Assembly: GCA_039815375.1 (NCBI GenBank)
Contig: JBCBZJ010000004.1
Coordinates: 32,001-96,000, forward strand
Length of the DNA: 64,000 nt
Direction of reading: 5' to 3'
Origin: Verrucomicrobiota bacterium
GTDB taxonomy: Bacteria > Verrucomicrobiota > Verrucomicrobiia > Opitutales > Coraliomargaritaceae
A model generated the notes under the pieces. That model ran no database searches, was not told the DNA's origin, and was given only the letters and a program-made list of their open reading frames with translations. Below are positions 1 to 64,000 of this stretch, piece by piece (position 1 is the first letter of the stretch; the number at the start of each line of letters is the position of its first letter). The translations under genes were made by a program, and so were the position numbers.

Positions 1-1211
1 ACACCACTGTAGTCTTTGGCATCCGCCAGATCTCCAGCCTCAATCAAGCTGCGATATAGATCCAGCATGTACCGGCGCTGCTCTACCGGAATTTTATTCA
101 GTTCGGTCAGGAACTCCCCAAGGAAGAAAACCTCCTGCAGGCGTTCAAGCGCAAGCATCGTGCGCCCTTCGGCATAAGCCGCATTGACCGCTTCGACGCC
201 TTTGTTGACATCATTCACCGCTTCACGGGAGACAAAAGACATACTGTCGACCGTGTAGGCCAAATCGCTACCCGGCAGAAACTCAGCAAGTTGGCTCTTC
301 CCTACTTCGAGCTGCTGGTGCGAGCCTTTGAACAACCATTGATAAAAACCTGAGAGCACAAGCGCGTGCTCAAACCGGCGCTGTAGCATGAAGCTGACGA
401 TCTGGCTCTGAAACTGAAGTTTTGCCTGCAGGCCCGTTGCCGCCGCATTTGATTCAAGCGCGAGAATCTTGGCTTCGGTCTCTGCAAGATCGAGCACACG
501 AAAGGCAGCTTCAGAAGTGAGCGAATCTTCGCCACCGCCTGAGCTGGATGCAGAATCAGAATTTCCACCTCGTGAGGCACTGGACTCCCGGATACGTTGT
601 TGCTGGATCTTGTCCGCAATGAAAGCACGGTTCGCAACGACCTCTTGCTGGTATTTTCGTATGTCCTCCAGCTCGCGCTGCGAAAGAGCGACGCCCCGGC
701 TTTCCTTACGAATACGCCAGGCATTGAAGACCTGGTTTGCGACGATTGTGCTGTTACCACCATCGATATCGAAGGCCGAAGCCCGAAAGAGCAGTTCCCA
801 GGTGTCGAGAATAGCATCATCCGTGTTATTATTTGAAACCGATAGACGTTCGAGGATATCCGCCATCAGAAGGGCGTATTCCTCTTCCTCACGCGTCGGT
901 GAAGCGAGCAGGAAACGTTCGAAGCGGGAGCGGAAGGCACGTTGCTCCGTTAAATTAAAGGTTTTCCCCTTCCAGTTGAAACTGCCGTTCTCGAAATCCA
1001 TCGAATCACTCGTAGGATCGAAGACGCGATTCGCCATTTCAAGAAAGCTGCTGCTCTCAAAAATACCGCCGGTCGGGGCAGCCACGTTGGCCTGCGCAGG
1101 TTGAGCAGAAGGTGCCGAAAAGCCATTCGCTGAAGTCGGACCACCTTGAGCAAGCATCTGCCCGGCAAGGGCGATACACCCGATACTAAAACTTGCGTAA
1201 CTCTTCCACAT
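1..1211 (-). CDS. Secreted hypothetical protein (partial, runs off the left edge; not in the ORF track)
   Basis: Manual translation from ATG 1211: [27 protein letters not shown]...[10 protein letters not shown]..., open to position 1. Signal-peptide-like N-terminus; start overlaps the end of the upstream gene. Confidence 0.75.
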
Positions 1212-1572
1212 AAATAAGGCCTCCCTCTAGTATATTCGCCCGCATCTCGTAGCGCTGGCCCACATGTAAGTTCTTACCTCCTGCATCTGAGACAAAAACA
1301 GGTATGCGCGATGACGATCCTTCAACCACTACAGCTAGAATCCGACCGACGCCTTCTTCCCACTTGATTTGCGAGTCAATTTGCGCTGTTAAAAGATAGG
1401 TATTCCCAAGGAAATCTCCGGGCTTTGCCAGGTAAGTGCTCACGGGAAGTGGCTCGAGGCTGCTAAAACTATTTTTCCCGCAAGCAACAAAAAGAAAACT
1501 ACTCAAAGACAGACAGATAAGACTGAGGTAGCGATGCGGGATACAGGAAGATTCTGGTCGGTATAGGGGCAT
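1186..1572 (-). CDS. Putative lipoprotein, possible OB-fold
   Basis: Hydrophobic stretch ending in lipobox-like FVAC; beta-rich body; in an operon with its neighbours. Confidence 0.6.
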
Positions 1573-1615
1573 GTCAAATGGATCGCTTAAAACAACTTAA
1601 AGTTACATCAAACGC

Positions 1616-3271
1616 TTAGTTCCAGGACTTTTTCTGGCAACCTAAAAAGACCATTAGAGCACCCACACAAAACTGTAACAGCAAGACAAATACAGCAAGC
1701 GAGGGCGATGGAATCCATTCCGCAGACTCGAGGCGATAGGCATCGTAAACCCGCGTCTCGCGCATTGAACCAAAATAGCCGGCCCAACCCCAGTAGGCAT
1801 TGATAAAAGGACGGCAGGTCCATATCAGCAACTCGGGCAGCGCCAGCACAATGCCTGACAAAGGCAACTGAAAGCCGACCAAATAAACAGACAGGAGAGA
1901 TGCTTTATCCGCAGAGCTAAAAATGGCTGAGAAGCCAAGACAGACGGCCGTCATCGAAACACAACTCAGCATAAGAACGATGGACTGTGCCAGAAGCGCT
2001 CCCGGGAACTGGCAAATATATTTCACGAAAAGCGTCATCCACAGCCCTTGCAGTAGCGCAACGCCGGATGCAAAGATCAGCTTGCTCAACCCGTAGGCGA
2101 TGGGGTTCAGGCCGCTGAAACGCTCCTTCTCGTAGAGCTGTCGCTCCCCGGCGATCTCACGTGCGCCGTTGTTACTCCCCATCAACGTTAGCAGGATGAC
2201 CTGAAAAAGAATCAGACCCGTCACCAGTGACGCAGTCTCCAGAGCGTCGATTCGGAAACGGATACTATCCTGCATCTGCTCAAGAAAGCCCGCGTTTGAA
2301 TCCAGCGACATGCCCTGCAGTTGCGGGATACCGTCAAGAGCAAAGATCACCACCAGCAGAGGAAAGCCAAGTGTGATTCCGAGCGTAAGCAGCCAGTAAC
2401 CTTTGTCTCTTCGAAACAAGACTGTCCTTCGCTTCAACAAGGTCACGATTTGTGCAAGCAGCCCGGGCATTCGGGGGATCTCGTGCCCGACCTGCCCAGC
2501 TTGCTCAACTCCCGGCTTTTGCGCATCTGACCAGCGCGAACGCCAATACTCGATACTTTCTTCACCCAATCTATCGTAGAGTTGCAATGCATCGGGAATC
2601 CCGAAGTAGGCATTAAGCTCATCCAAAGTTCCCTGAAATACTACCCCACCTTCGTAGATCACAGATATTCGGTCAAAGAAATCGAGCTTCGCCAAATTGT
2701 GGATGATACAAATAAAGGTCTTTCCCTGCTCATCGCGAAGACGCTCCAGAACGCGCAGGATATCGTCCTCCGAGCGTGGATCCAAACCACTCGTGACTTC
2801 ATCACAAACCATGCAGGGCGGATCACTCACAAGTTCCAACCCCAGGCCCAATCGCCGCAGCTGCCCACCACTCAAGTCGTTTACGCGTTTTTCGCGGTGC
2901 GCCTCTAAGCCGACGCAGCCCAGGATTTCCTCCAGCCGCGCCACACGCACCGGCACATCCGTCACAGTCAGCTCCAGAGCATAACGGATTGCCTCGTCTA
3001 CAGTGAGGCCTCCATGTGCAATACTGAACTGCGGCGCGAATGAGAGTTGTCCGAGCAAATCGGCACTTGATCTGATGCGCTCGCCGTCGAAGAGGACCTC
3101 CCCCTCGCTTTTAAGAATGCCCAACATTGCCTTTACCAATGTGGTTTTGCCACAGCCGGAAGGACCGATGATTGCATTCAGGCCGCGACTCTTAAATTGG
3201 GCAGTCGCACGGTCCAGAATTCTCGGGCCTTTGGGCCCCGCGTCGACGGAAAGTTCATTGCAGGATAACAT
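1616..3271 (-). CDS. ABCG-type ABC transporter (ATPase + ABC2 membrane domain)
   Basis: Walker [14 protein letters not shown] signature, DEVTSGLD, C-terminal multi-TM domain. Confidence 0.9.
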
Positions 3272-3315
3272 TAAAAAAATAAATTAACTTTGCGCCAAAT
3301 ATAAAGGCCAGCATT

Positions 3316-3960
3316 TTGGTCACAATGCAATCAATCAACTCCTATCTTCTACTTTCCCTCTTCCTATGTTCTGCGATGGCCCTGCAAGCCGTCGATGTAA
3401 ATACGAATGCGATCGAGAACAAACGAGTTTTCGGCATCGAGTTTTCAGGTCAGAATCGAGCCTACTACGCGCGTGAGGCAGGCATTCAATCGATTTCCAA
3501 ACAAGAATACATCACCTCCAACTTTCGGGTCCTCGAATTGAACGTAGTGACTGTCGGGCCGGCCTTGCTGCGGATCTATTACAGTCGCCCTCTCGAACCG
3601 GATGAGCTCAGTGCTTCGCTTGGCAATGCCATGCAAGCCTCCGGCATACCCGGAGCTTCGGCCATCAAGGCACCGACGCCCTCGCAATTGGAGAAGGTGA
3701 ACAGTAAGGCTTATGACGCGATTGATCAACTAACCGGCTCCACCGTCTTTAAAGAATACCCATATGCCACACACTCACATACCGTTGAGTTCAGAGTGAG
3801 CCGCCGCAGTGAGCTGATCGAGCTTCATGACGAGCTGAAGAAGCACTGGCTTAAAGAGCCTGCATTTTTCGAAGACGGCCAAATCGTAAGTGAAAGTTCA
3901 GACACCAGCAGTGAAATGAAGCCAAGAACCCTCGGCGGCACCTTGTTCAAGGTAAAATAG
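3316..3960 (+). CDS. Secreted hypothetical protein
   Basis: 214-aa ORF with signal peptide; true start may be ATG 3325. Confidence 0.65.
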   Translation: MVTMQSINSYLLLSLFLCSAMALQAVDVNTNAIENKRVFGIEFSGQNRAYYAREAGIQSISKQEYITSNFRVLELNVVTVGPALLRIYYSRPLEPDELSASLGNAMQASGIPGASAIKAPTPSQLEKVNSKAYDAIDQLTGSTVFKEYPYATHSHTVEFRVSRRSELIELHDELKKHWLKEPAFFEDGQIVSESSDTSSEMKPRTLGGTLFKVK

Positions 3961-4019
3961 ACAAATTTTGCCTCGGAGATTGGACCTGTGGCTCTTGATC
4001 TGCATGGTTCGGGGTTTCC

Positions 4020-7000
4020 ATGCCAACGTCTAGAGAAACCATTCGCCTGCGCGGCGTCCGCCAAAACAATCTCAAAGGCTTCGACCTCGACCTGCCGATC
4101 GGCCAGCTCACCGTCGTTACCGGCCTAAGTGGCGCAGGAAAATCGTCACTCGTATTCGAAACGCTCCACGCAGAGGGGCAGCGCCGCTACGTCGAGACCT
4201 TCTCGCCCTACACCCGGCAGTTTATGGACCTGCTTGACCGCCCCAAGGTCGACAGTGTGGAAAACATCCGTCCTTCCATCGCCATTCACCAGTCCAACAC
4301 GGTCAAGACCTCCCGCTCCACCGTCGGCACCATCACAGAACTGGCCGATTACTTTAAAGTCTGGTTCGCTAACGTCGCCACGCTCTACGATCCCGCCACC
4401 GGGGAACCCATCACCGACGATAACCCGCAAAGCGCATGGAAACAACTCCTCGCCAACCATCCCGATCAGACCGCCCTCATCTGCTTCGAGATAGCAAAGC
4501 CGGAAAAATTCACGTGGGACGAAATTCTAAAGCCTCTTAGCGCTCAGGGCTATTCTCGCGTCATTGTAGACGGAAAGATTCAGCGCATTGATCAGCTTCT
4601 AAGTTCTAACTCCAAACTTCTAACTTCCGTTCTTGTCGTTCAGGATCGCATCGGAATCAACGATAAGACGCGCGCCCGCTCTATTGAGGCCCTCCAGACC
4701 GCCTTTCAATTCGGCCAAGGTCGTATTCAAATACTCGATACAGATTGCCAGCCATTGACTGAGTTCGTCCACGGGCTCAAATCCCCCAAGACGGGTCAGA
4801 ACTTCCACCCCGCCATCCCCGCACTCTTTTCCTTCAACTCCCCTATCGGCGCCTGTGAAAGCTGCCGCGGCTTCGGGCGGGTTATCGAGATCGACTACAA
4901 ACTCGTTATCCCCGACCACAATATGTCGATTGACGAAGGTGCCATCCGCGCCTTTCAGGGTGAGGTTTACAGCGAAAGCCTCCGCGACCTGCAACGCGCC
5001 GCCAAAAAGCACAAGATCCGCACCCACATCCCCTTCGCCCAGCTCAACAAGAAAGAGCTCAGATTCGTCATGGAGGGCGAGCCGGGCTTCAAACCGGACC
5101 AAAATAAATGGTATGGCGTGCACCGCTTCTTCGATTGGCTGAATAGCAACCTCTACAAGATGCACGTCCGCGTCTTCCTCTCCAAATTCCGCAGCTACGT
5201 TGTCTGCCCCGAGTGTAACGGCGCCCGCCTCAAACCCGAATCCCTCAACTGGAAATGGCAGGGCCACACCCTCCCCGAACTCTACCAGCTAAGCGTTTCT
5301 GAGCTACTATCTTTATTAAATCAGAATCTGCGCTCATCTGCGTCCATCTGCGAATTACAAACAACCGATCTAAAAGACGACACTGCACTATCCGGCATCC
5401 TCTCCCGCCTCAGTTTTCTCGATGCTGTCGGCCTCAATTACCTTACCCTGGATCGCAGCTCACGCAGCCTCTCCGGTGGTGAGACGATGCGGGTCAATCT
5501 CACCTCCTGTCTCGGCTCCGCACTAACCGACACTCTCTTCGTGCTTGATGAGCCTTCTGTTGGCCTTCACTCCCGCGATATGGATCGACTCATTGGCATC
5601 CTGCGTCGACTCACCGCCTTGGGCAATACCGTTGTCGTGGTTGAGCACGACGAAGCCGTCATGCGCGCCGCTGACAATCTCATCGAGATCGGGCCCAAGC
5701 CGGGCGTTAACGGAGGTCGGCTCTCCTTCCACGGTAATTATAAACGTATCCTCAAATCGGATACACACACCGGTCGCTACCTTTCCGGACGAGAGACCAT
5801 CGACGCCCCCACGAAGCGACGCAGCACAAAGAAGGCACCCATGCTTTCCGTCTACGGTGCGAGCAAACACAACCTGTCGAACCTGGACCTATCGATCCCG
5901 CAACAGCGCTTTGTCTGCCTCAGCGGTGTCTCTGGTTCCGGGAAGTCCACCCTGATCAACAACGTCATCTACCAGAACCTACTCGCTCAAAAAGGCCTCT
6001 CCGTCGAAGACCCCGCCGCGATTCAGGATATCGACTCCAGCCTCCCGCTCTCAGAAGTCGTCTTCATCGATCAGAGCCCCGTCAGTAAAACCCCGCGTTC
6101 CAACCCAGCCAGCTACACCGACGCCTGGACTGAGATCCGTAAAGTCTTTGCCCAGCTCAATGCCGCCCAATCCGCCGGCATGGGCCCCGGACATTTCTCC
6201 TTCAATAGCGGCGATGGACGCTGCCCCACCTGCGCCGGTCTCGGCTTCGAACGCATCGAGATGCAGTTCGTCTCCGATGTCTTCGTGCCCTGCGAAACCT
6301 GCGAAGGTAAGCGCTTTAAAGACGAAGTCCTCGAGATTGAATATAACGGCCGCAGCATTGCCGAAATCCTCGATCTCGATATCGACGAAGCCGTCCTCTT
6401 CTTTGCCGATCACCCCAAAATTACCAACTGCCTCCAGCCCTTGATCGAAGTCGGCCTCGGCTACCTCAAGCTCGGTCAACCCCTCAACACCCTCTCCGGC
6501 GGTGAATCCCAACGCCTTAAACTAGTCAGCTACCTTGGTAAAGTCACAGGTAAACGTGCCTCGCCTCAGACATCCGCCATGATCCTGATCGACGAGCCCA
6601 CCACCGGCCTCCACCGCGCCGATGTCAAACGGCTCATCGCCGTGCTCCAACGTCTTGTCGAGGTCGGCCACTCACTCATCGTCATCGAGCACAATCTCGA
6701 TATCCTCAAAGTCGCCGACTGGATCATCGAACTCGGCCCCGAGGCCGGAGCCGGCGGCGGCCAAATCGTCGCCCAAGGCACCCCCGAGCAAATCGCCAGG
6801 TCAGAGAGCATCACTGCCCCTTACCTTGCAGAAACATTGGGAGTTCGGCTATCCCCAGCTGACGTCGCTGAACAACAAGACCCCTTTCACTCTTCATCCT
6901 TCACCCCTCAAACTTCTGGCACTCTTTCCATTCGCGGCGCCAGAGAGCACAATCTGAAAGACGTCTCCTGCGACATCCGGCACAATGCCATGACCGTCGT

Positions 7001-9608
7001 CACCGGCGTTTCCGGCTCCGGTAAATCCTCCCTCGCTTTCGACATCGTCTTTGCCGAGGGCCAACGCCGCTTCATGGAGAGCATGTCCGCCTACGCCCGC
7101 CAGTTCGTTGAGCAGATGCCCCGCGCCGATGTCGACGACCTCTCAGGCATCGCCCCCACCGTCGCCATCGAACAACGCGTCACCAAAGGCACCCGAAAGT
7201 CCACTGTCGCCACCATTACCGAAGTCGCTCAATACCTCCGCCTCCTCTACGCTCGTGTCGGCATCCAGCACTCCCCCACCACCGGCGAAGCCGTCGTCAG
7301 CCAATCCGAATCCGCCCTCCAAAAGCGCCTCAAAACCATCCTCGCCGAGCACAACTCAAAATCGAAGTCCAAATCGCCCCCCCTCTACCTCTGCGCCCCC
7401 CTCATCCGTGGACGTAAAGGCCACCACGAACCCCTCGCCAACTGGGCCCGCGACCACGGCTACGAAATACTCCGCATCGATGGAACCCTCGTCCACCTCG
7501 ACCACTTCCAGAAACTCGACCGCTACGTCGAGCACGACATTGATTTAATCATAAGCGAAATAGGTAGGGACGTCCGCACTCAGACGTCCGCACTCAAAGA
7601 AGCCCTCAAACTCGGCAAAGGCTCCGCCTTCGTCATGACACCCAAAGGCGAAGTCCTCTCCTGGCTCTCCACCAAACGCACCGACCCCACCACCGGCGAA
7701 GCCTTCCCCGAACTCGACCCCAAACACTTTTCCTGGAACAGCCCCCGAGGCTGGTGCCCCACCTGCCGCGGCTACGGTCAACTCTTCGACTGGATGGCCA
7801 AGGAAGACGACGACGAGAATCCCCTCAAAGACCGCCTCGATGGAATCGAAGACGGCCAGATCTGCCCCGACTGCCAGGGCACCCGCCTCAACCCACTCAG
7901 CCGCGCCGTCCGCCTCCCTCTCAAAAAAGGCAGCAAAAACGCACCACTTTCCACGCAGGACTCCGTTTCCCTTCCCGAGCTCCTGTCCCTCACTCCCAGC
8001 AATCTCCTTGAAGTTCTAAAAAGAACCAAGGTCGATCAGCGCAGTAAGGCCGTGCTGGACGAACTCCTCCCCGAGATCGAAGAGCGCATGCGTTTCATGG
8101 ACCGCGTCGGGCTCGACTACCTCCAGCTCGACCGCGCCACCGCCACCCTCTCCGGCGGCGAGGCCCAGCGCATCCGCCTCGCCGCCCAGCTCGGCTCCAA
8201 TCTCTCCGGTGTGCTCTACGTCCTCGACGAGCCCTCCATCGGCCTCCACGCCCGCGACAACGCCAAGCTCCTCCAATCCCTCGAGCAGCTCCGCAACCGC
8301 GGCAACACCCTCGTCATCGTCGAGCACAACGAAGCCACCATGCGCAAGGCCGATCAAATCATCGACCTCGGCCCCGCTGCCGGCATTCACGGCGGCGAGA
8401 TCGTCGCCAGCGGCAAAGTCAGCCAGATCAAAAAAGCCAAAGACTCCCTCACCGGGAAATACCTCCGCAAATCCATGCCGCACCCAATCCGCGGCAGCCA
8501 CCGCGAGCTCCCCGCACCCTGGAGCCCACGCAAGAAAAAGAGCAACGAAAACTGGATCTCCCTCCAAGGCGCCGCCTTGAGAAACCTCAAAGGCTTCGAT
8601 CTCCAGATCCCCAAGCAACGCCTCACCGCCGTTTGCGGCGTCTCCGGCGCCGGCAAAAGCACCCTCATCCGCGACCTCCTCAAACCACTCGTCGAAGAAG
8701 CTATCATCAACAAATCAGAAAAACTTACCCCCAAGAACCTATCAGCAAATCACCCCCTAAATAAAAACCCGAGCCCAAGCTTCAAAGCACTCCATCACGC
8801 CGAAGGCATTCGCAAAGTGATTGAAGTCGACCAGTCCCCCATCGGTAAAACCCCACGCTCCACCCCCGCCACTTACATCGGCGCCTTCGACATCATCCGC
8901 GACATCTACGCCAAGCTCCCCGAAGCCAACATGCGCGGCTACACCAAGAGCACCTTCTCCTTTAACACCAAGGGCGGCCGCTGCGAGACCTGCAAAGGCG
9001 CCGGGCGCATCAAGCTCGAGATGAACTTCATGCCCGACACCCACGTCACCTGTGAAGACTGCAACGGACGCCGCTACGGCGCCGAGCTCGACGAGCTCCG
9101 CTGGAACGGAAAAAGCATCGCCGACGTCCTCCAAATGAGCTTCGAAGAAGCCGCCGAGTTCTTTAGCTTCCACACCCAGCTCAGCAGCCTCATGCAACTC
9201 ATGGTCGAGACCGGGCTCGGCTACATCACCCTCGGCCAATACTCACCCACCCTCAGCGGCGGTGAAGCCCAGCGTATGAAACTCGTCAGCGAGCTCGCCA
9301 AAGGCCAACCCACCTTCAAAGAACGCCAATACAACCAAGGCAAAGGCAACCTCTACATCCTCGAAGAACCCACCATCGGTCTCCACCTCGCCGACGTCGA
9401 ACGCCTCATCGAACTCCTCCACCGCCTCGTCGACAAAGGCCACACCGTCCTCGTCATCGAACACCACCTCGAAGTCATCCAGGATGCGGACTATCTCGTA
9501 GAGATAGGTCCGAATGGCGGCGATGCCGGCGGAGAGCTGCTTTACCAAGGAAGCGTTCAAGAACTACAGAAAGCCAAAAGCAGCGTGACTGCTGAGTTCT
9601 TAAAATAG
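4020..9608 (+). CDS. uvrA: Excinuclease ABC subunit A, double-length (tandem UvrA fusion)
   Basis: Four Walker A motifs ([16 protein letters not shown] x2, GVSGAGKS), four LSGGE signatures, CxxC zinc motifs, AEGQRR twice. Fused UvrA is known in PVC bacteria. Confidence 0.95.
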
Positions 9609-9611
9609 GTT

Positions 9612-9860
9612 TCTCACGCAAAGGCGTAGAGACCGCAAAGTAAGACCATACGATATTGGAAAGGTAGCGCAGCACCGTCCCGGTGCGCACCTCACATCCC
9701 GAAATCATGGACAGTAAGCTAGCCGCACGGCGCCGAAGCCAAACAAGCCGACACCGACGAGTTCCTCTAACTCCAGTTAGAACGACTCCGGCCCAAAATT
9801 AAACAGGAGATAACGGAGGAAACAGAGAGAACTCATAAAACTCTGCGTCTTTGCGTGAGA
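9612..9860. repeat. Imperfect 20-bp inverted repeat pair (MITE-like)
   Basis: tctcacgcaaaggcgtagag (9612-9631) versus ctctgcgtctttgcgtgaga (9841-9860). Confidence 0.65.
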
Positions 9861-10098
9861 CATTGACCCCTCACTCTTCAAACTTCACCCACCCTGCCCT
9901 CTGGGTAGTCTGACGAACAAATTGGTCAAAACGGCGGCGACGGCGGAGGAGAACTTCTCTATCAGGGAAATGTCGAAGGGCTTAAAAAAATAAAAAACAG
10001 CACAACCGCTGAATTCCTGAAATAGGTTTTTCGCGCAGAGACGCAAAGTAAGACCATACGATATTGGAAAGGTAGCGCAGCACCGTCCCGGTGCGCAC
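9634..10098 (+). repeat. 57-bp exact direct repeat (9634-9690, 10042-10098) containing a GTAG REP
   Basis: cgcaaagtaagaccatacgatattggaaaggtagcgcagcaccgtcccggtgcgcac occurs twice, each copy just after a uvrA-type stop. Confidence 0.9.
9918..10025 (+). pseudogene. Diverged duplicate of the uvrA 3' end
   Basis: Translates [35 protein letters not shown] versus the uvrA end [35 protein letters not shown]; no start codon. Confidence 0.9.
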
Positions 10099-10178
10099 AG
10101 ACGTATTGAAGCATAGTCCTAAAGACTTAGGAAGCCGCACCGAGTTAAGCTAAACAAAGGCTAGAAATTCAGACTTGA

Positions 10179-10212
10179 AATTAATAAAACGTCGTGCGAC
10201 GATTTATTAATT
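10179..10212. promoter_or_regulatory. Palindromic operator over the putative promoter of the NTase pair
   Basis: aattaataaaacgtcg-tg-cgacgatttattaatt, 16-bp arms with 1 mismatch; TTGAAA at 10175. Confidence 0.6.
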
Positions 10213-10236
10213 AAGCCAATCACAAAACAACAAATC

Positions 10237-10752
10237 ATGCGCGCACTGCAGCGCTTGGGTGAACTCGCCCAAGACCAGCAGATCGAGATCGAACTCTCCA
10301 TTTACGGCGGATGCGCGATGATGCTCGCATTCGACCGGCGCGCCATGACCCGTGATGTCGATGCGATCTTTCATCCTGCAGAGACCGTCCGCCCATTGAT
10401 TGAACAAGTCGCCAGCGAAATGCAGCTACCGGAAGAATGGCTCAATGACGATGTCCGCCAATTCCTCGCACCCGCCGGGGCGATGCGCACACTCCCGCTA
10501 GACCTACCCGGCCTGAAAGTCACCACACCTACCGCGAGCTATCTCCTCGCCATGAAAGCCTTGGCCGGCCGCCGGGCACTCCCCGGATATGAGGGGGACG
10601 AAGCCGACCTCCGCTACCTGATCCGAAAAATGAAGATCCAATCGGTCGATGAAGTTCAGGAACATATTGATCGCTACTACCCCGACGACCTCCCCACCGA
10701 ATCCGCACGTGCGATGATCGCTCAGATTATCCGCGAAGAAAACGTATCATGA
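10237..10752 (+). CDS. DUF6036/AbiEii-like nucleotidyltransferase
   Basis: IYGGCAM, TRDVD, WLND, LLAMK and DxxD-like motifs. Confidence 0.75.
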   Translation: MRALQRLGELAQDQQIEIELSIYGGCAMMLAFDRRAMTRDVDAIFHPAETVRPLIEQVASEMQLPEEWLNDDVRQFLAPAGAMRTLPLDLPGLKVTTPTASYLLAMKALAGRRALPGYEGDEADLRYLIRKMKIQSVDEVQEHIDRYYPDDLPTESARAMIAQIIREENVS

Positions 10753-11267
10753 AGAACAGCCCAATACTTCCCACCACACTGGCTGACGTCGCCGAGCAAA
10801 GTGAAAGCTTGGGCGACTTTGGACTACTCCTGCGTGAGTGGAATCACAGTGTGACACGAGGCGACATTTCCAATCGACCCGCACTCGCGCGCAGTATCGC
10901 GGAGACACCGACTCGCTTGGCTCAGCGTTTCCCAGAAGGCGAAATTGCCGACGCCTACCTAGCTGCCTATGCCGAATGGATCGCCGACAAAGCAGACATT
11001 GAACGCCCCAAGTGGACCCAGGACAACGACCAAAGCCTCGACACCCCCTGGTTCGCGGACAATGCAAGAGCCTCACTCCTGATTTTAACGCCCGCCTCCT
11101 TTCGTCAGCGCAACGTCTTTACGATCCCTGAAGACGTCATCCGGCTCCGCCGCGGACGCCCCAAAGTCAGCACCGCTCAGAAAAAAGCCAAAGCCCGCGA
11201 GCGCGACCGCCGCTACCGCGAACGCATCCGAAAACTAGTCGCTATCGGCCGCCAGCAAACCGCATAG
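10749..11267 (+). CDS. Partner of the NTase (putative antitoxin) with basic RRGRP tail
   Basis: ATGA overlap with the upstream gene; AYLAAYAE...P.W...PWF...TP.SF.QRNVF pattern. Confidence 0.65.
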   Translation: MKNSPILPTTLADVAEQSESLGDFGLLLREWNHSVTRGDISNRPALARSIAETPTRLAQRFPEGEIADAYLAAYAEWIADKADIERPKWTQDNDQSLDTPWFADNARASLLILTPASFRQRNVFTIPEDVIRLRRGRPKVSTAQKKAKARERDRRYRERIRKLVAIGRQQTA

Positions 11268-11300
11268 TAGGCAAACAAGCTCTACATTCTCGAAGACCCA

Positions 11301-11555
11301 CTATCGGCCCTGCTGACCTTCACAACCCTCACAACTCAAACTTCTTTGATACTGTTCAAAGATTCCCTCCAGTTTCCGAACCTCCTCACAGATCACCTCG
11401 CTGACCACGCCGACCGCCCCGAGACTCACCGCCGAATCCGCCTCCGGCGCACGCGCCGCCGCCGCAACCACCTGCGCCAAAGCATCAATCCGCTCCAGCA
11501 ACCCATCCGCCTCTTCCCGCACCACCTCGTATTGTTTGAGGAATTTTCTATTCAT
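11301..11555 (-). CDS. Small hypothetical helical protein
   Basis: 84-aa ATG ORF, divergent from the RHH gene. Confidence 0.5.
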   Translation of the reverse strand: MNRKFLKQYEVVREEADGLLERIDALAQVVAAAARAPEADSAVSLGAVGVVSEVICEEVRKLEGIFEQYQRSLSCEGCEGQQGR

Positions 11556-11575
11556 AGTTCACCGTTACATTAATC

Positions 11576-11634
11576 ATGTTAACAAAGTTAATCTTATGAG
11601 GATTGAGCGCAAGCTCAAATGTTAACAAGGTTAA
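11576..11634. promoter_or_regulatory. Two repeated operator boxes ATGTTAACAA(A/G)GTTAA
   Basis: Copies at 11576-11591 and 11619-11634, between the divergent genes. Confidence 0.6.
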
Positions 11635-11638
11635 CTTT

Positions 11639-11794
11639 ATGGGTAAGAAAAACGTTACTATTGGCGTGAGAGTTGATTCCGAACTTGAGGAAATTCTGAA
11701 ATCTATTGCGAAGAAAGAAGATCGAACGCTTTCGTATGTTGCACGCGAATTGATCGTCGAAGGCCTAAAAGCCAAAGGCACTATAAAGAAATAA
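11639..11794 (+). CDS. Ribbon-helix-helix (CopG-like) regulator
   Basis: MGKKNVTIGVRVDSELEEILKSIAKKEDRTLSYVARELIVEGL fits the RHH pattern. Confidence 0.75.
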   Translation: MGKKNVTIGVRVDSELEEILKSIAKKEDRTLSYVARELIVEGLKAKGTIKK

Positions 11795-11887
11795 ACTAGA
11801 AGAATACCGCCTCCCCCTCAAACGCGTCTAGGTTGTCTTTTCCTGAGAGATGTTAAGCTTGAATTAAATATAACATGCACTTCACTT

Positions 11888-13093
11888 ATGCCAAACGGCC
11901 CAGAAAATAACAAAATAACTGTGTCAAATCAAAGAACTCCAGCCAAACAGATTTCGCGCTCAAACAACGAAGCGAAGCGGCGCAGAAACAGCGTCAGAAC
12001 TATTACGGCTATCGACTTATTCGCAGGCGCAGGTGGTTTCTCGCTCGCAGCAGAAGAAGCAGGAGTAAAAGTCTTAGCAGCCGTTGAATGTGACAACTGG
12101 GCTCAGGCCACCTATCGGGCTAATTTTATTGACGGTCGCAGAGGCTCCGACAGGCATCGCCTCTACGGAGACGTCATGGACATTGAGCCCTCTGACATGC
12201 TCATGGACGTCAGATTAGAAAAAGGAGAGCTTGATTTGCTTATCGGTGGCCCCCCTTGCCAGGGCTTCTCATCACATCGCCTAAACGATGCAGGTGTAAA
12301 TGATCCGCGTAACGAACTTCTTTTGCGCTACTTCGATTTCGTGAAAGGTCTGCGTCCAAAAATATTTCTTGTCGAAAATGTTTCCGGCATGCTTTGGAAA
12401 CGGCATGAAGCCTACGTTCAAAAATTCAAACACTTGGCGAGACGAAACGGATACCGTCTGGTTGGAGGAGGCCCGCAGATAATCAACGCAAGAGACTTCG
12501 GAGTCCCGCAAAACAGGAAGCGCGTCTTCATCCTGGGTGTCCGTAATGACGTAGCTACACCGGAAGATTTCCAATGGCCACCTAAACCAACGCATTACTC
12601 GCCAAATTCAAAAGAAGCCCAAAACGGTGCACCAATCTGGAAGCCCGCCGCAGAAGTCTTCGAGAAACCGCTGGATAAAGCCGACCCCAATAACCTGCAC
12701 ATGCAACCCGGCTCTGAGATGTTGGAGCGCTTCAAGCGGACTCCAAAAAATGGAGGAAGCCGTTCCGACAGCGGGTACACTCTCGAATGCCACAAAACAC
12801 ATAAGGGCCACAAAGACGTTTACGGGCGTATAGACTCAACTAAACCCGGCCCGACTATGACAACTGGCTGCATAAATCCATCTAAAGGCCGGTTCGTCCA
12901 CCCTATCAAACACCACGGCATCACAGCAAGACACGCCGCCCGCTTCCAAACTTTCCCGGATTCGTTCATTTTCCAAGGGGGACTAGGTCAAGCAGGCAAA
13001 CAAATAGGCAATGCTGTCCCGATTGCACTTGGAGAGAAAATTATCAGATCCGTATTGGAGAGCATCGATGAGCAAAAAGACGCTAAAGATTAA
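11888..13093 (+). CDS. DNA cytosine-5 methyltransferase
   Basis: DLFAGAGG, GGPPCQGFS, ENV, PQNRKR, QIGNAVP motifs. Confidence 0.95.
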   Translation: MPNGPENNKITVSNQRTPAKQISRSNNEAKRRRNSVRTITAIDLFAGAGGFSLAAEEAGVKVLAAVECDNWAQATYRANFIDGRRGSDRHRLYGDVMDIEPSDMLMDVRLEKGELDLLIGGPPCQGFSSHRLNDAGVNDPRNELLLRYFDFVKGLRPKIFLVENVSGMLWKRHEAYVQKFKHLARRNGYRLVGGGPQIINARDFGVPQNRKRVFILGVRNDVATPEDFQWPPKPTHYSPNSKEAQNGAPIWKPAAEVFEKPLDKADPNNLHMQPGSEMLERFKRTPKNGGSRSDSGYTLECHKTHKGHKDVYGRIDSTKPGPTMTTGCINPSKGRFVHPIKHHGITARHAARFQTFPDSFIFQGGLGQAGKQIGNAVPIALGEKIIRSVLESIDEQKDAKD

Positions 13094-15026
13094 ATTCCAC
13101 GGAAGGATCCTAGATCATCTTGGGATTCAAATGTATCAAAGCCCTGTTGCAGCAATAGCAGAACTTATTTCTAACGCCTGGGATGCTGAAGCCGAAAGCG
13201 TGAAGATAAGTATTCCAAATGCCGACAATAAGATTAACCACATTCTTGTTGAGGATGATGGAATTGGAATGACGCTCGATGACTGCGAGAAAAGATATCT
13301 CAACATAGGCTACTGCCGTAGGGGTAAGGATAATTCTATTGTTAAATCCCCATCGAAAAAACGACCAATTCTTGGAAGGAAAGGTATTGGAAAGTTTGCA
13401 GGCTTCGGTATCGCGCGGACAATTGAAGTTACGACTATTAGCAAGGAAACTGGAGAACTGACAAAGTTTCTACTAGATCTAGATCAACTCAGAACAGGTG
13501 AATACGTAGCCGAAGGTGGAACAATAGATGTAATAGAGCACCTAGAACCAGACGAAGAACGAAGATCCAAACATGGAACACAGCTAAAGCTTAAGGACTT
13601 GGTCCTCAAAAGACAGATTCGTAGAGACTTCCCCAAAAGCATGGCACGTAGGTTCATACTGCTTCAGCATGCACATGATTTTATAGTAACAATAAACGAA
13701 GAGAAGCTTCCACAAGATGGCGACCTACCCGGCATCGAATATTCATTCCCTTCAGATTATGACGAAAATGATGAAGGTGCCAAAAATTTGCACACAGATA
13801 GAGACGGTTGGGCTCTAGAGGAAATTGAAGGCTATAAAATAAAATGGAAAATCAATTTTTACAAAGACCCGATTGAGGTCGAAGAATTGCGAGGAATCTC
13901 AATTTTCGCTAATGGCAAACTCGCTCAAAAGGCATTCTTTTTCAATCTCACAGGAGGCCTAGGCGGCCAGCACGGACAAGAATATATGAGCGGCCAAGTT
14001 ATTGCCGACTACATCGACCAGATGGATTTCGATATCATCTCGCCAGAACGTCAGAGAATAAACTGGGAGGATGAGAACTCAATACCACTCGAGGCTTGGG
14101 GCCAAGGGAAGGTCAAAGAGTTACTGAAGAAATGGCAGGCTAAGCGCGGCAAAAAAAGGCAAGAGCAAATCGAATCTAAAGTTGATGGATTCTCTGATCG
14201 ACTTGGAAAATTCCAGCCAAGGGAACGGAATGTGGTGAAAACCACTCTAATGAAGCTTGGAAGCATTTCGACTCTTTCAGACGAACAATTCGAAACTTTG
14301 GGAAAATCTGTTCTACGCTCCTGGGAACAAGGGCGACTCAAGGAATTAATTACCGATTTGTCAGAAGTCGAAGAAATGGATGAGCAGAGTCTAGTAGAAA
14401 TTTTAACCGAACAGGATATTTTGACGGCACTCAATGTCGCCGAGGCCGTCAAAACTAAAAAACAAACAATTGACGGGCTCGAGAGAAGAGTAAAAGACAA
14501 GGAATTAGAAAACCCTGTCAGGGACTACATTGCTGAGAACCCTTGGCTAGTGCATCCGAAATACCAGACGTATAAAATTGAGTCCTCGCTTAAAAGCATC
14601 TTCGATCCATTTGCGATCAAACATAACATAAGCGATGGTTATGAGAAAAAAAGAGTAGATCTCATTCTTGAATCGGGCAATCAGCTGATAGTGCTCGAGT
14701 TTATGCGCCCAGGAAAGTCTCTCGACTGGGATCACCTCGCTCGCTACGAAATCTATTTCCGCGAAATCGTCGCCCACGTAAGGAGTAATTCTTCACTGAA
14801 TTACAATTCAGTAGAAGGCATCATCATCGCTGATAATCTAAATAAAGATGTCGCTTTCAATGACAAGCTACAGGCGCTCGTGCGAGACAATATGTATGCA
14901 TATGACTGGCAAACCCTACTAGCAAGAGCAGGCAGCGAATGGGGCGAATTTTTTGACGCATTAATCGAAAGAACTCCCAGGGATGCAAGAATGGCACAAT
15001 TGCTCGATCCGCCGAAAGAATCCTAA
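13068..15026 (+). CDS. GHKL (MORC/MutL-like) ATPase with C-terminal PD-(D/E)xK-like domain
   Basis: ELISNAWDA, DDGIGM, GRKGIGK motifs; C-terminal ENP...RVDLIL...VLEFMRP; start overlaps the MTase end. Confidence 0.8.
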   Translation: MSKKTLKIKFHGRILDHLGIQMYQSPVAAIAELISNAWDAEAESVKISIPNADNKINHILVEDDGIGMTLDDCEKRYLNIGYCRRGKDNSIVKSPSKKRPILGRKGIGKFAGFGIARTIEVTTISKETGELTKFLLDLDQLRTGEYVAEGGTIDVIEHLEPDEERRSKHGTQLKLKDLVLKRQIRRDFPKSMARRFILLQHAHDFIVTINEEKLPQDGDLPGIEYSFPSDYDENDEGAKNLHTDRDGWALEEIEGYKIKWKINFYKDPIEVEELRGISIFANGKLAQKAFFFNLTGGLGGQHGQEYMSGQVIADYIDQMDFDIISPERQRINWEDENSIPLEAWGQGKVKELLKKWQAKRGKKRQEQIESKVDGFSDRLGKFQPRERNVVKTTLMKLGSISTLSDEQFETLGKSVLRSWEQGRLKELITDLSEVEEMDEQSLVEILTEQDILTALNVAEAVKTKKQTIDGLERRVKDKELENPVRDYIAENPWLVHPKYQTYKIESSLKSIFDPFAIKHNISDGYEKKRVDLILESGNQLIVLEFMRPGKSLDWDHLARYEIYFREIVAHVRSNSSLNYNSVEGIIIADNLNKDVAFNDKLQALVRDNMYAYDWQTLLARAGSEWGEFFDALIERTPRDARMAQLLDPPKES

Positions 15027-15886
15027 ATGCCTAAGATAATTTTCACATCTGGCATCGATCCAGAATATGACGATATACCTGAAGTCAGATGTGAATTCCC
15101 ACAACGTTATTACAAAATGGTCAATGAGGCCATCGGCGACTGGGTGATTTACTATGAACCTAGAAAGAATGGTGGCAGAATGTCATACTATGCTTCGGCC
15201 AAAGTCGCTAAGGTCGAAAAACATCCCAAAAAATCGAATCATTTTTTCATGTTTGTTTCCGATTACCTCGAGTTCGCTCAGGCAGTTCCCTATCGCAGAG
15301 GAACTGAATAAATGGAATCGGCACTTGTCGGTGAAGGCGTTAAGCCCAACTTGGGCGCTCTTCAATGGTCAGTCAGGCGTTTGCTCGAACATGAATTTTT
15401 TGCAATCGTGCGGACAGGATTCGGAAACGAATTGATTATTTCAAAACAAGATACGCAAGTTGCAGAAGAACCAGCCGAATATAATAGACCCATAGTCAAG
15501 AAACTCACGAACCGCCCATTTCGAAATAAAGCATTCAGCAATCAAGTTCACGAAGCATACGACGACACGTGTGCGTTCACTGGCCTAAGGCTTAATAATG
15601 GGGCAGGACTGTTTGAGGTCGAGGCAGCTCACATACGAGCAGTTGAAGACAATGGACCGGACTCACCACGTAATGGCCTCGCACTTGGACAGACCATACA
15701 TTGGTTGTTCGACAAAGGTGTTCTCTCACTTGAAGACGATGGGAAAATACTGAAAGCTGGTCGTCTTGTTCCCGAAAAAGTGAATGCTCTACTCCACACG
15801 GATGGTTACGCACGATTACCAGAACGGGCGCAACTACAGCCTCACAAACAGTTTCTTAGGTTTCATCGTGAGAATCGCTTTCTAGG

Positions 15887-15890
<4 letters not shown>
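15027..15890 (+). pseudogene. HNH endonuclease with N-terminal EVE/PUA-like domain, split by an in-frame TAA at 15309
   Basis: Both ORFs share one frame (GAA TAA ATG). N part has YDD...FP..Y...GDWVIYYEP; C part has CAFTG, EAAHI, NGLAL, HWLFDKG. Confidence 0.75.
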
Positions 15891-16315
<425 letters not shown>

Positions 16316-16468
16316 AGGTAATACATTAATTGCTTGTGAATAGATGTGAAGCCTAGCGTCCATCAAAGGAAACTTCATCCGCATCTTCAAAGCAGGCAGC
16401 TACGCCGCCTACTCCTTAAAGAAAGTAAGCGATCCGGCTCAAACAAAACCTGAGTAGCCCATTCCCAG

Positions 16469-16534
16469 CCTCTGCTGTCTCTGTTTCCTCCTGTTCAACC
16501 ATCCGCGTCGATCTGTGGTCATCCGTGGTTAAAA
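16469..16534. repeat. 9-nt and 10-nt periodic repeat element
   Basis: cctctgctgtctctgtttcctcctgttcaa + atccgcgtcg atctgtggtc atccgtggtt. Related copies at 9799-9827 (reverse), 19098-19126, 20714-20780, 5326-5355. Confidence 0.75.
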
Positions 16535-16600
16535 TACAGATTACAGGAATAGACCGCGCGACCAGAGCTCCTACCCGCTCACTCAAACAAGTATCACATC

Positions 16601-17032
16601 ATGAACGCACTCGACCTGACCACTGACTACCCACGCAGCCCGCGCGCAACGCTCGCCGGCTATGTTATTGCCGCACGCACGCTGGACAAATGCCGAGCCG
16701 TACTCGCCGGCACCCAGGGCGAATACCACTTCGACTGTCCGCTGGATAATCTTTTCTTCGACTTCGCAGGCATCCAGGCAGACGACTTCAAGGCCTTTGT
16801 CGCCACCGGAGCGGACGACGCTGCAGTCGCCGAATGGATTCAGGCCAAGGCAGCAGAGAACACACAGGAGGAGATCGTGCAGTGGAACAATGACCTGCGC
16901 TACAAACGCATTTCCGAAATGCCGATCAAACTACAGGTCTTCCTCGAAGGCTATATCCCTGAGAACACCCCAGCCAATAAAGTCGTCTACTACTGGTTTG
17001 ACGTCTACGACATCGAAGAAAAGCGCATCTAA
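16601..17032 (+). CDS. DUF5069 family protein
   Basis: DLT..YPRSP...LAGY...AR.LDK.RA...G..GEY.F.CPLD pattern. Confidence 0.8.
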   Translation: MNALDLTTDYPRSPRATLAGYVIAARTLDKCRAVLAGTQGEYHFDCPLDNLFFDFAGIQADDFKAFVATGADDAAVAEWIQAKAAENTQEEIVQWNNDLRYKRISEMPIKLQVFLEGYIPENTPANKVVYYWFDVYDIEEKRI

Positions 17033-17226
17033 GTTCGAGGCACTCTCAAACACAAATTAATTCAATTTTGAATTAGTTTAAGAACAGTACTGAGTTCTCG
17101 CGTTCAGAACGTGTAGCTACTTGAGCTACTCCCAAAACCTGAACGACGTAAACGCATTCTTGAAATCAATCCGCGTCCACTTGTCCGGTGTAGCTGAGCA
17201 TAGACGGACCTGTGGATAAATCACCT

Positions 17227-17271
17227 TTGCACTATTTAGTATTGCACTATTTAGTATAATACTATTCAGTG
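17227..17271 (+). repeat. 15-bp tandem repeat x3 over the ATPase promoter
   Basis: ttgcactatttagta ttgcactatttagta taatactattcagtg; contains TATAAT at 17255. Confidence 0.7.
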
Positions 17272-17280
17272 CAAAAAATC

Positions 17281-18396
17281 ATGGCTAAGCAGCAGACGAA
17301 CCCTTTCCGCTTTAATCAGGTCGTTGAGAAAGAATATTTCTGCAGCCGCCCCGAAAGCGCACTCGTATCCGAACTCGTTCAGTCAGGGCAGAATGTAGCC
17401 CTGATCGGTCCTCGACGCACAGGAAAAACCTCTCTCGCCCTCGAAGTCTGCCGAAAAGCCAAACTCAAGATCGTGCATAGTGATATGATGCGAGTCGAAT
17501 CGTATGCCGATATTATCCGTCGACTGGTCGAAGCCGCCTTACGCGATAGCAAAGCCCCCAAAGTAGAGAACTTTATCAAGGCGCTGGCTCACCTGCGACC
17601 GACCTGGACCATTGACCCGATCGGCGGTGGCACTCAGCTCACCGTCACCCCATCCGCCAAGAGTACGCCGGAAAATGTAATCGACACGCTTCGGTTGATT
17701 GAAAAGCGCTGCATTGCCACGGGCAGTATCCTTTTTATCGATGAATTTCAGGACATCACTGCCCTACCCAAGCACGAAAGCTTTATCGCCCAGATGCGCT
17801 CGCAGATACAGCGCTGGAAAAAGACCGCCATCCTCTTTGCAGGCAGCGATCGGGAGAAGATGAAGGCCCTCTTCACCGATCCAGCCAGCCCCTTCTACCA
17901 ATCAGCCACCGTTCTGATGATTGAGCAGCTGGAAGAAAAGACCTTCAAGCGCTACATCCACCGCCGTTTTGAACAAAGCGGCAAAACCATTGAGCCCGAA
18001 TGCATTGAGCAAGCACTCGCACTGACCGGGCACCACCCAAACTCTGCTCAAAAACTACTGCACTTCATCTGGTCGAAAACTCCGGAAAAAGGGCATGCCG
18101 ATGTCACGATTCTCGAATCAGCCCTCAGCCTAACCATGCGCGTGGAGCAGGACGAATTCGAACGCACCCTCGATAACCTGACCTTCATGCAAGGTCGCGC
18201 CCTGAAGGCACTCGCACAGCTCGGCGGTAAAAATACAACCAGTGGCGACTTCCTCGAAGCCGCCAACATCCGCAACCCGACCTCCTCGACCAAAGCACTC
18301 ATGCGTTGCGTGCAACTCAAGATCCTCCTGAGAGACGGTTCCGCATATCGCTTCGCCAACCCCTTCTTCAAGGCCTGGCTACAACGACAGCCTTAG
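17281..18396 (+). CDS. AAA+/archaeal-type ATPase with C-terminal winged helix
   Basis: NPF...R start, [31 protein letters not shown]. Confidence 0.8.
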
Positions 18397-18490
18397 CAAC
18401 CCACGCCCACTTGTCCGGCGTCGCTAAGCGTAGACGGATCTAAATGAGATTCATGCCTTCCATTGACAGAATTTCAGTAATTCTGCAAAT

Positions 18491-18724
18491 GTGCCTGAAA
18501 AAATCGTCATTGGTCAGCGCGGCGTGCTGACACTACCCGCGAAGCTCCGGAAGCGCTATGCCCTGCAGCAGAACGACACTCTGCTCGTCGAGGAAACCCC
18601 GCAAGGCCTGCTGCTGCGCCCCTGCGTGAGCCTGCCGGTTGAGTTCTACTCGGAGGAACGCATTGCTGAGTTCAACGAAGACGATGCAGCAATCGGTGAA
18701 GCGCTGGATACATTGAACTCATAA
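18491..18724 (+). CDS. AbrB/MazE-type antitoxin
   Basis: IGQRGVLTLPAKLRKRY...GLLLRP; TTGACA-17-TTCTGC-like upstream region. Confidence 0.8.
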   Translation: MPEKIVIGQRGVLTLPAKLRKRYALQQNDTLLVEETPQGLLLRPCVSLPVEFYSEERIAEFNEDDAAIGEALDTLNS

Positions 18725-18735
18725 TTCATCGATCG

Positions 18736-19086
18736 ATGAAATGTTTTCTGGCCGCCAATGTCCTCTTTTCAGCCGCCAATAAATTCAGCCAGCTCCATCG
18801 CTTGATCTATTGGCTACGAGAGAAGCACGAACTGATTACTTCCGACTACGCCGGCGAGGAAGCCATCCGCAACATCCGAGCCAAGCGGAGCGACTGAGAG
18901 TTGGGCTACACTCAAATCATGCAAGGCATTCGAACGGTCGAAAGCGTCCATCAGCCCATCGAAGTGGAACTCGCGGAAAAGGATCAGCCCATTTTAGCCA
19001 CAGCAATTGCAGAGGAATGTGATGTTCTCGTAAACGGCCGCTCCTTTGAAAAAGCGGACGAGCATAAGAAGGTCGACACTCCGTAG
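18736..19086 (+). pseudogene. Inactivated PIN-domain (VapC) toxin
   Basis: MKCFLAANVLFSA (catalytic D replaced by A), EEAIRN, in-frame TGA 18895, KDQPILATAI, aberrant C-terminus. Confidence 0.8.
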
Positions 19087-19228
19087 TCCATATCCGGCCT
19101 CTGCTCCCTCTGTTAGCTCCTGTTCATTCATCCGCGCCCATTTTTACGGCGCAGTCGATCAAATCGATGGAATAAAGGACATGGATTGACTTCTTTAACT
19201 AGGTAGACATTTCGAAGTTAATCCCCCT

Positions 19229-20710
19229 ATGCCGCATCATAATTTGTTCCTGTTTGTCATTCTCTTTTTTGGAATCATCGGCTCCATTATCGCGCAGTTA
19301 CCTGAAGCGCTGCCGGATAAAGCTCCCCAACAGGCCAAAATCGTTCTGGAACAAACCCATGGCCCCTACCTCGGCTTCGGTATCGGCATCCATCCCGGAG
19401 ACGTCATTTACGAAACTGCTTTCGAAGAGCTGGACCTTGAGTTCGTGCGCCTTGAGTTTGGCCCACTTTGGTATGACCTCGATGAGCTAATCCCTGCGGA
19501 TGCGAGTCTTGATGAACTCTATAGTTTCATCGCGGCCAACTACAATGGTGACGCTTATAACCGCCTCGAAGGAGCCCAATACACCTATCGCTTTTTAAAC
19601 GATCGCGATATCAAGATAGTCCTCATTCATTTCGAGCTCCCCTACCATTGGCGCAGGGACAAGGCAACCGGCCTGATCGAGCCTCAATACATCGACGACC
19701 TCGCCCGCTTTTACACCGCGCACCTTCGCTTTCTCAGAGACAACGGCGTCCATATTGATTATATCGAACTGGCCAACGAGCCCGATGGCAATTGGAACGG
19801 CCACCTGCCACCGGAATCCTACGTGAGCCTGCTCAAGCAATGCGACCACCTCTTCGAAGCCAATGACCTCGGGCATGTCCAAATCCTCGGGCCCGGCCTC
19901 GCCTTTCTCAATCTCTACAATCGATTGCCGCCCTACATGGATGCCTTGGCCCTTGGTGCACATGTTCACCTCGACGGATGGTCCACCCACACATGGGACG
20001 AAGTCGAGTTCCCCGAGGCACGCCCGGAATACACCTTTGGAGTCTGGCAACCCTTCCTCAATGGGATCAAAGAATCAGACCCTCTGCGCCGAAAACCGAT
20101 TCTTGTTACAGAGTATGGAAGCGACGTGACCCGCTTTGGAGACCGCATTTACACATCCCCACGCGACCAATTCACCGAAAACCTCACGGATAGCTGGGAC
20201 TACGCTATTCGCGTCGTCGCCAACTCCATCACCCATCTCAACCGCGGTGCCAATGCCCTCATTCTTTACCGCCTCAGCAACGCCCACTGGCAAAAAACGG
20301 GCTGGGGAATCATTCAGCCCGAAACCCCCGAGCGCTACCGCAAAAAACCCATCTACCAAGCGATCTACAAACTACTCAGCGACCTCCCACTCGGCGCCCA
20401 AATCCTCCAACCGAATTGGTATACGCATGACGATCCCATCCTCCTCGCAGTCTTTCACGATGAAGCAAGCCAACAGCTGTCCCTCATCGCCATTAACTGG
20501 ACGGACACAGACCAGAGCCAAACCATTCAACTTCCCGGCGCTTATAGAGCTGTAGAGAATCGACAGCTCGATGCCGAAGGCTTCATTACAGATGAGGCTA
20601 ATATTTCTCTGGACGACGATCAACTGACTCTAAACCTCCCGGCAAATTCAATGTGCCGTATCGAACTGGAAACCAATCAAACCAAACCGAGTGACTCGCC
20701 CGACTCATAA
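19229..20710 (+). CDS. Secreted clan GH-A glycoside hydrolase (GH30/GH39-like)
   Basis: Signal peptide, ANEPD acid/base motif, VTEYG nucleophile motif, C-terminal beta-sandwich ending LPANS. Confidence 0.75.
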   Translation: MPHHNLFLFVILFFGIIGSIIAQLPEALPDKAPQQAKIVLEQTHGPYLGFGIGIHPGDVIYETAFEELDLEFVRLEFGPLWYDLDELIPADASLDELYSFIAANYNGDAYNRLEGAQYTYRFLNDRDIKIVLIHFELPYHWRRDKATGLIEPQYIDDLARFYTAHLRFLRDNGVHIDYIELANEPDGNWNGHLPPESYVSLLKQCDHLFEANDLGHVQILGPGLAFLNLYNRLPPYMDALALGAHVHLDGWSTHTWDEVEFPEARPEYTFGVWQPFLNGIKESDPLRRKPILVTEYGSDVTRFGDRIYTSPRDQFTENLTDSWDYAIRVVANSITHLNRGANALILYRLSNAHWQKTGWGIIQPETPERYRKKPIYQAIYKLLSDLPLGAQILQPNWYTHDDPILLAVFHDEASQQLSLIAINWTDTDQSQTIQLPGAYRAVENRQLDAEGFITDEANISLDDDQLTLNLPANSMCRIELETNQTKPSDSPDS

Positions 20711-20852
20711 ACCATCCGTGTCGATTTGTGTTCATTCGTGGTTAAGAAATTAAACCACAGAGCAGGTAGAAATCAGAGGAGGAGTTTCTTTATAAAATCC
20801 TCCACGAAACCTGGGAAGACGATGCCTAAGGCAACGACGGAAAACAATTTGT

Positions 20853-21662
20853 TCAATTTGCTGCGCAGGACTTCCGGCGAAAGCAGTAAAACATAAGCGT
20901 GGCCAAGCCAAGACATAATGCCGACGAACCCGGCTCAGGCACAGAGGTTGCGATCAGCTGGACATCATCGAAATCAACCTCCAGATCCGGAAACCCCAGT
21001 GCTGCGTCATCAGAGGGAATCAAATTGGAATTGACCAGACGGATACCGAGGGACTCGCCCAGACGCTCGTGAGTCGCCCCGATTGTTATACTTAAGGTTA
21101 AGCGAACAAATTCGCCTTCAATCAGCAGACCGGCCTGCGCGTTATTATCCTGGGCAATAATGTTACTTTCATCACCAGCCACAGTTTCATCCCCTGCAAG
21201 TAACTCGATACGATACTCAGGAAAACCCTCCAGATTGAAAAAATCATTATTCACTGCTGTTCCCGAATCAATATCGCCGACTTCTACGCTCAGATCGTAA
21301 CGGGTGTTGGCCTGCAAGTTATCCACCAAAGTTTGCTCAAAACCATAAGCCCCTGCTCCTCGTTGCGTGCTGTTGAACAGGATAGCCACACGCGAACCTT
21401 CAGGAGCAGTTTCGTTGAAAAATTCCGTGCCGTTTGGAGTCAAGGTCCCGGTAAAGACACCTCCATCCGGAGTAATTCCGTTTGGGTCATAAATATCCCA
21501 GCCTGCGGGTGTGCCAAATGTGAATTCATTAAAAACCGACTGGCCGGAGACATCCTCAAAACCTGCATTGGTAATCGCAAGATTGACCGAACCATTTGCA
21601 ACCGGACTTAACAAACCGCAAAGAAGACTGGTTTTTACAAAAGAGATATGAGCCTGAGACAT
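20853..21662 (-). CDS. PEP-CTERM surface protein
   Basis: Signal peptide from ATG 21662; VPEPGS + TM + RRK. Confidence 0.85.
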   Translation of the reverse strand: MSQAHISFVKTSLLCGLLSPVANGSVNLAITNAGFEDVSGQSVFNEFTFGTPAGWDIYDPNGITPDGGVFTGTLTPNGTEFFNETAPEGSRVAILFNSTQRGAGAYGFEQTLVDNLQANTRYDLSVEVGDIDSGTAVNNDFFNLEGFPEYRIELLAGDETVAGDESNIIAQDNNAQAGLLIEGEFVRLTLSITIGATHERLGESLGIRLVNSNLIPSDDAALGFPDLEVDFDDVQLIATSVPEPGSSALCLGLATLMFYCFRRKSCAAN

Positions 21663-21903
21663 GATACTTATGAAGATCGAAATAATTAATTTCGGCAATC
21701 CATTAACGGACCAAGAAACTGGATGAATGTGTATACAATTACAGCCAGTTATCACTAAATCTTTGCGAGGGGTATGCATACAAAAAGAAATCAAAATATA
21801 ACGATACGTTAATATATTTCCTAGCTCACCTTACCAGTTGACAACAGCGCCTTGCAGCATGATTACGGCAACAACTACTAATAAAACATGCTACTATTAA
21901 ATC

Positions 21904-22095
21904 GCAGAACCATGCAGCCCAAAGCGGATTTTCTTAATGAATATCCGAAGGGGGATACATGCCCTCATGGCATTGGCATGTCCGGTTCTGAAAAGGTAGC
22001 GCTTATCTCAATATAGTATTTATAGACGAGTTAACTAGAGGCACATTAACCCTTTCAAAAGGCCCGGACTGCAGATTGCAGCCGGGCCTTTTGTT
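21904..22095 (+). ncRNA. Candidate structured sRNA (three-way junction) with promoter and terminator
   Basis: cagaacc/ggttctg closing stem and two inner hairpins; TGcTACTAT extended -10 at 21889-21897. Confidence 0.55.
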
Positions 22096-22096
22096 T
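22057..22096 (+). terminator. Rho-independent terminator
   Basis: aaaaggcccggactgca-gat-tgcagccgggccttttgttt. Confidence 0.8.
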
Positions 22097-22261
22097 GCCC
22101 GAATCAAGACATTTTCCGTCTTCAAACCTGAAGATTGATCGCGTCAGGGCGGAGCTTTATTAGATTACATAAGTTATTTATTATAAATATTTTATGTAAT
22201 TTAATTGTTGACTCTTTATAAAATTCCATCCAAGTTCGGTGGCATAACTTTTTTCAAACAC

Positions 22262-22453
22262 ATGCATCTTCACATACATATTCAAATGCCCTGCGGCAGT
22301 TATCTTTGGTCACCCATTTCCCCAAACGGGTCCGATGATCTGTTAGCGCAGAGATTTGAGAATCCCATGGATTCAACACAAGCGAGGGCTTGTAGAGAGC
22401 AGGCATTTCAACCGCGTATTGCGGCCGAATGTTTAGAGAACACTAAACGATGA
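22262..22453 (+). CDS. Putative leader peptide of the tRNA array
   Basis: 63-codon ORF (MHLHIHIQMPCG...) after TTGACT-17-CAAGTT, ending 20 nt before a terminator. Confidence 0.45.
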   Translation: MHLHIHIQMPCGSYLWSPISPNGSDDLLAQRFENPMDSTQARACREQAFQPRIAAECLENTKR

Positions 22454-22473
22454 AATACCTGAAAGACTTTCTT

Positions 22474-22510
22474 AAAGCCCAAGCCGCAGACACCGCGCTT
22501 GGGCTTTTTT
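22474..22510 (+). terminator. Attenuator-type terminator upstream of the tRNA array
   Basis: aaagcccaagc...gcttgggctttttt. Confidence 0.8.
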
Positions 22511-22653
22511 GTTTCCACCAACTACAGTTTACCGGTCTCCCTTCCACCACAGCGAAGGGTCAAACGTCACGTAAATGGCGTCCAAACCACGACTCAGAAT
22601 TTGATCGTGAGAGGGGCGAAACAGCCGTCCTTGGTGGAAACAATTAACTTTAT

Positions 22654-22730
22654 GGTAGTTATCGCTTAATGGCTAAAGCACCTGACTGTGACTCAGGGGA
22701 TCTAGAGTTCGATTCTCAGTAACTACCCCA
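22654..22730 (+). tRNA. tRNA-His(GTG)
   Basis: G-1, gtagtta/taactac, C73, CCA; cctga ctGTGac tcagg. Confidence 0.85.
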
Positions 22731-22740
22731 ACCTTTCTAA

Positions 22741-22815
22741 GCCTCTGTCTTCCAACAGATAGGATAGCCGATTGTCTACCGGCAGATGTGGGTGCGATTC
22801 CCATCAGAGGCGCCA
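22741..22815 (+). tRNA. tRNA-Asp(GTC)
   Basis: gcctctg/cagaggc, G73, CCA; loop ttGTCta; T-loop TGCGATT. Confidence 0.8.
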
Positions 22816-22823
22816 TTTTTTAT

Positions 22824-22899
22824 TCGGTGGTAGTTCAATAGGTAGAACGTGGCCCTGTTAAGGCCAATGTTGCAGGATCGTAGCCTGCCCACCGAGCCA
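22824..22899 (+). tRNA. tRNA-Asn(GTT)
   Basis: tcggtgg/ccaccga, G73, CCA; tggcc ctGTTaa ggcca; T-loop ATCGTAG. Confidence 0.85.
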
Positions 22900-22905
22900 G
22901 TTTAC

Positions 22906-22981
22906 GGGAGTGTAGTGTAGAGAGTCTGCACGTCTGGTTGAAGACCAGAAAGTCATGGTGCGATTCCATGCGCTTCCGCCA
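22906..22981 (+). tRNA. tRNA-Phe(GAA)
   Basis: gggagtg/cgcttcc, G73, CCA; tctgg ttGAAga ccaga; T-loop TGCGATT. Confidence 0.75.
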
Positions 22982-22983
22982 AC

Positions 22984-23072
22984 GGACAGGTAGAGCCGTA
23001 ATTGACAGCGGCGCCGGATTGTAAACCCGGAGCATCCATGCCTTGCAGGTTTGAGCCCTGCCCTGTCCACCA
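22984..23072 (+). tRNA. tRNA-Tyr(GTA)
   Basis: ggacagg/cctgtcc, A73, CCA; loop ttGTAaa; long variable arm; T-loop TTTGAGC. Confidence 0.8.
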
Positions 23073-23082
23073 AATTTAACAA

Positions 23083-23207
23083 CGTGGAGTGGCCAAATTA
23101 GCAAGGCTCCGGTCTTGGAGACCGGGAAACTGCAGGTGGTCCGGTTCCCTTCGTGCCCGGTCATGTCGTCACTTCGTTCCTCGGAACGAGTCCTGTCTCC
23201 GCGACCA
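23083..23207 (+). tRNA. tRNA-Pro(TGG) with a 48-nt insertion in the T-loop
   Basis: C1-G72, cgtggag/ctccgcg, A73, CCA; ccggt ctTGGag accgg; T-stem gcagg/cctgt encloses tg + 23139-23186 + cgagt. Confidence 0.8.
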
Positions 23208-23213
23208 TTTTAT

Positions 23214-23290
23214 GACCAAGTAGCCCAATCGGTAGAGGCAGCTGCCTCAGAAGCAGTTCAGTGGGGGTTCGAATCCTCTCTTGGTTACCA
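23214..23290 (+). tRNA. tRNA-Leu(CAG), short variable loop
   Basis: gaccaag/cttggtt, A73, CCA; gctgc ctCAGaa gcagt; TTCGAAT. Confidence 0.8.
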
Positions 23291-23296
23291 ATTCAA

Positions 23297-23371
23297 GCCT
23301 CATTAGTTCAACAAGTAGAACAGCCGGCTTTTACCCGGTAGGCCATGGTGCAAGTCCATGATGTGGCACCA
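23297..23371 (+). tRNA. tRNA-Lys(TTT)
   Basis: gcctcat/atgtggc (1 mismatch), CCA; gccgg ctTTTac ccggt; T-loop TGCAAGT. Confidence 0.8.
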
Positions 23372-23377
23372 ACTTGA

Positions 23378-23454
23378 AGCAGAGTAGCTCAATCAGTCAG
23401 AGCGCGGGTCTCATACGCCCGAGGTTGTGGGTGCGATTCCCATCTCTGCAACCA
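23378..23454 (+). tRNA. tRNA-Met(CAT), 1:72 mismatch (initiator-like; subtype uncertain)
   Basis: agcagag/ctctgca, A73, CCA; cgggt ctCATac gcccg. Confidence 0.75.
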
Positions 23455-23459
23455 TCTTA

Positions 23460-23531
23460 GCCCGTATCGTCTAGTAGCTAGGATCTCGCGCTTTCCACGC
23501 GATGACGCCGGTGCAAATCCGGCTACGGGTT
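23460..23531 (+). tRNA. tRNA-Glu(TTC), no encoded CCA
   Basis: gcccgta/tacgggt; tcgcg ctTTCca cgcga; T-loop TGCAAAT. Confidence 0.8.
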
Positions 23532-23538
23532 ACTTTCC

Positions 23539-23609
23539 TGCGGGATAGTGTAAGGGCCGCACAGCGAACTTTGACTCCGCTAGAGAAGGTTCGAATCCTT
23601 CTCCCGCAA
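23539..23609 (+). tRNA. tRNA-Gln(TTG), no encoded CCA
   Basis: tgcggga/tcccgca; loop ctTTGac; gaagg TTCGAAT ccttc. Confidence 0.8.
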
Positions 23610-23627
23610 TTTTCCGGCGCAGCCGGA

Positions 23628-24129
23628 GACCGCTAATTATCGCTCATAGACGCTAATGGATTGAGTCGACAGGTAGATGATTCATTCGTTAATCAAATGA
23701 CACATAACACGGAATACATGGCCGATGAAGGATACGCTCTCATCGGCGCCGCATTCGAAGTCCATCGGGAACTCGGCGGTGGCCTGAGCGAAGAAATCTA
23801 CCAAGAAAGCATAGAGATCGAACTCGGCATGCGAAATATCCCATTCAAATCGAAGGACGAACTAAGGGTCTTTTACAAGCAACAGCCCCTGAACAAGCGC
23901 TATATACCGGACCTCACCGTTTCAGGCGAGATCATCACCGAACTCAAAGCCGCTAAGGAGCTCACACACGAACATCACCGGCAACTCATCAATTACATGC
24001 GAGTCACTGAAAAAGCTGTTGGATATCTCATCAACTTCGGCCCCACAGACCAACTCGAGTGGAAGCGTTTCATCCTCAGAGACTTCATTCCTATAGAGCA
24101 TCAGCGCCTATAAGCGAGAATCAGCGGTC
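23628..24129. mobile_element. Inverted-repeat-flanked GxxExxY cassette inserted in the tRNA array
   Basis: gaccgctaattatcgctcatagacgctaat (23628-23657) and atcagcgcctataagcgagaatcagcggtc (24100-24129) are 25/30 reverse-complementary. Confidence 0.65.
23697..24113 (+). CDS. GxxExxY family protein (PD-(D/E)xK nuclease fold)
   Basis: IGAAFEVHRELGGGLSEEIYQE, YIPDL, ITELKA, QLINY, GYLINFG. Confidence 0.9.
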   Translation: MTHNTEYMADEGYALIGAAFEVHRELGGGLSEEIYQESIEIELGMRNIPFKSKDELRVFYKQQPLNKRYIPDLTVSGEIITELKAAKELTHEHHRQLINYMRVTEKAVGYLINFGPTDQLEWKRFILRDFIPIEHQRL

Positions 24130-24167
24130 GCCAGCTCAGCTGGCACATACAGATCACTTTTACAAAT

Positions 24168-24244
24168 TTCCGGTCGGCGGCGCAATGCTCTCAGGCTTTC
24201 TGTCAGGTCATTGCGTTCCGCATCGACGTTCTAGACGGAAACCA
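24168..24244 (+). ncRNA. tRNA-sized rod hairpin ending in ACCA
   Basis: Nested helices ttccg/cggaa, gtcg/cgac, gcgg/ccgc, cgcaatg/cattgcg, followed by A-CCA. Confidence 0.55.
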
Positions 24245-24245
24245 T

Positions 24246-24317
24246 GCAAACATAGCCAAATGGTAAGGCATCCTGCATCACAGGAAAGATGCCGGTTCGA
24301 ATCCGGCTGATTGCACC
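24246..24317 (+). tRNA. tRNA-like gene with a 5-nt anticodon loop (identity undetermined)
   Basis: Canonical D arm (tagccaaatggtaaggc) and T arm (gccgg TTCGAAT ccggc); tcctg catca cagga. Confidence 0.7.
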
Positions 24318-24318
24318 G

Positions 24319-24392
24319 ATACTGTTAGCTCAGATAGGTAGAGCAGTTGACTGAAACTCAACTTGTCCCGGGTTCAATTCCCGGACAGTAAA
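24319..24392 (+). tRNA. Second tRNA-Phe(GAA)-like gene, 1:72 mismatch, no CCA
   Basis: tagctcagataggtagagc; gttga ctGAAac tcaac; ccggg TTCAATT cccgg. Confidence 0.7.
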
Positions 24393-24393
24393 A

Positions 24394-24467
24394 TGGATAG
24401 TAGAGCAAATGGTTAGCTCACAGGATTAAGGTTCCTGCGGATGGAGGTTCGAATCCTCCCTACCCGA
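24394..24467 (+). tRNA. tRNA-like gene with AAG anticodon (nominal Leu; possibly pseudo)
   Basis: gagc/gctc D stem; cagga ttAAGgt tcctg; ggagg TTCGAAT cctcc; A-C mismatch in the acceptor stem. Confidence 0.65.
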
Positions 24468-24792
24468 CAAAGGGCTTGGCCGCCCTCTAAAGGCCTCCAA
24501 AACCGCCCAAGGAGAGAACGGGCGACTCGTGAAAGCCAGGCACAGCCACCACATCATGCGGGTGGATGCGCCAGCAGTTTCACCACCTGCGAGGATGCGG
24601 ATACCGGATATCTCAAACCTCAGGCCTACGAAGTGAAGAACCGGCCCATCGATCTGCACCGCATGTCGACCGGATCACCGCAAACTCATTTTGAAACGCC
24701 TCAGGCGCGGAATTCCTTAAGCATCATCCCGTGGTCCGAAGCTGTGGCGGATCGTCTCATCCGAACTCTCTGCGGGCACAACTTTCATAAAG

Positions 24793-24860
24793 GGTAGCGC
24801 AGGTCCGTCCCGGACCGCACATAACGCATACCGGACGCCTGAGGGCAGGCCGTCCCTACC
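24793..24860. repeat. Inverted pair of GTAG-family REPs
   Basis: ggtagcgcaggtccgtcccggaccgcac ... cggacgcctgagggcaggccgtccctacc. Confidence 0.7.
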
Positions 24861-24918
24861 TTTCTCGCAGCGTCTATAGAGGCGACTGCACCAAACATAA
24901 CCCAAACGAATAACAATC

Positions 24919-26034
24919 ATGCTATTCTTCAAATACATCAACATCCCGTATGAGTATGTCGGTTTGAAATTCCGCGATGGCCAATTCGTTGAACTGCTCC
25001 AGTCCGGACGCCAATGGATCTTCGATCGATTCGGCCGCACTGTCGTCAACATTGTATGGCAAGGCGACCCATGGATCGAAATTTCCAAGGCCCAACTGAA
25101 GCAGCTTCGCGAAAACGACGCCGTCAACGGATATGCCGAATTCATCGATATGAAGGACAATCAACGCGCCCTCGTTTGGCTCGATGGTCGTTTCTATGGC
25201 ATCCTCAAACCAGGCCTCTACGGCTACTGGAAATCTCCAGTTAAAGTTAAAATCGAAATCGTGGAACTAGAAGACGTCCGTTTTCAACACGCACAATTCG
25301 ATATCATCACTAAAGACAAAGACGTCGCCGTCCACCTGAACATTCAGGACATCGAAGATGGCAAGGTTGGCGTCCTCTACGTCGATGGTGATTTCGTCGA
25401 GATACTCAAACCAGGTCGTTACGCATTCTGGAAGAACGTGGGCAACGTCCGCATCTATCAGTATGACCTACGTGAAAAAGTCCTCGATGTAACCGGCCAG
25501 GAAATCATGACTGCCGATAAGGTCACTCTACGACTCAATGCAGTCCTAAGCTACCGACTGGATGATGTCCGCAAGGTTGCTGAATCCGCAAAAGACGTCG
25601 AACAGGCGCTCTACCGTGAGATTCAGCTCATCATCCGCGCTGAAGTCGGCGGCCGCACGCTCGACCAGCTACTGGCAGACAAGTCCGCCGTCGCCAACGA
25701 AGCACTCAACGCAATTCGAGGGAAAGCAGCCGGCTATGGAATCGAAGTCAAAGGTCTGGGCATCCGTGATGTCATCCTACCGGGTGACATGAAGGAACTG
25801 CTCAACCAAGTCATCGAGGCCGAGAAAGCGGCCCAGGCCAACAACATCAAGCGTCGCGAAGAAACTGCTGCCATGCGCAGCCAGCTCAACTCTGCGAAAC
25901 TGATCGAGCAAAACCCAACCCTCATGCGTCTGCGTGAACTCGAGTCTGTCGAAAAAATCACTGAAAAGGCTAACCTGCAAATCTTCGTCGGAGATGGACA
26001 GGACCTGACTAAGCGAATCGTCAAACTCATCTAG
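24919..26034 (+). CDS. Slipin (SPFH/band 7) family protein
   Basis: Three N-terminal G.F...L.PG repeats; QEIMTADKVTLRLN; RDVILPG; RREETAA.RS. Confidence 0.9.
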   Translation: MLFFKYINIPYEYVGLKFRDGQFVELLQSGRQWIFDRFGRTVVNIVWQGDPWIEISKAQLKQLRENDAVNGYAEFIDMKDNQRALVWLDGRFYGILKPGLYGYWKSPVKVKIEIVELEDVRFQHAQFDIITKDKDVAVHLNIQDIEDGKVGVLYVDGDFVEILKPGRYAFWKNVGNVRIYQYDLREKVLDVTGQEIMTADKVTLRLNAVLSYRLDDVRKVAESAKDVEQALYREIQLIIRAEVGGRTLDQLLADKSAVANEALNAIRGKAAGYGIEVKGLGIRDVILPGDMKELLNQVIEAEKAAQANNIKRREETAAMRSQLNSAKLIEQNPTLMRLRELESVEKITEKANLQIFVGDGQDLTKRIVKLI

Positions 26035-26035
26035 C

Positions 26036-26068
26036 AAAGCCCCGGAGCCAGATACTCCGGGGCTTTTT
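26036..26068 (+). terminator. Rho-independent terminator
   Basis: aaagccccggag...ctccggggcttttt. Confidence 0.85.
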
Positions 26069-26229
26069 ACTTTCTTTCGCACGATAAGCAGAGGCCACTG
26101 TCCGACAACTCCCTTTGCTATTTGAAAACCGTCATCCTCTTAAGGCATCCGGGAATAAGAGGCCGGAATCAGGCTCGAACTATAGCTCTACATTAGAGAA
26201 ATCCTCAACTGTCACCTTACCGAATCTCC

Positions 26230-27477
26230 ATGATCCGCTACCGAAACGCCTTAGGGTATCTTCTTGGCATACTCTTGCTAAGCCCACTTGCACTCATAAG
26301 CCAAACAGGGCCCGACCTCAGCATCCTCCAGCGCGTCCATGAGCTAAGCCGCTACATGACGCCGCACGAACAGCTGAAAATTGCAAGGTTATCAAAGTCC
26401 GTGGCCGATGCCGAATCGGACGTTCGAACTGGTCTGGCACTCACCAATTCGGAAGGGAGCCGACTGCAAAGAGATAGGGAAACAGAATCGATTAAGGCCA
26501 AAAGACAACGCGGCGAGGAACTCATTAAAGAGGCGGATGCCGCCAAAGCAGCGGCATGGAACGAAGCCGCTATTTTGCTGATCCAAGTCGACGAACGCCT
26601 TAAAAAGCAGAGTCGCCTAGAGGCCATGAAATTCGACTTCTCCATCGAACGGACTAATTTTGAAGAGGCCCAAAATACAGCCGTCAGCACAATCCTTCAG
26701 GCTACTAAAGAAGCTGGCTACAACACGATTCTTTACGACAAAAGCTTTGTCACGACAGCGTCCGGCACTCATCCGGTAAGCCCTGAACTTCGTAAATCGA
26801 CCTATACCTCGCTGCTCTATGTCGAAGGAGATATCCCGGTCATTCACCAACCCGAATCATTAGGGTTGAGCGATGCTCCTGAAAATCGTCTGTTCCATTT
26901 CAAACACGCAGACAAGATCTACAATTCAAAGAGCGCCCTGCTCGCAATCGAAATCATTCCCTATGGCAATGCCGGCGAAGGTATTCTTCTCGCTAGAGCG
27001 CTCGACCTGAAATCGCTCCGCGTCATCAAACATAGCTTTAAGCACATTACTGGGCTAGATACTTTGCTTGAGCAGAGCACTAGTACTCTAGACGGCAGCA
27101 ACAATATCCTGACGATTCCTGAGTTTGTAAAAATCTTTGACAGCGATCAGTGGATCAACCGATTCGCCTCATTGCCGAAACCTTACCAATTTGAAATTAC
27201 AACCGAGGGCACTACCCCTACCGTTGAAGATATTCTGGCAAAGAATGCCCTCGCTCATTCGCTTTTGGAAAGGTCCACAATTATTTTAATCGATTCCAGC
27301 TTTGTTAATCGAGCCTACGGAGCCACCGAAAAGACTGTTGCTGATCTGGCCAGTGCCTCCTTTACCTTAAAAGGCGGTATGGGGATGTATGAAATAGTCG
27401 CTCAGGCCCGAAACAATCCCCGTATGATCGAGATTGGCACCATTACACTTGAAGGAAATAAAAACGACCAAAGTTGA
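26230..27477 (+). CDS. Secreted hypothetical protein with N-terminal coiled coil
   Basis: 415-aa ORF with signal peptide. Confidence 0.7.
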   Translation: MIRYRNALGYLLGILLLSPLALISQTGPDLSILQRVHELSRYMTPHEQLKIARLSKSVADAESDVRTGLALTNSEGSRLQRDRETESIKAKRQRGEELIKEADAAKAAAWNEAAILLIQVDERLKKQSRLEAMKFDFSIERTNFEEAQNTAVSTILQATKEAGYNTILYDKSFVTTASGTHPVSPELRKSTYTSLLYVEGDIPVIHQPESLGLSDAPENRLFHFKHADKIYNSKSALLAIEIIPYGNAGEGILLARALDLKSLRVIKHSFKHITGLDTLLEQSTSTLDGSNNILTIPEFVKIFDSDQWINRFASLPKPYQFEITTEGTTPTVEDILAKNALAHSLLERSTIILIDSSFVNRAYGATEKTVADLASASFTLKGGMGMYEIVAQARNNPRMIEIGTITLEGNKNDQS

Positions 27478-27541
27478 TTCGATCAGGATTACAGTCAGCG
27501 CGGTCTGACGTAAGCGGATCCTTAAACACTTTCATTTCTTG

Positions 27542-27579
27542 AAGCCCCGGAGCATCTCACTCCGGGGCTTTTTTATTTT
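27542..27579 (+). terminator. Terminator/possible attenuator before the rtcB operon
   Basis: aagccccggag...ctccggggcttttttatttt. Confidence 0.8.
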
Positions 27580-27625
27580 CCAACACACACACAAATCAAA
27601 TCAACCGCCTTTAGAGGCAACCACT

Positions 27626-28612
27626 ATGAACGAACAAGAAATCCAATTCATTTGCGGCTGCCTATCGGAAGGCCGCACCAAATACTATACCTTCAAAGAC
27701 CACTACGTCTTTCAAATCCTCTCCTGGAAGCTCGGAAGCGGCAGCATCAAGGTGCGCGAGATTAAGACGCATCCGACTTTTGCCCGCTATGCCAACCGGC
27801 CCGCCTTCAGGGAATTCCTGCAACGTTTGCCAAATGGCATCATCGATCAGGAAAGCCTGCAAAGCTACTGGCCAACACACGATTCAATCCAAGCCTTCCG
27901 GCTTACACTGGATCGCTGGGGTGATTTTGATTCCGGCAATGATGACTGGAACCAAACCTCGCGCCGCGGCTACAATCTGGTGCTTCAACTCAACTTCCCT
28001 ATCGCCAACAGCCGTGAATATCGGGAACTCGACGAAGAAGACGATAACCCGTTCTACTTCGGTTCCAAATGCCATCCATCCCGTATTGGAGAAATCACGA
28101 CCATGTCCTGGGCCCGACTCGACATCAACCTCGATGAAGGCACCGCTCTCATTGAAGAGATTCAGACCGACTGGCTACGTGACGCCCGCGAAGAGCGTGA
28201 ACGAATCGAACGTCGTCTCAAAGACCAGAAGCTTTCAATCAACGACACCTGGAGTGGCATCAAAGTATGGAAAATTCTCCGCTACTTCGACCGACACATC
28301 CAGCCACTGATAAAGCTGTGGGACGAAGCCACTCTGGAAGCTGCCCTCTGGTTCCTTCGTGAAGAGCTCGGCATGGAGCAAGTGTATTACCACACTTGGA
28401 ATACAGGCCTCTGGTTTAAGCGCCTTGAGCCTAACTTTGCTCCACCCCGCTCGCTCTACACCAAGCTACCACAGCGCTTCGGCTTCGACTGCGTCGAGCA
28501 GGGCCCGGAGTTCATCCTCGAACAACCGGAAAACCGCCGACGCCTCAAAAGTAAACGCAACAAACATGAATCGCCAAAATGGTGGTTCATGAATTTAAAA
28601 CAAACCGCATAA
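27626..28612 (+). CDS. Hypothetical protein (QTSRRGYNLVLQLNF, EEIQTDW, PPRSLY motifs) coupled to rtcB
   Basis: ATG after a GAGG RBS; ends 9 nt before rtcB. Confidence 0.8.
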   Translation: MNEQEIQFICGCLSEGRTKYYTFKDHYVFQILSWKLGSGSIKVREIKTHPTFARYANRPAFREFLQRLPNGIIDQESLQSYWPTHDSIQAFRLTLDRWGDFDSGNDDWNQTSRRGYNLVLQLNFPIANSREYRELDEEDDNPFYFGSKCHPSRIGEITTMSWARLDINLDEGTALIEEIQTDWLRDAREERERIERRLKDQKLSINDTWSGIKVWKILRYFDRHIQPLIKLWDEATLEAALWFLREELGMEQVYYHTWNTGLWFKRLEPNFAPPRSLYTKLPQRFGFDCVEQGPEFILEQPENRRRLKSKRNKHESPKWWFMNLKQTA

Positions 28613-28621
28613 GGAAATACA

Positions 28622-30019
28622 ATGAACGCAGAAGACCTACGTCGTTGGGGTATCCCTCCAGGAGATGCCATGCGACTCACATTCCAAATCATCAAACGGC
28701 TATTTAATGAATCGATTCCAGCCGAGACTGTTCGCTCGCAGCTACTCGCAGTGATTCATCAACCATCCGCGCACCTCAACGATTCGCATTGGAGTGAACT
28801 CGCTCAGATGCTTGATGAGATCACTATCTTCGAGCCACGTGCCGAGCCAGCACCTTACCATCAATGGGGTAAGGATCTTGATGCAAACGCCATCGAACAA
28901 ATGAGGAATGCCTGCCAACTGCCCATCGCAGTGGCTGGAGCACTCATGCCTGATGCTCACCTAGGATACGGACTACCAATCGGAGGCGTCCTCGCAACAA
29001 AAGGCGCAGTCATCCCATACGCAGTCGGTGTCGACATCGCCTGTCGTATGAAGCTGACCGTGCTCGACCTGCCGCTCAAGCACTTCGAGAAACGCACCAA
29101 GATCGACCGCTTGAAAAAAGCGATCGAAGCTGAAACGCGTTTCGGAACCGGTGCCCGTTTCCAGAAAGATGCCATCCGCAACCACAAAGTTATGGATGCC
29201 GACTGGTCGATCACCAAGGTGACGGCCGCAGCTAAGGACAAAGCTTGGACACAACTCGGAACTTCGGGAAGCGGCAACCACTTCGTCGAGTTCGGTATCT
29301 TCGAAATCGAGACAGATGAACTAGGGCTGGGACCTGGCCAGTACATCGCCCTCCTCTCCCATAGCGGAAGCCGAGGCGCAGGTGCAGCCGTTGCCGGGCA
29401 CTACTCGAAGCTCGCCCGCGAAGCTCATCCAGAGCTACCGGACAAGCTGAAGCATCTGGCATGGCTCGAAATGAATAAGGAGTCCGGTCAAGCATACTGG
29501 GCAGCGATGAACCTCATGGGCGATTACGCGGCAGCCAACCATAGCTGTATCCATAAACATATCGCACGTCACCTCGGAGCCGAAGTCCTCCTCGATGTTG
29601 AGAACCACCATAACTTCGCGTGGAAGGAAGAGCACCTCGGCGACGAGCTCATCGTTCATCGCAAAGGGGCAACACCAGCGGGTAAAGGCATAATGGGAAT
29701 CATCCCTGGATCGATGGCTAGCCCAGCCTACCTCGTCCGAGGAAAAGGCAAGGCAGAGTCCCTCAACTCCGCATCTCACGGAGCTGGACGTGTCATGTCC
29801 CGCCGAAAGGCAGCTGAACACCTTCGCTGGGAAGATGCGAACAAGCTCCTTAAAGCACAGCAAGTTGAGCTCATCTCGGCTGGCCTCGATGAAGTCCCGG
29901 CCGTCTACAAAGATATCGAAACCGTGATGGACGCCCAAAGCGACCTCGTCGAAAAACTCGGCCGCTTTCATCCACGACTCGTCAAGATGGCACCTCCGGG
30001 AGAACGTCCTGAAGATTAA
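28622..30019 (+). CDS. rtcB: RNA 3'-phosphate/5'-OH ligase RtcB
   Basis: MPDAHLGYGLPIG, GVDIACR, GSGNHF, HSGSRG, NHHN, HRKGAT, PGSM, SHGAGR, DE.P..YK. Confidence 0.95.
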   Translation: MNAEDLRRWGIPPGDAMRLTFQIIKRLFNESIPAETVRSQLLAVIHQPSAHLNDSHWSELAQMLDEITIFEPRAEPAPYHQWGKDLDANAIEQMRNACQLPIAVAGALMPDAHLGYGLPIGGVLATKGAVIPYAVGVDIACRMKLTVLDLPLKHFEKRTKIDRLKKAIEAETRFGTGARFQKDAIRNHKVMDADWSITKVTAAAKDKAWTQLGTSGSGNHFVEFGIFEIETDELGLGPGQYIALLSHSGSRGAGAAVAGHYSKLAREAHPELPDKLKHLAWLEMNKESGQAYWAAMNLMGDYAAANHSCIHKHIARHLGAEVLLDVENHHNFAWKEEHLGDELIVHRKGATPAGKGIMGIIPGSMASPAYLVRGKGKAESLNSASHGAGRVMSRRKAAEHLRWEDANKLLKAQQVELISAGLDEVPAVYKDIETVMDAQSDLVEKLGRFHPRLVKMAPPGERPED

Positions 30020-30021
30020 CG

Positions 30022-30054
30022 AAAAGCGCCCTCAACAATGGGGGCGCTTTTTTT
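30022..30054 (+). terminator. Rho-independent terminator
   Basis: aaaagcgccctca...tgggggcgcttttttt. Confidence 0.85.
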
Positions 30055-30261
30055 GCCTACACTTAAAAAAGCAAGATTTTCATCCAGAAGCTCATATTCT
30101 ATTTTTTTTAAAATCCGACACCATCTCAACCAAATCGAATATCTCCGCGCCTCCCACAGCACCAAGAAAAAGACTCGCACACGCCAAAAGGCAGAACGGA
30201 TCGAAACCGATTCGATTGGTGTTTATTTGTTTCCATTAGTGAGCAAAATAACTGCCTATAC

Positions 30262-30987
30262 ATGAATCTACAAATCGCCCAATTGCTCTCCGAACTCAAA
30301 ACAAAGGCACGAACATCTGGGTTTGAAATCGAAACTTTTGATCAAATTGAGAAATGGCCCCTCATGGCACTGTCGCGAAATTCCAGCCGACAAGGTGGTC
30401 AAAAAGTATATATATCATCGGGCATCCACGGCGATGAACCGGCGGGGCCACTCGCCTTGCTGGAGCTCCTCGAATCCGACGCCTTACCGCGACAACACGA
30501 CTACTGGATCTGCCCCGTCTTAAATCCCGCTGGGCTCGACGCAGGCACTCGTGAAAATACCGACGGCCTCGATCTCAATCGTGACTATCGCGAACCTCAG
30601 TCTTCCGAAATCCGGGCACATATCTCCTGGGCGAAGCAGCATATTCCCCCGCTCGATCTCGCCCTCCACCTCCACGAAGACTGGGAGGCCAAAGGCTTCT
30701 ACCTCTACGAACTCAACTTCAGTGGACAACCCGGCCACGCCAATGCAATCCTTGAAGCCGCCGCCAAGCACCTGCCCATCGACACCACAAACGAAATCGA
30801 CGGCAGTCCCGCAAGTGGCGGCATCATCCGCCCTCAGACTTTACCCGAACTCGAAGAAGGCTATCCTGAAGCCATCTACTTCCAGCAACAATTCGGCGGC
30901 CTCAACTACACCCTCGAAACACCCTCCGGCCTCCCACTCAAACAACGCATCGCAGCCCACAAAGACGCCATCCTCACCGTGCTCTGA
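30262..30987 (+). CDS. M14-like metallocarboxypeptidase (AstE/AspA family)
   Basis: GIHGDEPAG, DLNR, LHED, TLETP. Confidence 0.85.
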   Translation: MNLQIAQLLSELKTKARTSGFEIETFDQIEKWPLMALSRNSSRQGGQKVYISSGIHGDEPAGPLALLELLESDALPRQHDYWICPVLNPAGLDAGTRENTDGLDLNRDYREPQSSEIRAHISWAKQHIPPLDLALHLHEDWEAKGFYLYELNFSGQPGHANAILEAAAKHLPIDTTNEIDGSPASGGIIRPQTLPELEEGYPEAIYFQQQFGGLNYTLETPSGLPLKQRIAAHKDAILTVL

Positions 30988-31059
30988 CTCTTTGCTGAAC
31001 TGCCAACAAACCAGACCGCATAGCTTGAACTTTCGCATTGGCCTGATTGCATTGGATCT

Positions 31060-32115
31060 ATGAATCACTGCCTTGCTTTATGCTTCCTTTTTATCGGTGC
31101 ACTTCTTTCAGCCGCGCCAACCATTGAAATTCTTGCCGAGCTGAACTATCGACGTCCGGGCAACCCCGCAGTGACGCCGGACGGCACCGTGTATTTTTCA
31201 ATGCACCCATTCGATGATCCCCATCACAAGGTGATGAAGCTCAATGAAGACGGCTCCTTCGAGCCCTTCCCTTACGAAGGCATCTCGAAGAACTTCTCTG
31301 CGGTGATCGGCATCCAGAGCGACAGCAAAGGTCGTGTTTGGATTTTGGACATGGGAAGCGAAGAGAAATCCCCGAAGCTTTTCGCTTGGGACACTGCATC
31401 CAACAGTCTCCACAAAGTGATCTACATCCCAAATGAAGCACTCGTTGCGAACTCTTTCCTCCAGGACTTCGCAATCGATGAAAAGCACGGCATGATCTAC
31501 ATCGCGGATATGTCCCGCAGTGGGATGATCGATGCCAGCGAACCGGCCATCATAGTCGTCGACCTGGAGCACGGTTTCTCACGTCGCGTATTGCAATCCT
31601 TCTCTGCGTTCCAACCCAAGTTTGGCGAGGTCATGATCACCGAGGGCACGCCCACGACATTTACCGATGAGGCAGGCACACACCATCCGCTGGAGATCGG
31701 ACTCAACCCCATCGCAATCGATGCGCAAAACGAGTGGGTCTATTTCTCAACCATCCATCCCGGCTCGCTGTTTCGCATTCCGGCCGCAACCCTCGCCAAC
31801 CCACATCTCCGCATGACCCCACTGATTGATTCGATCGAGCTCTTTGCCCCCAAACCCACCAGTGACGGCATCGCAGCCGATGGAAAAGGCCGCGTCTTTA
31901 TTACCAATCTGGAGGACAATGCCATCAGCATCGCAGACGAATCCGGCACCCGAATCTGGGTCCAGGACGATCGCTTTGTTTGGCCCGACGGCGTCTATGT
32001 CGCACCCGACGGCAGCGTCGTCGCAACAATCAACCAACTCAACCGGGCCGCACCCTTCAACAAAGGCAAGGACGGCGCTAAGCCGCCTTACTACATCGTG
32101 CGCATCAGCGAATAA
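31060..32115 (+). CDS. Secreted beta-propeller, major royal jelly/yellow-like
   Basis: Signal peptide; RPGN, WILDMG, SFLQD, SDGI, WPDG. Confidence 0.8.
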   Translation: MNHCLALCFLFIGALLSAAPTIEILAELNYRRPGNPAVTPDGTVYFSMHPFDDPHHKVMKLNEDGSFEPFPYEGISKNFSAVIGIQSDSKGRVWILDMGSEEKSPKLFAWDTASNSLHKVIYIPNEALVANSFLQDFAIDEKHGMIYIADMSRSGMIDASEPAIIVVDLEHGFSRRVLQSFSAFQPKFGEVMITEGTPTTFTDEAGTHHPLEIGLNPIAIDAQNEWVYFSTIHPGSLFRIPAATLANPHLRMTPLIDSIELFAPKPTSDGIAADGKGRVFITNLEDNAISIADESGTRIWVQDDRFVWPDGVYVAPDGSVVATINQLNRAAPFNKGKDGAKPPYYIVRISE

Positions 32116-32157
32116 GCCCGAAGAAAGGCTGCCTCTGTTCCACTTCAGGTGTTTGAG

Positions 32158-32943
32158 CTAACGCGACCTATCCTCTTTTCTGAAGAACGGGATGATAGCA
32201 GCCATCAACGAAAAAATCAGCGAATAAGATCTAAGCTCAGGCACGAGAACGAGGCCCTCCTGACTTATCGGGTCGGTTACATCTGTTCCGCCGAAGTCGG
32301 TATTCAGGCTAAATTCGGTGTTGTTGAGTGTGGCCGTATCCAAGTCAGCTGCATTCGAAAGATCGGCGTCCACCAGCGATGCATCGGTGAAATCAGCAAG
32401 CGTCAAATCGGCATCTTCAAGGGTAGCTCCGGTCAAATCCGCACCTGCAAAATCGGGCCCCGTATCGAATAAGGTCGCAAAGAAACCACCAGGAGATCCC
32501 GAAGTGGAACTCAAATCAGCATCCACCAAGGTTGAATTACTGAAGTCAGCGCCCAATAAGTTGCCACCGGATAAGTTGGCCCGCGTGAGATCTGCACCGG
32601 AAAAATTGGGAGCCCCACCAAAAAATACGACTCCAAAAAAGTTCCCGCTCTGGAAATCGCTCAAATCAGCATCCACCAGAATTGCATTTTCAAAGTTCGT
32701 CCCCAGCAAAGTGGTATCTCTCAAATCGGCACCGGTGAAATCGACGCCACTAAAGTTTGCCCCCGAGAAATCGAAACCCGAGAGGTCCACACCACTCAAA
32801 TCACTATTTGTCCTCAGGTCCTGTGAAAAGGCACCCGTATCGAAACTGTTACCATCGAGATCGAGAACAATTGCATAGGCAGATGTGAGCGGAATCCCAA
32901 ACAAAGTCAGGATTCGAACTGGAAGACTAGTGCGGAAGTTCAT
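32158..32943 (-). CDS. Pentapeptide-repeat protein with PEP-CTERM-like tail
   Basis: A(D/N)(L/F)xx repeats; signal peptide; VPE + TM + RK. Confidence 0.8.
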   Translation of the reverse strand: MNFRTSLPVRILTLFGIPLTSAYAIVLDLDGNSFDTGAFSQDLRTNSDLSGVDLSGFDFSGANFSGVDFTGADLRDTTLLGTNFENAILVDADLSDFQSGNFFGVVFFGGAPNFSGADLTRANLSGGNLLGADFSNSTLVDADLSSTSGSPGGFFATLFDTGPDFAGADLTGATLEDADLTLADFTDASLVDADLSNAADLDTATLNNTEFSLNTDFGGTDVTDPISQEGLVLVPELRSYSLIFSLMAAIIPFFRKEDRSR

Positions 32944-33165
32944 ATCTATTTTTGCAAATCCAGCCGGAAGTCACTATCGCTTTTAGCGCCAACCGGCAAT
33001 TAATGGAACTATGCGTGAAAAAACGGTATATGCTCAAAAATCGATTAGCGTGCAGTGGTAAGAACAAAAAATTAATGTTTCGCAACATCATAGAGCACAA
33101 AGATGGCCGAAGCCCCTCAAGCCACTACGGTTATGGAATAGACTCGAATGACCGTTGATTGATGA

Positions 33166-33621
33166 ATGAAAAAATACAATAAACACACCTTCTGGATGCT
33201 CCTCTCGCTCGGCATTTGGATCGGCTTGGTGCTGGGCATTTCCTTCATGGAAGCGCCGCTCAAGTTCCAGGCTCCTGGCATCACAACCGAGCTGGGACTG
33301 AGTATCGGTCGGCTCGTCTTTGCCGCTCTGAACAAGATGGAGCTGTCTTGCCTCATCGTCCTAAGCATCGCAGGTGCTCCGCTTCTTAAGAGCTGGGGCC
33401 GTTGGTATTTTATTACATTCGCCGGGCTCTGGGCCTTGATGCTCGGCCAATCCTTTTACCTCCTCCCCATATTGGACGAGCGTGCAGCGTTGATCATCGC
33501 CGGGGCACCACCGCCCGACACATGGCACCACCTCGGTTATGTCATCCTTGAAGGCATCAAAATCCCGATGCTTCTGGTTCTCTTCACGCTTGCATATCGC
33601 AAGCAGGCACGAACAAGCTAG
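33166..33621 (+). CDS. 4-TM membrane protein (DUF4149-like)
   Basis: GISFMEAPLKF, IGRLVFAALN, LLP.L..RA, H..Y..LE..K. Confidence 0.65.
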   Translation: MKKYNKHTFWMLLSLGIWIGLVLGISFMEAPLKFQAPGITTELGLSIGRLVFAALNKMELSCLIVLSIAGAPLLKSWGRWYFITFAGLWALMLGQSFYLLPILDERAALIIAGAPPPDTWHHLGYVILEGIKIPMLLVLFTLAYRKQARTS

Positions 33622-33707
33622 TTCGCATAACACCCTTCGGCATAGAATGGACCGGTGCAAAAACATCCTCTCTCCCAGCTCAAAACTCGTAGCCATAATC
33701 GTTTAAC

Positions 33708-34046
33708 ATGCGCCAATACCGATCACTCTGCGCGCTGGCCTCATCGCTTGATATCTTTGGCGACAAATGGACGCTGCTCGTTATTCGAGACCTCTTTCGC
33801 GGTTGTGCGCACTTCAAAGATTTTCAGGCATCCCCTGAAGGGATTGCTACAAATATTCTTTCGAATCGCCTAAGCCGCCTGATCGAACACGAGCTGGTTG
33901 AGAAATTTCCGTCGACTGAGATCCCAGGCCGAAACGCCTATCGTCTGACTGAGAAAGGCCGCTCGCTCGAACCGGTGCTCTATGCGATTCTCGACTGGGG
34001 CAAAGCCAACATACCCGGATCCGGAGCGTTTCTGAGTGATATCTAG
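33708..34046 (+). CDS. HxlR family transcriptional regulator
   Basis: C...LDIFGDKWTLLVIRDL, LSNRL, YRLTEKG. Confidence 0.9.
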   Translation: MRQYRSLCALASSLDIFGDKWTLLVIRDLFRGCAHFKDFQASPEGIATNILSNRLSRLIEHELVEKFPSTEIPGRNAYRLTEKGRSLEPVLYAILDWGKANIPGSGAFLSDI

Positions 34047-34087
34047 ACGCTAAAAATTCAACGTCCAAATACCGACCCGAGTTCAAT

Positions 34088-34126
34088 ACTTGCAAAATGC
34101 AACTTTTATACTTGCATTTTGCAAGC
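34088..34126. promoter_or_regulatory. Double palindromic operator (probable HxlR site)
   Basis: acttgcaaaatgcaact and acttgcattttgcaagc; perfect 14-bp inverted repeat 34089-34102/34112-34125. Confidence 0.65.
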
Positions 34127-34187
34127 ATTAGGAAATATCACCCAAAAGACAGCAGAACCCTCAATTACCAATTAAATCAAATTAGCG

Positions 34188-34898
34188 ATGGAATTCCTCA
34201 ACGCCCACCCAATCACCACCTTCATTGTTCTCGCCGCGATGTTGGTCACACCCTTCTACATCTTCGCGACTTTTGCGTTCAGCGGAGCGTCTCTGAAGCG
34301 CGGTGGTGTGCTTGCTTCGCTCGCTCTGGTTTTCGGAGCAGCAATGTTTATCGTCTGCATTTACGCCGTTCCGGATCAGCTTGGAGTGGTTGGTAATCTG
34401 ATTATTCCGGTCGTGTGGATCCTGCCCAGCCTAGTCTTGTTTTGGTTTCGCGAATGGGTGCTGGCTGAGCGGCTCTCCTCGCACTATCTAATCAGCCTTC
34501 AACTCTGGCGAGCGATCGGAGCAGTCTTTCTCATTGAAATGGCTCGTGGTAATCTCCCGGGGGTCTTCGCTTATCCTGCTGGCGTAGGTGACGTGCTGGT
34601 CGCAGTTGCTGCGCTCATCGTCCTGATCCAATACCGGAATGCGAAAGACATCTCTGCCCCGGCGATTCATGTGGTGGGTGTGCTTGGAGTGCTCGACTTT
34701 TGCGCTGCCTTCTTCTTCGGCTTCACCTCATCAGATTCGCCGATTCAACTATTCTCCCAAGATAATCCAAATCAGGTCAGCCTTTTTCCGACAGGCCTCA
34801 TCCCCTTATTTCTAGTCCCCTATGCAATCTTCTTCCATGTCCTCGCTTGGTTGAATCTGGCCAAACATGGAACTCGTCTGCAGCAAACAGCACCGTAA
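34188..34898 (+). CDS. Multi-pass membrane protein
   Basis: About 7 TM segments; LQLWR..G..F, FA.PAG.GD, LIP.F.VP....H. Confidence 0.75.
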   Translation: MEFLNAHPITTFIVLAAMLVTPFYIFATFAFSGASLKRGGVLASLALVFGAAMFIVCIYAVPDQLGVVGNLIIPVVWILPSLVLFWFREWVLAERLSSHYLISLQLWRAIGAVFLIEMARGNLPGVFAYPAGVGDVLVAVAALIVLIQYRNAKDISAPAIHVVGVLGVLDFCAAFFFGFTSSDSPIQLFSQDNPNQVSLFPTGLIPLFLVPYAIFFHVLAWLNLAKHGTRLQQTAP

Positions 34899-34933
34899 TC
34901 GAAATCAGAGTCGAATCTTCCAAGCGTCTTCAT

Positions 34934-35034
34934 GGTAGCGCAGGTCCGTCCCCGGACCGCACAAACGCCATGTAATACAATAGACTGATCGATAGGATAC
35001 AAGATACTGCGCACCGAGACGGTGCTGCGCTACC
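34934..35034. repeat. REPIN-like inverted REP doublet
   Basis: ggtagcgcaggtccgtccccggaccgcac ... tgcgcaccgagacggtgctgcgctacc. Confidence 0.8.
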
Positions 35035-35113
35035 AATGCAAAACACTCCTTGGCAATGCGTCTGGAAGAGTTCGCCCTTGGCAAACCAACATGACAAGGT
35101 TGATGCTGATTCG

Positions 35114-36211
35114 ATGAACCATGATGCGCAAAGCTACGCGGAACAGCTAAATAAAAAGATCGAGCAGACTCGCGAGGAATTTGCCGAGTTCGGTGTGGAG
35201 GCAATCGAAGTGTTCACGTCCGAACCAGAGCACTACCGGATGCGTGCTGAGTTCCGGGTCTGGCACGAAGGCGAGGATCTCTACTACATCATGTTCAATC
35301 CGGAGACGAAGGATAAGTATCGGGTCGATACCTTTCCAGCTGCATCACAGCTGATCAATGATCTGATGCCTCAAGTAATTGAAGGCGTAAAATACAATCC
35401 GATCCTCCGCAAAAAGCTCTTTCAAGTCGATTTCCTTACGACTCTCAGTGGTGAAGCACTGGTCTCCCTGCTCTACCATAAACCGATTGATGAAGATTGG
35501 GTCGCAGCAGCACAGCAGCTCAAGGCCTCGCTTTTCGAAAAAGGACTTCTCGTCAACCTAATCGGTCGTGCACGGAAGAAGAAATTCGTTCTGGACCACG
35601 ACTACGTCATCGAACGCCTTAGCGTGAACGGCAGGACCTTTACCTACCAGCAGCATGAGAATGCCTTCACTCAACCCAACGCTAAGGTTGCCGAGCAAAT
35701 GCTCGACTGGGTCCAAAACACAACAAAAGGCGCCGAAGGCGACTTGCTGGAACTCTACTGCGGCAACGGCAACTTCTCGATCGCGCTTGCTCGAAACTTC
35801 AGGCGCGTCCTCGCCACCGAGCTCTCCAAACAATCTGTCACTGCTGCCCAGTGGAACATACGCAAGAACCGCGTCGAGAACCTAAAAATCGCCCGCCTCT
35901 CGGCCGAAGAACTCACCGAAGCACTCGAAGGCCAGCGCGTATTCCGCAGGCTTCAACAACAGGACATCGATCTTGCCGACTACGATTTCTCCACGGTTCT
36001 CGTCGACCCACCCCGTGCCGGTATCGACGAGACTTCACTCGCAACACTCCAAGTGTATCCAAATATCCTCTACATCTCCTGCAATCCGGAAACACTCAAA
36101 GCAAACCTCGAAACACTCAGCAAAACTCACCGCATCACCCGCACCGCACTCTTCGATCAATTTCCCTACACCCACCACCGTGAAATGGGCGTCGTTCTGG
36201 AACTTCGGTAG
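35114..36211 (+). CDS. trmA: tRNA (uracil-54) C5-methyltransferase
   Basis: [55 protein letters not shown]. Confidence 0.92.
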
Positions 36212-36346
36212 AGGGCAAAAGTCGAAGCGAGCCTACAGCCGGCAGCTATCGAGAGGCTGCGAGGCGTCTGAACGTTGACCAAAGAACACTGAAAAAGCTT
36301 GTTACTATGGAAACCTAAGCGCTTCCGGTTATGATGCTCGTTAAAC

Positions 36347-37306
36347 ATGCTGTCGCTTTTCTATGACCCCATCTATACCACAGGAATCGATCCAACTGCG
36401 CGATTCCCGAGAGAACGCTATCGATTGCTGGCCGAGCGGCTGAGAGGTCTTGATCATATCGAGCTAAGACAACCGCGACTGGCCCGCCGCGAAGAGTTGG
36501 TTCTGGCTCACGACCCAAGTTATGTAGATGCCTTCCTAAGCAATCAGCTTAGTCCGGAAGCCATTCGCCGAATCGGTCTACGGCCATGGACAAAGGACCT
36601 CATCGAACGCACGCTTCGCATCACAGGCGGCAGTCTGCAGGCACTCGAGCATGCCTTAAGCAATCAGACCATCGCAGGCAACATGGCTGGCGGCACACAT
36701 CACGCTTACGGTAACTTCGGCTCGGGTTATTGCATCTTTAATGACATCGCAATCTGCTCATTTGCAGCGCTCAAGCATCCGGATATCAGTCGTATTCTCG
36801 TGCTTGATCTGGATGTGCATCAAGGCGACGGCACGGCTGCGATCTGTTCAAATGAAGAACGCATCTTCACCTGTTCAATTCATGCGGAGAGCAATTTCCC
36901 CTTCCGCAAGCAACAGAGCGAGCTCGATATCCACTTGGACGACGAAATTTCCGACGCCGACTACCTTGAGTGCCTTGACCGCACTATGGACAAGGTAGGA
37001 GCTAAGAACTTTGATCTCATTCTTTACCAAGCCGGTGTCGATCCGCTGGCTGAAGATGCTTTGGGCAACCTTAGCCTAAGTCGGGCATGCTTGAATGAGC
37101 GCAACATACGCGTTTTTGAACTCTATCGAAGATATGGAATCCCGATCGTTGTTTTCATGGGAGGTGGTTATGCCAAGCAGATCGAAACGAGTGTGGATGC
37201 TTTCCAGGATCTGTTTACGTCAGCCGCAAGCTATACCAATCAACCAGACCGACTCAAACATTGCTTCATCCAACGATCTAGGATTGCCTCGGAGCATGAA
37301 GCTTAG
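36347..37306 (+). CDS. Histone deacetylase family protein
   Basis: GGTHHA, GYCIFND, DLDVHQGDGT, AGVD, GGGY. Confidence 0.9.
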   Translation: MLSLFYDPIYTTGIDPTARFPRERYRLLAERLRGLDHIELRQPRLARREELVLAHDPSYVDAFLSNQLSPEAIRRIGLRPWTKDLIERTLRITGGSLQALEHALSNQTIAGNMAGGTHHAYGNFGSGYCIFNDIAICSFAALKHPDISRILVLDLDVHQGDGTAAICSNEERIFTCSIHAESNFPFRKQQSELDIHLDDEISDADYLECLDRTMDKVGAKNFDLILYQAGVDPLAEDALGNLSLSRACLNERNIRVFELYRRYGIPIVVFMGGGYAKQIETSVDAFQDLFTSAASYTNQPDRLKHCFIQRSRIASEHEA

Positions 37307-37505
37307 ACAAGGCCAGATCTGGAAGACCAATCCAGAGGTGCATAGCCACAATGGGGAGGCACTCTACCTGCGAATTGTTCAGCTCGAACGCCTCTCAGTC
37401 GACTATAAGGAAATCGTGAGCCTTGAGACCGGAGACGGCCGTCACAAACAAGCGACGAAAAAGCAATTCTGCCGCCTAATCAAAGGCGCCCGGGAGCTCG
37501 GGTAA
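37296..37505 (+). CDS. Small hypothetical protein
   Basis: MKLRQGQIWK... 69 aa, overlapping the upstream stop. Confidence 0.55.
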   Translation: MKLRQGQIWKTNPEVHSHNGEALYLRIVQLERLSVDYKEIVSLETGDGRHKQATKKQFCRLIKGARELG

Positions 37506-37593
37506 GATTTCATCAAAAATCTAATAAACGCATGGCACTAAAAGCCTGCGCATTAGACAAAAGCCTTCGAGCACATATTGTGCAAGTTCAGGC

Positions 37594-38076
37594 ATGAAGA
37601 AAAGACGAGCACTGATGGTCCTTCTGTTGGCCTTTGTATCCATACTTTATCTATGGATAAGCGCATCAAAGGAGAAACAAAAGCTTCACACCGCAAAAAC
37701 AGAGATTTCCAACCTGGGAGCGCAAGAACCCAAAATTGAGGACCCGGTCCGCCGCACTACGGCCGATGAGCTCCCGGCAAAAGTCACGCATCAACCGATA
37801 AGGGAACATGATTTAAACTACATTAAGTCGGCCATGAGGAGAGATGTCCGTTCTCTTACACCGGTGAAGCGACCCGACGACTCAATCAAGGTCGATCTCG
37901 AAGGCAGCTTCAGAAATGCATCCATGGCCCGACTGCACCCTGATGGCTCGATCGAAGTGATTTGCTTCGATAACTTTGGGCAAGCACGAGATTTCCTATT
38001 TGATCAGGAACCGCCGCAGGCAGATCAAGAGCCTGAAACCGAAGCATCACTTCAGCCGGCACTTGCGGAAAAATGA
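37594..38076 (+). CDS. Membrane-anchored hypothetical protein, partner of the PA protease
   Basis: N-terminal TM; RPDDSIKVDLEGSF...ARLHPDGSIEVIC; ATGA overlap with the next gene. Confidence 0.65.
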   Translation: MKKRRALMVLLLAFVSILYLWISASKEKQKLHTAKTEISNLGAQEPKIEDPVRRTTADELPAKVTHQPIREHDLNYIKSAMRRDVRSLTPVKRPDDSIKVDLEGSFRNASMARLHPDGSIEVICFDNFGQARDFLFDQEPPQADQEPETEASLQPALAEK

Positions 38077-39917
38077 AAACGGCTAGTCAAATCCTCCTTA
38101 GCCTTGGCTTGGCGCTTCTGCCCGTCGGACAGGTCTCTGCCCTTACTTTCAGCTTCGATTACCAGGATTCCAACGGCTTCGGCTACTTCGACAACACTTC
38201 AGCTAGTCCAGTCGGTGGCAACACGGGAACTACACTTGGCGAACAGCGACGTATCCTTCTCGAGCATGCGGCAGGCGTCTGGGCCAATTATCTGGAAAGC
38301 GACATTACCATAGTAATTGGAGCGGACTTTCAGCAGATTGGAGGCAGCTCCAACTCGGCAACGCTCGCTTTCGCAGGACCTGAGTTTCTACTAAGCGATT
38401 TCGATGGGGCGCCTCTGCCTGATATCCTCTATGTCTCAGCACTGGCTGATAGCCTGGCGGGAGAGGATAACGACCCGGGGTCCCCTGATCTGGGAATCAC
38501 GGTCAATGAGTCCATCGACTCCGACCCAAACGTGCTTGGTGGTGGTGGTTTCTACTACGGTCTCGACAACAATGCACCGTCAAACCAAACCGACCTTCTT
38601 TCTACTCTTCTTCACGAAATTGGGCACGGCCTCGGATTCCTCTCTACCGTCGATGAAACAGATGGAACGCTGCTTGGAGGCCTACCCGACAGCTTCACCG
38701 TCCACATTTTCGACGAGGAGACAAACGAAGCATGGACTGAGATGACAAATACCGAGCGTCGAAACTCGGCCATCAACGATCCAGATGTGACTTTCCGGGG
38801 CCCGGCAACACAACAGGCCGCAAAACGTCAACTTAAGCCTGAATTCGGCGGTGTCTCGGTAGATCAAATCAACGCAAGTGGCGATACGATCTCCAGCTTC
38901 TCGGCTCAGGCCGGAAACTTCGGTTGGGGTGTCCCGGAATCAGGCGTATCGGGAAAACTGGTTCTGGTAGACGACGGCAGCGGCACGACCAGCGACGGTT
39001 GCCAAGGGCCTTTCGTCAATGAAAACGAAGTGCTCGGTCAAATCGCTTTGATTGACCGGGGAACATGCTTCTTCGACGAAAAAGTTGCTTTCGCGCAGGC
39101 TGCCGGTGCTATCGCAGTCATCATTGCCAATAATGATGGCGAAACCCTGGTTAAGATGTCTGGCGATGACGCCAGCATAACTATCCCTTCCGTCTTCATT
39201 GGCCAAAGCGATGGGAACGAACTGAAGGCACTCTTACCGGGCGCTCTGGTGCAGATACGAAACACGATCGACCCATCGGGAATCCGCGAAGGTTCTGTAA
39301 GCCTCCATGCTCCAAATCCAGTCGCATCAGGATCAAGCATTTCACACTGGTCAATCAGCACCTTCCCACATCTCTTAATGCAGCCAAACTTATCCAGACT
39401 TGTGGACATTACGAATCCTCAATCAGGGCTGGTTCCTTTTACGCAACTGCCTGAACTCGATCTCACCATCCTTGCAATGCGCGATATCGGATGGCCTATA
39501 AAGAATATCAGTATCCCGCATCTTTCCTACGAACTTTGGGCTGCTGAGCAGATAACCGGGCCCAACACCGGACGCGAGCAAGACGCAGATGGCGACAGCT
39601 ACACAAACTTCTTCGAGTATGTCTATGCCACCGATCCGATGCTGGCCAGTTCCGCGCCGCTGGTTCCCGCCTTTTCCGTTCTCGACCCCTCAAATCTGGA
39701 GCTGAAATACACCCGTAATTCGATCGCAGCCGATGTTACTTTTGAACTCACGCGCACGGAAGATCTTGAAACCTCATTCTCCGATACCACCTATGGAACC
39801 GGTTACCGCCAAACCGGTGCAACGACAATTGATGACATGACTGAGGAAGTCGAATGGGAGGTCTTCTCGGAAGCACCGAACGAGTTCTTTCGAGTTAAGG
39901 GCACGGAGAATCCATAG
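38073..39917 (+). CDS. Secreted zinc metalloprotease with PA domain
   Basis: HEIGHGLGF; IALIDRGTC.F..K...AQ.AGA; SSISHW...LM; C-terminal DADGD..TNFFEY and FFRV. Confidence 0.85.
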   Translation: MKTASQILLSLGLALLPVGQVSALTFSFDYQDSNGFGYFDNTSASPVGGNTGTTLGEQRRILLEHAAGVWANYLESDITIVIGADFQQIGGSSNSATLAFAGPEFLLSDFDGAPLPDILYVSALADSLAGEDNDPGSPDLGITVNESIDSDPNVLGGGGFYYGLDNNAPSNQTDLLSTLLHEIGHGLGFLSTVDETDGTLLGGLPDSFTVHIFDEETNEAWTEMTNTERRNSAINDPDVTFRGPATQQAAKRQLKPEFGGVSVDQINASGDTISSFSAQAGNFGWGVPESGVSGKLVLVDDGSGTTSDGCQGPFVNENEVLGQIALIDRGTCFFDEKVAFAQAAGAIAVIIANNDGETLVKMSGDDASITIPSVFIGQSDGNELKALLPGALVQIRNTIDPSGIREGSVSLHAPNPVASGSSISHWSISTFPHLLMQPNLSRLVDITNPQSGLVPFTQLPELDLTILAMRDIGWPIKNISIPHLSYELWAAEQITGPNTGREQDADGDSYTNFFEYVYATDPMLASSAPLVPAFSVLDPSNLELKYTRNSIAADVTFELTRTEDLETSFSDTTYGTGYRQTGATTIDDMTEEVEWEVFSEAPNEFFRVKGTENP

Positions 39918-39943
39918 AGAGTCGTCGCTGATCACATCGTAAG

Positions 39944-40672
39944 TTAAACGAAGAGCGGTGCCATTTGACGCCAGTAGTGGCCGCGATGCGCACGATCCCA
40001 CCAATACTGAAGACGATGACTCACACCTTTGTCGTCCAGGATACGGCTGAGATACTCGTTGTTTCCGCGAAAGGGGTCCTCTTCACCGATCACGAAAGTG
40101 ATATCCATGTTACGCAGATGACTTAAGCGGTCAGGGCATTCCAGGTTGGGGAGAAAGTGAGTCGGTGTATTATAGTAGACCGAGTCATCGTAATAGGAAT
40201 CAAGCAGGTCGCCGAAATACTCCACCGGCGTGGTCAAGTCATAGCGCCCGGAAAAGGCGACGAGTTTCTTGAATATATGCGGGTGACGAAAAGCAATGTT
40301 GGCTGCGTGGAATGCCCCCAGACTGCAGCCGTGTGAAATCACACACTCGTGAGCATTTTTCTCATGCATGAGGGGGATGACTTCCTCGAGTATGTAGGAC
40401 TCATATTTCTGGTGGCGTTCGATACGCCCACTAGGGTGCGCCCACCAGCAATAGAAACTCTCTTCATCGATACTATCGATGCAATAGAGCTGAAGCTGCC
40501 CAGCCTCGAGTTTGTGACGCAAGACCTCGGTCATGCGCATGTTCTCGTATTCGTAAAAGCGACCACCCCTGGTTGGAAAAACCAGCACTTTGGCACCCGA
40601 ATTGCCGAAAATAAGGAGCTCCATGTCTCGCTCGAGTCGAGGACTCCACCATTTGTGATATTCGCGATTCAT
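39944..40672 (-). CDS. Esterase family alpha/beta hydrolase
   Basis: GCSLG nucleophile elbow. Confidence 0.8.
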   Translation of the reverse strand: MNREYHKWWSPRLERDMELLIFGNSGAKVLVFPTRGGRFYEYENMRMTEVLRHKLEAGQLQLYCIDSIDEESFYCWWAHPSGRIERHQKYESYILEEVIPLMHEKNAHECVISHGCSLGAFHAANIAFRHPHIFKKLVAFSGRYDLTTPVEYFGDLLDSYYDDSVYYNTPTHFLPNLECPDRLSHLRNMDITFVIGEEDPFRGNNEYLSRILDDKGVSHRLQYWWDRAHRGHYWRQMAPLFV

Positions 40673-40851
40673 TCTGAAGTATTCAACAGGCAGAGAGTCG
40701 CAAGCAGGACACCATTCCGGTAGATGTCGTAGGACCTTCGCGTGGGTAGAGCGCAGTCCCCAGACAAGCCGCTAACCCAACCCGGCTTGCATGGACGCTT
40801 TGCCCTTGTTTTGACACACGTCGCATTTTCAACTTTTTGAGCACTCTTCGC

Positions 40852-41811
40852 TTAGAGCTTGCGAAAAAAGCCGCCCAGTTCCCGCAACAACTCTTCGGCC
40901 TCTTCCTCTTGCTCAGGATAATCATGATGCCCGGCTCGTAGCACGAAGAGTTCCTTTTCTCCGGAAACCGCATTGTGAACCGCAAATTGCCCAGGTGGCG
41001 CGACCATTGGATCGAAGAGTGCGCAGGCAAAATGAACGGGCACGCGAATACGTTTTGCAGCCGTAGCTGCATCGTGATAAGAGAGCGTAATACTTACAAT
41101 CTCCGGTTTGCGACGGTGAAAAACCTGCACCGCAGCACCGCTACCTGTGGTTTGCAGCCGAAGGCGAAGCGCGTTGTTTCCGAAGCTCGGCACATTAAAA
41201 TGCGCCCTTTTAATACGGGAATCATAAGCGAGCGCCATTGCACCAATGCCTCCACCGAAACTGATACCCAAGAGTCCCACACGCCCGGAGCAGTGAGGAA
41301 AAAGCTGCAAAGCTGCAGAAACGCCGAGCCATACGTCCTCCACGCAACCACCGTGGATATAACGGGCAGGATCCTGTATATCATGGAGCACATGCCAGAG
41401 CGGATCAGGCGAGATTCGTTCGGACTTACTACGACTGATTCCCCGTGCGGTGGGAAAAAAAAGAGCTGTGTTCGGAAACTTCAGATGATAGTCCGGCTCT
41501 TCCCGGCCACCGTAGCCATGAAGAACAACAAGGACACGCTCAACCTTGCCTTCACGCGGAATCAGACACCATCCACCAATCTTCATCTCATCCGTAGAGG
41601 TATAGTGCAGATCGCACTCATGCCAGTATGCCGAAACATCCCTGCCCTTGCTCAACTTAGCATGAGGATCCAATCGGAGGGCAGACTTGTAACGCGTCTT
41701 CCAAAAGGTATCAAAATCTTGTGGCTCTTCGGCCACGCCAACAGAAAGCAGAGCCTCCAACGAATAACCGTAGGAAGGATCAAAGGGAAAGTCATGCTCC
41801 AGCTTCAGCAT
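40852..41811 (-). CDS. Acetyl xylan esterase (CE7-like)
   Basis: P.DFD.FW, HGYGG, GISFGG, FD...PP.GQ, GH. Confidence 0.8.
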   Translation of the reverse strand: MLKLEHDFPFDPSYGYSLEALLSVGVAEEPQDFDTFWKTRYKSALRLDPHAKLSKGRDVSAYWHECDLHYTSTDEMKIGGWCLIPREGKVERVLVVLHGYGGREEPDYHLKFPNTALFFPTARGISRSKSERISPDPLWHVLHDIQDPARYIHGGCVEDVWLGVSAALQLFPHCSGRVGLLGISFGGGIGAMALAYDSRIKRAHFNVPSFGNNALRLRLQTTGSGAAVQVFHRRKPEIVSITLSYHDAATAAKRIRVPVHFACALFDPMVAPPGQFAVHNAVSGEKELFVLRAGHHDYPEQEEEAEELLRELGGFFRKL

Positions 41812-41833
41812 ATGTCATCAGTCGTAGCGAAGA

Positions 41834-43054
41834 TCAGGCCAAACTAAGCGAAACCACATTCTCAATATGTCGCGTATGCGGGAATAGATCGAAGGGAAGG
41901 ATACGTGTGATCTTATAGCCGCCCGCAATAAAGTCCTTCAAGTCGCGGGCCTGGGTAGCAGGATCGCAAGAGACGTAGACAAGGCGCTGCGGCCTGTAGG
42001 CGAGCAACTGCTGGCGGAAGCTCTCGTCACACCCCTTACGCGGCGGATCGATGACCATCGCCGTCTCTTCCGGCTGGAACTTCAGTCCGTTGAAAATAGC
42101 TTCGGCCTTCCCAATAACAAAGCGCACGTTGCTGACGTTACTGATCCTCGCATTGGCCTGTGCCCAGCGAACAGCTGGTTCACTGATTTCCACACCTGCA
42201 ACCTGTTCGAAATTCCCAGCTGTCGACAGTGCAAATAGACCCACACCACAATAGGCATCCACTAGAAAACGCGCACCCTCGGCCACCGCCTCACTAGCCA
42301 CGTGATCGACCATATCGGGGAGAATGTAGGGATTATTCTGGAAGAACTCGCCGGCTTTAAACTGGAAAGTGACCTCTCCCACCCTTTCCGAAACAATAAC
42401 CTGTGGATCGGTGATCACACCCTCAATAACGTCACGAAGGAGTAGTGTGCCACCGCGTTGACGACGCTTCTTTCCGCCGGAGCGGCGCGCCTCACTACGA
42501 ACCTCGGGCAGAACCGTGTTGATCGCTTCAGTCGCAATCGGGCACTGTTCGACATCAATAATCTGTTTGCTGCAGCCGTGCTTGAGGAACCCAATCGGCT
42601 GTGAACCATTCTTGTCCGGACGGTTATAGTGAGGCGTGATCTTGGAACGGTAATGATAAACCCGCGGCGAACCATGCACCATTTCGACCGGATGATCGAT
42701 TTCACCAATCTTCTGCATCAGTTCTTCGACGTGTTTGGTTTTCTCCACAAGTTGACGCTTGTATTCAATGTGTTGATACTGGCAGCCACCACACGTTTGA
42801 TGGAGTGAGCAATTCGGATCGATTCGATCCTCCGAGGCTTCGAGAATCTCAACCAGATCAGCCTCCGAATAATTCTGGAAATTACGAAAAACCCGTGCCC
42901 TCACCCGCTCGCCCGGAATAACGAAGGGCACCATAACAACCCACCCGTCCACGCGCGCGACGCCTACCCCGAGATTGGTCAGACTCTCTATGCGCAGGTC
43001 GAGCTCCTGATGGTATTCGAAGGGCTCGGCCAGAAAGTTTTTTGGCACTTGCAT
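41834..43054 (-). CDS. rlmD: 23S rRNA m5U methyltransferase (TRAM + SAM), RlmD-like
   Basis: TRAM domain, C..CGGC FeS motif, FFQNN, DPPRKG, YVSCDP, DLFPHT.H.E. Confidence 0.8.
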   Translation of the reverse strand: MQVPKNFLAEPFEYHQELDLRIESLTNLGVGVARVDGWVVMVPFVIPGERVRARVFRNFQNYSEADLVEILEASEDRIDPNCSLHQTCGGCQYQHIEYKRQLVEKTKHVEELMQKIGEIDHPVEMVHGSPRVYHYRSKITPHYNRPDKNGSQPIGFLKHGCSKQIIDVEQCPIATEAINTVLPEVRSEARRSGGKKRRQRGGTLLLRDVIEGVITDPQVIVSERVGEVTFQFKAGEFFQNNPYILPDMVDHVASEAVAEGARFLVDAYCGVGLFALSTAGNFEQVAGVEISEPAVRWAQANARISNVSNVRFVIGKAEAIFNGLKFQPEETAMVIDPPRKGCDESFRQQLLAYRPQRLVYVSCDPATQARDLKDFIAGGYKITRILPFDLFPHTRHIENVVSLSLA

Positions 43055-43110
43055 CGGTATGGCCTCCTGTATGGAACTCCTTCCTGCAATCCAAAAGTGC
43101 GCGAAACCGG

Positions 43111-43914
43111 ATGATCGAACCCTACATCAAGAGCCGCCAGAACGAGCAAATCAAGAATCTAGTCAAGCTGCGCGAACGTAAACATCGCGACCGGCAGGAA
43201 CGCTTTCTCGTAGAAGGACTACGAGAAACCGGTCACGCGCTGGGCGCCGGCTTTGAGGTCGAACAGCTCTATTTCTGCCCTGAGTTTTTCCCCTCCGGAG
43301 AACATCGCGAGTTCATCGATGAGCTCCGCCGCCAAGGTAGGATTCCACTTGCCCGACTCAGCGAAGAGGCTTTCGAAAAGGCCAGCCACCGCGAAGGGCC
43401 TGACGGTATTCTTGCCCTTGCCCAGCAACAGGGCAACTCGCTGTCGGACCTCAAGCTAAACCAGACGCCGCTGCTCCTTGTCGTCGAGGGCATCGAGAAA
43501 CCGGGCAATCTTGGCGCACTCTTGCGAAGTGCCGATGGTGCCGGTGTGGACGCGGTGATCCTGCTCGATTGCGTGCTCGACCTCTACAACCCAAATGCAA
43601 TTCGCTCATCGCAGGGCCTTGTTTTTGCCTTACCGATTGTAAGCTGCCAGCGCGGGAAACTTCACGAATGGATTCTCGAAAAAGGAATCTCTTCCTGCGC
43701 AACGACACCGGATACCGAAACGATGCATTGGGATGTCGACTTTCGGAAGCCGACCGCACTGCTACTGGGCAGTGAAAGCGATGGACTGAGCGACTACTGG
43801 CTCAAGCACGCCGAAAATCAGATCCATATCCCGATGTGCGGCCGGGCGGATTCTCTGAACGTGGCCGCGGCAGCAGCAGTCTGTCTCTACGAAGCGAGGC
43901 GACAACGAAGTTAG
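43111..43914 (+). CDS. TrmH/SpoU RNA methyltransferase
   Basis: PGNLGALLRS, GSE..GL, IPM.G..DSLNV. Confidence 0.9.
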   Translation: MIEPYIKSRQNEQIKNLVKLRERKHRDRQERFLVEGLRETGHALGAGFEVEQLYFCPEFFPSGEHREFIDELRRQGRIPLARLSEEAFEKASHREGPDGILALAQQQGNSLSDLKLNQTPLLLVVEGIEKPGNLGALLRSADGAGVDAVILLDCVLDLYNPNAIRSSQGLVFALPIVSCQRGKLHEWILEKGISSCATTPDTETMHWDVDFRKPTALLLGSESDGLSDYWLKHAENQIHIPMCGRADSLNVAAAAAVCLYEARRQRS

Positions 43915-45248
43915 GCCCCAAGGCTGGGATCTTTTCGCACCACATCAAGAATCACTTCGCGCAGACTCTTCAGCGTGACGGGTTTTGGCAAAAAGTAGTT
44001 CATACCCGCCTTCTTGAACTTACTTTCATCCGAAAGCGTGCTGAAGGCAGTCACGGCAACGATCGGCACTGTGGTCCCGAACTCGCCGACCTCACCATTT
44101 CTCAATGCACGCGAGGCACTGATTCCATCCATGATCGGCATGTCGATATCCATCAAAATCATGTCATAGGACGTGGACTGGCTGACGTAATCAAGCAGCT
44201 CCTGGCCGTTCGTCGCGAAATGCGCCTCCTGCCCCATCAGTTCCAGAACGGCTGCCATCAAGCTGCGTGCCAGAGGATCGTCCTCGGCTACGAGAATCGA
44301 GAGTTGGAAAGGCAATTCCTTCACCGCCTTCGCGGGTGCGCTCTTCGTCTCCAGGGAAAGCCCTCCAATCGGCAACTTGGCCGATGGCGATGCCTGCATC
44401 TGCTTCATTTCGAAGGAAATCTTCGTATCCACTCCACCGTGTTCCATCGGTTGCGAATCCATCACTCCATTGTATCGCTCCAGAAGCATGTTCGAAACAG
44501 CCCAGTAGAGATACTCCATTTTGATGCGTGAATGATTTTCACCCGTTGTGAGGCCGTCAGCAGTTTGTATTTTCTGCCAACGATCATCCGAATATTGTTC
44601 GAGCGGGTTCTGGATTTGAATGTGAATCCTGCCACTCATGCTTTTCCAAGCCAAGGTAAACACCTGTTGTTCGTTTGGCAGCTCAGTCAGTGAGATGCAC
44701 TCAAGCGAACCGAGGACGGCATTCTCAACGATATTCTTCAGGTGGTCGTAATCGCCGCGGAGACGTAGCGTCTTGTCCTGATGCTCAAGTTGTATACGAA
44801 CACCCCGCAATTGAGCCCGGAAATCTAAATTCTTCTTAACCTGCTCCAAGAGTTCAAAGGGGCTGACCCATTCGCGGTATTCAGGGAGATCTTCTAATTC
44901 AGACTTGATTTTCGTATGGTTTACCAGAGTGCTTAAGACCGCCAGCATATGACGCGCACAGCCTTCAATCGCCTGTAGATCTTCGTCTTCTTTCTCTTCA
45001 TTGAGAATTTGAACGACGCCAAGAAGTCCGTTCAATGGAGTTCGAAGCTCATGAGAAAGCGTGGCAAAAAGGGCGTCCGAACCAATAATTTCTGCCTCCG
45101 CAGGGGTGGGAGGAGAAACAATTTCTACAGGCGGTTCGACTGGGGCAGAGTCAAGTTGGCTTAGCTTCTTCTTCTGCTGCAATACAATCAGCGACAGAGA
45201 CGCAATGATAACTAGGGAAAATAATAGAGCAACGAAAACCACCAACAC
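43911..45248 (-). CDS. Hybrid HisKA + degenerate HATPase + receiver protein
   Basis: SHELRTPLNG; receiver motifs AEDD, MDIDMP.MDG, VTA, KP. Confidence 0.8.
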   Translation of the reverse strand: MLVVFVALLFSLVIIASLSLIVLQQKKKLSQLDSAPVEPPVEIVSPPTPAEAEIIGSDALFATLSHELRTPLNGLLGVVQILNEEKEDEDLQAIEGCARHMLAVLSTLVNHTKIKSELEDLPEYREWVSPFELLEQVKKNLDFRAQLRGVRIQLEHQDKTLRLRGDYDHLKNIVENAVLGSLECISLTELPNEQQVFTLAWKSMSGRIHIQIQNPLEQYSDDRWQKIQTADGLTTGENHSRIKMEYLYWAVSNMLLERYNGVMDSQPMEHGGVDTKISFEMKQMQASPSAKLPIGGLSLETKSAPAKAVKELPFQLSILVAEDDPLARSLMAAVLELMGQEAHFATNGQELLDYVSQSTSYDMILMDIDMPIMDGISASRALRNGEVGEFGTTVPIVAVTAFSTLSDESKFKKAGMNYFLPKPVTLKSLREVILDVVRKDPSLGA

Positions 45249-45302
45249 TTGAATTTAGAGTGACGAGAGCCGATTCGTCAACGATAAGCCCAGTGAAAAC
45301 CT

Positions 45303-46295
45303 CTAATAGCCTCTCGACTTCAAATCATCAATGGTCTCGCGAAGCGCATCTGCCATTTCATAGCTTGGATTAAAGCCGAATTGTTCTTTAGCCGCATTCA
45401 GATCAAAGAAGTGGTCCTTGGCCAACTCCACGGCAACAAAGCGAGTAATCGGTGGCTCACCCTCTTTCCTGAAACATTTCCATACCATCTCGGCCAAGGC
45501 ACCCGCTGTATAGGCAAGAGGCAGGGGAATTTTTTTTGTTAATGGTGGCTGGCCAAGTCCTTCGAGAACGTGATTCAACCATGGCCAGATCTCGACGGGC
45601 TCACCTTGCGAAATGAAGTAGGCGCTTCCCGCACCGCGTCCTGTTGCAAGCGCATCGAAAGCTTTAATGTGTGCGGTGGCGACGTCCTTGACAAAGGAGA
45701 CATCGACACGGTTAGAACCATCACCGACTATCTTCAAGCGGCCTGCTTTGACACTTTCCACCACACGAGGCAGCAAATGTGGATCACCGGGGCCAAAAAT
45801 AAGGTGCGGCCTCAGGGCAACAACCTTCAGCTGCTCCGAGTTTGCCGACAAGGCCTCCTGTTCTGCGATCGCCTTGGTGTGGGCATAATGACAGAGCCAA
45901 TCTTTGCCATAGGGCAGTTCGTTGCCTTGCCCGGTGAACGACTGCCGATTGAAGACCACACTGGGGGTGCTGGTATAAACGAGCCGGCCTACTTCATGCG
46001 CTCTACATGCTTCAACCACATTTCTCGTGCCGATGACATTGGCCTGGTGGTAACTCTCCCATGAACCCCATACTCCAGCTTTGGCTGCAATATGAAACAC
46101 CGCGTCAACTCCGGCCACGGCATCATTTAAAGCCCCGGCTTCAGCAAGGTCGCCACAACGCACGTCGACGCCCTTCTCTTTCAAAGCAGGCTGCGGAGAA
46201 CGGCCGAAACTTCGAACCTTATAACCTTCTTTCAAAAGCAGGTCGACGACATAGCCTCCGACAAAACCACCACCACCTGTAACCAAAATCTGCAT
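45303..46295 (-). CDS. oleD: 3-beta-HSD-like reductase, probable OleD
   Basis: TGGGGFVG, AAKAGVWG, TSTPSV, YAHTK, RPHLI; directly follows oleC. Confidence 0.75.
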   Translation of the reverse strand: MQILVTGGGGFVGGYVVDLLLKEGYKVRSFGRSPQPALKEKGVDVRCGDLAEAGALNDAVAGVDAVFHIAAKAGVWGSWESYHQANVIGTRNVVEACRAHEVGRLVYTSTPSVVFNRQSFTGQGNELPYGKDWLCHYAHTKAIAEQEALSANSEQLKVVALRPHLIFGPGDPHLLPRVVESVKAGRLKIVGDGSNRVDVSFVKDVATAHIKAFDALATGRGAGSAYFISQGEPVEIWPWLNHVLEGLGQPPLTKKIPLPLAYTAGALAEMVWKCFRKEGEPPITRFVAVELAKDHFFDLNAAKEQFGFNPSYEMADALRETIDDLKSRGY

Positions 46296-46305
46296 ACGCT
46301 TACCG

Positions 46306-47925
46306 CTATTTGCCGTGATACTTTTTCGCAAGTGACAAGCGATGGATCTTGGCGTTGTGCCGGACGTCGACAGGAAAAGCTCTTTCAAAAAAGAAGCGGT
46401 CGATGGCTTCCGTAATTGGGTTGGCCTTTGCAAGTTTTCCAAGCTCGAGCCGCAAGGCTTCTTCCGCTCCGCTGCCAACCGGATAAGAAGAACTCTCCGG
46501 CTCAATAACAATCGCTGGAGTTCCGCCGCCGACATCGATCAATGCGGAACGATACACGCTCGGGTGCATGTTGAAAATTGCCTCGCAACAATCAGTGTAG
46601 AGAGGCCCACGCAGCGTCATAACCCGTTCGGCGATACGACCGCAGAACCAGATGCGGCCGGATGCATCCAACTTACCCAGATCACCCATGCGATGCCAAT
46701 GTGAGCCTTCGCCCGTGATTTTAGATTTCGCATCAGCCTCGGACAGCTGATCATAGCCTTTCGTCACAGACGGTCCATTGACAATCAACTCGCCAATTTC
46801 TCCCACCGGCAAAGCTTCGATCTCATCGATTGATCCAACCGGGCCATCAACTGCCCTAACAACGCGAACTTCAACGCCGGGCAGAGGCTTACCCACACAA
46901 GTGCCTTCACCATTCTCCGTCTGGGCAGCGGTCTCCTCCAAGACCTCGGTCGCTGTTGTTGAGCTGACCGGTAGCGCCTCAGTAGCACCATAGGGAGTAT
47001 GGATCTCCCCATTGGGAATGATCGACTGCATCTCTGCCATCAAGGCAGGCGGCACGGGCGCGCCGGCCATGAGAATTCGACGGATCGTTGGCAGGGTGAT
47101 TTCATTCGCTCCGCAGTAGCGCGCAATCTTGGTCCAAAGCGCGGGGGAGCCGAAGCTGTTGGTCACCCCGTTCTGCTGGATAGCGCGGACAATTTTCTCG
47201 GGATCAACCGTCGCCGGACGGCTTGGATTCATTTCAGGCACTACGGTGCACATGCCCAGTGCAGGATTGAATAAGGCAAAAACCGGCAGCATCGGCAGGT
47301 CCGTTTCACCGGGCTCGATTCCATACTGGTCGCGGATTGCATTTACCTGGGCAAGGAACATCCCGTGCTCGTAGAGCACGCCCTTCGCTGGACCTGTAGA
47401 ACCAGAAGTAAAGAGTATCGCGGCAAGCTCATCCGCAGCAGAATCCACCACAGAAAATCCACCAGCACCTGCCTGGACTCTAAGTTTCTTTTCGAAGTTC
47501 TTGCTGATTAGGACTTTGACGGAGACCCCCTTGAAACTGGGCCTGAAGATACGTGCGATCCAGATTGCAGCCGGAATGCCTACAACCGCTTCCGGCCTAG
47601 AATGCCGCACACAGCGAAGGAAACGATTCAGCCCCATGCCGGGATCAATCACAATTGGAACGGCCCCTATCTTAAAAAGTGCAAACACCACCCGGATCAA
47701 GTCGAGTCCCGGCTTCACCATAAGTAGAACGCGCGTGCCCCTCGAAATGCCCTGATGATTGAAATGGTGCGCAGCAGCCGATGCATCCGCCTCGAGCTCC
47801 GAAAAGCTGCGCGAGACGTAGTCGATAGAACCATCTGGAAGCCTACCGACAGGTGCACGCACGGCAGCTCCATTGGGTTGATGTGCTGCTTGTTCAGCTA
47901 GAAAGTGAGCGACGTTGTGAGGCAT
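46306..47925 (-). CDS. oleC: AMP-dependent ligase, probable olefin beta-lactone synthetase
   Basis: IDPGMG, FTSGSTGPAKG, TPYGATEALP, HRMGD, PVDVRHNAKI.R. Confidence 0.8.
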   Translation of the reverse strand: MPHNVAHFLAEQAAHQPNGAAVRAPVGRLPDGSIDYVSRSFSELEADASAAAHHFNHQGISRGTRVLLMVKPGLDLIRVVFALFKIGAVPIVIDPGMGLNRFLRCVRHSRPEAVVGIPAAIWIARIFRPSFKGVSVKVLISKNFEKKLRVQAGAGGFSVVDSAADELAAILFTSGSTGPAKGVLYEHGMFLAQVNAIRDQYGIEPGETDLPMLPVFALFNPALGMCTVVPEMNPSRPATVDPEKIVRAIQQNGVTNSFGSPALWTKIARYCGANEITLPTIRRILMAGAPVPPALMAEMQSIIPNGEIHTPYGATEALPVSSTTATEVLEETAAQTENGEGTCVGKPLPGVEVRVVRAVDGPVGSIDEIEALPVGEIGELIVNGPSVTKGYDQLSEADAKSKITGEGSHWHRMGDLGKLDASGRIWFCGRIAERVMTLRGPLYTDCCEAIFNMHPSVYRSALIDVGGGTPAIVIEPESSSYPVGSGAEEALRLELGKLAKANPITEAIDRFFFERAFPVDVRHNAKIHRLSLAKKYHGK

Positions 47926-48012
47926 AAAAAGGTAGGGAGGGCTGCCCACAGCCGTCCAGATTGTGAGTCAAGTTCCTCCAAGGCTTGAGAGCAAGCCTAC
48001 CGTGATCCAAAT

Positions 48013-48047
48013 AAAAAAACGGCCATCCCGTAAAGGATGGCCGTTTG
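48013..48047 (-). terminator. Terminator of amtB-glnK
   Basis: aaaaaaacggccatcc-cgtaaa-ggatggccgttt. Confidence 0.8.
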
Positions 48048-48075
48048 TTCAATCAAGAGAATTCTCTCGGTCAGG

Positions 48076-48423
<348 letters not shown>

Positions 48424-48461
48424 TTATCTAATGGTTATGTGGTTAATTGGCTGGGCAAGAC

Positions 48462-49877
48462 TTAGCGAGCAGATGCTGCGAAGTCAGGATAAGCTTCTTG
48501 GCCGTGCTCACCGATGTCGAGACCTTCAGCCTCTTCCTCAGCAGATACACGGATGCCGATTGTGAACTTCAGGATACCAAAGACGATGATCGAGAAGATG
48601 AAGGCAGCAGCACCAACGGCAGCAACACCGATGAACTGGCCGACGATGGTGTAGCCGTTATCACCTGTGTCAAAGAGAGCACAAGCGAGGATACCCCAGA
48701 TACCACAAACACCGTGAACCGAGATGGCACCGACTGGGTCGTCGATCTTGATCTTGTCGAAGAAGATAATCGAGAAAACCACGATGATACCTGCGATCAA
48801 ACCGATGATGATCGAACCACCAACAGAAACGATGTCCGCGTTGGCAGTGATACCAACCAGACCAGCAAGAATACCATTAAGAGCCATGGAAAGGTCAGGC
48901 TTCTTGAGGAAGATCCAGGAAACAGCAATAGCAGCAAGTGCACCGGCAGCTGCTGCAAGCGCAGTGGTGGTGAATACAAGACCAACGTATGTTGGGTCTG
49001 CGGAGAGAACGGAACCGCCGTTGAATCCAAACCAGCCAAGGAAAAGGAGGAAGACACCAATCGTAGCGAGTGGCATGGAGTGGCCAAGGATCGGCTTGAT
49101 CTTGCCATCAACATACTTGCCGGCACGTGGCCCAAGCAACATGACACAAGCGAGGGCAGCAAAACCACCAAACGCGTGAACAACAGCAGAACCAGCGAAG
49201 TCCTTGAAACCAGCATCGCCGTTAAGACCGCCGAGCCAGCCACCGCCCCAGTGCCAGGAACCTACAACCGGGTAGGCCACGCCAACGAGAAGGACGGAGA
49301 AAATCATGAATGAGGAGAGCTTTACACGCTCAGCGACTGCACCGGAAACAATGGTGGCCGCAGTCGCAGCAAACATAGCCTGGAAGATGAAGTCACCATA
49401 GCCTGTCATCGCAAGGCCAACACCGCCATAGCCGAAGGTGTCACCACCGTCTGCGTTCAGGTCTCCAATCATGGAGCCCCAGGCAAACCAGCCGTTGAAG
49501 TCACCAGGATAGTGTGTGTTGAAACCTGCAAGGGCGTAGGTAATAAGACCAATCGAAATGATAAACACGTTCTTGAACATAATGTTCACGGTGTTCTTCG
49601 ACTGAGTCAGGCCTGCTTCAAGCGTTGCGAAGCCGAGGTGCATGATGAAAACGAGGGCCGCTGCAATGACAGTCCACAACATGGAAGTTGTGAAGAAGTC
49701 GAAAGCATAAGCGTATTCACCCTGGTTTTCCAAGAGAGCAAGATAGTCCGCAGCAAGCTCGTCGCCAGCAGCGACGGCGGCAGCGGCATCTGCCATCGGA
49801 TCTGCCACTGCGGTCGTCGCGCTAAAAAGCGCAACTCCGCCGAGGAGCAGAGCGAGAAGGTATTTCTTAATCTTCAT
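48462..49877 (-). CDS. amtB: Ammonium transporter
   Basis: FQAMFA, SGAVAER, DFAGSAVVH, GWFGFNGGS, DDPVGAISVHG. Confidence 0.95.
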   Translation of the reverse strand: MKIKKYLLALLLGGVALFSATTAVADPMADAAAAVAAGDELAADYLALLENQGEYAYAFDFFTTSMLWTVIAAALVFIMHLGFATLEAGLTQSKNTVNIMFKNVFIISIGLITYALAGFNTHYPGDFNGWFAWGSMIGDLNADGGDTFGYGGVGLAMTGYGDFIFQAMFAATAATIVSGAVAERVKLSSFMIFSVLLVGVAYPVVGSWHWGGGWLGGLNGDAGFKDFAGSAVVHAFGGFAALACVMLLGPRAGKYVDGKIKPILGHSMPLATIGVFLLFLGWFGFNGGSVLSADPTYVGLVFTTTALAAAAGALAAIAVSWIFLKKPDLSMALNGILAGLVGITANADIVSVGGSIIIGLIAGIIVVFSIIFFDKIKIDDPVGAISVHGVCGIWGILACALFDTGDNGYTIVGQFIGVAAVGAAAFIFSIIVFGILKFTIGIRVSAEEEAEGLDIGEHGQEAYPDFAASAR

Positions 49878-49974
49878 TATATATCTAGTCAGGTTATTGC
49901 TATTTTTAGGAGTTGAGTCGGACATCGTTTTGATGACGACTGGAACGCGGTTAAATGTCGCGAGCGTGATTAGC

Positions 49975-49991
49975 AGCATCCCTTGTGCCAA
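49975..49991 (-). promoter_or_regulatory. Sigma-54 promoter of amtB-glnK
   Basis: Minus strand TTGGCAC-AAGGG-ATGCT, with GG-N10-GC spacing. Confidence 0.75.
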
Positions 49992-50155
49992 CTACTAAAT
50001 ACCACTTCCAATGAGGCACTAAAGCAAACGCTTCTGGCATGGATTTGTTCGACACTGAATCCGTTAAACTCTTCTGATAAACGACTTATGGAGTTCTGTT
50101 AAATTTAGAGTAAATTTGTGTCCAAAATTCACCACGCGAAAATACCTGCCATTGG

Positions 50156-52037
<1,882 letters not shown>

Positions 52038-52053
52038 CTTCTCACTTTTTTTA

Positions 52054-53085
52054 ATGACTCCTCGCCAACGCTTTCTCGCCGCTGTCCACCAAGACTCCGT
52101 CGACCGTCCTCCGATCTGGTTGATGCGACAAGCCGGTCGTTATTTGCCGGAATACCGTGCCTTGAAAGCGAAGTACGATTTCCTGACCATGGTCAGGAAT
52201 CCCGAGCTTGCCACTGAAGTGACGTTACAGCCACTGAAGCGCTTCCCGCTTGATGCTGCGATTATCTTTTCCGATATCCTCGTGATTCCCGAGGCACTGG
52301 GGCAGGGCTACTATTTCCGTGATCAGGGCGGTATTGGCATGGAATATCTAATCGACAGCCCGGAAAAGATCGAGGCTCTGGACCCGGAGAATATGAGCGA
52401 AAAACTCAAATACGTCGCCGATGCTCTGTCACTGACCCGTTCCAAGCTAGGCGAAGACACCGCTCTACTGGGCTTCTGCGGCTCGCCATGGACGCTTGCC
52501 TGCTACATGGTCGAAGGCGGTTCGGCAAAAGACTTCACTGCAATCAAACAGCTCGCGCTGGGGCAGCCTGAGCAATTCGAGGCCCTGATGCAGAAACTCT
52601 GCACCGCCATCATTGATTACCTTCATATGCAGATCGACGCAGGCGCTGACGCCTTGCAAATCTTCGACTCCTGGGGCTCGATTTGTCCGGCCAGCCATTA
52701 CGAAGCGTGGTCGCTCCGGTGGATTCATCATATCATCAGCGAGCTAAGAGGCCGCGCACCAGTGATCATCTACGCTAAAGGCATGGGTCATAAAGCAGCC
52801 GACCTAATGAACACCGGCGCAAAGGTGATCAGCATCGACTGGACCCAGAGCATCCGTCGCACCCGCCAGAGCATAGGTCACGCCGCCGCTATTCAAGGCA
52901 ACCTCGATCCCGTCGCACTCACGACCACTCCTGAAATCACCCGCCGCGAGACCCAACGCGTGCTGGATGATGCAGGCTCTGAACCTGGATTTATCTTCAA
53001 CCTCGGGCATGGAATGATCCCCAGCGCGAAGGTCGAATGTGTGGAAGCGTTGATGGAAACAATTACTGGTCAGGCTACAGTTTAG
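52054..53085 (+). CDS. hemE: Uroporphyrinogen decarboxylase
   Basis: WLMRQAGRYLPEY, IIFSDIL, FNLGHG. Confidence 0.95.
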   Translation: MTPRQRFLAAVHQDSVDRPPIWLMRQAGRYLPEYRALKAKYDFLTMVRNPELATEVTLQPLKRFPLDAAIIFSDILVIPEALGQGYYFRDQGGIGMEYLIDSPEKIEALDPENMSEKLKYVADALSLTRSKLGEDTALLGFCGSPWTLACYMVEGGSAKDFTAIKQLALGQPEQFEALMQKLCTAIIDYLHMQIDAGADALQIFDSWGSICPASHYEAWSLRWIHHIISELRGRAPVIIYAKGMGHKAADLMNTGAKVISIDWTQSIRRTRQSIGHAAAIQGNLDPVALTTTPEITRRETQRVLDDAGSEPGFIFNLGHGMIPSAKVECVEALMETITGQATV

Positions 53086-53884
53086 CCAATGCATTATCTT
53101 CCGTAAGCGCAGCCATCTTGGCGGAGAGCGCTTCGACAATGCCCGACTCATCGGTCGGATTAGATGCGATACAATTGACGATTGCACTGCCCACAACCAC
53201 GCCATCAGCAGTCTGTGCCACCGTCCTGACATGATCCGAAGTCGAGATCCCGAAGCCAACAACAACCGGCAGGTCGGTATGCCGCTTAATCAGTTCAACC
53301 TGAGCTGCAATGCCTTCGGACATACTGGCTTGCTCGCCGGTCACACCCTCACGTGAAACGTAGTAAACAAATCCGGTTGTCGCCTGGCAGATTGTCTCGA
53401 GGCGTTCGTCCGGTGTAGTCGGAGCCACGATGTAAATCGTCTTCAGCCCATGCTTTTCACAAGCCGCCAAGTGATCAGCTGATTCTTCGGGAGGCAGATC
53501 AAGTGTAAGCAGGCCGTCAACACCAGCAGCCTTGGCAGACTCGGCATAGGCATCGCTACCCTTGGCAAAGATGAGATTAAAATAAGTATAGAAAACGATT
53601 GGAATCTCACTGAACTCACGAACTCGACGCACCAGCTCCAACACTTTTTCACTCGTCATCCCGCTTTCCAGTGCGCGCTGTGCAGCCAACTGATTCGTCA
53701 AACCGTCCGCCAGTGGATCCGAAAACGGCACACCCAGTTCCAAAATATCAATACCCGAATCAATCAGTGCGCGGCAGGCCTCAACCGAAGTATCCAGATC
53801 CGGATCACCTGCGCATAGATAGGCGACAAAAGCAGCACGACCTTCTGCACGGATATTAGAAAAAGCGTTCTCGATTCGACTCAT
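53075..53884 (-). CDS. trpA: Tryptophan synthase alpha chain
   Basis: ELGVPFSDPLADG, GVTG, VGFGI, DGVVVGSA. Confidence 0.95.
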   Translation of the reverse strand: MSRIENAFSNIRAEGRAAFVAYLCAGDPDLDTSVEACRALIDSGIDILELGVPFSDPLADGLTNQLAAQRALESGMTSEKVLELVRRVREFSEIPIVFYTYFNLIFAKGSDAYAESAKAAGVDGLLTLDLPPEESADHLAACEKHGLKTIYIVAPTTPDERLETICQATTGFVYYVSREGVTGEQASMSEGIAAQVELIKRHTDLPVVVGFGISTSDHVRTVAQTADGVVVGSAIVNCIASNPTDESGIVEALSAKMAALTEDNALAKL

Positions 53885-53943
53885 AATTGTGGAAAGTGAG
53901 AGTTGTTTGCTGAATAATCAACCAACAACAGGGCTCGCTCCAA

Positions 53944-55302
53944 TCAGCCGTTCCGCACAAGCGCCTTTTCGATGAGCGGCAGCATCTTGCCCTTACGGAA
54001 GAGCGTGACCTGACCGCTACTTCCGGAAACGACAATGCAGAGGCAGTCAACTGCCTGAGTGATCGCAGCTGCAGCCGCATGTCGACTGCCAAGACCACCG
54101 GGAAGCTCGTGGTTGTAATTCGGAGCGTGAAGCAGGGACCCGGCCGAGACAAGGACACCGTCGCCGCGAATAATGAAAGCACCGTCGATCGAAGAAAGCT
54201 CCTTCACGGTCTCGTCCATGAAAGGATTCAGGATATTGCGATCTTCGTCCTTGTAGCCATAAAATGGATTCAGGATCAGCGGTTTGGAGAATTCAGAAAT
54301 CTTTTCTGCGTTGCCCAGAGTGAAGAGACAACCAACCGGATGACCCTCCCGCCCTTCTACGGCGAGCTCGGTCGCTATCGCCAGCACGCGCTCAATGACC
54401 TCAGGTTTAACACTGGAAGGCAGCATATCAGTCTTCGTCGTCAGCACAGTCTGGAACTCACGTTCGATGTCGACCACCGTAATACTGTCAAACTGGTTAC
54501 TCTGCGGGAGCCCCCCGACACAACAAAGACGATCACTACTGGAAAAAACCCCACGTGTCAGGCCAATCAGTACCGCACTCCGCAATTGAGAAAAGCGCTG
54601 ATTATTGAAAGAGCGAATGGGCAGCACGGCATCGATCTCTTCCCGCTCAGTTGCCGCATCGGAACTGCCGTGTGCAATAAGCACAGTCTTAAAGCCCTTG
54701 AAGTTCTTCCCGACTTCGACACCACCGCCAAAAGTATCACCAAAAACAAGAACGGTTGAACAATGCGCTCCTTTGGCGATCTTGGACGCCTCCTTTAGAA
54801 TAAGATTGTTAAAGCGATTATGCCGACGCTTGGGTTTTTCCGCTTCTCCGCCGAAGACGAGCTTTATCTCACGCCGAAATTCATCGAGCTTTCGAGCGCC
54901 CTCAAGCCGCTCCATGTGGGACTTGTCCTGAAAAACCCGAGCCAGGGAAGCAAGACTGTAAAGGTAGCTGCGGGCGTTCTTCGCTGCGAGTAGAAGGAAA
55001 ACATAGCGTATCTCCTGATACTCCTTCTGGCCGTCATAGTTCAGGCCATTCGGGCATCGACCGACCGCAATCATGTATGGTCGCTTCATCGCCACCCGGG
55101 CGTGAGGGAGACAGACGCCATTACCCAGGTAAGTCGTCATTTGCTTTTCGCGATCGAGCAGATCGTTGAGCAGACGTTTCTTCGACATGCCCTTTTCCTT
55201 TGAAAAATCACAAACTTTCAGCAGCTCAGTAATCGCTCCTTCAAAATCCGTGCTCTCCAAATCAATAACACGACTAAGGGCAATGTAACGGTCGATACGC
55301 AT
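53944..55302 (-). CDS. PTS EIIA domain + diadenylate cyclase (DisA_N) fusion
   Basis: DREKQMTTYLGNGVCLPHAR (EIIA); EGREGHPVG, IDGAF, GLGSRHAAA, VVSGS. Confidence 0.85.
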   Translation of the reverse strand: MRIDRYIALSRVIDLESTDFEGAITELLKVCDFSKEKGMSKKRLLNDLLDREKQMTTYLGNGVCLPHARVAMKRPYMIAVGRCPNGLNYDGQKEYQEIRYVFLLLAAKNARSYLYSLASLARVFQDKSHMERLEGARKLDEFRREIKLVFGGEAEKPKRRHNRFNNLILKEASKIAKGAHCSTVLVFGDTFGGGVEVGKNFKGFKTVLIAHGSSDAATEREEIDAVLPIRSFNNQRFSQLRSAVLIGLTRGVFSSSDRLCCVGGLPQSNQFDSITVVDIEREFQTVLTTKTDMLPSSVKPEVIERVLAIATELAVEGREGHPVGCLFTLGNAEKISEFSKPLILNPFYGYKDEDRNILNPFMDETVKELSSIDGAFIIRGDGVLVSAGSLLHAPNYNHELPGGLGSRHAAAAAITQAVDCLCIVVSGSSGQVTLFRKGKMLPLIEKALVRNG

Positions 55303-55398
55303 AGGGTTGTTTAAGCTTCAGCAAAGTGTAATCTGAAAGTGAATACACTTACAAATAAGAGCCTTGCAGAAACTTTCAATAACCAACTTCCGTTCAAA

Positions 55399-55773
55399 CT
55401 AATTCTCCCATTCGATCGCGCCTTTTTTGAGCTCATAAACGAGGCCCAGCACGAGGACGAAGAGAAAAAAGAACACGGGAAGTAGGATAGGTAATTGCAC
55501 CGCTAAAAACTCACGAAAGACCAGCACCCAGGGAATCAGGAAAACCACTTCAATATCGAAGAGAATGAAGAGCATGGCCGTGATATAGAATTTAACCGCG
55601 AACCGGGCGTGGCCCGAACCTTCGGCCAGCATACCGCACTCGTAAGGTGAGTCTTTGATCGCAGTCGGGGTGCCGCGTTGCCCGAACACATGCGAAGCCA
55701 CCAAAATGACTGCTCCCATACCGGAGGCAATGGAGACCTGAACGAGAATCGGATAATAATCTGCAATCGACAT
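55399..55773 (-). CDS. nuoA: NADH-quinone oxidoreductase subunit A
   Basis: PYECG, FILFDIEVVFL, YE.KKGA.EW. Confidence 0.92.
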   Translation of the reverse strand: MSIADYYPILVQVSIASGMGAVILVASHVFGQRGTPTAIKDSPYECGMLAEGSGHARFAVKFYITAMLFILFDIEVVFLIPWVLVFREFLAVQLPILLPVFFFLFVLVLGLVYELKKGAIEWEN

Positions 55774-55896
55774 CTATGTTTGTAAGAAGTGGGCTTTATC
55801 GACGGTGACAAGGCGATTTTATCTTCTTAAGCAATTTTCAAAAAAGCAGATCGGATTTGCCAGATCAGTCGACCAAGCCGATTCTGCTCAGATCTG

Positions 55897-56976
55897 ATGG
55901 TTGAAATCATAACAGATCTTTTCTGGAACACCTGGAGCCTGGTTGCAGTAATGGCACCTTATCTCCTGATTGGCTTTGCCATCGCGGGTCTACTTCACGG
56001 CCTACTTCGAGCCGATTTCATTGATCGCTTTCTGGGCAAACCCGGACTGGGCGGAGTTGTCAACGCCTCGCTCTTCGGTGTTCCGATGCCCTTATGTTCA
56101 TGCTCTGTGATACCGATTGCGGCATCGCTGCGGAAAAGCGGCGCGAGCCGAGGTGCGACAGCTTCTTTCATGAGTTCGACACCACAGACCGGAATCGATA
56201 GCATCATGGCGACCTACTCGCTGCTCGGTGGCGCATTTACACTCGTCCGTGTCGTCGTGGCCTTTATCTGCGGCATTGTCACCGGCTATCTGATCGAACT
56301 CTTCTGTAGGGAAAAGCCGAAGCCCGCCGTCCCGGATATGGCAAACCTAAGCTTCAGCCCAAGCACCGATGCAGTCGACACCGCATCGACCGATTGTTGC
56401 AGCGCGACCAAACCGAAGCGCGATTGGCGCGAATGCCTCCGCTACGGATTCGTAACACTCCCTGGCGATCTTGCTGGAGCACTCCTATTCGGCCTCTTCC
56501 TCGCAGGACTGATCACAACGTTCATAACCGGAGACCTACTCCAGGATTCGATGAGTTCGGGCCCCCTTGCCTTTCTCTTTGCCACACTCATCAGCCTGCC
56601 CCTCTACGTCTGCGCCACAGCATCGATCCCAATGGCCTATGCGCTGATTGCCGCTGGGCTATCTCCGGGTGCAGCACTGGTTTTTCTCATTACAGGCCCG
56701 GCCACAAACACGGCCACAATCGTGACAGTCTGGAAGATGCTTGGGCGTAAAGCCACTGCCATCTATCTCCTCAGCCTACTCGTAATCTCGTGGTTAGCCG
56801 GTGCACTTTTCAATGCATCTCTATCCACTGAACTTTCGGCGATGGCCATGCACCATGATGCGCACGACCACACCACAGCGGGGGAGCATATCAGTGGAAT
56901 TTTGCTGACCGGATTGCTTCTCTTCACCTTTGTGCGGTCTCGCAAAAAGCAGGAAAAGTCCTGCTGCTGCAGCTAA
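55897..56976 (+). CDS. ArsP/SO_0444-type metal permease
   Basis: PLCSCSVIP, STPQTG.DS, PLYVCATAS.P, GPATN; His/Cys clusters. Confidence 0.85.
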   Translation: MVEIITDLFWNTWSLVAVMAPYLLIGFAIAGLLHGLLRADFIDRFLGKPGLGGVVNASLFGVPMPLCSCSVIPIAASLRKSGASRGATASFMSSTPQTGIDSIMATYSLLGGAFTLVRVVVAFICGIVTGYLIELFCREKPKPAVPDMANLSFSPSTDAVDTASTDCCSATKPKRDWRECLRYGFVTLPGDLAGALLFGLFLAGLITTFITGDLLQDSMSSGPLAFLFATLISLPLYVCATASIPMAYALIAAGLSPGAALVFLITGPATNTATIVTVWKMLGRKATAIYLLSLLVISWLAGALFNASLSTELSAMAMHHDAHDHTTAGEHISGILLTGLLLFTFVRSRKKQEKSCCCS

Positions 56977-57017
56977 ATTCAATTGCGCGACACGAAGCAG
57001 GCGACCAGCCTGGTAGC

Positions 57018-58004
57018 TTGCAAGGACTATTGGAACAGGTCGAAAGCTACGCCGGTGCATGGACTCCACTTGTTCTTGTCGCCATCTTCCTCGCGAGTTC
57101 GCTGTTGATCATTTGGCGATTGGAGCTGATGTCCCATCGAGGGGTCGGAGGCACTGTATTGGGCACGCTGTTCATGCCCTATTTCTCTGGTCTGGGAAAC
57201 TTGATCTTTATTGCCGTTCTACTTCAACAGAATGGACCAGCGGAAGAAGTCGCGATCAACTCATGGACAAACAACCTGACTAATCTCTGTCTTCTACTCG
57301 CACTCCCTGCCTTGATCTGGGGCCTTGAGTTAAGGCCCGACTCGAAGGCCCAAAAAGCTCAGCGCGAATCCAAACTCCATCGCCTCTCGCTGGGGCTTAC
57401 CCTCGTGGCGATGATATTTTTCACACTCGTGGTCTGGGTGTTGGGCCAGGACGGCGAGCTCGACCGCTTCGACGGGCTGACCCTGGTTGGGCTGTTTCTC
57501 TTTTGGCAGTGCTTCCATATCTTCGAGGTCTTGAAAGAGAATACCCGCGGCAATGCAGGTTGGCACCCGATGATTGTGATCGACGTGGCGCTTATCTTTT
57601 TCGCCAGTATACTCACTCTCTTGGCAGTCGATGGGATTATTAGCGACCTGCTCTCTCGAAATGATGGCTTCCTCAGCAGCAATAAGCTGGGACTACTCAC
57701 TGGCTGGCTGATGGTCCTACCCAATGCGGTGCTCGCTTTCTATTATGGATTCAAAAAACGAAGCGACGTCGTCTACAGCTCGCAAGTCGGAGATGGACAC
57801 ATTTGCATACCGCTCTGTATCGGCATCTTCGCCATTTTCGAGCCCATGCCGCTGCCTGATTTTTTCAAGGACGGCCTTCTACTTTTGGTCTCCATCGCGG
57901 GAGTCCACCTCGTCTGCGTCATCCTGCTGAAAGGGCTACCAAGAATAGTCGCACTAGGGATGATCGCAGTCTACGGCTACGCGATCTACGTGCAGCTCGG
58001 CTAG
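57018..58004 (+). CDS. Na+/Ca2+ exchanger-like membrane protein
   Basis: About 10 TM segments in two inverted-repeat-like halves. Confidence 0.6.
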   Translation: MQGLLEQVESYAGAWTPLVLVAIFLASSLLIIWRLELMSHRGVGGTVLGTLFMPYFSGLGNLIFIAVLLQQNGPAEEVAINSWTNNLTNLCLLLALPALIWGLELRPDSKAQKAQRESKLHRLSLGLTLVAMIFFTLVVWVLGQDGELDRFDGLTLVGLFLFWQCFHIFEVLKENTRGNAGWHPMIVIDVALIFFASILTLLAVDGIISDLLSRNDGFLSSNKLGLLTGWLMVLPNAVLAFYYGFKKRSDVVYSSQVGDGHICIPLCIGIFAIFEPMPLPDFFKDGLLLLVSIAGVHLVCVILLKGLPRIVALGMIAVYGYAIYVQLG

Positions 58005-58432
58005 TCTGCATCTATAAAGAGCGGATCGACTGCAAAATGCTGCGTCGCATTCAGAAACTCGCCCTGCGCTTCGAGCCACATCGGATCCTGGGTGATTTCA
58101 TGCATGGATTTCTGAGTGTGGTTACAAAAGAGATAGACCTCAGGGCCAAGGCAAATGTAGGCATCCATACTCGCGCCTTCCCCTTCACGGGTAAAACTAA
58201 ACTCCCCACCGAGCGCTGTTTGATCCTCAGTCAATTCTTTACGAAGGGCAAAAGTGTTATCCGCAAAATCAGCAAGAAACCCACTTTCATTCGGCCCCTG
58301 GTAATGATGCAACTTCAGCCCGCCACCATCCAATCCCACGACCGCCAATTCATCGAAAACCGGCCTGCCGTAGGCCGCATCCAACTTCGAGAATGACTTT
58401 GAAATTTGGGCAATGGCCAACTCGATGTTCAT
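58001..58432 (-). CDS. Hypothetical protein
   Basis: 143-aa ORF from ATG 58432, in an operon with fmt. Confidence 0.65.
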   Translation of the reverse strand: MNIELAIAQISKSFSKLDAAYGRPVFDELAVVGLDGGGLKLHHYQGPNESGFLADFADNTFALRKELTEDQTALGGEFSFTREGEGASMDAYICLGPEVYLFCNHTQKSMHEITQDPMWLEAQGEFLNATQHFAVDPLFIDAD

Positions 58433-58472
58433 ACAACTAATAAGTCGGATGCTTTCGTTACGTTCAAGGCCT

Positions 58473-59489
58473 TTATGCCGAATCGGAACGGAGCAATAAC
58501 TCCCCTGAAACACTCGGCAAACGCTCGCCCTGCTTCAATACATAGCCCAACAGAAATTCCCTTACCGGCATCATCTTTCCACCCGGCCTTTGAACCTGGT
58601 AGATCTGCAAAACCCCCTCACCCGTAGCAATATCCAAACTATCTCCGACAGCCAGCACAGTGCCGGGCTCTTCTTTTGCCGGAACCGGTAGCCAACTAAC
58701 CTCACCTATTTTGATTCTAGTATTGCCGTGATCGAAATAGCCACCGGGCCAGGGAGTGAAGGCACGCAGACGGGCATCAATGAATTTCGCGGGAAGTTTG
58801 AAATCGAGAGCCGCATCTTCTTTCGAAATTTTGCGGCAGAAGGTCGCATCATCATGGTCTTGCTCGGAGAACTTCAGCTCGCCGGACAAGGCAGCTTCCA
58901 AATTTCTTTCCAGCAGCGGCACGACGGCTTGGCCGATTTTCGCCCGAACTCCGGTTGCAGTATCCGACTCCTCAATTCGGACCCTCTCGCAATCGGCCAC
59001 GTCGCCAGCATCCATTTCACGAGCAATCTGCATCAGACAGACACCGGTTTCCTCCTCTCCCAGAGCGATAGCGGTCTCCACAGGCGAAGCCCCGCGATAT
59101 GCGGGAAGAATCGAACCGTGAAAATTCATCATGCCATGAGCCGGTGCCTCGCGAAGCGATTTGGGCAGAAAGTGCCCATAGGCCATAACGAAAGCCAGTG
59201 CGACATTCTGTTCGCTAAGATATGCAGCGAGTTCACGCCCCGGCTTTTCAGGCTGCAGCAGGGCAATACCATGACTGGCCGCAAATTCTGCTACAGGATT
59301 TGCTTTTAGTTTCTTACCCCTGCCCTGGCGTCGGTCGGGTTGTGAAACGATTGCCACGATTTCACAAAGACCGGCAGCCTGCTCATGTAAATACGTCAGC
59401 CCCGGCAAGCAGATGGCATCCGACCCGAGATAGGCGATCTTTGGCTTGGATAACATATCAGAGAAGTTCCTGCTGGCCGAGTGATTCAC
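58473..59489 (-). CDS. fmt: Methionyl-tRNA formyltransferase
   Basis: SQPDRRQGRG, NFHGSILP.YRGASP, MDAG, RAFTPWPG. Confidence 0.93.
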   Translation of the reverse strand: MNHSASRNFSDMLSKPKIAYLGSDAICLPGLTYLHEQAAGLCEIVAIVSQPDRRQGRGKKLKANPVAEFAASHGIALLQPEKPGRELAAYLSEQNVALAFVMAYGHFLPKSLREAPAHGMMNFHGSILPAYRGASPVETAIALGEEETGVCLMQIAREMDAGDVADCERVRIEESDTATGVRAKIGQAVVPLLERNLEAALSGELKFSEQDHDDATFCRKISKEDAALDFKLPAKFIDARLRAFTPWPGGYFDHGNTRIKIGEVSWLPVPAKEEPGTVLAVGDSLDIATGEGVLQIYQVQRPGGKMMPVREFLLGYVLKQGERLPSVSGELLLRSDSA

Positions 59490-60117
59490 GCGCAGATTCC
59501 GAAGCCGCGCTTTGTAAGATCAACCAACGCAAGCTGGCAGATTCAAGCTCCACTTCATCGAAAAGTCGCGCCAACAGGAGCGCGGAGGCCAGCGCATCGT
59601 AAAGCGCGCAATGGTAGCGTTGGCGCTTGGGAGGACAAAGCGTTTGCGCCTGGGTATCGAGCCTGTCCTGAAGGCCGAAAACAGCGACCAGCTCTTCCAG
59701 ACGGTAGCTGTCCATACCCGGGTAGATTCTACGGTAAAGCATGAGTGTATCCAACCACGGCCCCCAATCCGCCACGAACAATTCAGGTTCGGCAAAGTTT
59801 GGGCAAGTCTTCGGGTAAGGCCAAACCGCTTGAAGCAAGCCCGACTCAACCGCCACGTTGTGCGCACAAAAAGGGCCTTGCTCCCGCAATCCGGAAAAAA
59901 GAGGCCAATCAGAAGTAAAAGACTGAAAGGCGGCAGCCTGCTCTTCACTAATACCGTGCTGAGCACGGTCAAAATCGGAAATAGTGCCGACTGGAGCGCA
60001 GATTCGACTATAGCCGGCCGTGATGCTTTGATTCAGCAAAGTAGCGACTCCATATTCCACGATTCCGCTTTGGCGACTCCCTTCAAAATCGATTACATGG
60101 ATAGGCGTGGAAATCAT
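59458..60117 (-). CDS. DEDDh 3'-5' exonuclease
   Basis: IDFE, HGI, AHN, LDT, HCALYDA. Confidence 0.85.
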   Translation of the reverse strand: MISTPIHVIDFEGSRQSGIVEYGVATLLNQSITAGYSRICAPVGTISDFDRAQHGISEEQAAAFQSFTSDWPLFSGLREQGPFCAHNVAVESGLLQAVWPYPKTCPNFAEPELFVADWGPWLDTLMLYRRIYPGMDSYRLEELVAVFGLQDRLDTQAQTLCPPKRQRYHCALYDALASALLLARLFDEVELESASLRWLILQSAASESARESLGQQELL

Positions 60118-60247
60118 AACTCCCCGAACATTCAACATTCGGCGCTGAACCTTCAACATTGAATCTTCTGACCGCAGTATACTCTACGGTTGCAAGAGCT
60201 CCTGAAGACTTCCAACTTTTCAGAAAATAACGCCGACGCATACTATC

Positions 60248-61030
60248 ATGTCCTCACTCACATCCGCTCAAAAAGAAGAGTTTATCGAGTTTATCGCCCA
60301 CCTCTGCGAGGCAGCCGCCGAAGAAATCCTACCTCATTATGGCCCGGATGTTGAAATCGAGCGCAAGTCTGATGCCACTCCAGTGACGATCGCCGACCGC
60401 GGAGCCGAGAAACGCATTCGCGAGATTTTGGCTGAGCGCTATCCCGAGCACGGGATAATCGGAGAAGAATACGGACGCGAACGCGAAGATGCAGAGTTCG
60501 TCTGGGTGCTTGATCCGGTCGACGGCACAAAGTCTTTCATCTCAGGTGTGCCGCTTTTTGCCACGCTCATTGCACTGCTGCATAACGGCCGGCCCGTCAT
60601 CGGCGCCATCAATCAGCCTGTTTTGAAGCAAATGGTGATCGGCGATTGCGAGACGACCACCTTGAACGGCAAACCCGTTTCCGGTCGACCTGCGTGTAAG
60701 CTAAACGAAGCCACCCTCTGCACTACAGACCCAATTAGAGAAAGCCTTTGGCAGAACAATGCCAACTGGTCAGCCTTACCCCCGAAGACTGCGCTCTACC
60801 GCTCGTGGGGAGACGCTGGTGGCTACATCCTTCTTTGCGCCGGTTTTATCGATATCATGACCGACCCACTCATGGAAATCTGGGACTGTGCCGCGATCAT
60901 ACCCTGCCTCGAAGGTGCCGGCATCAAGGCCACAGGCTGGAATGGAGGCGACGCTTTTGATGAGCGCTCGATCATTGCCGCCAAGGAACCTCTACATGAC
61001 GAAGTCATGGCAACGCTGTATTCTCAATAG
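60248..61030 (+). CDS. hisN: Inositol monophosphatase family, probable histidinol-phosphatase
   Basis: PVTIADR, GEE, WVLDPVDGTKSF, WD. Confidence 0.75.
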   Translation: MSSLTSAQKEEFIEFIAHLCEAAAEEILPHYGPDVEIERKSDATPVTIADRGAEKRIREILAERYPEHGIIGEEYGREREDAEFVWVLDPVDGTKSFISGVPLFATLIALLHNGRPVIGAINQPVLKQMVIGDCETTTLNGKPVSGRPACKLNEATLCTTDPIRESLWQNNANWSALPPKTALYRSWGDAGGYILLCAGFIDIMTDPLMEIWDCAAIIPCLEGAGIKATGWNGGDAFDERSIIAAKEPLHDEVMATLYSQ

Positions 61031-61060
61031 CAGGCAAAGTATATCGACGAAAGCGTTAAC

Positions 61061-62872
61061 GTGGCGGCAGTTCTCCAGTATTTAAAAGATGGGCTGAAAG
61101 CCGCCAGAGACTACAACACGCTCGATTTCTTTCCCCTGCGCCACACGCTCGCGGGCTACAATGCTGGTAAAGTTCCGGGTGATCTGCGCGCAGGCCTTAA
61201 CGTAGCCCTGCTCGCCTTTCCTCAAGGCATGGCCTACGCGCTGATCGCCGGCCTACCAATCCAATATGGAATCTACGGTTCAGCCATCGCTGCGATGGTC
61301 GCTCCGATCTTTGCCCGGACCCGCTTCATCACACTTGGCCCGACTAATGCAACGTCCGTGATGCTTCTCAGTGTCTTTATCAGTTTGGGCATCGTTGGCA
61401 CAGAAATGCTTCGCATGGTGCCCCTACTCATTCTGCTCGTCGGCATCTTCATCCTTCTTGGCGCATACTTAAAAGTTGCTAATTTCATCCAGTATATTTC
61501 GCGCTCCGTGATCATAGGCTACATCACGGCTGCAGCACTACTGATTATCACCAACCAGATCCCCAAGTCACTCGGCCTGAAGATGGAGGGTAAAGGTGCG
61601 ACATTCTTCGAATCGGTCAGCTATATGTTGCCTGCGCTCGATACCATACACTGGGCGACGCTTTTTGTCAGCGTCGTGACTGCCGCGCTGTATATTATAC
61701 TCAACAAAAAGTTCAGAGCCTTGCCAAACGTTGCAATCTGCCTCGTCGCAATATCACTTTTCACAGAACTGACCTTGGGTAAGGACTCGGGTATCGTTTT
61801 TCTCAGCGGGATCGATGCAGGAAACTGGTCTTTCCAGGCACCTGAAATCTCCTTTGAAAAGGTCAAACTATTGGCCAGTCCGGCATTGGCCATCGCCCTG
61901 CTCTGCATCCTCGAAGGCATTTCCATCGGCAAGTCGCTGGCCGCAAAAACGGGCTCACGACTCGATGCGAACCAGGCCATGTTCTCCATCGGTATGGCAA
62001 ACGTGGGTTGCGCCTTCTTTTCCGGGATGCCAGCCTCCGGCTCTCTTACCCGCTCTACCCTCAGCACGAGTAGTGGCGGGCAAACCGTCCTCGCAAGCTA
62101 CATCAGCGGTGTGGTCGTTTTCATCGGGGCTTTCCTGCTCGGCTCCTACACCGCCTACATCCCACAGTGCACCCTGGCTGTGCTTGTCATCGCAATCGGC
62201 ATCTCACTCGTCAACAAACACGCCATACGCGTGGTAATGCGCACGACAAAATCGGATGCAGCCGTGTTTCTGATGACCTTCAGCAGCGGTATGATCCTCC
62301 CGCTCGATACCGCCATTTACGTCGGTGTCGGGACGTCGATCATGCTTTTCCTCAAGAAAGTCGCCCGCCCAGAGATGGTCGAATATGCCTTCAACAAAGA
62401 GGGCCAACTCGCGCAAACCAGCGAAACAGTCAGGCGCAGCACACCGGAAGTCTCAATCGTTCATGTCGAAGGCGAGCTCTTCTTCGGTGCGGCTGAACTT
62501 TTTCGCGACCAGATACGTCGAATTTGTGAGGACCCCAACCTGAAAATCGTCGTTCTCAAGATGCGCAATGCTTACAACATGGACGCTACCGGTGTAATGG
62601 CACTGGAAGAACTCGTCCGCTACATGAATGAAATGGGGCGCTATCTCATCCTCAGCGAAGCGAAGGATGACCTCATTCGCGTGCTCAAGAACTCAGGCCT
62701 CTACAGCTACATCGAAGAACGCAATATCTTCACTGACGACACTTCGAACCCTACCTTGTCCACTGCACGCGCCCTGAAACGTGCCAAAGAGCACCTTGGC
62801 GACACAGAGGCAAACGTTTCCATCTACGTCGATCCAATCAGCGATCAACAGAAGTCGCGGGGGCGAGACTGA
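61061..62872 (+). CDS. SulP family anion transporter with STAS domain
   Basis: PQGMAYA, GPT, SGSLTRS; STAS region GELFFG...MDATG. Confidence 0.92.
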   Translation: MAAVLQYLKDGLKAARDYNTLDFFPLRHTLAGYNAGKVPGDLRAGLNVALLAFPQGMAYALIAGLPIQYGIYGSAIAAMVAPIFARTRFITLGPTNATSVMLLSVFISLGIVGTEMLRMVPLLILLVGIFILLGAYLKVANFIQYISRSVIIGYITAAALLIITNQIPKSLGLKMEGKGATFFESVSYMLPALDTIHWATLFVSVVTAALYIILNKKFRALPNVAICLVAISLFTELTLGKDSGIVFLSGIDAGNWSFQAPEISFEKVKLLASPALAIALLCILEGISIGKSLAAKTGSRLDANQAMFSIGMANVGCAFFSGMPASGSLTRSTLSTSSGGQTVLASYISGVVVFIGAFLLGSYTAYIPQCTLAVLVIAIGISLVNKHAIRVVMRTTKSDAAVFLMTFSSGMILPLDTAIYVGVGTSIMLFLKKVARPEMVEYAFNKEGQLAQTSETVRRSTPEVSIVHVEGELFFGAAELFRDQIRRICEDPNLKIVVLKMRNAYNMDATGVMALEELVRYMNEMGRYLILSEAKDDLIRVLKNSGLYSYIEERNIFTDDTSNPTLSTARALKRAKEHLGDTEANVSIYVDPISDQQKSRGRD

Positions 62873-63450
62873 TGCAGATCGTTTTCGTTCACGGCATCTG
62901 GGACACCGGACAAGTTTTCCGGCGCATGGCGAGCTTCCTCAAATCCTGCGGGCACGAGTGCCACACTCCAGACCTGATTCCCGCGAATGCAAAACTTGGA
63001 TTACCTGATCTCGCGCATAAGCTAAAGGCATTCATCAACGAGGATGTGGGCCCGGAATCCACCTTTGCCATGGTCGGCTTCAGTATGGGTGCGTTAATCA
63101 GTCGCTACTATCTTCAGGAGCTGGGAGGCACTGAGCAAGTAAGTCATTTTTTCAGTATTTCCGGGCCGCAGCACGGAACCCTGACCGCACATTTCTGGCT
63201 GGGTAAAGCAGCACGTGATATGCGTTTCGGCAGCCAATTTCTGGCGCAGCTAAACCGTGATACATCATCTATGGATTCGATTTCTGTCCGCACATACCGG
63301 ACACCCTTGGATCTGATGATCCTGCCGTCATCGAGTTCCAAGCTCGAAGGAGCGACGAATCGGAACTGCTACGCGGCTCTGCACCACCGGATGCTGGTCC
63401 AGCAATGTATCTTCCATGACATCGCAGAGAACTTGCCTAGTCCTGCCTGA
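62872..63450 (+). CDS. Small lipase/esterase
   Basis: FVHG, GFSMG, P.HG, D..I.P, H. Confidence 0.85.
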   Translation: MQIVFVHGIWDTGQVFRRMASFLKSCGHECHTPDLIPANAKLGLPDLAHKLKAFINEDVGPESTFAMVGFSMGALISRYYLQELGGTEQVSHFFSISGPQHGTLTAHFWLGKAARDMRFGSQFLAQLNRDTSSMDSISVRTYRTPLDLMILPSSSSKLEGATNRNCYAALHHRMLVQQCIFHDIAENLPSPA

Positions 63451-64000
63451 GGCCTGCATTAATCTCGCCCTGCTCAACGCTCGCTTCCCGCGTGGATAGA
63501 GCATTCAAACGCTCGACCAAAGAGTCCTCTACATTCGATACGTATTCGCTGCGCTCTAGCAAATCCCTTGTCTCTTCTTCGATCTTTTGTTGGCGAGCCT
63601 CCAATTCAGACTCACGCTTTTTGAATTCAGCTTCGCGCTCTGCGTTGGCCTTTTCAATCGCTTCCGTATTAATAGCATCGACATAAGCCAACTTCTCGCT
63701 GGCCGTTTTCTCCATCTCGTTGAGTTCCGAGCGGCGTGCCGCCATCTCGAGGCGCTCCTTCTCCAGTTCCTTGCGCCCTTCCTCAATCTTCTTTTCGATG
63801 TCAAGGACCTCGCGGCGGCGTTCTTCGATATACTTCCGCTCCGAAGCGGTCAGCTTTCGTTCGGACTTTACCTGAGCCGGTTGATTGCCTGCTGCCTGAC
63901 TCTGCACAAAATAGGGCACCACCATCATCCGCCAAATCATCAGGTCCACGCCCGAAAGGGTGTGAACGTTGCCTTCCTTGTCTGCAAGCTTCACTCCCTT
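63437..64000 (-). CDS. Coiled-coil hypothetical protein (partial, starts beyond the right edge)
   Basis: Frame is open to 64000; E/R/K-rich heptads. Confidence 0.65.
   Translation of the reverse strand, partial: KGVKLADKEGNVHTLSGVDLMIWRMMVVPYFVQSQAAGNQPAQVKSERKLTASERKYIEERRREVLDIEKKIEEGRKELEKERLEMAARRSELNEMEKTASEKLAYVDAINTEAIEKANAEREAEFKKRESELEARQQKIEEETRDLLERSEYVSNVEDSLVERLNALSTREASVEQGEINAGLRQD

Follow-up and report, generated by a model that had tools for sequence, protein, structure and literature searches.

In the available text of the sources cited here, the linkage of tRNA L-arrays to rtcB is already described (PMC8421152); in some cyanobacteria both rtcB and an HNH gene adjoin the L-array, and Verrucomicrobia are among the phyla listed with L-arrays (PMC8421152). 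In Anabaena, the trn array, rtcB and a slipin gene are induced by translation stress (PMC10272220, PMC8421152), the slipin gene alr0740 and rtcB being repressed by TrcR together with the array (PMC10272220). A neighbourhood of Band-7, b7a-tRNA and RtcB has also been described (Burroughs and Aravind 2016, as reported in the accessible part of 10.1101/312249), and the rtc locus of P. aeruginosa PA14 has an SPFH gene (PMC13086221). For armZ-PA5470 of P. aeruginosa, armZ being RtcB-like, the PA5471.1 leader peptide has been proposed to open a terminator upon ribosome stalling (PMC12057347).

The locus described here lies in the window (the whole stretch of DNA that was analysed, 64,000 nucleotides) and carries, on one strand (+), 11 redundant tRNA genes, three tRNA mimics, three folded RNAs and the genes for a slipin, an EEIQxDW protein and RtcB. 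An earlier note on this DNA had recognised a leader ORF with its terminator, which are indeed present, and had begun the block at 22200; this start is too late, since a second leader (21838-22097), which had been overlooked, precedes it. The block is co-oriented, as had been stated, but it is no simple operon, because it contains a 415-aa ORF (26230-27477) that had gone unlisted and two 12-pair terminators (26036 and 27541). The features, by position and strand, are:

21838-22097 (+): leader 0, with a TTGACA box (21838), uORF0 at 21888-22016 (42 aa) and an intrinsic terminator at about 22057-22097
22148-22154 (unstranded): conserved GCGGAGC box, 59-70 nt 5' of the second promoter, in 9/10 tandem-leader loci
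22208-22236 (+): promoter P1, TTGACT, 17 nt, CAAGTT, inferred from conservation
22262-22453 (+): uORF1, 63 aa, with the predicted antiterminator strand inside it at about 22386-22399
22450-22647 (+): second ATG at the uORF1 stop, opening a 65-codon frame that crosses terminator T1
22474-22511 (+): putative attenuator terminator T1, about -18 kcal/mol, with U-tract
22508-22645 (+): RNA-A, multi-branched; its helices covary and one hairpin is near-invariant; outside Rfam
22655-23609 (+): array of 11 tRNA genes (ARAGORN, Rfam)
23139-23186 (+): 48-nt dispersed repeat within the T-loop of tRNA-Pro (BLAST)
23621-24136 (+): accessory insert, a GxxExxY PD-(D/E)XK gene (23697-24113) between 38-nt inverted repeats
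24167-24245 (+): RNA-B, a long bulged hairpin with 3' CCA in this genome; 12/14 loci
24246-24468 (+): three tRNA mimics, Asp ATC, Phe GAA and Leu AAG (ARAGORN)
24495-24785 (+): RNA-C, a structured RNA preceding slipin; core CAGCA...GGATACCG, widespread
24794-24860 (unstranded): REP-like palindromic repeat, multicopy in the genome (44 BLAST matches)
24919-26034 (+): slipin (SPFH/Band-7), 371 aa, core gene, 3' of RNA-A in 14/14 loci
26036-26075 (+): strong terminator 3' of slipin, 12/13 loci
26230-27477 (+): 415-aa predicted secreted protein, an interloper, with a weak CsgG/FlgO-like lead
27626-28612 (+): EEIQxDW protein, 328 aa, predicted divergent GNAT fold
28622-30019 (+): RtcB RNA ligase, 465 aa
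30023-30054 (+): closing terminator-like hairpin and U-tract, from sequence

Two leaders, each with its own promoter, stand in tandem 5' of the tRNA array, and the layout of leader 0 is repeated in 10 of the 13 loci having upstream sequence. The 23 leaders at 13 loci (10 of the leader-0 kind, 11 of the leader-1 kind and two single), which are related and therefore count as non-independent, share a common geometry of promoter, 39-64-codon uORF and then terminator, with a TTGAC box 42-54 nt 5' of the ATG and the uORF stop 22-43 nt 5' of the stem. This geometry is preserved in five families while the sequence turns over, and a comparable ORF is found in 1.0-4.8% of shuffles per leader. The uORF1 frame is retained among relatives through in-frame indels, with poor conservation of the peptide, so the uORF would be a general translation gauge and not a sensor of a single amino acid. 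In an equilibrium folding model with a crude 30-nt ribosome footprint, placing a ribosome at codon 5 gives a median gain of 9.5 kcal/mol in antiterminator pairing, against 3.9 for 78 ordinary terminators, and with the ribosome at the stop this gain falls by more than 2 kcal/mol in 21/23 leaders against 9/78 control terminators (the two leaders without this fall are both leader 0). The antiterminator partner strand lies 10-21 codons 5' of the uORF stop in 20/23 leaders, and in 3/23 the unblocked partner is outside the distal uORF; in an earlier pairing-probability read-out a stop-positioned ribosome scarcely lowered pairing in G017, G187 and G354, and a short local hairpin could mask the antiterminator strand in ribosome-free RNA. 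The arrangement, a uORF before an intrinsic terminator with an overlapping alternative helix, is by prediction and comparison that of a ribosome-dependent attenuator, and the earlier suggestion of ribosome-coupled control thus gains support from the comparative leader evidence and the model.

A strict genome-wide scan for promoter, uORF and terminator gave the leader at this locus as its sole match, and is insensitive, since it missed leader 0; the unlinked rtcB of G762 is without such a leader. Cerasicoccus frondis and C. maritimus (loci L018 and L019) have the tandem leaders, and in a looser, uncontrolled scan outside Opitutales, 8 of 10 slipin-linked tRNA arrays with upstream DNA present show candidate uORF-terminator leaders, which suggests, from sequence, that such leaders also occur at slipin-linked arrays beyond that order.

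The reading that we prefer, with a probability of roughly 0.6, is that of a tRNA-array/mimic/slipin operon silenced by two predicted ribosome-dependent transcription attenuators and opened on a translation stall, RtcB and the GNAT-fold protein being optional. The last third of the uORF would pair with the 5' arm of the terminator as an antiterminator helix; a ribosome traversing the whole uORF would disrupt that helix, the terminator would form and transcription would end, while a ribosome halted before it has passed two-thirds of the uORF (by a drug, or by a cleaved or uncharged tRNA) would leave the antiterminator intact and polymerase would read on. Read-through would supply spare tRNAs, slipin and the mimics, perhaps as nuclease decoys or ligase cofactors; the optional repair genes for RtcB and the GNAT-fold protein, added downstream of the slipin terminator, would depend on partial read-through. 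An RNA switch would in this way replace a regulatory protein in turning on a predicted translation-rescue kit. The lack of RtcR and Ro60 that had been remarked on near the block applies to this genome (G000) as a whole: RtcR (PF06956) was not found in 5/5 carrier genomes including this one, with a positive E. coli control, nor Ro60/Rsr/TROVE (PF05731) in 5/5 genomes including this one, with positive controls in 2 of 14, and a single RtcA query gave no tblastn match in G000.

The three non-tRNA structured RNAs proposed earlier are all upheld: RNA-A, RNA-B and RNA-C are conserved among relatives, have folding z-scores of -3.9, -2.1 and -2.4, respectively, and are without any Rfam match at E<=10. 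RNA-A shows two-sided changes at 11 of 25 pairs (0/500 shuffles) and is retained even at loci without any tRNA. A pattern search of 401 genomes gave three true matches, plus two chance ones within coding DNA; pattern scans of metagenome contigs and viral contigs gave none, and the RNA-A model R1 had no match among 81 other loci. A ribozyme reading of RNA-A, by a likeness to twister, was not supported by Rfam. RNA-B has compensatory changes among relatives, and its identification as a Y-RNA was rejected, TROVE not having been found and the Rfam score far under gathering (best YrlA score 22 bits against 69). RNA-A would be the first product of read-through, and a larger scheme, tentative and on balance doubtful, would make the whole a protein-free tRNA-rescue circuit in which the leaders act as translation gauges, RNA-A provides antitermination in cis through the array and the slipin terminator into the GNAT family and RtcB, and the EEIQxDW protein performs an acyl-transfer step that is new to the repair of RNA or ribosomes.

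The conserved core of the 14 Opitutales loci consists of the leader or leaders, RNA-A and slipin, with array and mimics usually between. The array-slipin-rtcB synteny, put forward earlier as a check, holds in part: the array is usually with slipin, but rtcB is linked at only 3/14 loci. It was not found in 6 of the 10 carrier genomes searched and lies beyond a terminator that follows slipin in 12/13 loci; on these grounds RtcB is not core and is, as judged by its distribution, an optional add-on of the locus. Slipin is two genes upstream of rtcB here and one gene in G187 and G766. The slipin orthologue occurs in 8 of 401 genomes. In G766 and G786, which belong to other families, slipin identity is 85%, against 71% and 69% for PNPase, whereas in same-family G187 slipin identity is 81% and PNPase identity 90%; this discordance, an identity comparison only, matches the patchy, horizontal occurrence of L-arrays, whose other marks (a cluster amid otherwise dispersed tRNA genes, redundant anticodons) are also found here. 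A tRNA-array/tRNA-mimic/slipin operon of scattered occurrence, spread by horizontal transfer, is the likely interpretation.

Profile searches confirmed the Band_7 domain of the slipin and the identity of RtcB, the sole copy in the genome, which has the motifs DIAC, GNHF, HSGSRG, HHN, HRKGA and HGAGR that we take to be catalytic; both names, and that of the GxxExxY protein (TIGR04256), agree with those given earlier. For the EEIQxDW protein, in which E177, E178, Q180 and D182 are invariant, searches gave no match in Pfam or NCBIfam and no convincing PHROG, PDB-sequence or named Atlas match. Its structure model (pLDDT 94) gave, in fold comparison, a best Z of 8.0 (rmsd 3.4 A, 123 aligned), the top 50 being nearly all GNAT-type; Foldseek matches to the PDB had E>=0.11, and the viral Foldseek search gave one match at E<=0.001 as well as weak matches to large polyvalent phage proteins and GNATs. 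The family adjoins RNA-repair genes in many phyla, with RtcB within 10 kb in 39/80 loci, slipin in 18/80 and PrfH-type neighbours in 15.

The 14 tRNA or tRNA-like genes counted earlier are accounted for, by ARAGORN, Rfam and sequence reading, as 11 array genes and three mimics. ARAGORN made 11 tRNA calls in the block, out of 50 in the genome (the others single or paired), and Rfam found 12 at gathering score; Tyr (22984-23072) and Pro (23083-23207) fall under gathering, yet their sequences read as tRNA. The array holds His GTG, Asp GTC (degenerate), Asn GTT, Phe GAA, Tyr GTA, Pro TGG (interrupted), Leu CAG (with a short variable arm), Lys TTT, Met CAT, Glu TTC and Gln TTG, and all 11 anticodons are duplicated elsewhere in the genome. 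ARAGORN calls tRNA-Pro(TGG) once the 48-nt T-loop insert is removed. This repeat has nine more BLAST matches genome-wide, at least one probably by chance, and is present in the T-loops of L017 too; because similar repeats occur outside tRNAs, the insert is probably no RtcB-spliced intron, a reading that was dropped as the default. Array decay, which weighs against the preferred operon, is seen at three loci, two being devoid of tRNA and the other left with the mimics alone.

The final three "tRNAs" of the block are mimics, with no encoded CCA in this genome. Their anticodon loops vary freely among loci (11 different in 11 for mimic 1; seven types in 11 for mimic 2), G766 retains mimics and lacks the array, and 33 of the 58 metagenome loci with sufficient upstream DNA have a GGATACC core 5' of slipin, all as would be expected if the functional unit were a ribonucleoprotein of mimics, RNA-B, RNA-C and slipin, serving as decoy or defence against anticodon nucleases from phages or competitors, with tRNAs and RtcB as passengers and with toxin-specific leaders. 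We consider this unlikely: 7-17 tRNA calls are retained in 11/14 loci, CCA is encoded in 9/11 genes of the array at this locus, the mimics are missing from two loci that still have leader, RNA-A and slipin, and the attenuator step is one that it shares with the stall-opened operon.

A conserved second ATG could reverse the logic of the leaders. Of the 11 leader-1 loci, 10 have it at -4 to +8 nt relative to the uORF1 stop, and its frames, of 57-70 codons, cross T1 in 6/6 listed loci; a ribosome finishing uORF1 would re-initiate there and cover the 5' arm of the terminator, so that the array would be read during active or resuming translation. This is distinctly improbable, however, in that the second ATG is absent from all 10 leader-0 and both single leaders despite their common geometry, its frame shifts within RNA-A at several loci, and folding predictions for the window, G187 and G354 show the ATG region as base-paired.

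The GxxExxY protein, which had been listed as part of the block, was rejected as the nuclease of the system: the gene is an insert flanked by inverted repeats, occurs in the array at 2/14 loci and has two paralogues elsewhere. The 415-aa gene is followed by a stretch (27505-27573) that duplicates, with 74% identity, the 3' end of slipin together with its terminator. The least credible reading, a mostly silent mobile relic and insertion hot spot whose leaders are ordinary terminators accompanied by ORFs that arose by chance and whose rtcB link is incidental, would suit the rarity of the locus (8/151 sampled Opitutales genomes), these two inserted genes, the tRNAs disrupted by repeats and a truncated-looking slipin at one G766 locus, but is opposed by the retention of leader geometry in five families, the covariation of RNA-A and the ties of the EEIQxDW family to RNA repair.

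Switching of long tRNA arrays is known, in the literature examined, only from cyanobacteria, through a protein repressor. If the stall-opened operon is real, a self-contained RNA switch could move with its array and function in a new host without a regulator, and would therefore help explain the spread of tRNA arrays. The 23 natural leaders, the non-Rfam RNA motif, the natural tRNA mimics with free anticodons and the unnamed, predicted GNAT-fold family tied to RtcB and PrfH across many phyla are resources in themselves, and since the named species C. frondis and C. maritimus carry the tandem leaders, the locus is testable if strains are culturable.

Like the L-arrays and Anabaena trn, the array is supernumerary, patchy and probably transferred, with an rtcB neighbour in some loci and, in L018, an HNH gene 3' of slipin. 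It is shorter, however (11 plus three mimics), with three structured RNAs embedded, and in place of a DNA-binding RHH repressor on promoter repeats it has two predicted uORF-terminator leaders; of the Anabaena-like regulon proposed earlier, the likeness to Anabaena, where slipin, rtcB and array are co-regulated, is real, as far as the available text of PMC10272220 goes, whereas RtcB is not core. The RtcR-controlled operons (rsr-yrlBA-rtcBA), from the accessible accounts, also bring together RtcB, non-coding RNA and an SPFH gene, but the searches of this genome gave none of RtcR, RtcA and Ro60. At locus L169, rtcR does accompany a 14-tRNA array, slipin, rtcA and rtcB. The PA5471.1 leader has 13 amino acids. 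As far as its available description goes, the armZ leader is single and short and precedes protein genes, while those here are long, tandem and before a tRNA array. The Band-7/b7a-tRNA/RtcB system likewise has, in the available account, a tRNA-like RNA beside a Band-7 gene beside RtcB; here there are three mimics (likened by description alone), RNA-A, RNA-B and RNA-C, a true array and an optional RtcB. The layout, of which the earlier note knew no description, is thus known in part from the accessible text of PMC8421152 and 10.1101/312249, while no description of attenuator control of a tRNA array, or of RNA-A, was found in the literature searched. The array-rtcB linkage, the Band-7/tRNA-like/RtcB neighbourhoods and the stress induction are already published; what appears new here, against the literature searched, is the predicted attenuator-type leaders on a tRNA array, together with RNA-A.

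Fourteen tRNA or tRNA-like genes had been counted in this block by the earlier note, and that number stands: ARAGORN called 11 and Rfam 12, and adding tRNA-Tyr and tRNA-Pro, both of which score under the Rfam gathering threshold, gives 14; the T-loop of the tRNA-Pro gene is interrupted by a 48-nt insert, and the gene was called after this insert had been omitted. The GxxExxY, Band-7 (slipin) and RtcB genes were all confirmed, as was a leader ORF with its terminator, though a second leader, not previously listed, is also there. Newly added are a 415-aa ORF between the slipin and EEIQxDW genes and two 12-pair terminators. A single contig of a public run covers the entire window, and may itself be the source of this DNA. 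Named neighbours assign the locus to Opitutales. The parts and flanking genes, in window positions, are:

17269-18724: AAA ATPase and MazE/AbrB-type antitoxin gene, 3-4 kb upstream
20853-21659 (-): PEP-CTERM protein containing an HpiC1-like domain, encoded divergently from leader 0
21838-22097: second leader (leader 0, with uORF0)
22508-22645: RNA-A
23214-23290: tRNA-Leu(CAG), whose variable arm is short; identity unusual
23621-24136: GxxExxY gene, bounded by inverted repeats
24167-24245: RNA-B
24246-24468: three tRNA-like genes
24495-24785: RNA-C
24919-26034: slipin
26036: 12-pair terminator
26230-27477: 415-aa ORF
27541: 12-pair terminator
27626-28612: EEIQxDW gene
28622-30019: rtcB

RNA-A was found at 14 distinct loci (the window, G017, G187, G354, Cerasicoccus frondis L018, C. 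maritimus L019, L103, two in G766, G815, G810, G786, G762 and G817), with the identical DNA of L012/L017 and of L020/L192 counted once for each pair and G048 left out, where the slipin is 50% identical, there are three tRNA-like calls and RNA-A has no hit. The proposed synteny of array, slipin and rtcB holds for the slipin, which lies 3' of RNA-A in all 14, and fails for rtcB, present in only three. RNA-B and RNA-C are present in 12 of the 14, at least seven tRNA calls in 11, the EEIQxDW gene in six, the GxxExxY gene in two and the 415-aa gene in one, the sequence of L103 stopping within the slipin, with its downstream genes beyond its end. Searches of 10 carrier genomes, all drafts, detected no RtcB family member in 6. 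The order in G187 is clean, running from leaders through array, slipin and EEIQxDW to rtcB. RNA-A is rare (8/151 genomes of the order Opitutales), as are slipin orthologues (8/401 genomes of the phylum). Slipin identity is 85% for G766 and G786, members of other families whose PNPases are 71% and 69% identical, and 81% for same-family G187, with PNPase at 90%; this discordance points to horizontal transfer of the locus.

Thirteen loci have upstream DNA, and they hold 23 promoter-uORF-terminator leaders, in tandem in ten loci and single in three; the RNA-A-adjacent leader was located by position rather than by ORF, and the upstream ones were chosen by eye. TTGAC lies 42-54 nt 5' of the ATG of a 39-64-codon uORF, whose stop stands 22-43 nt before the stem; a comparable ORF arises by chance in 1.0-4.8% of shuffles. 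Indels in uORF1 leave its frame intact for the greater part of its length, and its peptide drifts. With a ribosome at codon 5, upstream pairing of the terminator 5' arm gains a median energy of 9.5 kcal/mol, and with one at the stop 4.6, versus 3.9 at both positions for 78 ordinary terminators of the window genome. Between the two positions this gain falls by more than 2 kcal/mol in 21/23 leaders versus 9/78 controls, the leaders being mutually related and the folding model equilibrium-only. Against an attenuator, a ribosome at the stop had little effect on the probability read-out in three leaders. We consider a ribosome-stalling attenuator with tRNAs, mimics and slipin as output the most likely reading (probability about 0.6). 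The operon would be silent by default; ribosomes stalled in the uORFs would let antiterminators form, and the read-through RNA would yield spare tRNAs together with mimics and slipin, adding the EEIQxDW protein, of predicted GNAT fold, and RtcB in some hosts. RtcR and Ro60 had been described as absent nearby, and indeed RtcR, RtcA and TROVE (Ro60-type) were not found in the window genome.

A GCGGAGC box (22148-22154), either a DNA site or an RNA element, lies at near-fixed spacing 5' of the leader-1 promoter in 9/10 tandem-leader loci. Outside Opitutales, a lax, uncontrolled scan placed a small ORF and terminator, sometimes in tandem, upstream of arrays in 8/10 loci with upstream DNA (L036, L039, L123, L128, L133, L136, L140 and L153); the RtcR-linked array L169 has none.

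All 11 array anticodons are also found elsewhere in the window genome, and 9 of the 11 array genes encode CCA. None of the three genes 3' of RNA-B does so in the window; across 11 loci the first has 11 different anticodon loops, one for each locus, the second has seven loop types on a well conserved body, and the third has two body types. From such features they are read as tRNA mimics. That the whole is a decoy or defence module, with the tRNAs as passengers, seems unlikely. The tRNA-Pro insert belongs to a dispersed repeat, which G187 has in both tRNA-Pro and tRNA-Leu (L017:6820-7140) at the T-loop position that it occupies in the window tRNA-Pro (23139-23186); this suggests a small element targeting a tRNA T-loop-like site. 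The inverted repeats flanking GxxExxY also occur without the gene, elsewhere in the L001 and L017 arrays and in the genome, and gene and repeats together resemble a small mobile unit. Relatives of the 415-aa gene occur in 14/40 other family genomes (on a separate contig in G187), and the gene is followed by a duplicate of the slipin 3' end together with its terminator.

A second ATG follows uORF1 in 10/11 loci and could turn the leader logic round; we judge such reversal improbable. Least probable is a decaying relic.

The 5' end of RNA-A falls within the U-tract of the leader-1 terminator. Two-sided changes occur in 11 of its 25 named pairs, more than in any of 500 shuffles or any slid control, in a test on eight related rows from which the structure was in part derived; its best-conserved hairpin shows no variation at all. 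RNA-A persists in two loci that no longer have any tRNAs, and a search of 81 other loci gave no match to it. RNA-B is a bulged hairpin with both-side changes in 8/19 pairs, and the RNA-C core occurs far outside Opitutales: its GGATACC lies at most 700 nt 5' of the slipin in 33/58 metagenome loci with sufficient DNA, which have a flanking motif in common. None of the three RNAs matched an Rfam family. Among the 80 slipin loci of the metagenome set, 19 have at least four tRNAs, 14 rtcB and 10 rtcR.

A terminator-like hairpin follows the slipin in 12/13 loci, and its second copy stands only ~55 nt before the EEIQxDW gene; rtcB would therefore depend on read-through, which motivates the idea of RNA-A as a candidate aid to antitermination. 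No family name covers the EEIQxDW proteins (266 hits), whose confident predicted structure best matches GNAT acetyltransferases, with middling scores. Among 396 genome loci of the family, the best 80 have RtcB within 10 kb in 39 cases, slipin in 18 and at least four tRNAs in 10, and its clustered close neighbours, with one or two representatives scanned per cluster, include PrfH-type proteins (15 loci), RlaP (4), and CCA-adding enzyme, TROVE and Hen1 (2 each), in several phyla (L021-L096). It is probably an unnamed GNAT-fold family linked to RNA repair, and may act by acyl transfer in RNA or ribosome repair. A 260-aa protein with no Pfam match takes its place between slipin and rtcB at L193:3922-4704, and longer slipins, of ~505 aa, whose N-terminal region is duplicated, occur at L013:9177-10694, L018, L019, L195 and L197.

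Our literature search, with most subscription papers outside its coverage, yielded neither a tRNA array under attenuator control nor any array from Opitutales. In the cited sources, L-arrays are defined, with Verrucomicrobia among the phyla that have them, and rtcB lies close to cyanobacterial arrays, with co-induction shown (PMC8421152); TrcR represses array, rtcB and a slipin (PMC10272220); the Band-7/b7a-tRNA/RtcB neighbourhood that Burroughs and Aravind 2016 predicted is reported (10.1101/312249); leader-peptide attenuation is proposed for armZ (PMC12057347); and an SPFH gene lies within the PA14 rtc locus (PMC13086221). Both Cerasicoccus loci have an HNH gene between slipin and EEIQxDW (L018:9536-9898), recalling the one adjoining cyanobacterial arrays. 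The cargo is of a known kind; what is new is the control by tandem long uORFs, together with RNA-A and the predicted GNAT-fold family linked to repair.

Follow-up and report, generated by a model that had tools for sequence, protein, structure and literature searches.

A spare tRNA-Pro(TGG) gene with a dispersed twin-hairpin repeat of 49 nt, likely mobile DNA, in its T-loop, in a member of the Verrucomicrobiota

Several described systems of small repeats and of supernumerary tRNA genes resemble the locus reported here. In Escherichia coli, the tRNA-linked repeats (TLRs; tyrT repeats/RtT) are units, often in tandem, which lie behind tRNA genes, end in a copy of the 3' end of the upstream tRNA and share 18-19 bp with its mature 3' end; their function and origin are described as unknown in the passages of PMC8144298 that deal with them. 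The Rickettsia palindromic elements (RPEs), single long stem-loops of 105-146 bp, are small non-coding palindromes found in structural RNA genes (those of tmRNA and M1 RNA) and in frame in protein genes (PMC2229807). The REP/REPIN/BIME repeats associated with RAYT, together with the GTAG/CGTC repeats, are short dispersed palindromes which also form inverted doublets and are likely recognised as single-stranded DNA, and GTAG repeats have been reported in Opitutus terrae (PMC3733652). The Ssn nucleases, small proteins of the GIY-YIG type, cleave single-stranded DNA at repeats which form hairpins (SRM/NTS), and have been described in a study whose main text does not contain the word 'tRNA' (PMC11893778). 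Finally, the L-arrays, which occur in Verrucomicrobia among others, are supernumerary, patchily distributed tRNA arrays with rtcB as a recurrent neighbour, whose induction accompanies theirs and for which a role in the repair of cleaved tRNAs has been proposed; 3 of 26 array genes in Anabaena have been called pseudogenes, and the term 'T-loop' does not occur in the main text of the article (PMC8421152).

The window analysed here, which is the whole stretch of 64,000 nt, holds a tRNA array that resembles the L-arrays in being supernumerary, patchy, verrucomicrobial and close to rtcB, but is shorter, with 14 genes, and has an insertion in one T-loop. The reading favoured, at a probability of about 0.78, is that this insert is a dispersed 49-nt twin-hairpin repeat replacing one T, likely mobile DNA lodged in the T-loop of a spare tRNA-Pro gene and likely inactivating it. 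The features concerned are the following, in window coordinates:

22655..24468, + strand: supernumerary array of 14 tRNA-like genes, including Asp, Tyr and the interrupted Pro (ARAGORN and cmscan; orthologous arrays in genomes G017 and G077)
23083..23137, + strand: 5' part of tRNA-Pro(TGG), position 1 to T54, with the D-loop A18-G19 (sequence; G077 orthologue)
23138..23186, + strand: 49-nt twin-hairpin repeat occupying the site of a single base, which according to the family rule was T55 (profile, BLAST, alignment, 14 of 14 empty alleles)
23149..23153, - strand: tip of the first hairpin, C-GAA-G on the antisense strand, partly decayed here (alignment)
23171..23177, - strand: tip of the second hairpin, AC-GAA-GT antisense, a paired variant of the family consensus that is also present in other copies (alignment)
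23187..23207, + strand: 3' part of tRNA-Pro(TGG), C56 to CCA (sequence)
23214..23290, + strand: array tRNA-Leu(CAG), empty here and element-filled in G077 (sequence comparison)
23661..24113, + strand: GxxExxY (PD-(D/E)XK) ORF inside the array (PF13366, TIGR04256)
24919..26034, + strand: SPFH/Band 7 gene, after the array in all three genomes (profile; comparison)
28622..30019, + strand: RtcB RNA ligase gene, array neighbour (PF01139)

Read from the sequence, the tRNA-Pro(TGG) gene is 125 nt long (23083-23207, + strand) and has a 7-bp acceptor stem with C1-G72 and one G.U pair, a 3-bp D-stem, a 5-bp anticodon stem, A73 and CCA. Its T-stem (23132-23136/23192-23196) closes 55 nt in place of a 7-nt T-loop, an excess of 48 nt. 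The first-pass annotation had considered the acceptor, D and anticodon arms, the proline identity elements and CCA all intact, which holds for the stems, C1-G72, A73 and CCA, but it overlooked a variable region of 6 nt and an anticodon loop with A37-G38, where both housekeeping tRNA-Pro genes compared have G37. As it stands, the gene is called neither by ARAGORN nor by cmscan, and once the insert is scored out ARAGORN at a relaxed score calls a tRNA-Pro(TGG). A separate intact tRNA-Pro(TGG) is located on contig C52 of the same genome.

Eight different 48-nt deletions each yield a 7-nt T-loop in this gene; one of them, that of 23139-23186, had been proposed to restore the loop TGCGAGT. Empty alleles place the element at 23138-23186 instead. 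An empty counterpart could be found for 14 of the 95 distinct flank pairs, and in all 14 exactly one base, always a T, lies between the flanks. The same one-T replacement distinguishes the array tRNA-Leu(CAG) of the window (empty, with T54 T55 C56) from its filled counterpart in G077. In a phage gene that is filled in two loci (L148/L149) and empty in a third (L150, 88% identical), the element follows a C, replaces a T and stands in frame, adding 16 codons. Since the base before the element is a C in the phage gene and a T is replaced in the empty alleles, the first G belongs to the element itself; therefore, the present copy corresponds to 23138-23186, with a net gain of 48 nt. The 48-nt insertion originally described is thus correct as an excess of loop length, although the element itself comprises 49 nt in place of one base. 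According to this comparison of sequences, the removal of 48 nt leaves the G of the element without restoring the base predicted by the family rule, and the G that had been taken as tRNA position 55 in the shortened loop would be supplied by the repeat. TGCGAGT is probably not the ancestral T-loop of the gene, because the empty alleles show a 49-nt G...A element standing for one T.

The third option in the first-pass annotation, that of a repeat insertion, is the one supported, given that the insert is a dispersed repeat of its own genome and of the bacterial family. A plain BLAST of the 48 nt found no second copy in the own genome (best other match with E 0.099, inside a gene), because the copies there have diverged and a profile is needed. 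BLAST over 61 genomes gave many matches limited to the insert, and these seeded a profile with which nhmmer found 25 matches in the own genome at E<=0.001; a search for further genomic copies had been suggested at the outset, their presence being listed among the outcomes that would speak against the initial proposals. As judged by eye, eight of the 25 copies are at tRNA or tmRNA genes, 13 within one larger dispersed repeat and four elsewhere. This larger repeat, of more than 200 nt, has 13 copies in the own genome (contigs C4, C11, C14, C36, C37, C40, C48, C51, C54, C59 and C62), each with a whole or partial twin-hairpin element.

Beyond the own genome, T-arm plus insert was matched in 48 of 101 family genomes, and a strict pattern in 13 of 401 genomes of the order, belonging to three families, with no match of the reversed control among those listed. 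The repeat was also found at 62 metagenome loci and two viral loci. The metagenome and GTDB patterns required T-arm-like flanks, so that the pooled set overstates how often the copies are linked to tRNAs, a bias of which the own-genome count is free; the pooled copies are related and not independent. No match was obtained in annotated phages, plasmids gave a single 22-nt chance match, a pattern search detected no viral copy of the interrupted Pro gene, and Rfam holds no family covering the insert. Copies measure 40-61 nt; their ends and their centre are constant, whereas the two hairpins are exchangeable (alignment A1, in which locus L149 was disregarded). They reside in intergenic DNA, in tandem repeats, in frame in the phage gene and antisense to tRNA D-loops, as in two tRNA-Ser genes of the own genome, where the repeat is on the antisense strand of the D-loop at TT^C. 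No description of this repeat family appeared in the literature searched, largely open-access articles. A second tRNA-linked repeat type was seen at L053, L061, L142 and L079 (38-170), and one of its copies is a sub-threshold RtT match; at L053 and L061, the twin-hairpin element is inserted into a T-loop-like motif of this second type.

The copies adopt two modes: either they directly replace a T, or they are situated behind an intact tRNA or tmRNA gene and are fused to a duplicate of its 3' end starting at C56. Among 98 non-redundant copies, 53 go with a 3'-end duplicate, and the original upstream has TT directly before the duplicated part; these, unlike the present copy, which interrupts the gene itself, have the TLR layout of a unit behind a tRNA with a copy of the 3' end of that tRNA as its terminus. 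In 11 copies the right flank resembles a T-loop and no duplicate was detected, four lie behind another element, two have other duplicates and 23 are elsewhere. The remaining five were scored as direct tRNA interruptions, three of them true and two arising from false folds of ARAGORN at relaxed score: a 3' duplicate of Leu(AAG) lies upstream in L074, and in the case of L097 there is a match to L099/L121, which are Leu(TAG) duplicates. The true interruptions of whole tRNA bodies, namely the Pro gene described here and the Pro and Leu genes of G077, are all in arrays, and housekeeping genes for both Pro(TGG) and Leu(CAG) are retained in all three array genomes. None of the 98 copies was found to interrupt directly a tRNA gene present in a single copy. 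The duplicates begin at C56 of the intact tRNA or tmRNA and run for 11-152 nt, past CCA and into the host trailer (n=54), their sources being Leu (21), Gly (6), Arg (6), Asp (5), Met (4), Val (2), Gln (2), tmRNA (4) and uncalled (4). Copies in this mode often have a further left hairpin after a short reverse complement of positions 57-64; in 48 such copies, which are related, a mean of 5.6 of 8 positions match, compared with 4.9 after shuffling (0 of 2000 shuffles).

Compared with the TLRs, the duplicates described above differ in their start and in their extension into the trailer, and the 49-nt core is also able to insert by itself; an RtT match over the element was found in none of seven loci, the sub-threshold match in L079 being on a different repeat. 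Its shorter length, the twin hairpin, the one-T replacement and the preference for T-loops separate the element from the RPEs. As in the REP systems, inverted doublets exist (L185), but the terminal GTAG/CGTC tag is missing, with GTAG absent from both strands and CGTC only internal, and none of the three Y1 transposase loci of the own genome has a copy beside it. The degenerate SRM motif is present in 0 of 98 copies, and only one of 143 element-bearing loci (L109) has a GIY-YIG gene beside the element. Unlike MITEs, with their TIR and short TSD, the element has only short imperfect inverted ends, loses one T without duplication in the direct mode and duplicates 11-152 nt in the other. By analogy with these systems, it is a palindrome that acts like those of RPE and REP type and builds TLR-like units, and lies outside the REP, SRM and classical MITE definitions.

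The hairpins point to DNA rather than RNA as the conserved structure. The 89 distinct copies contain 130 triloops, of which 66 read TNC in the sense orientation (GNA on the antisense strand, with all four bases at N), against a single sense GNA. GNA triloops with a C-G closing pair have an unusual stability when the DNA is single-stranded, and therefore the conserved structure is likely that of the antisense DNA strand. The two CTTCG motifs reported initially are indeed at 23149-53 and 23172-76, and correspond to the antisense hairpin loops read from the opposite strand. In the case of the closing helix, TCCG (23140-43) and CGGA (23182-85) are complementary as stated, but the helix is missing from the predicted fold. 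The insert RNA folds no better than shuffled sequences (z +0.97), the predicted fold of the full-length 125 nt has no cloverleaf, and that of T-arm plus insert keeps the T-stem.

The array is present in 3 of 101 family genomes (the own genome, G017 and G077) and in 3 of 401 phylum genomes, and its genes are supernumerary, housekeeping isoacceptors being present. It is followed by the SPFH gene, two unassigned ORFs and rtcB. The Pro gene has been lost from the G017 array. In G077, the orthologous Pro, the only one found, has the element at the same site, an outcome for which the first-pass annotation had suggested looking; it has a G18-G19 D-loop and has decayed, with the 5' strand of its T-stem destroyed and TCA in place of CCA. 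No empty orthologous Pro allele was detected in the 101 family and 401 phylum genomes searched. The two Pro inserts show 8 differences in 49 nt; 22 further copies have this length, of which 13 are closer, and the hairpin variant common to both also occurs elsewhere. Regarding the elbow, the three arrays combine GG with T55 in 16 genes, GA with T55-T56 in three, AG with G55 in 13 and AG with A55 in one (raw tally, 33 of 35 concordant; the Glu and Gln genes of G017 were misread as GG and are AG by eye). In all 14 array genes with A18, position 55 is a purine and never T, so the match between AG D-loop and TGC T-loop noticed at first is a real trend of the arrays. Orthologous His, Gln and Glu genes of the arrays (window, L033 and L038) switch between GG/TTC and AG/TGC (or TAC) elbows, both sides changing together.

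According to the mechanism proposed, the element would move as single-stranded DNA, recognised via its antisense GNA mini-hairpins, and a trans-acting nuclease (a small GIY-YIG or HUH protein being the candidate) would cut T^C sites, often in a T-arm. The element would be joined to C56 with loss of T55, and repair may or may not duplicate the downstream DNA. Insertions in essential tRNAs would survive only with an intact copy upstream, and direct ones only in dispensable genes. The G19-C56 elbow has an established role in RNase P and ribosome contacts; an extension at 55/56 would block it, leaving an RNA that is poorly matured or used. Against this reading, a T55 before insertion would break the A18/purine-55 rule of the arrays. 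Given the A18 of the present gene, either the target was a G55, for which the 14 empty alleles offer no example, or drift, recombination or selection altered the D-loop once the element was in place. Other observations on the same side are that the interrupted Pro and the G077 Leu(CAG) are otherwise well paired, that the only orthologous Pro is also filled, and that the presence of RtcB tracks interrupted genes in the three arrays.

The last observation leads to the mini-intron suggested in the first-pass annotation, which had pointed to an RNA ligase 5.4 kb away; an rtcB gene (PF01139, E 8e-87) does begin 5415 nt downstream. In a protein-spliced mini-intron, a nuclease would remove 48 nt and RtcB would join the halves, leaving the G of the element as position 55 facing A18. 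Such a removal gives a TGC loop like that of five neighbours and matching A18, the G077 orthologue has its insert at the same site, and RtcB adjoins both arrays that hold interrupted genes, whereas the search of G017, with no interrupted gene in its array, did not find it (n=3, related). Nevertheless, the element is mostly outside tRNA bodies, on either strand and also in a coding gene; G014 and G030 have many copies though RtcB was not found in them; the EndA domain (PF01974) was found in none of the three array genomes (99-100% complete) with a control positive in four archaea; both interrupted genes of G077 have G18; and the hairpin signature is antisense. Inspection of the predicted folds by eye showed no bulge-helix-bulge at the junctions. 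Group I and II introns have a catalytic core of about 200 nt or more, and those of group I end in G; the insert, which had rightly been judged too short for either, has 48-49 nt, ends in A and has no Rfam intron match at E<=1. Moreover, rtcB generally accompanies arrays of this kind and is co-regulated with them (PMC8421152), which explains its presence without an intron. Splicing is thus very unlikely. Only slightly less improbable is that a mobile hairpin has turned into a removable T-loop insert, with 48 of the 49 nt lost (at the RNA level with RtcB, or at the DNA level), TTC becoming the TGC typical of these arrays and A18 being compensatory. If true, a mobile repeat would here be giving rise, in a stress-induced array, to a bacterial tRNA intron spliced by proteins or, alternatively, would provide a mechanism for the GG/TTC to AG/TGC elbow switch.

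An extension of the elbow that is tolerated, in which the insert is likewise of mobile origin and the 125-nt RNA nonetheless undergoes processing and charging, is unlikely, though several features fit it. Stems, A73 and CCA are retained here and in the G077 Leu(CAG), the T-stem persists in the fold of T-arm plus insert, A18 could be a later adjustment to the G of the element, and a precedent exists in the Rickettsia palindromes, which tmRNA and RNase P RNA are believed to tolerate (PMC2229807). What argues against it is the lack of direct insertions in sole-copy tRNAs among the 98 copies, the decay (G077) or loss (G017) of the orthologous Pro, the full-length fold devoid of a cloverleaf, the G18 kept by the G077 Leu opposite the mismatched G of the element, and the role of G19-C56 mentioned above. 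With regard to integrases, islands that target tRNA genes leave an intact gene and a displaced 3' fragment, and this arrangement is shown by most copies. Still, an attachment-site scar of an integrase-mobilised island recombined in the T-loop is extremely improbable, since the duplicates start at C56 and extend past CCA into the host's own trailer, no integrase was seen by eye among the ORFs beside the copies inspected, and direct T replacements occur in non-tRNA DNA.

If the insert is indeed mobile DNA in a spare gene, an apparent bacterial tRNA mini-intron would be explained as a mobile repeat with an exact junction rule. The same repeat makes TLR-like 3'-end duplications, and the origin of the E. 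coli TLRs has been open since 1978, so that it would offer a concrete substrate for an enzyme search. It would also show why tRNA finders miss such genes, and suggest that arrays of spare tRNA genes are sinks for small repeats.

As for the mobiliser, an enzyme of the Ssn GIY-YIG type is a reasonable lead by analogy, because such enzymes cut single-stranded hairpin repeats (PMC11893778). Among 16 GIY-YIG loci, there was one partial match to the element profile. Small stand-alone GIY-YIG ORFs were seen directly behind tRNA or tmRNA genes at L064, L109, L133, L142 and L144, some with duplicated 3' ends. A Y1 fragment is located at the edge of one element locus, about 1.1 kb from the copy in L097. 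DUF559 proteins were also considered and rejected, as they are absent from the own genome and the three genes found have no copy beside them.

Several other features of the array were recorded. Its leader (22280-22660) has 85% mean column identity among the three genomes and no Rfam match, and contains a terminator-like hairpin (~22480-22515) and a long-range complementary pair around ~130 conserved nt; an attenuator or an undescribed RNA is possible. Default ARAGORN misses the array Asp(GTC) at 22741-22816 and Tyr(GTA) at 22984-23072, the latter with a GA D-loop and a TTT T-loop. Two array tRNAs with Leu anticodons, at 23214-23290 (CAG) and 24394-24468 (AAG), do not have a long variable arm, and their identity is uncertain. 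In the distal sub-array (24246-24468; L027, L035), orthologous tRNA bodies differ in anticodon among the three arrays (a 5-nt loop here, TCA in G017 and TAT in G077; GAA, CAT and a 6-nt loop). It is flanked by non-coding stretches (24140-24245 and 24470-24620) that look conserved by eye in the three arrays and match no Rfam family. Other repeats lie between the array genes of G017 and G077, and a different palindrome of ~25 nt interrupts the 3' acceptor strand of the array tRNA-Asn of G077 (L035).
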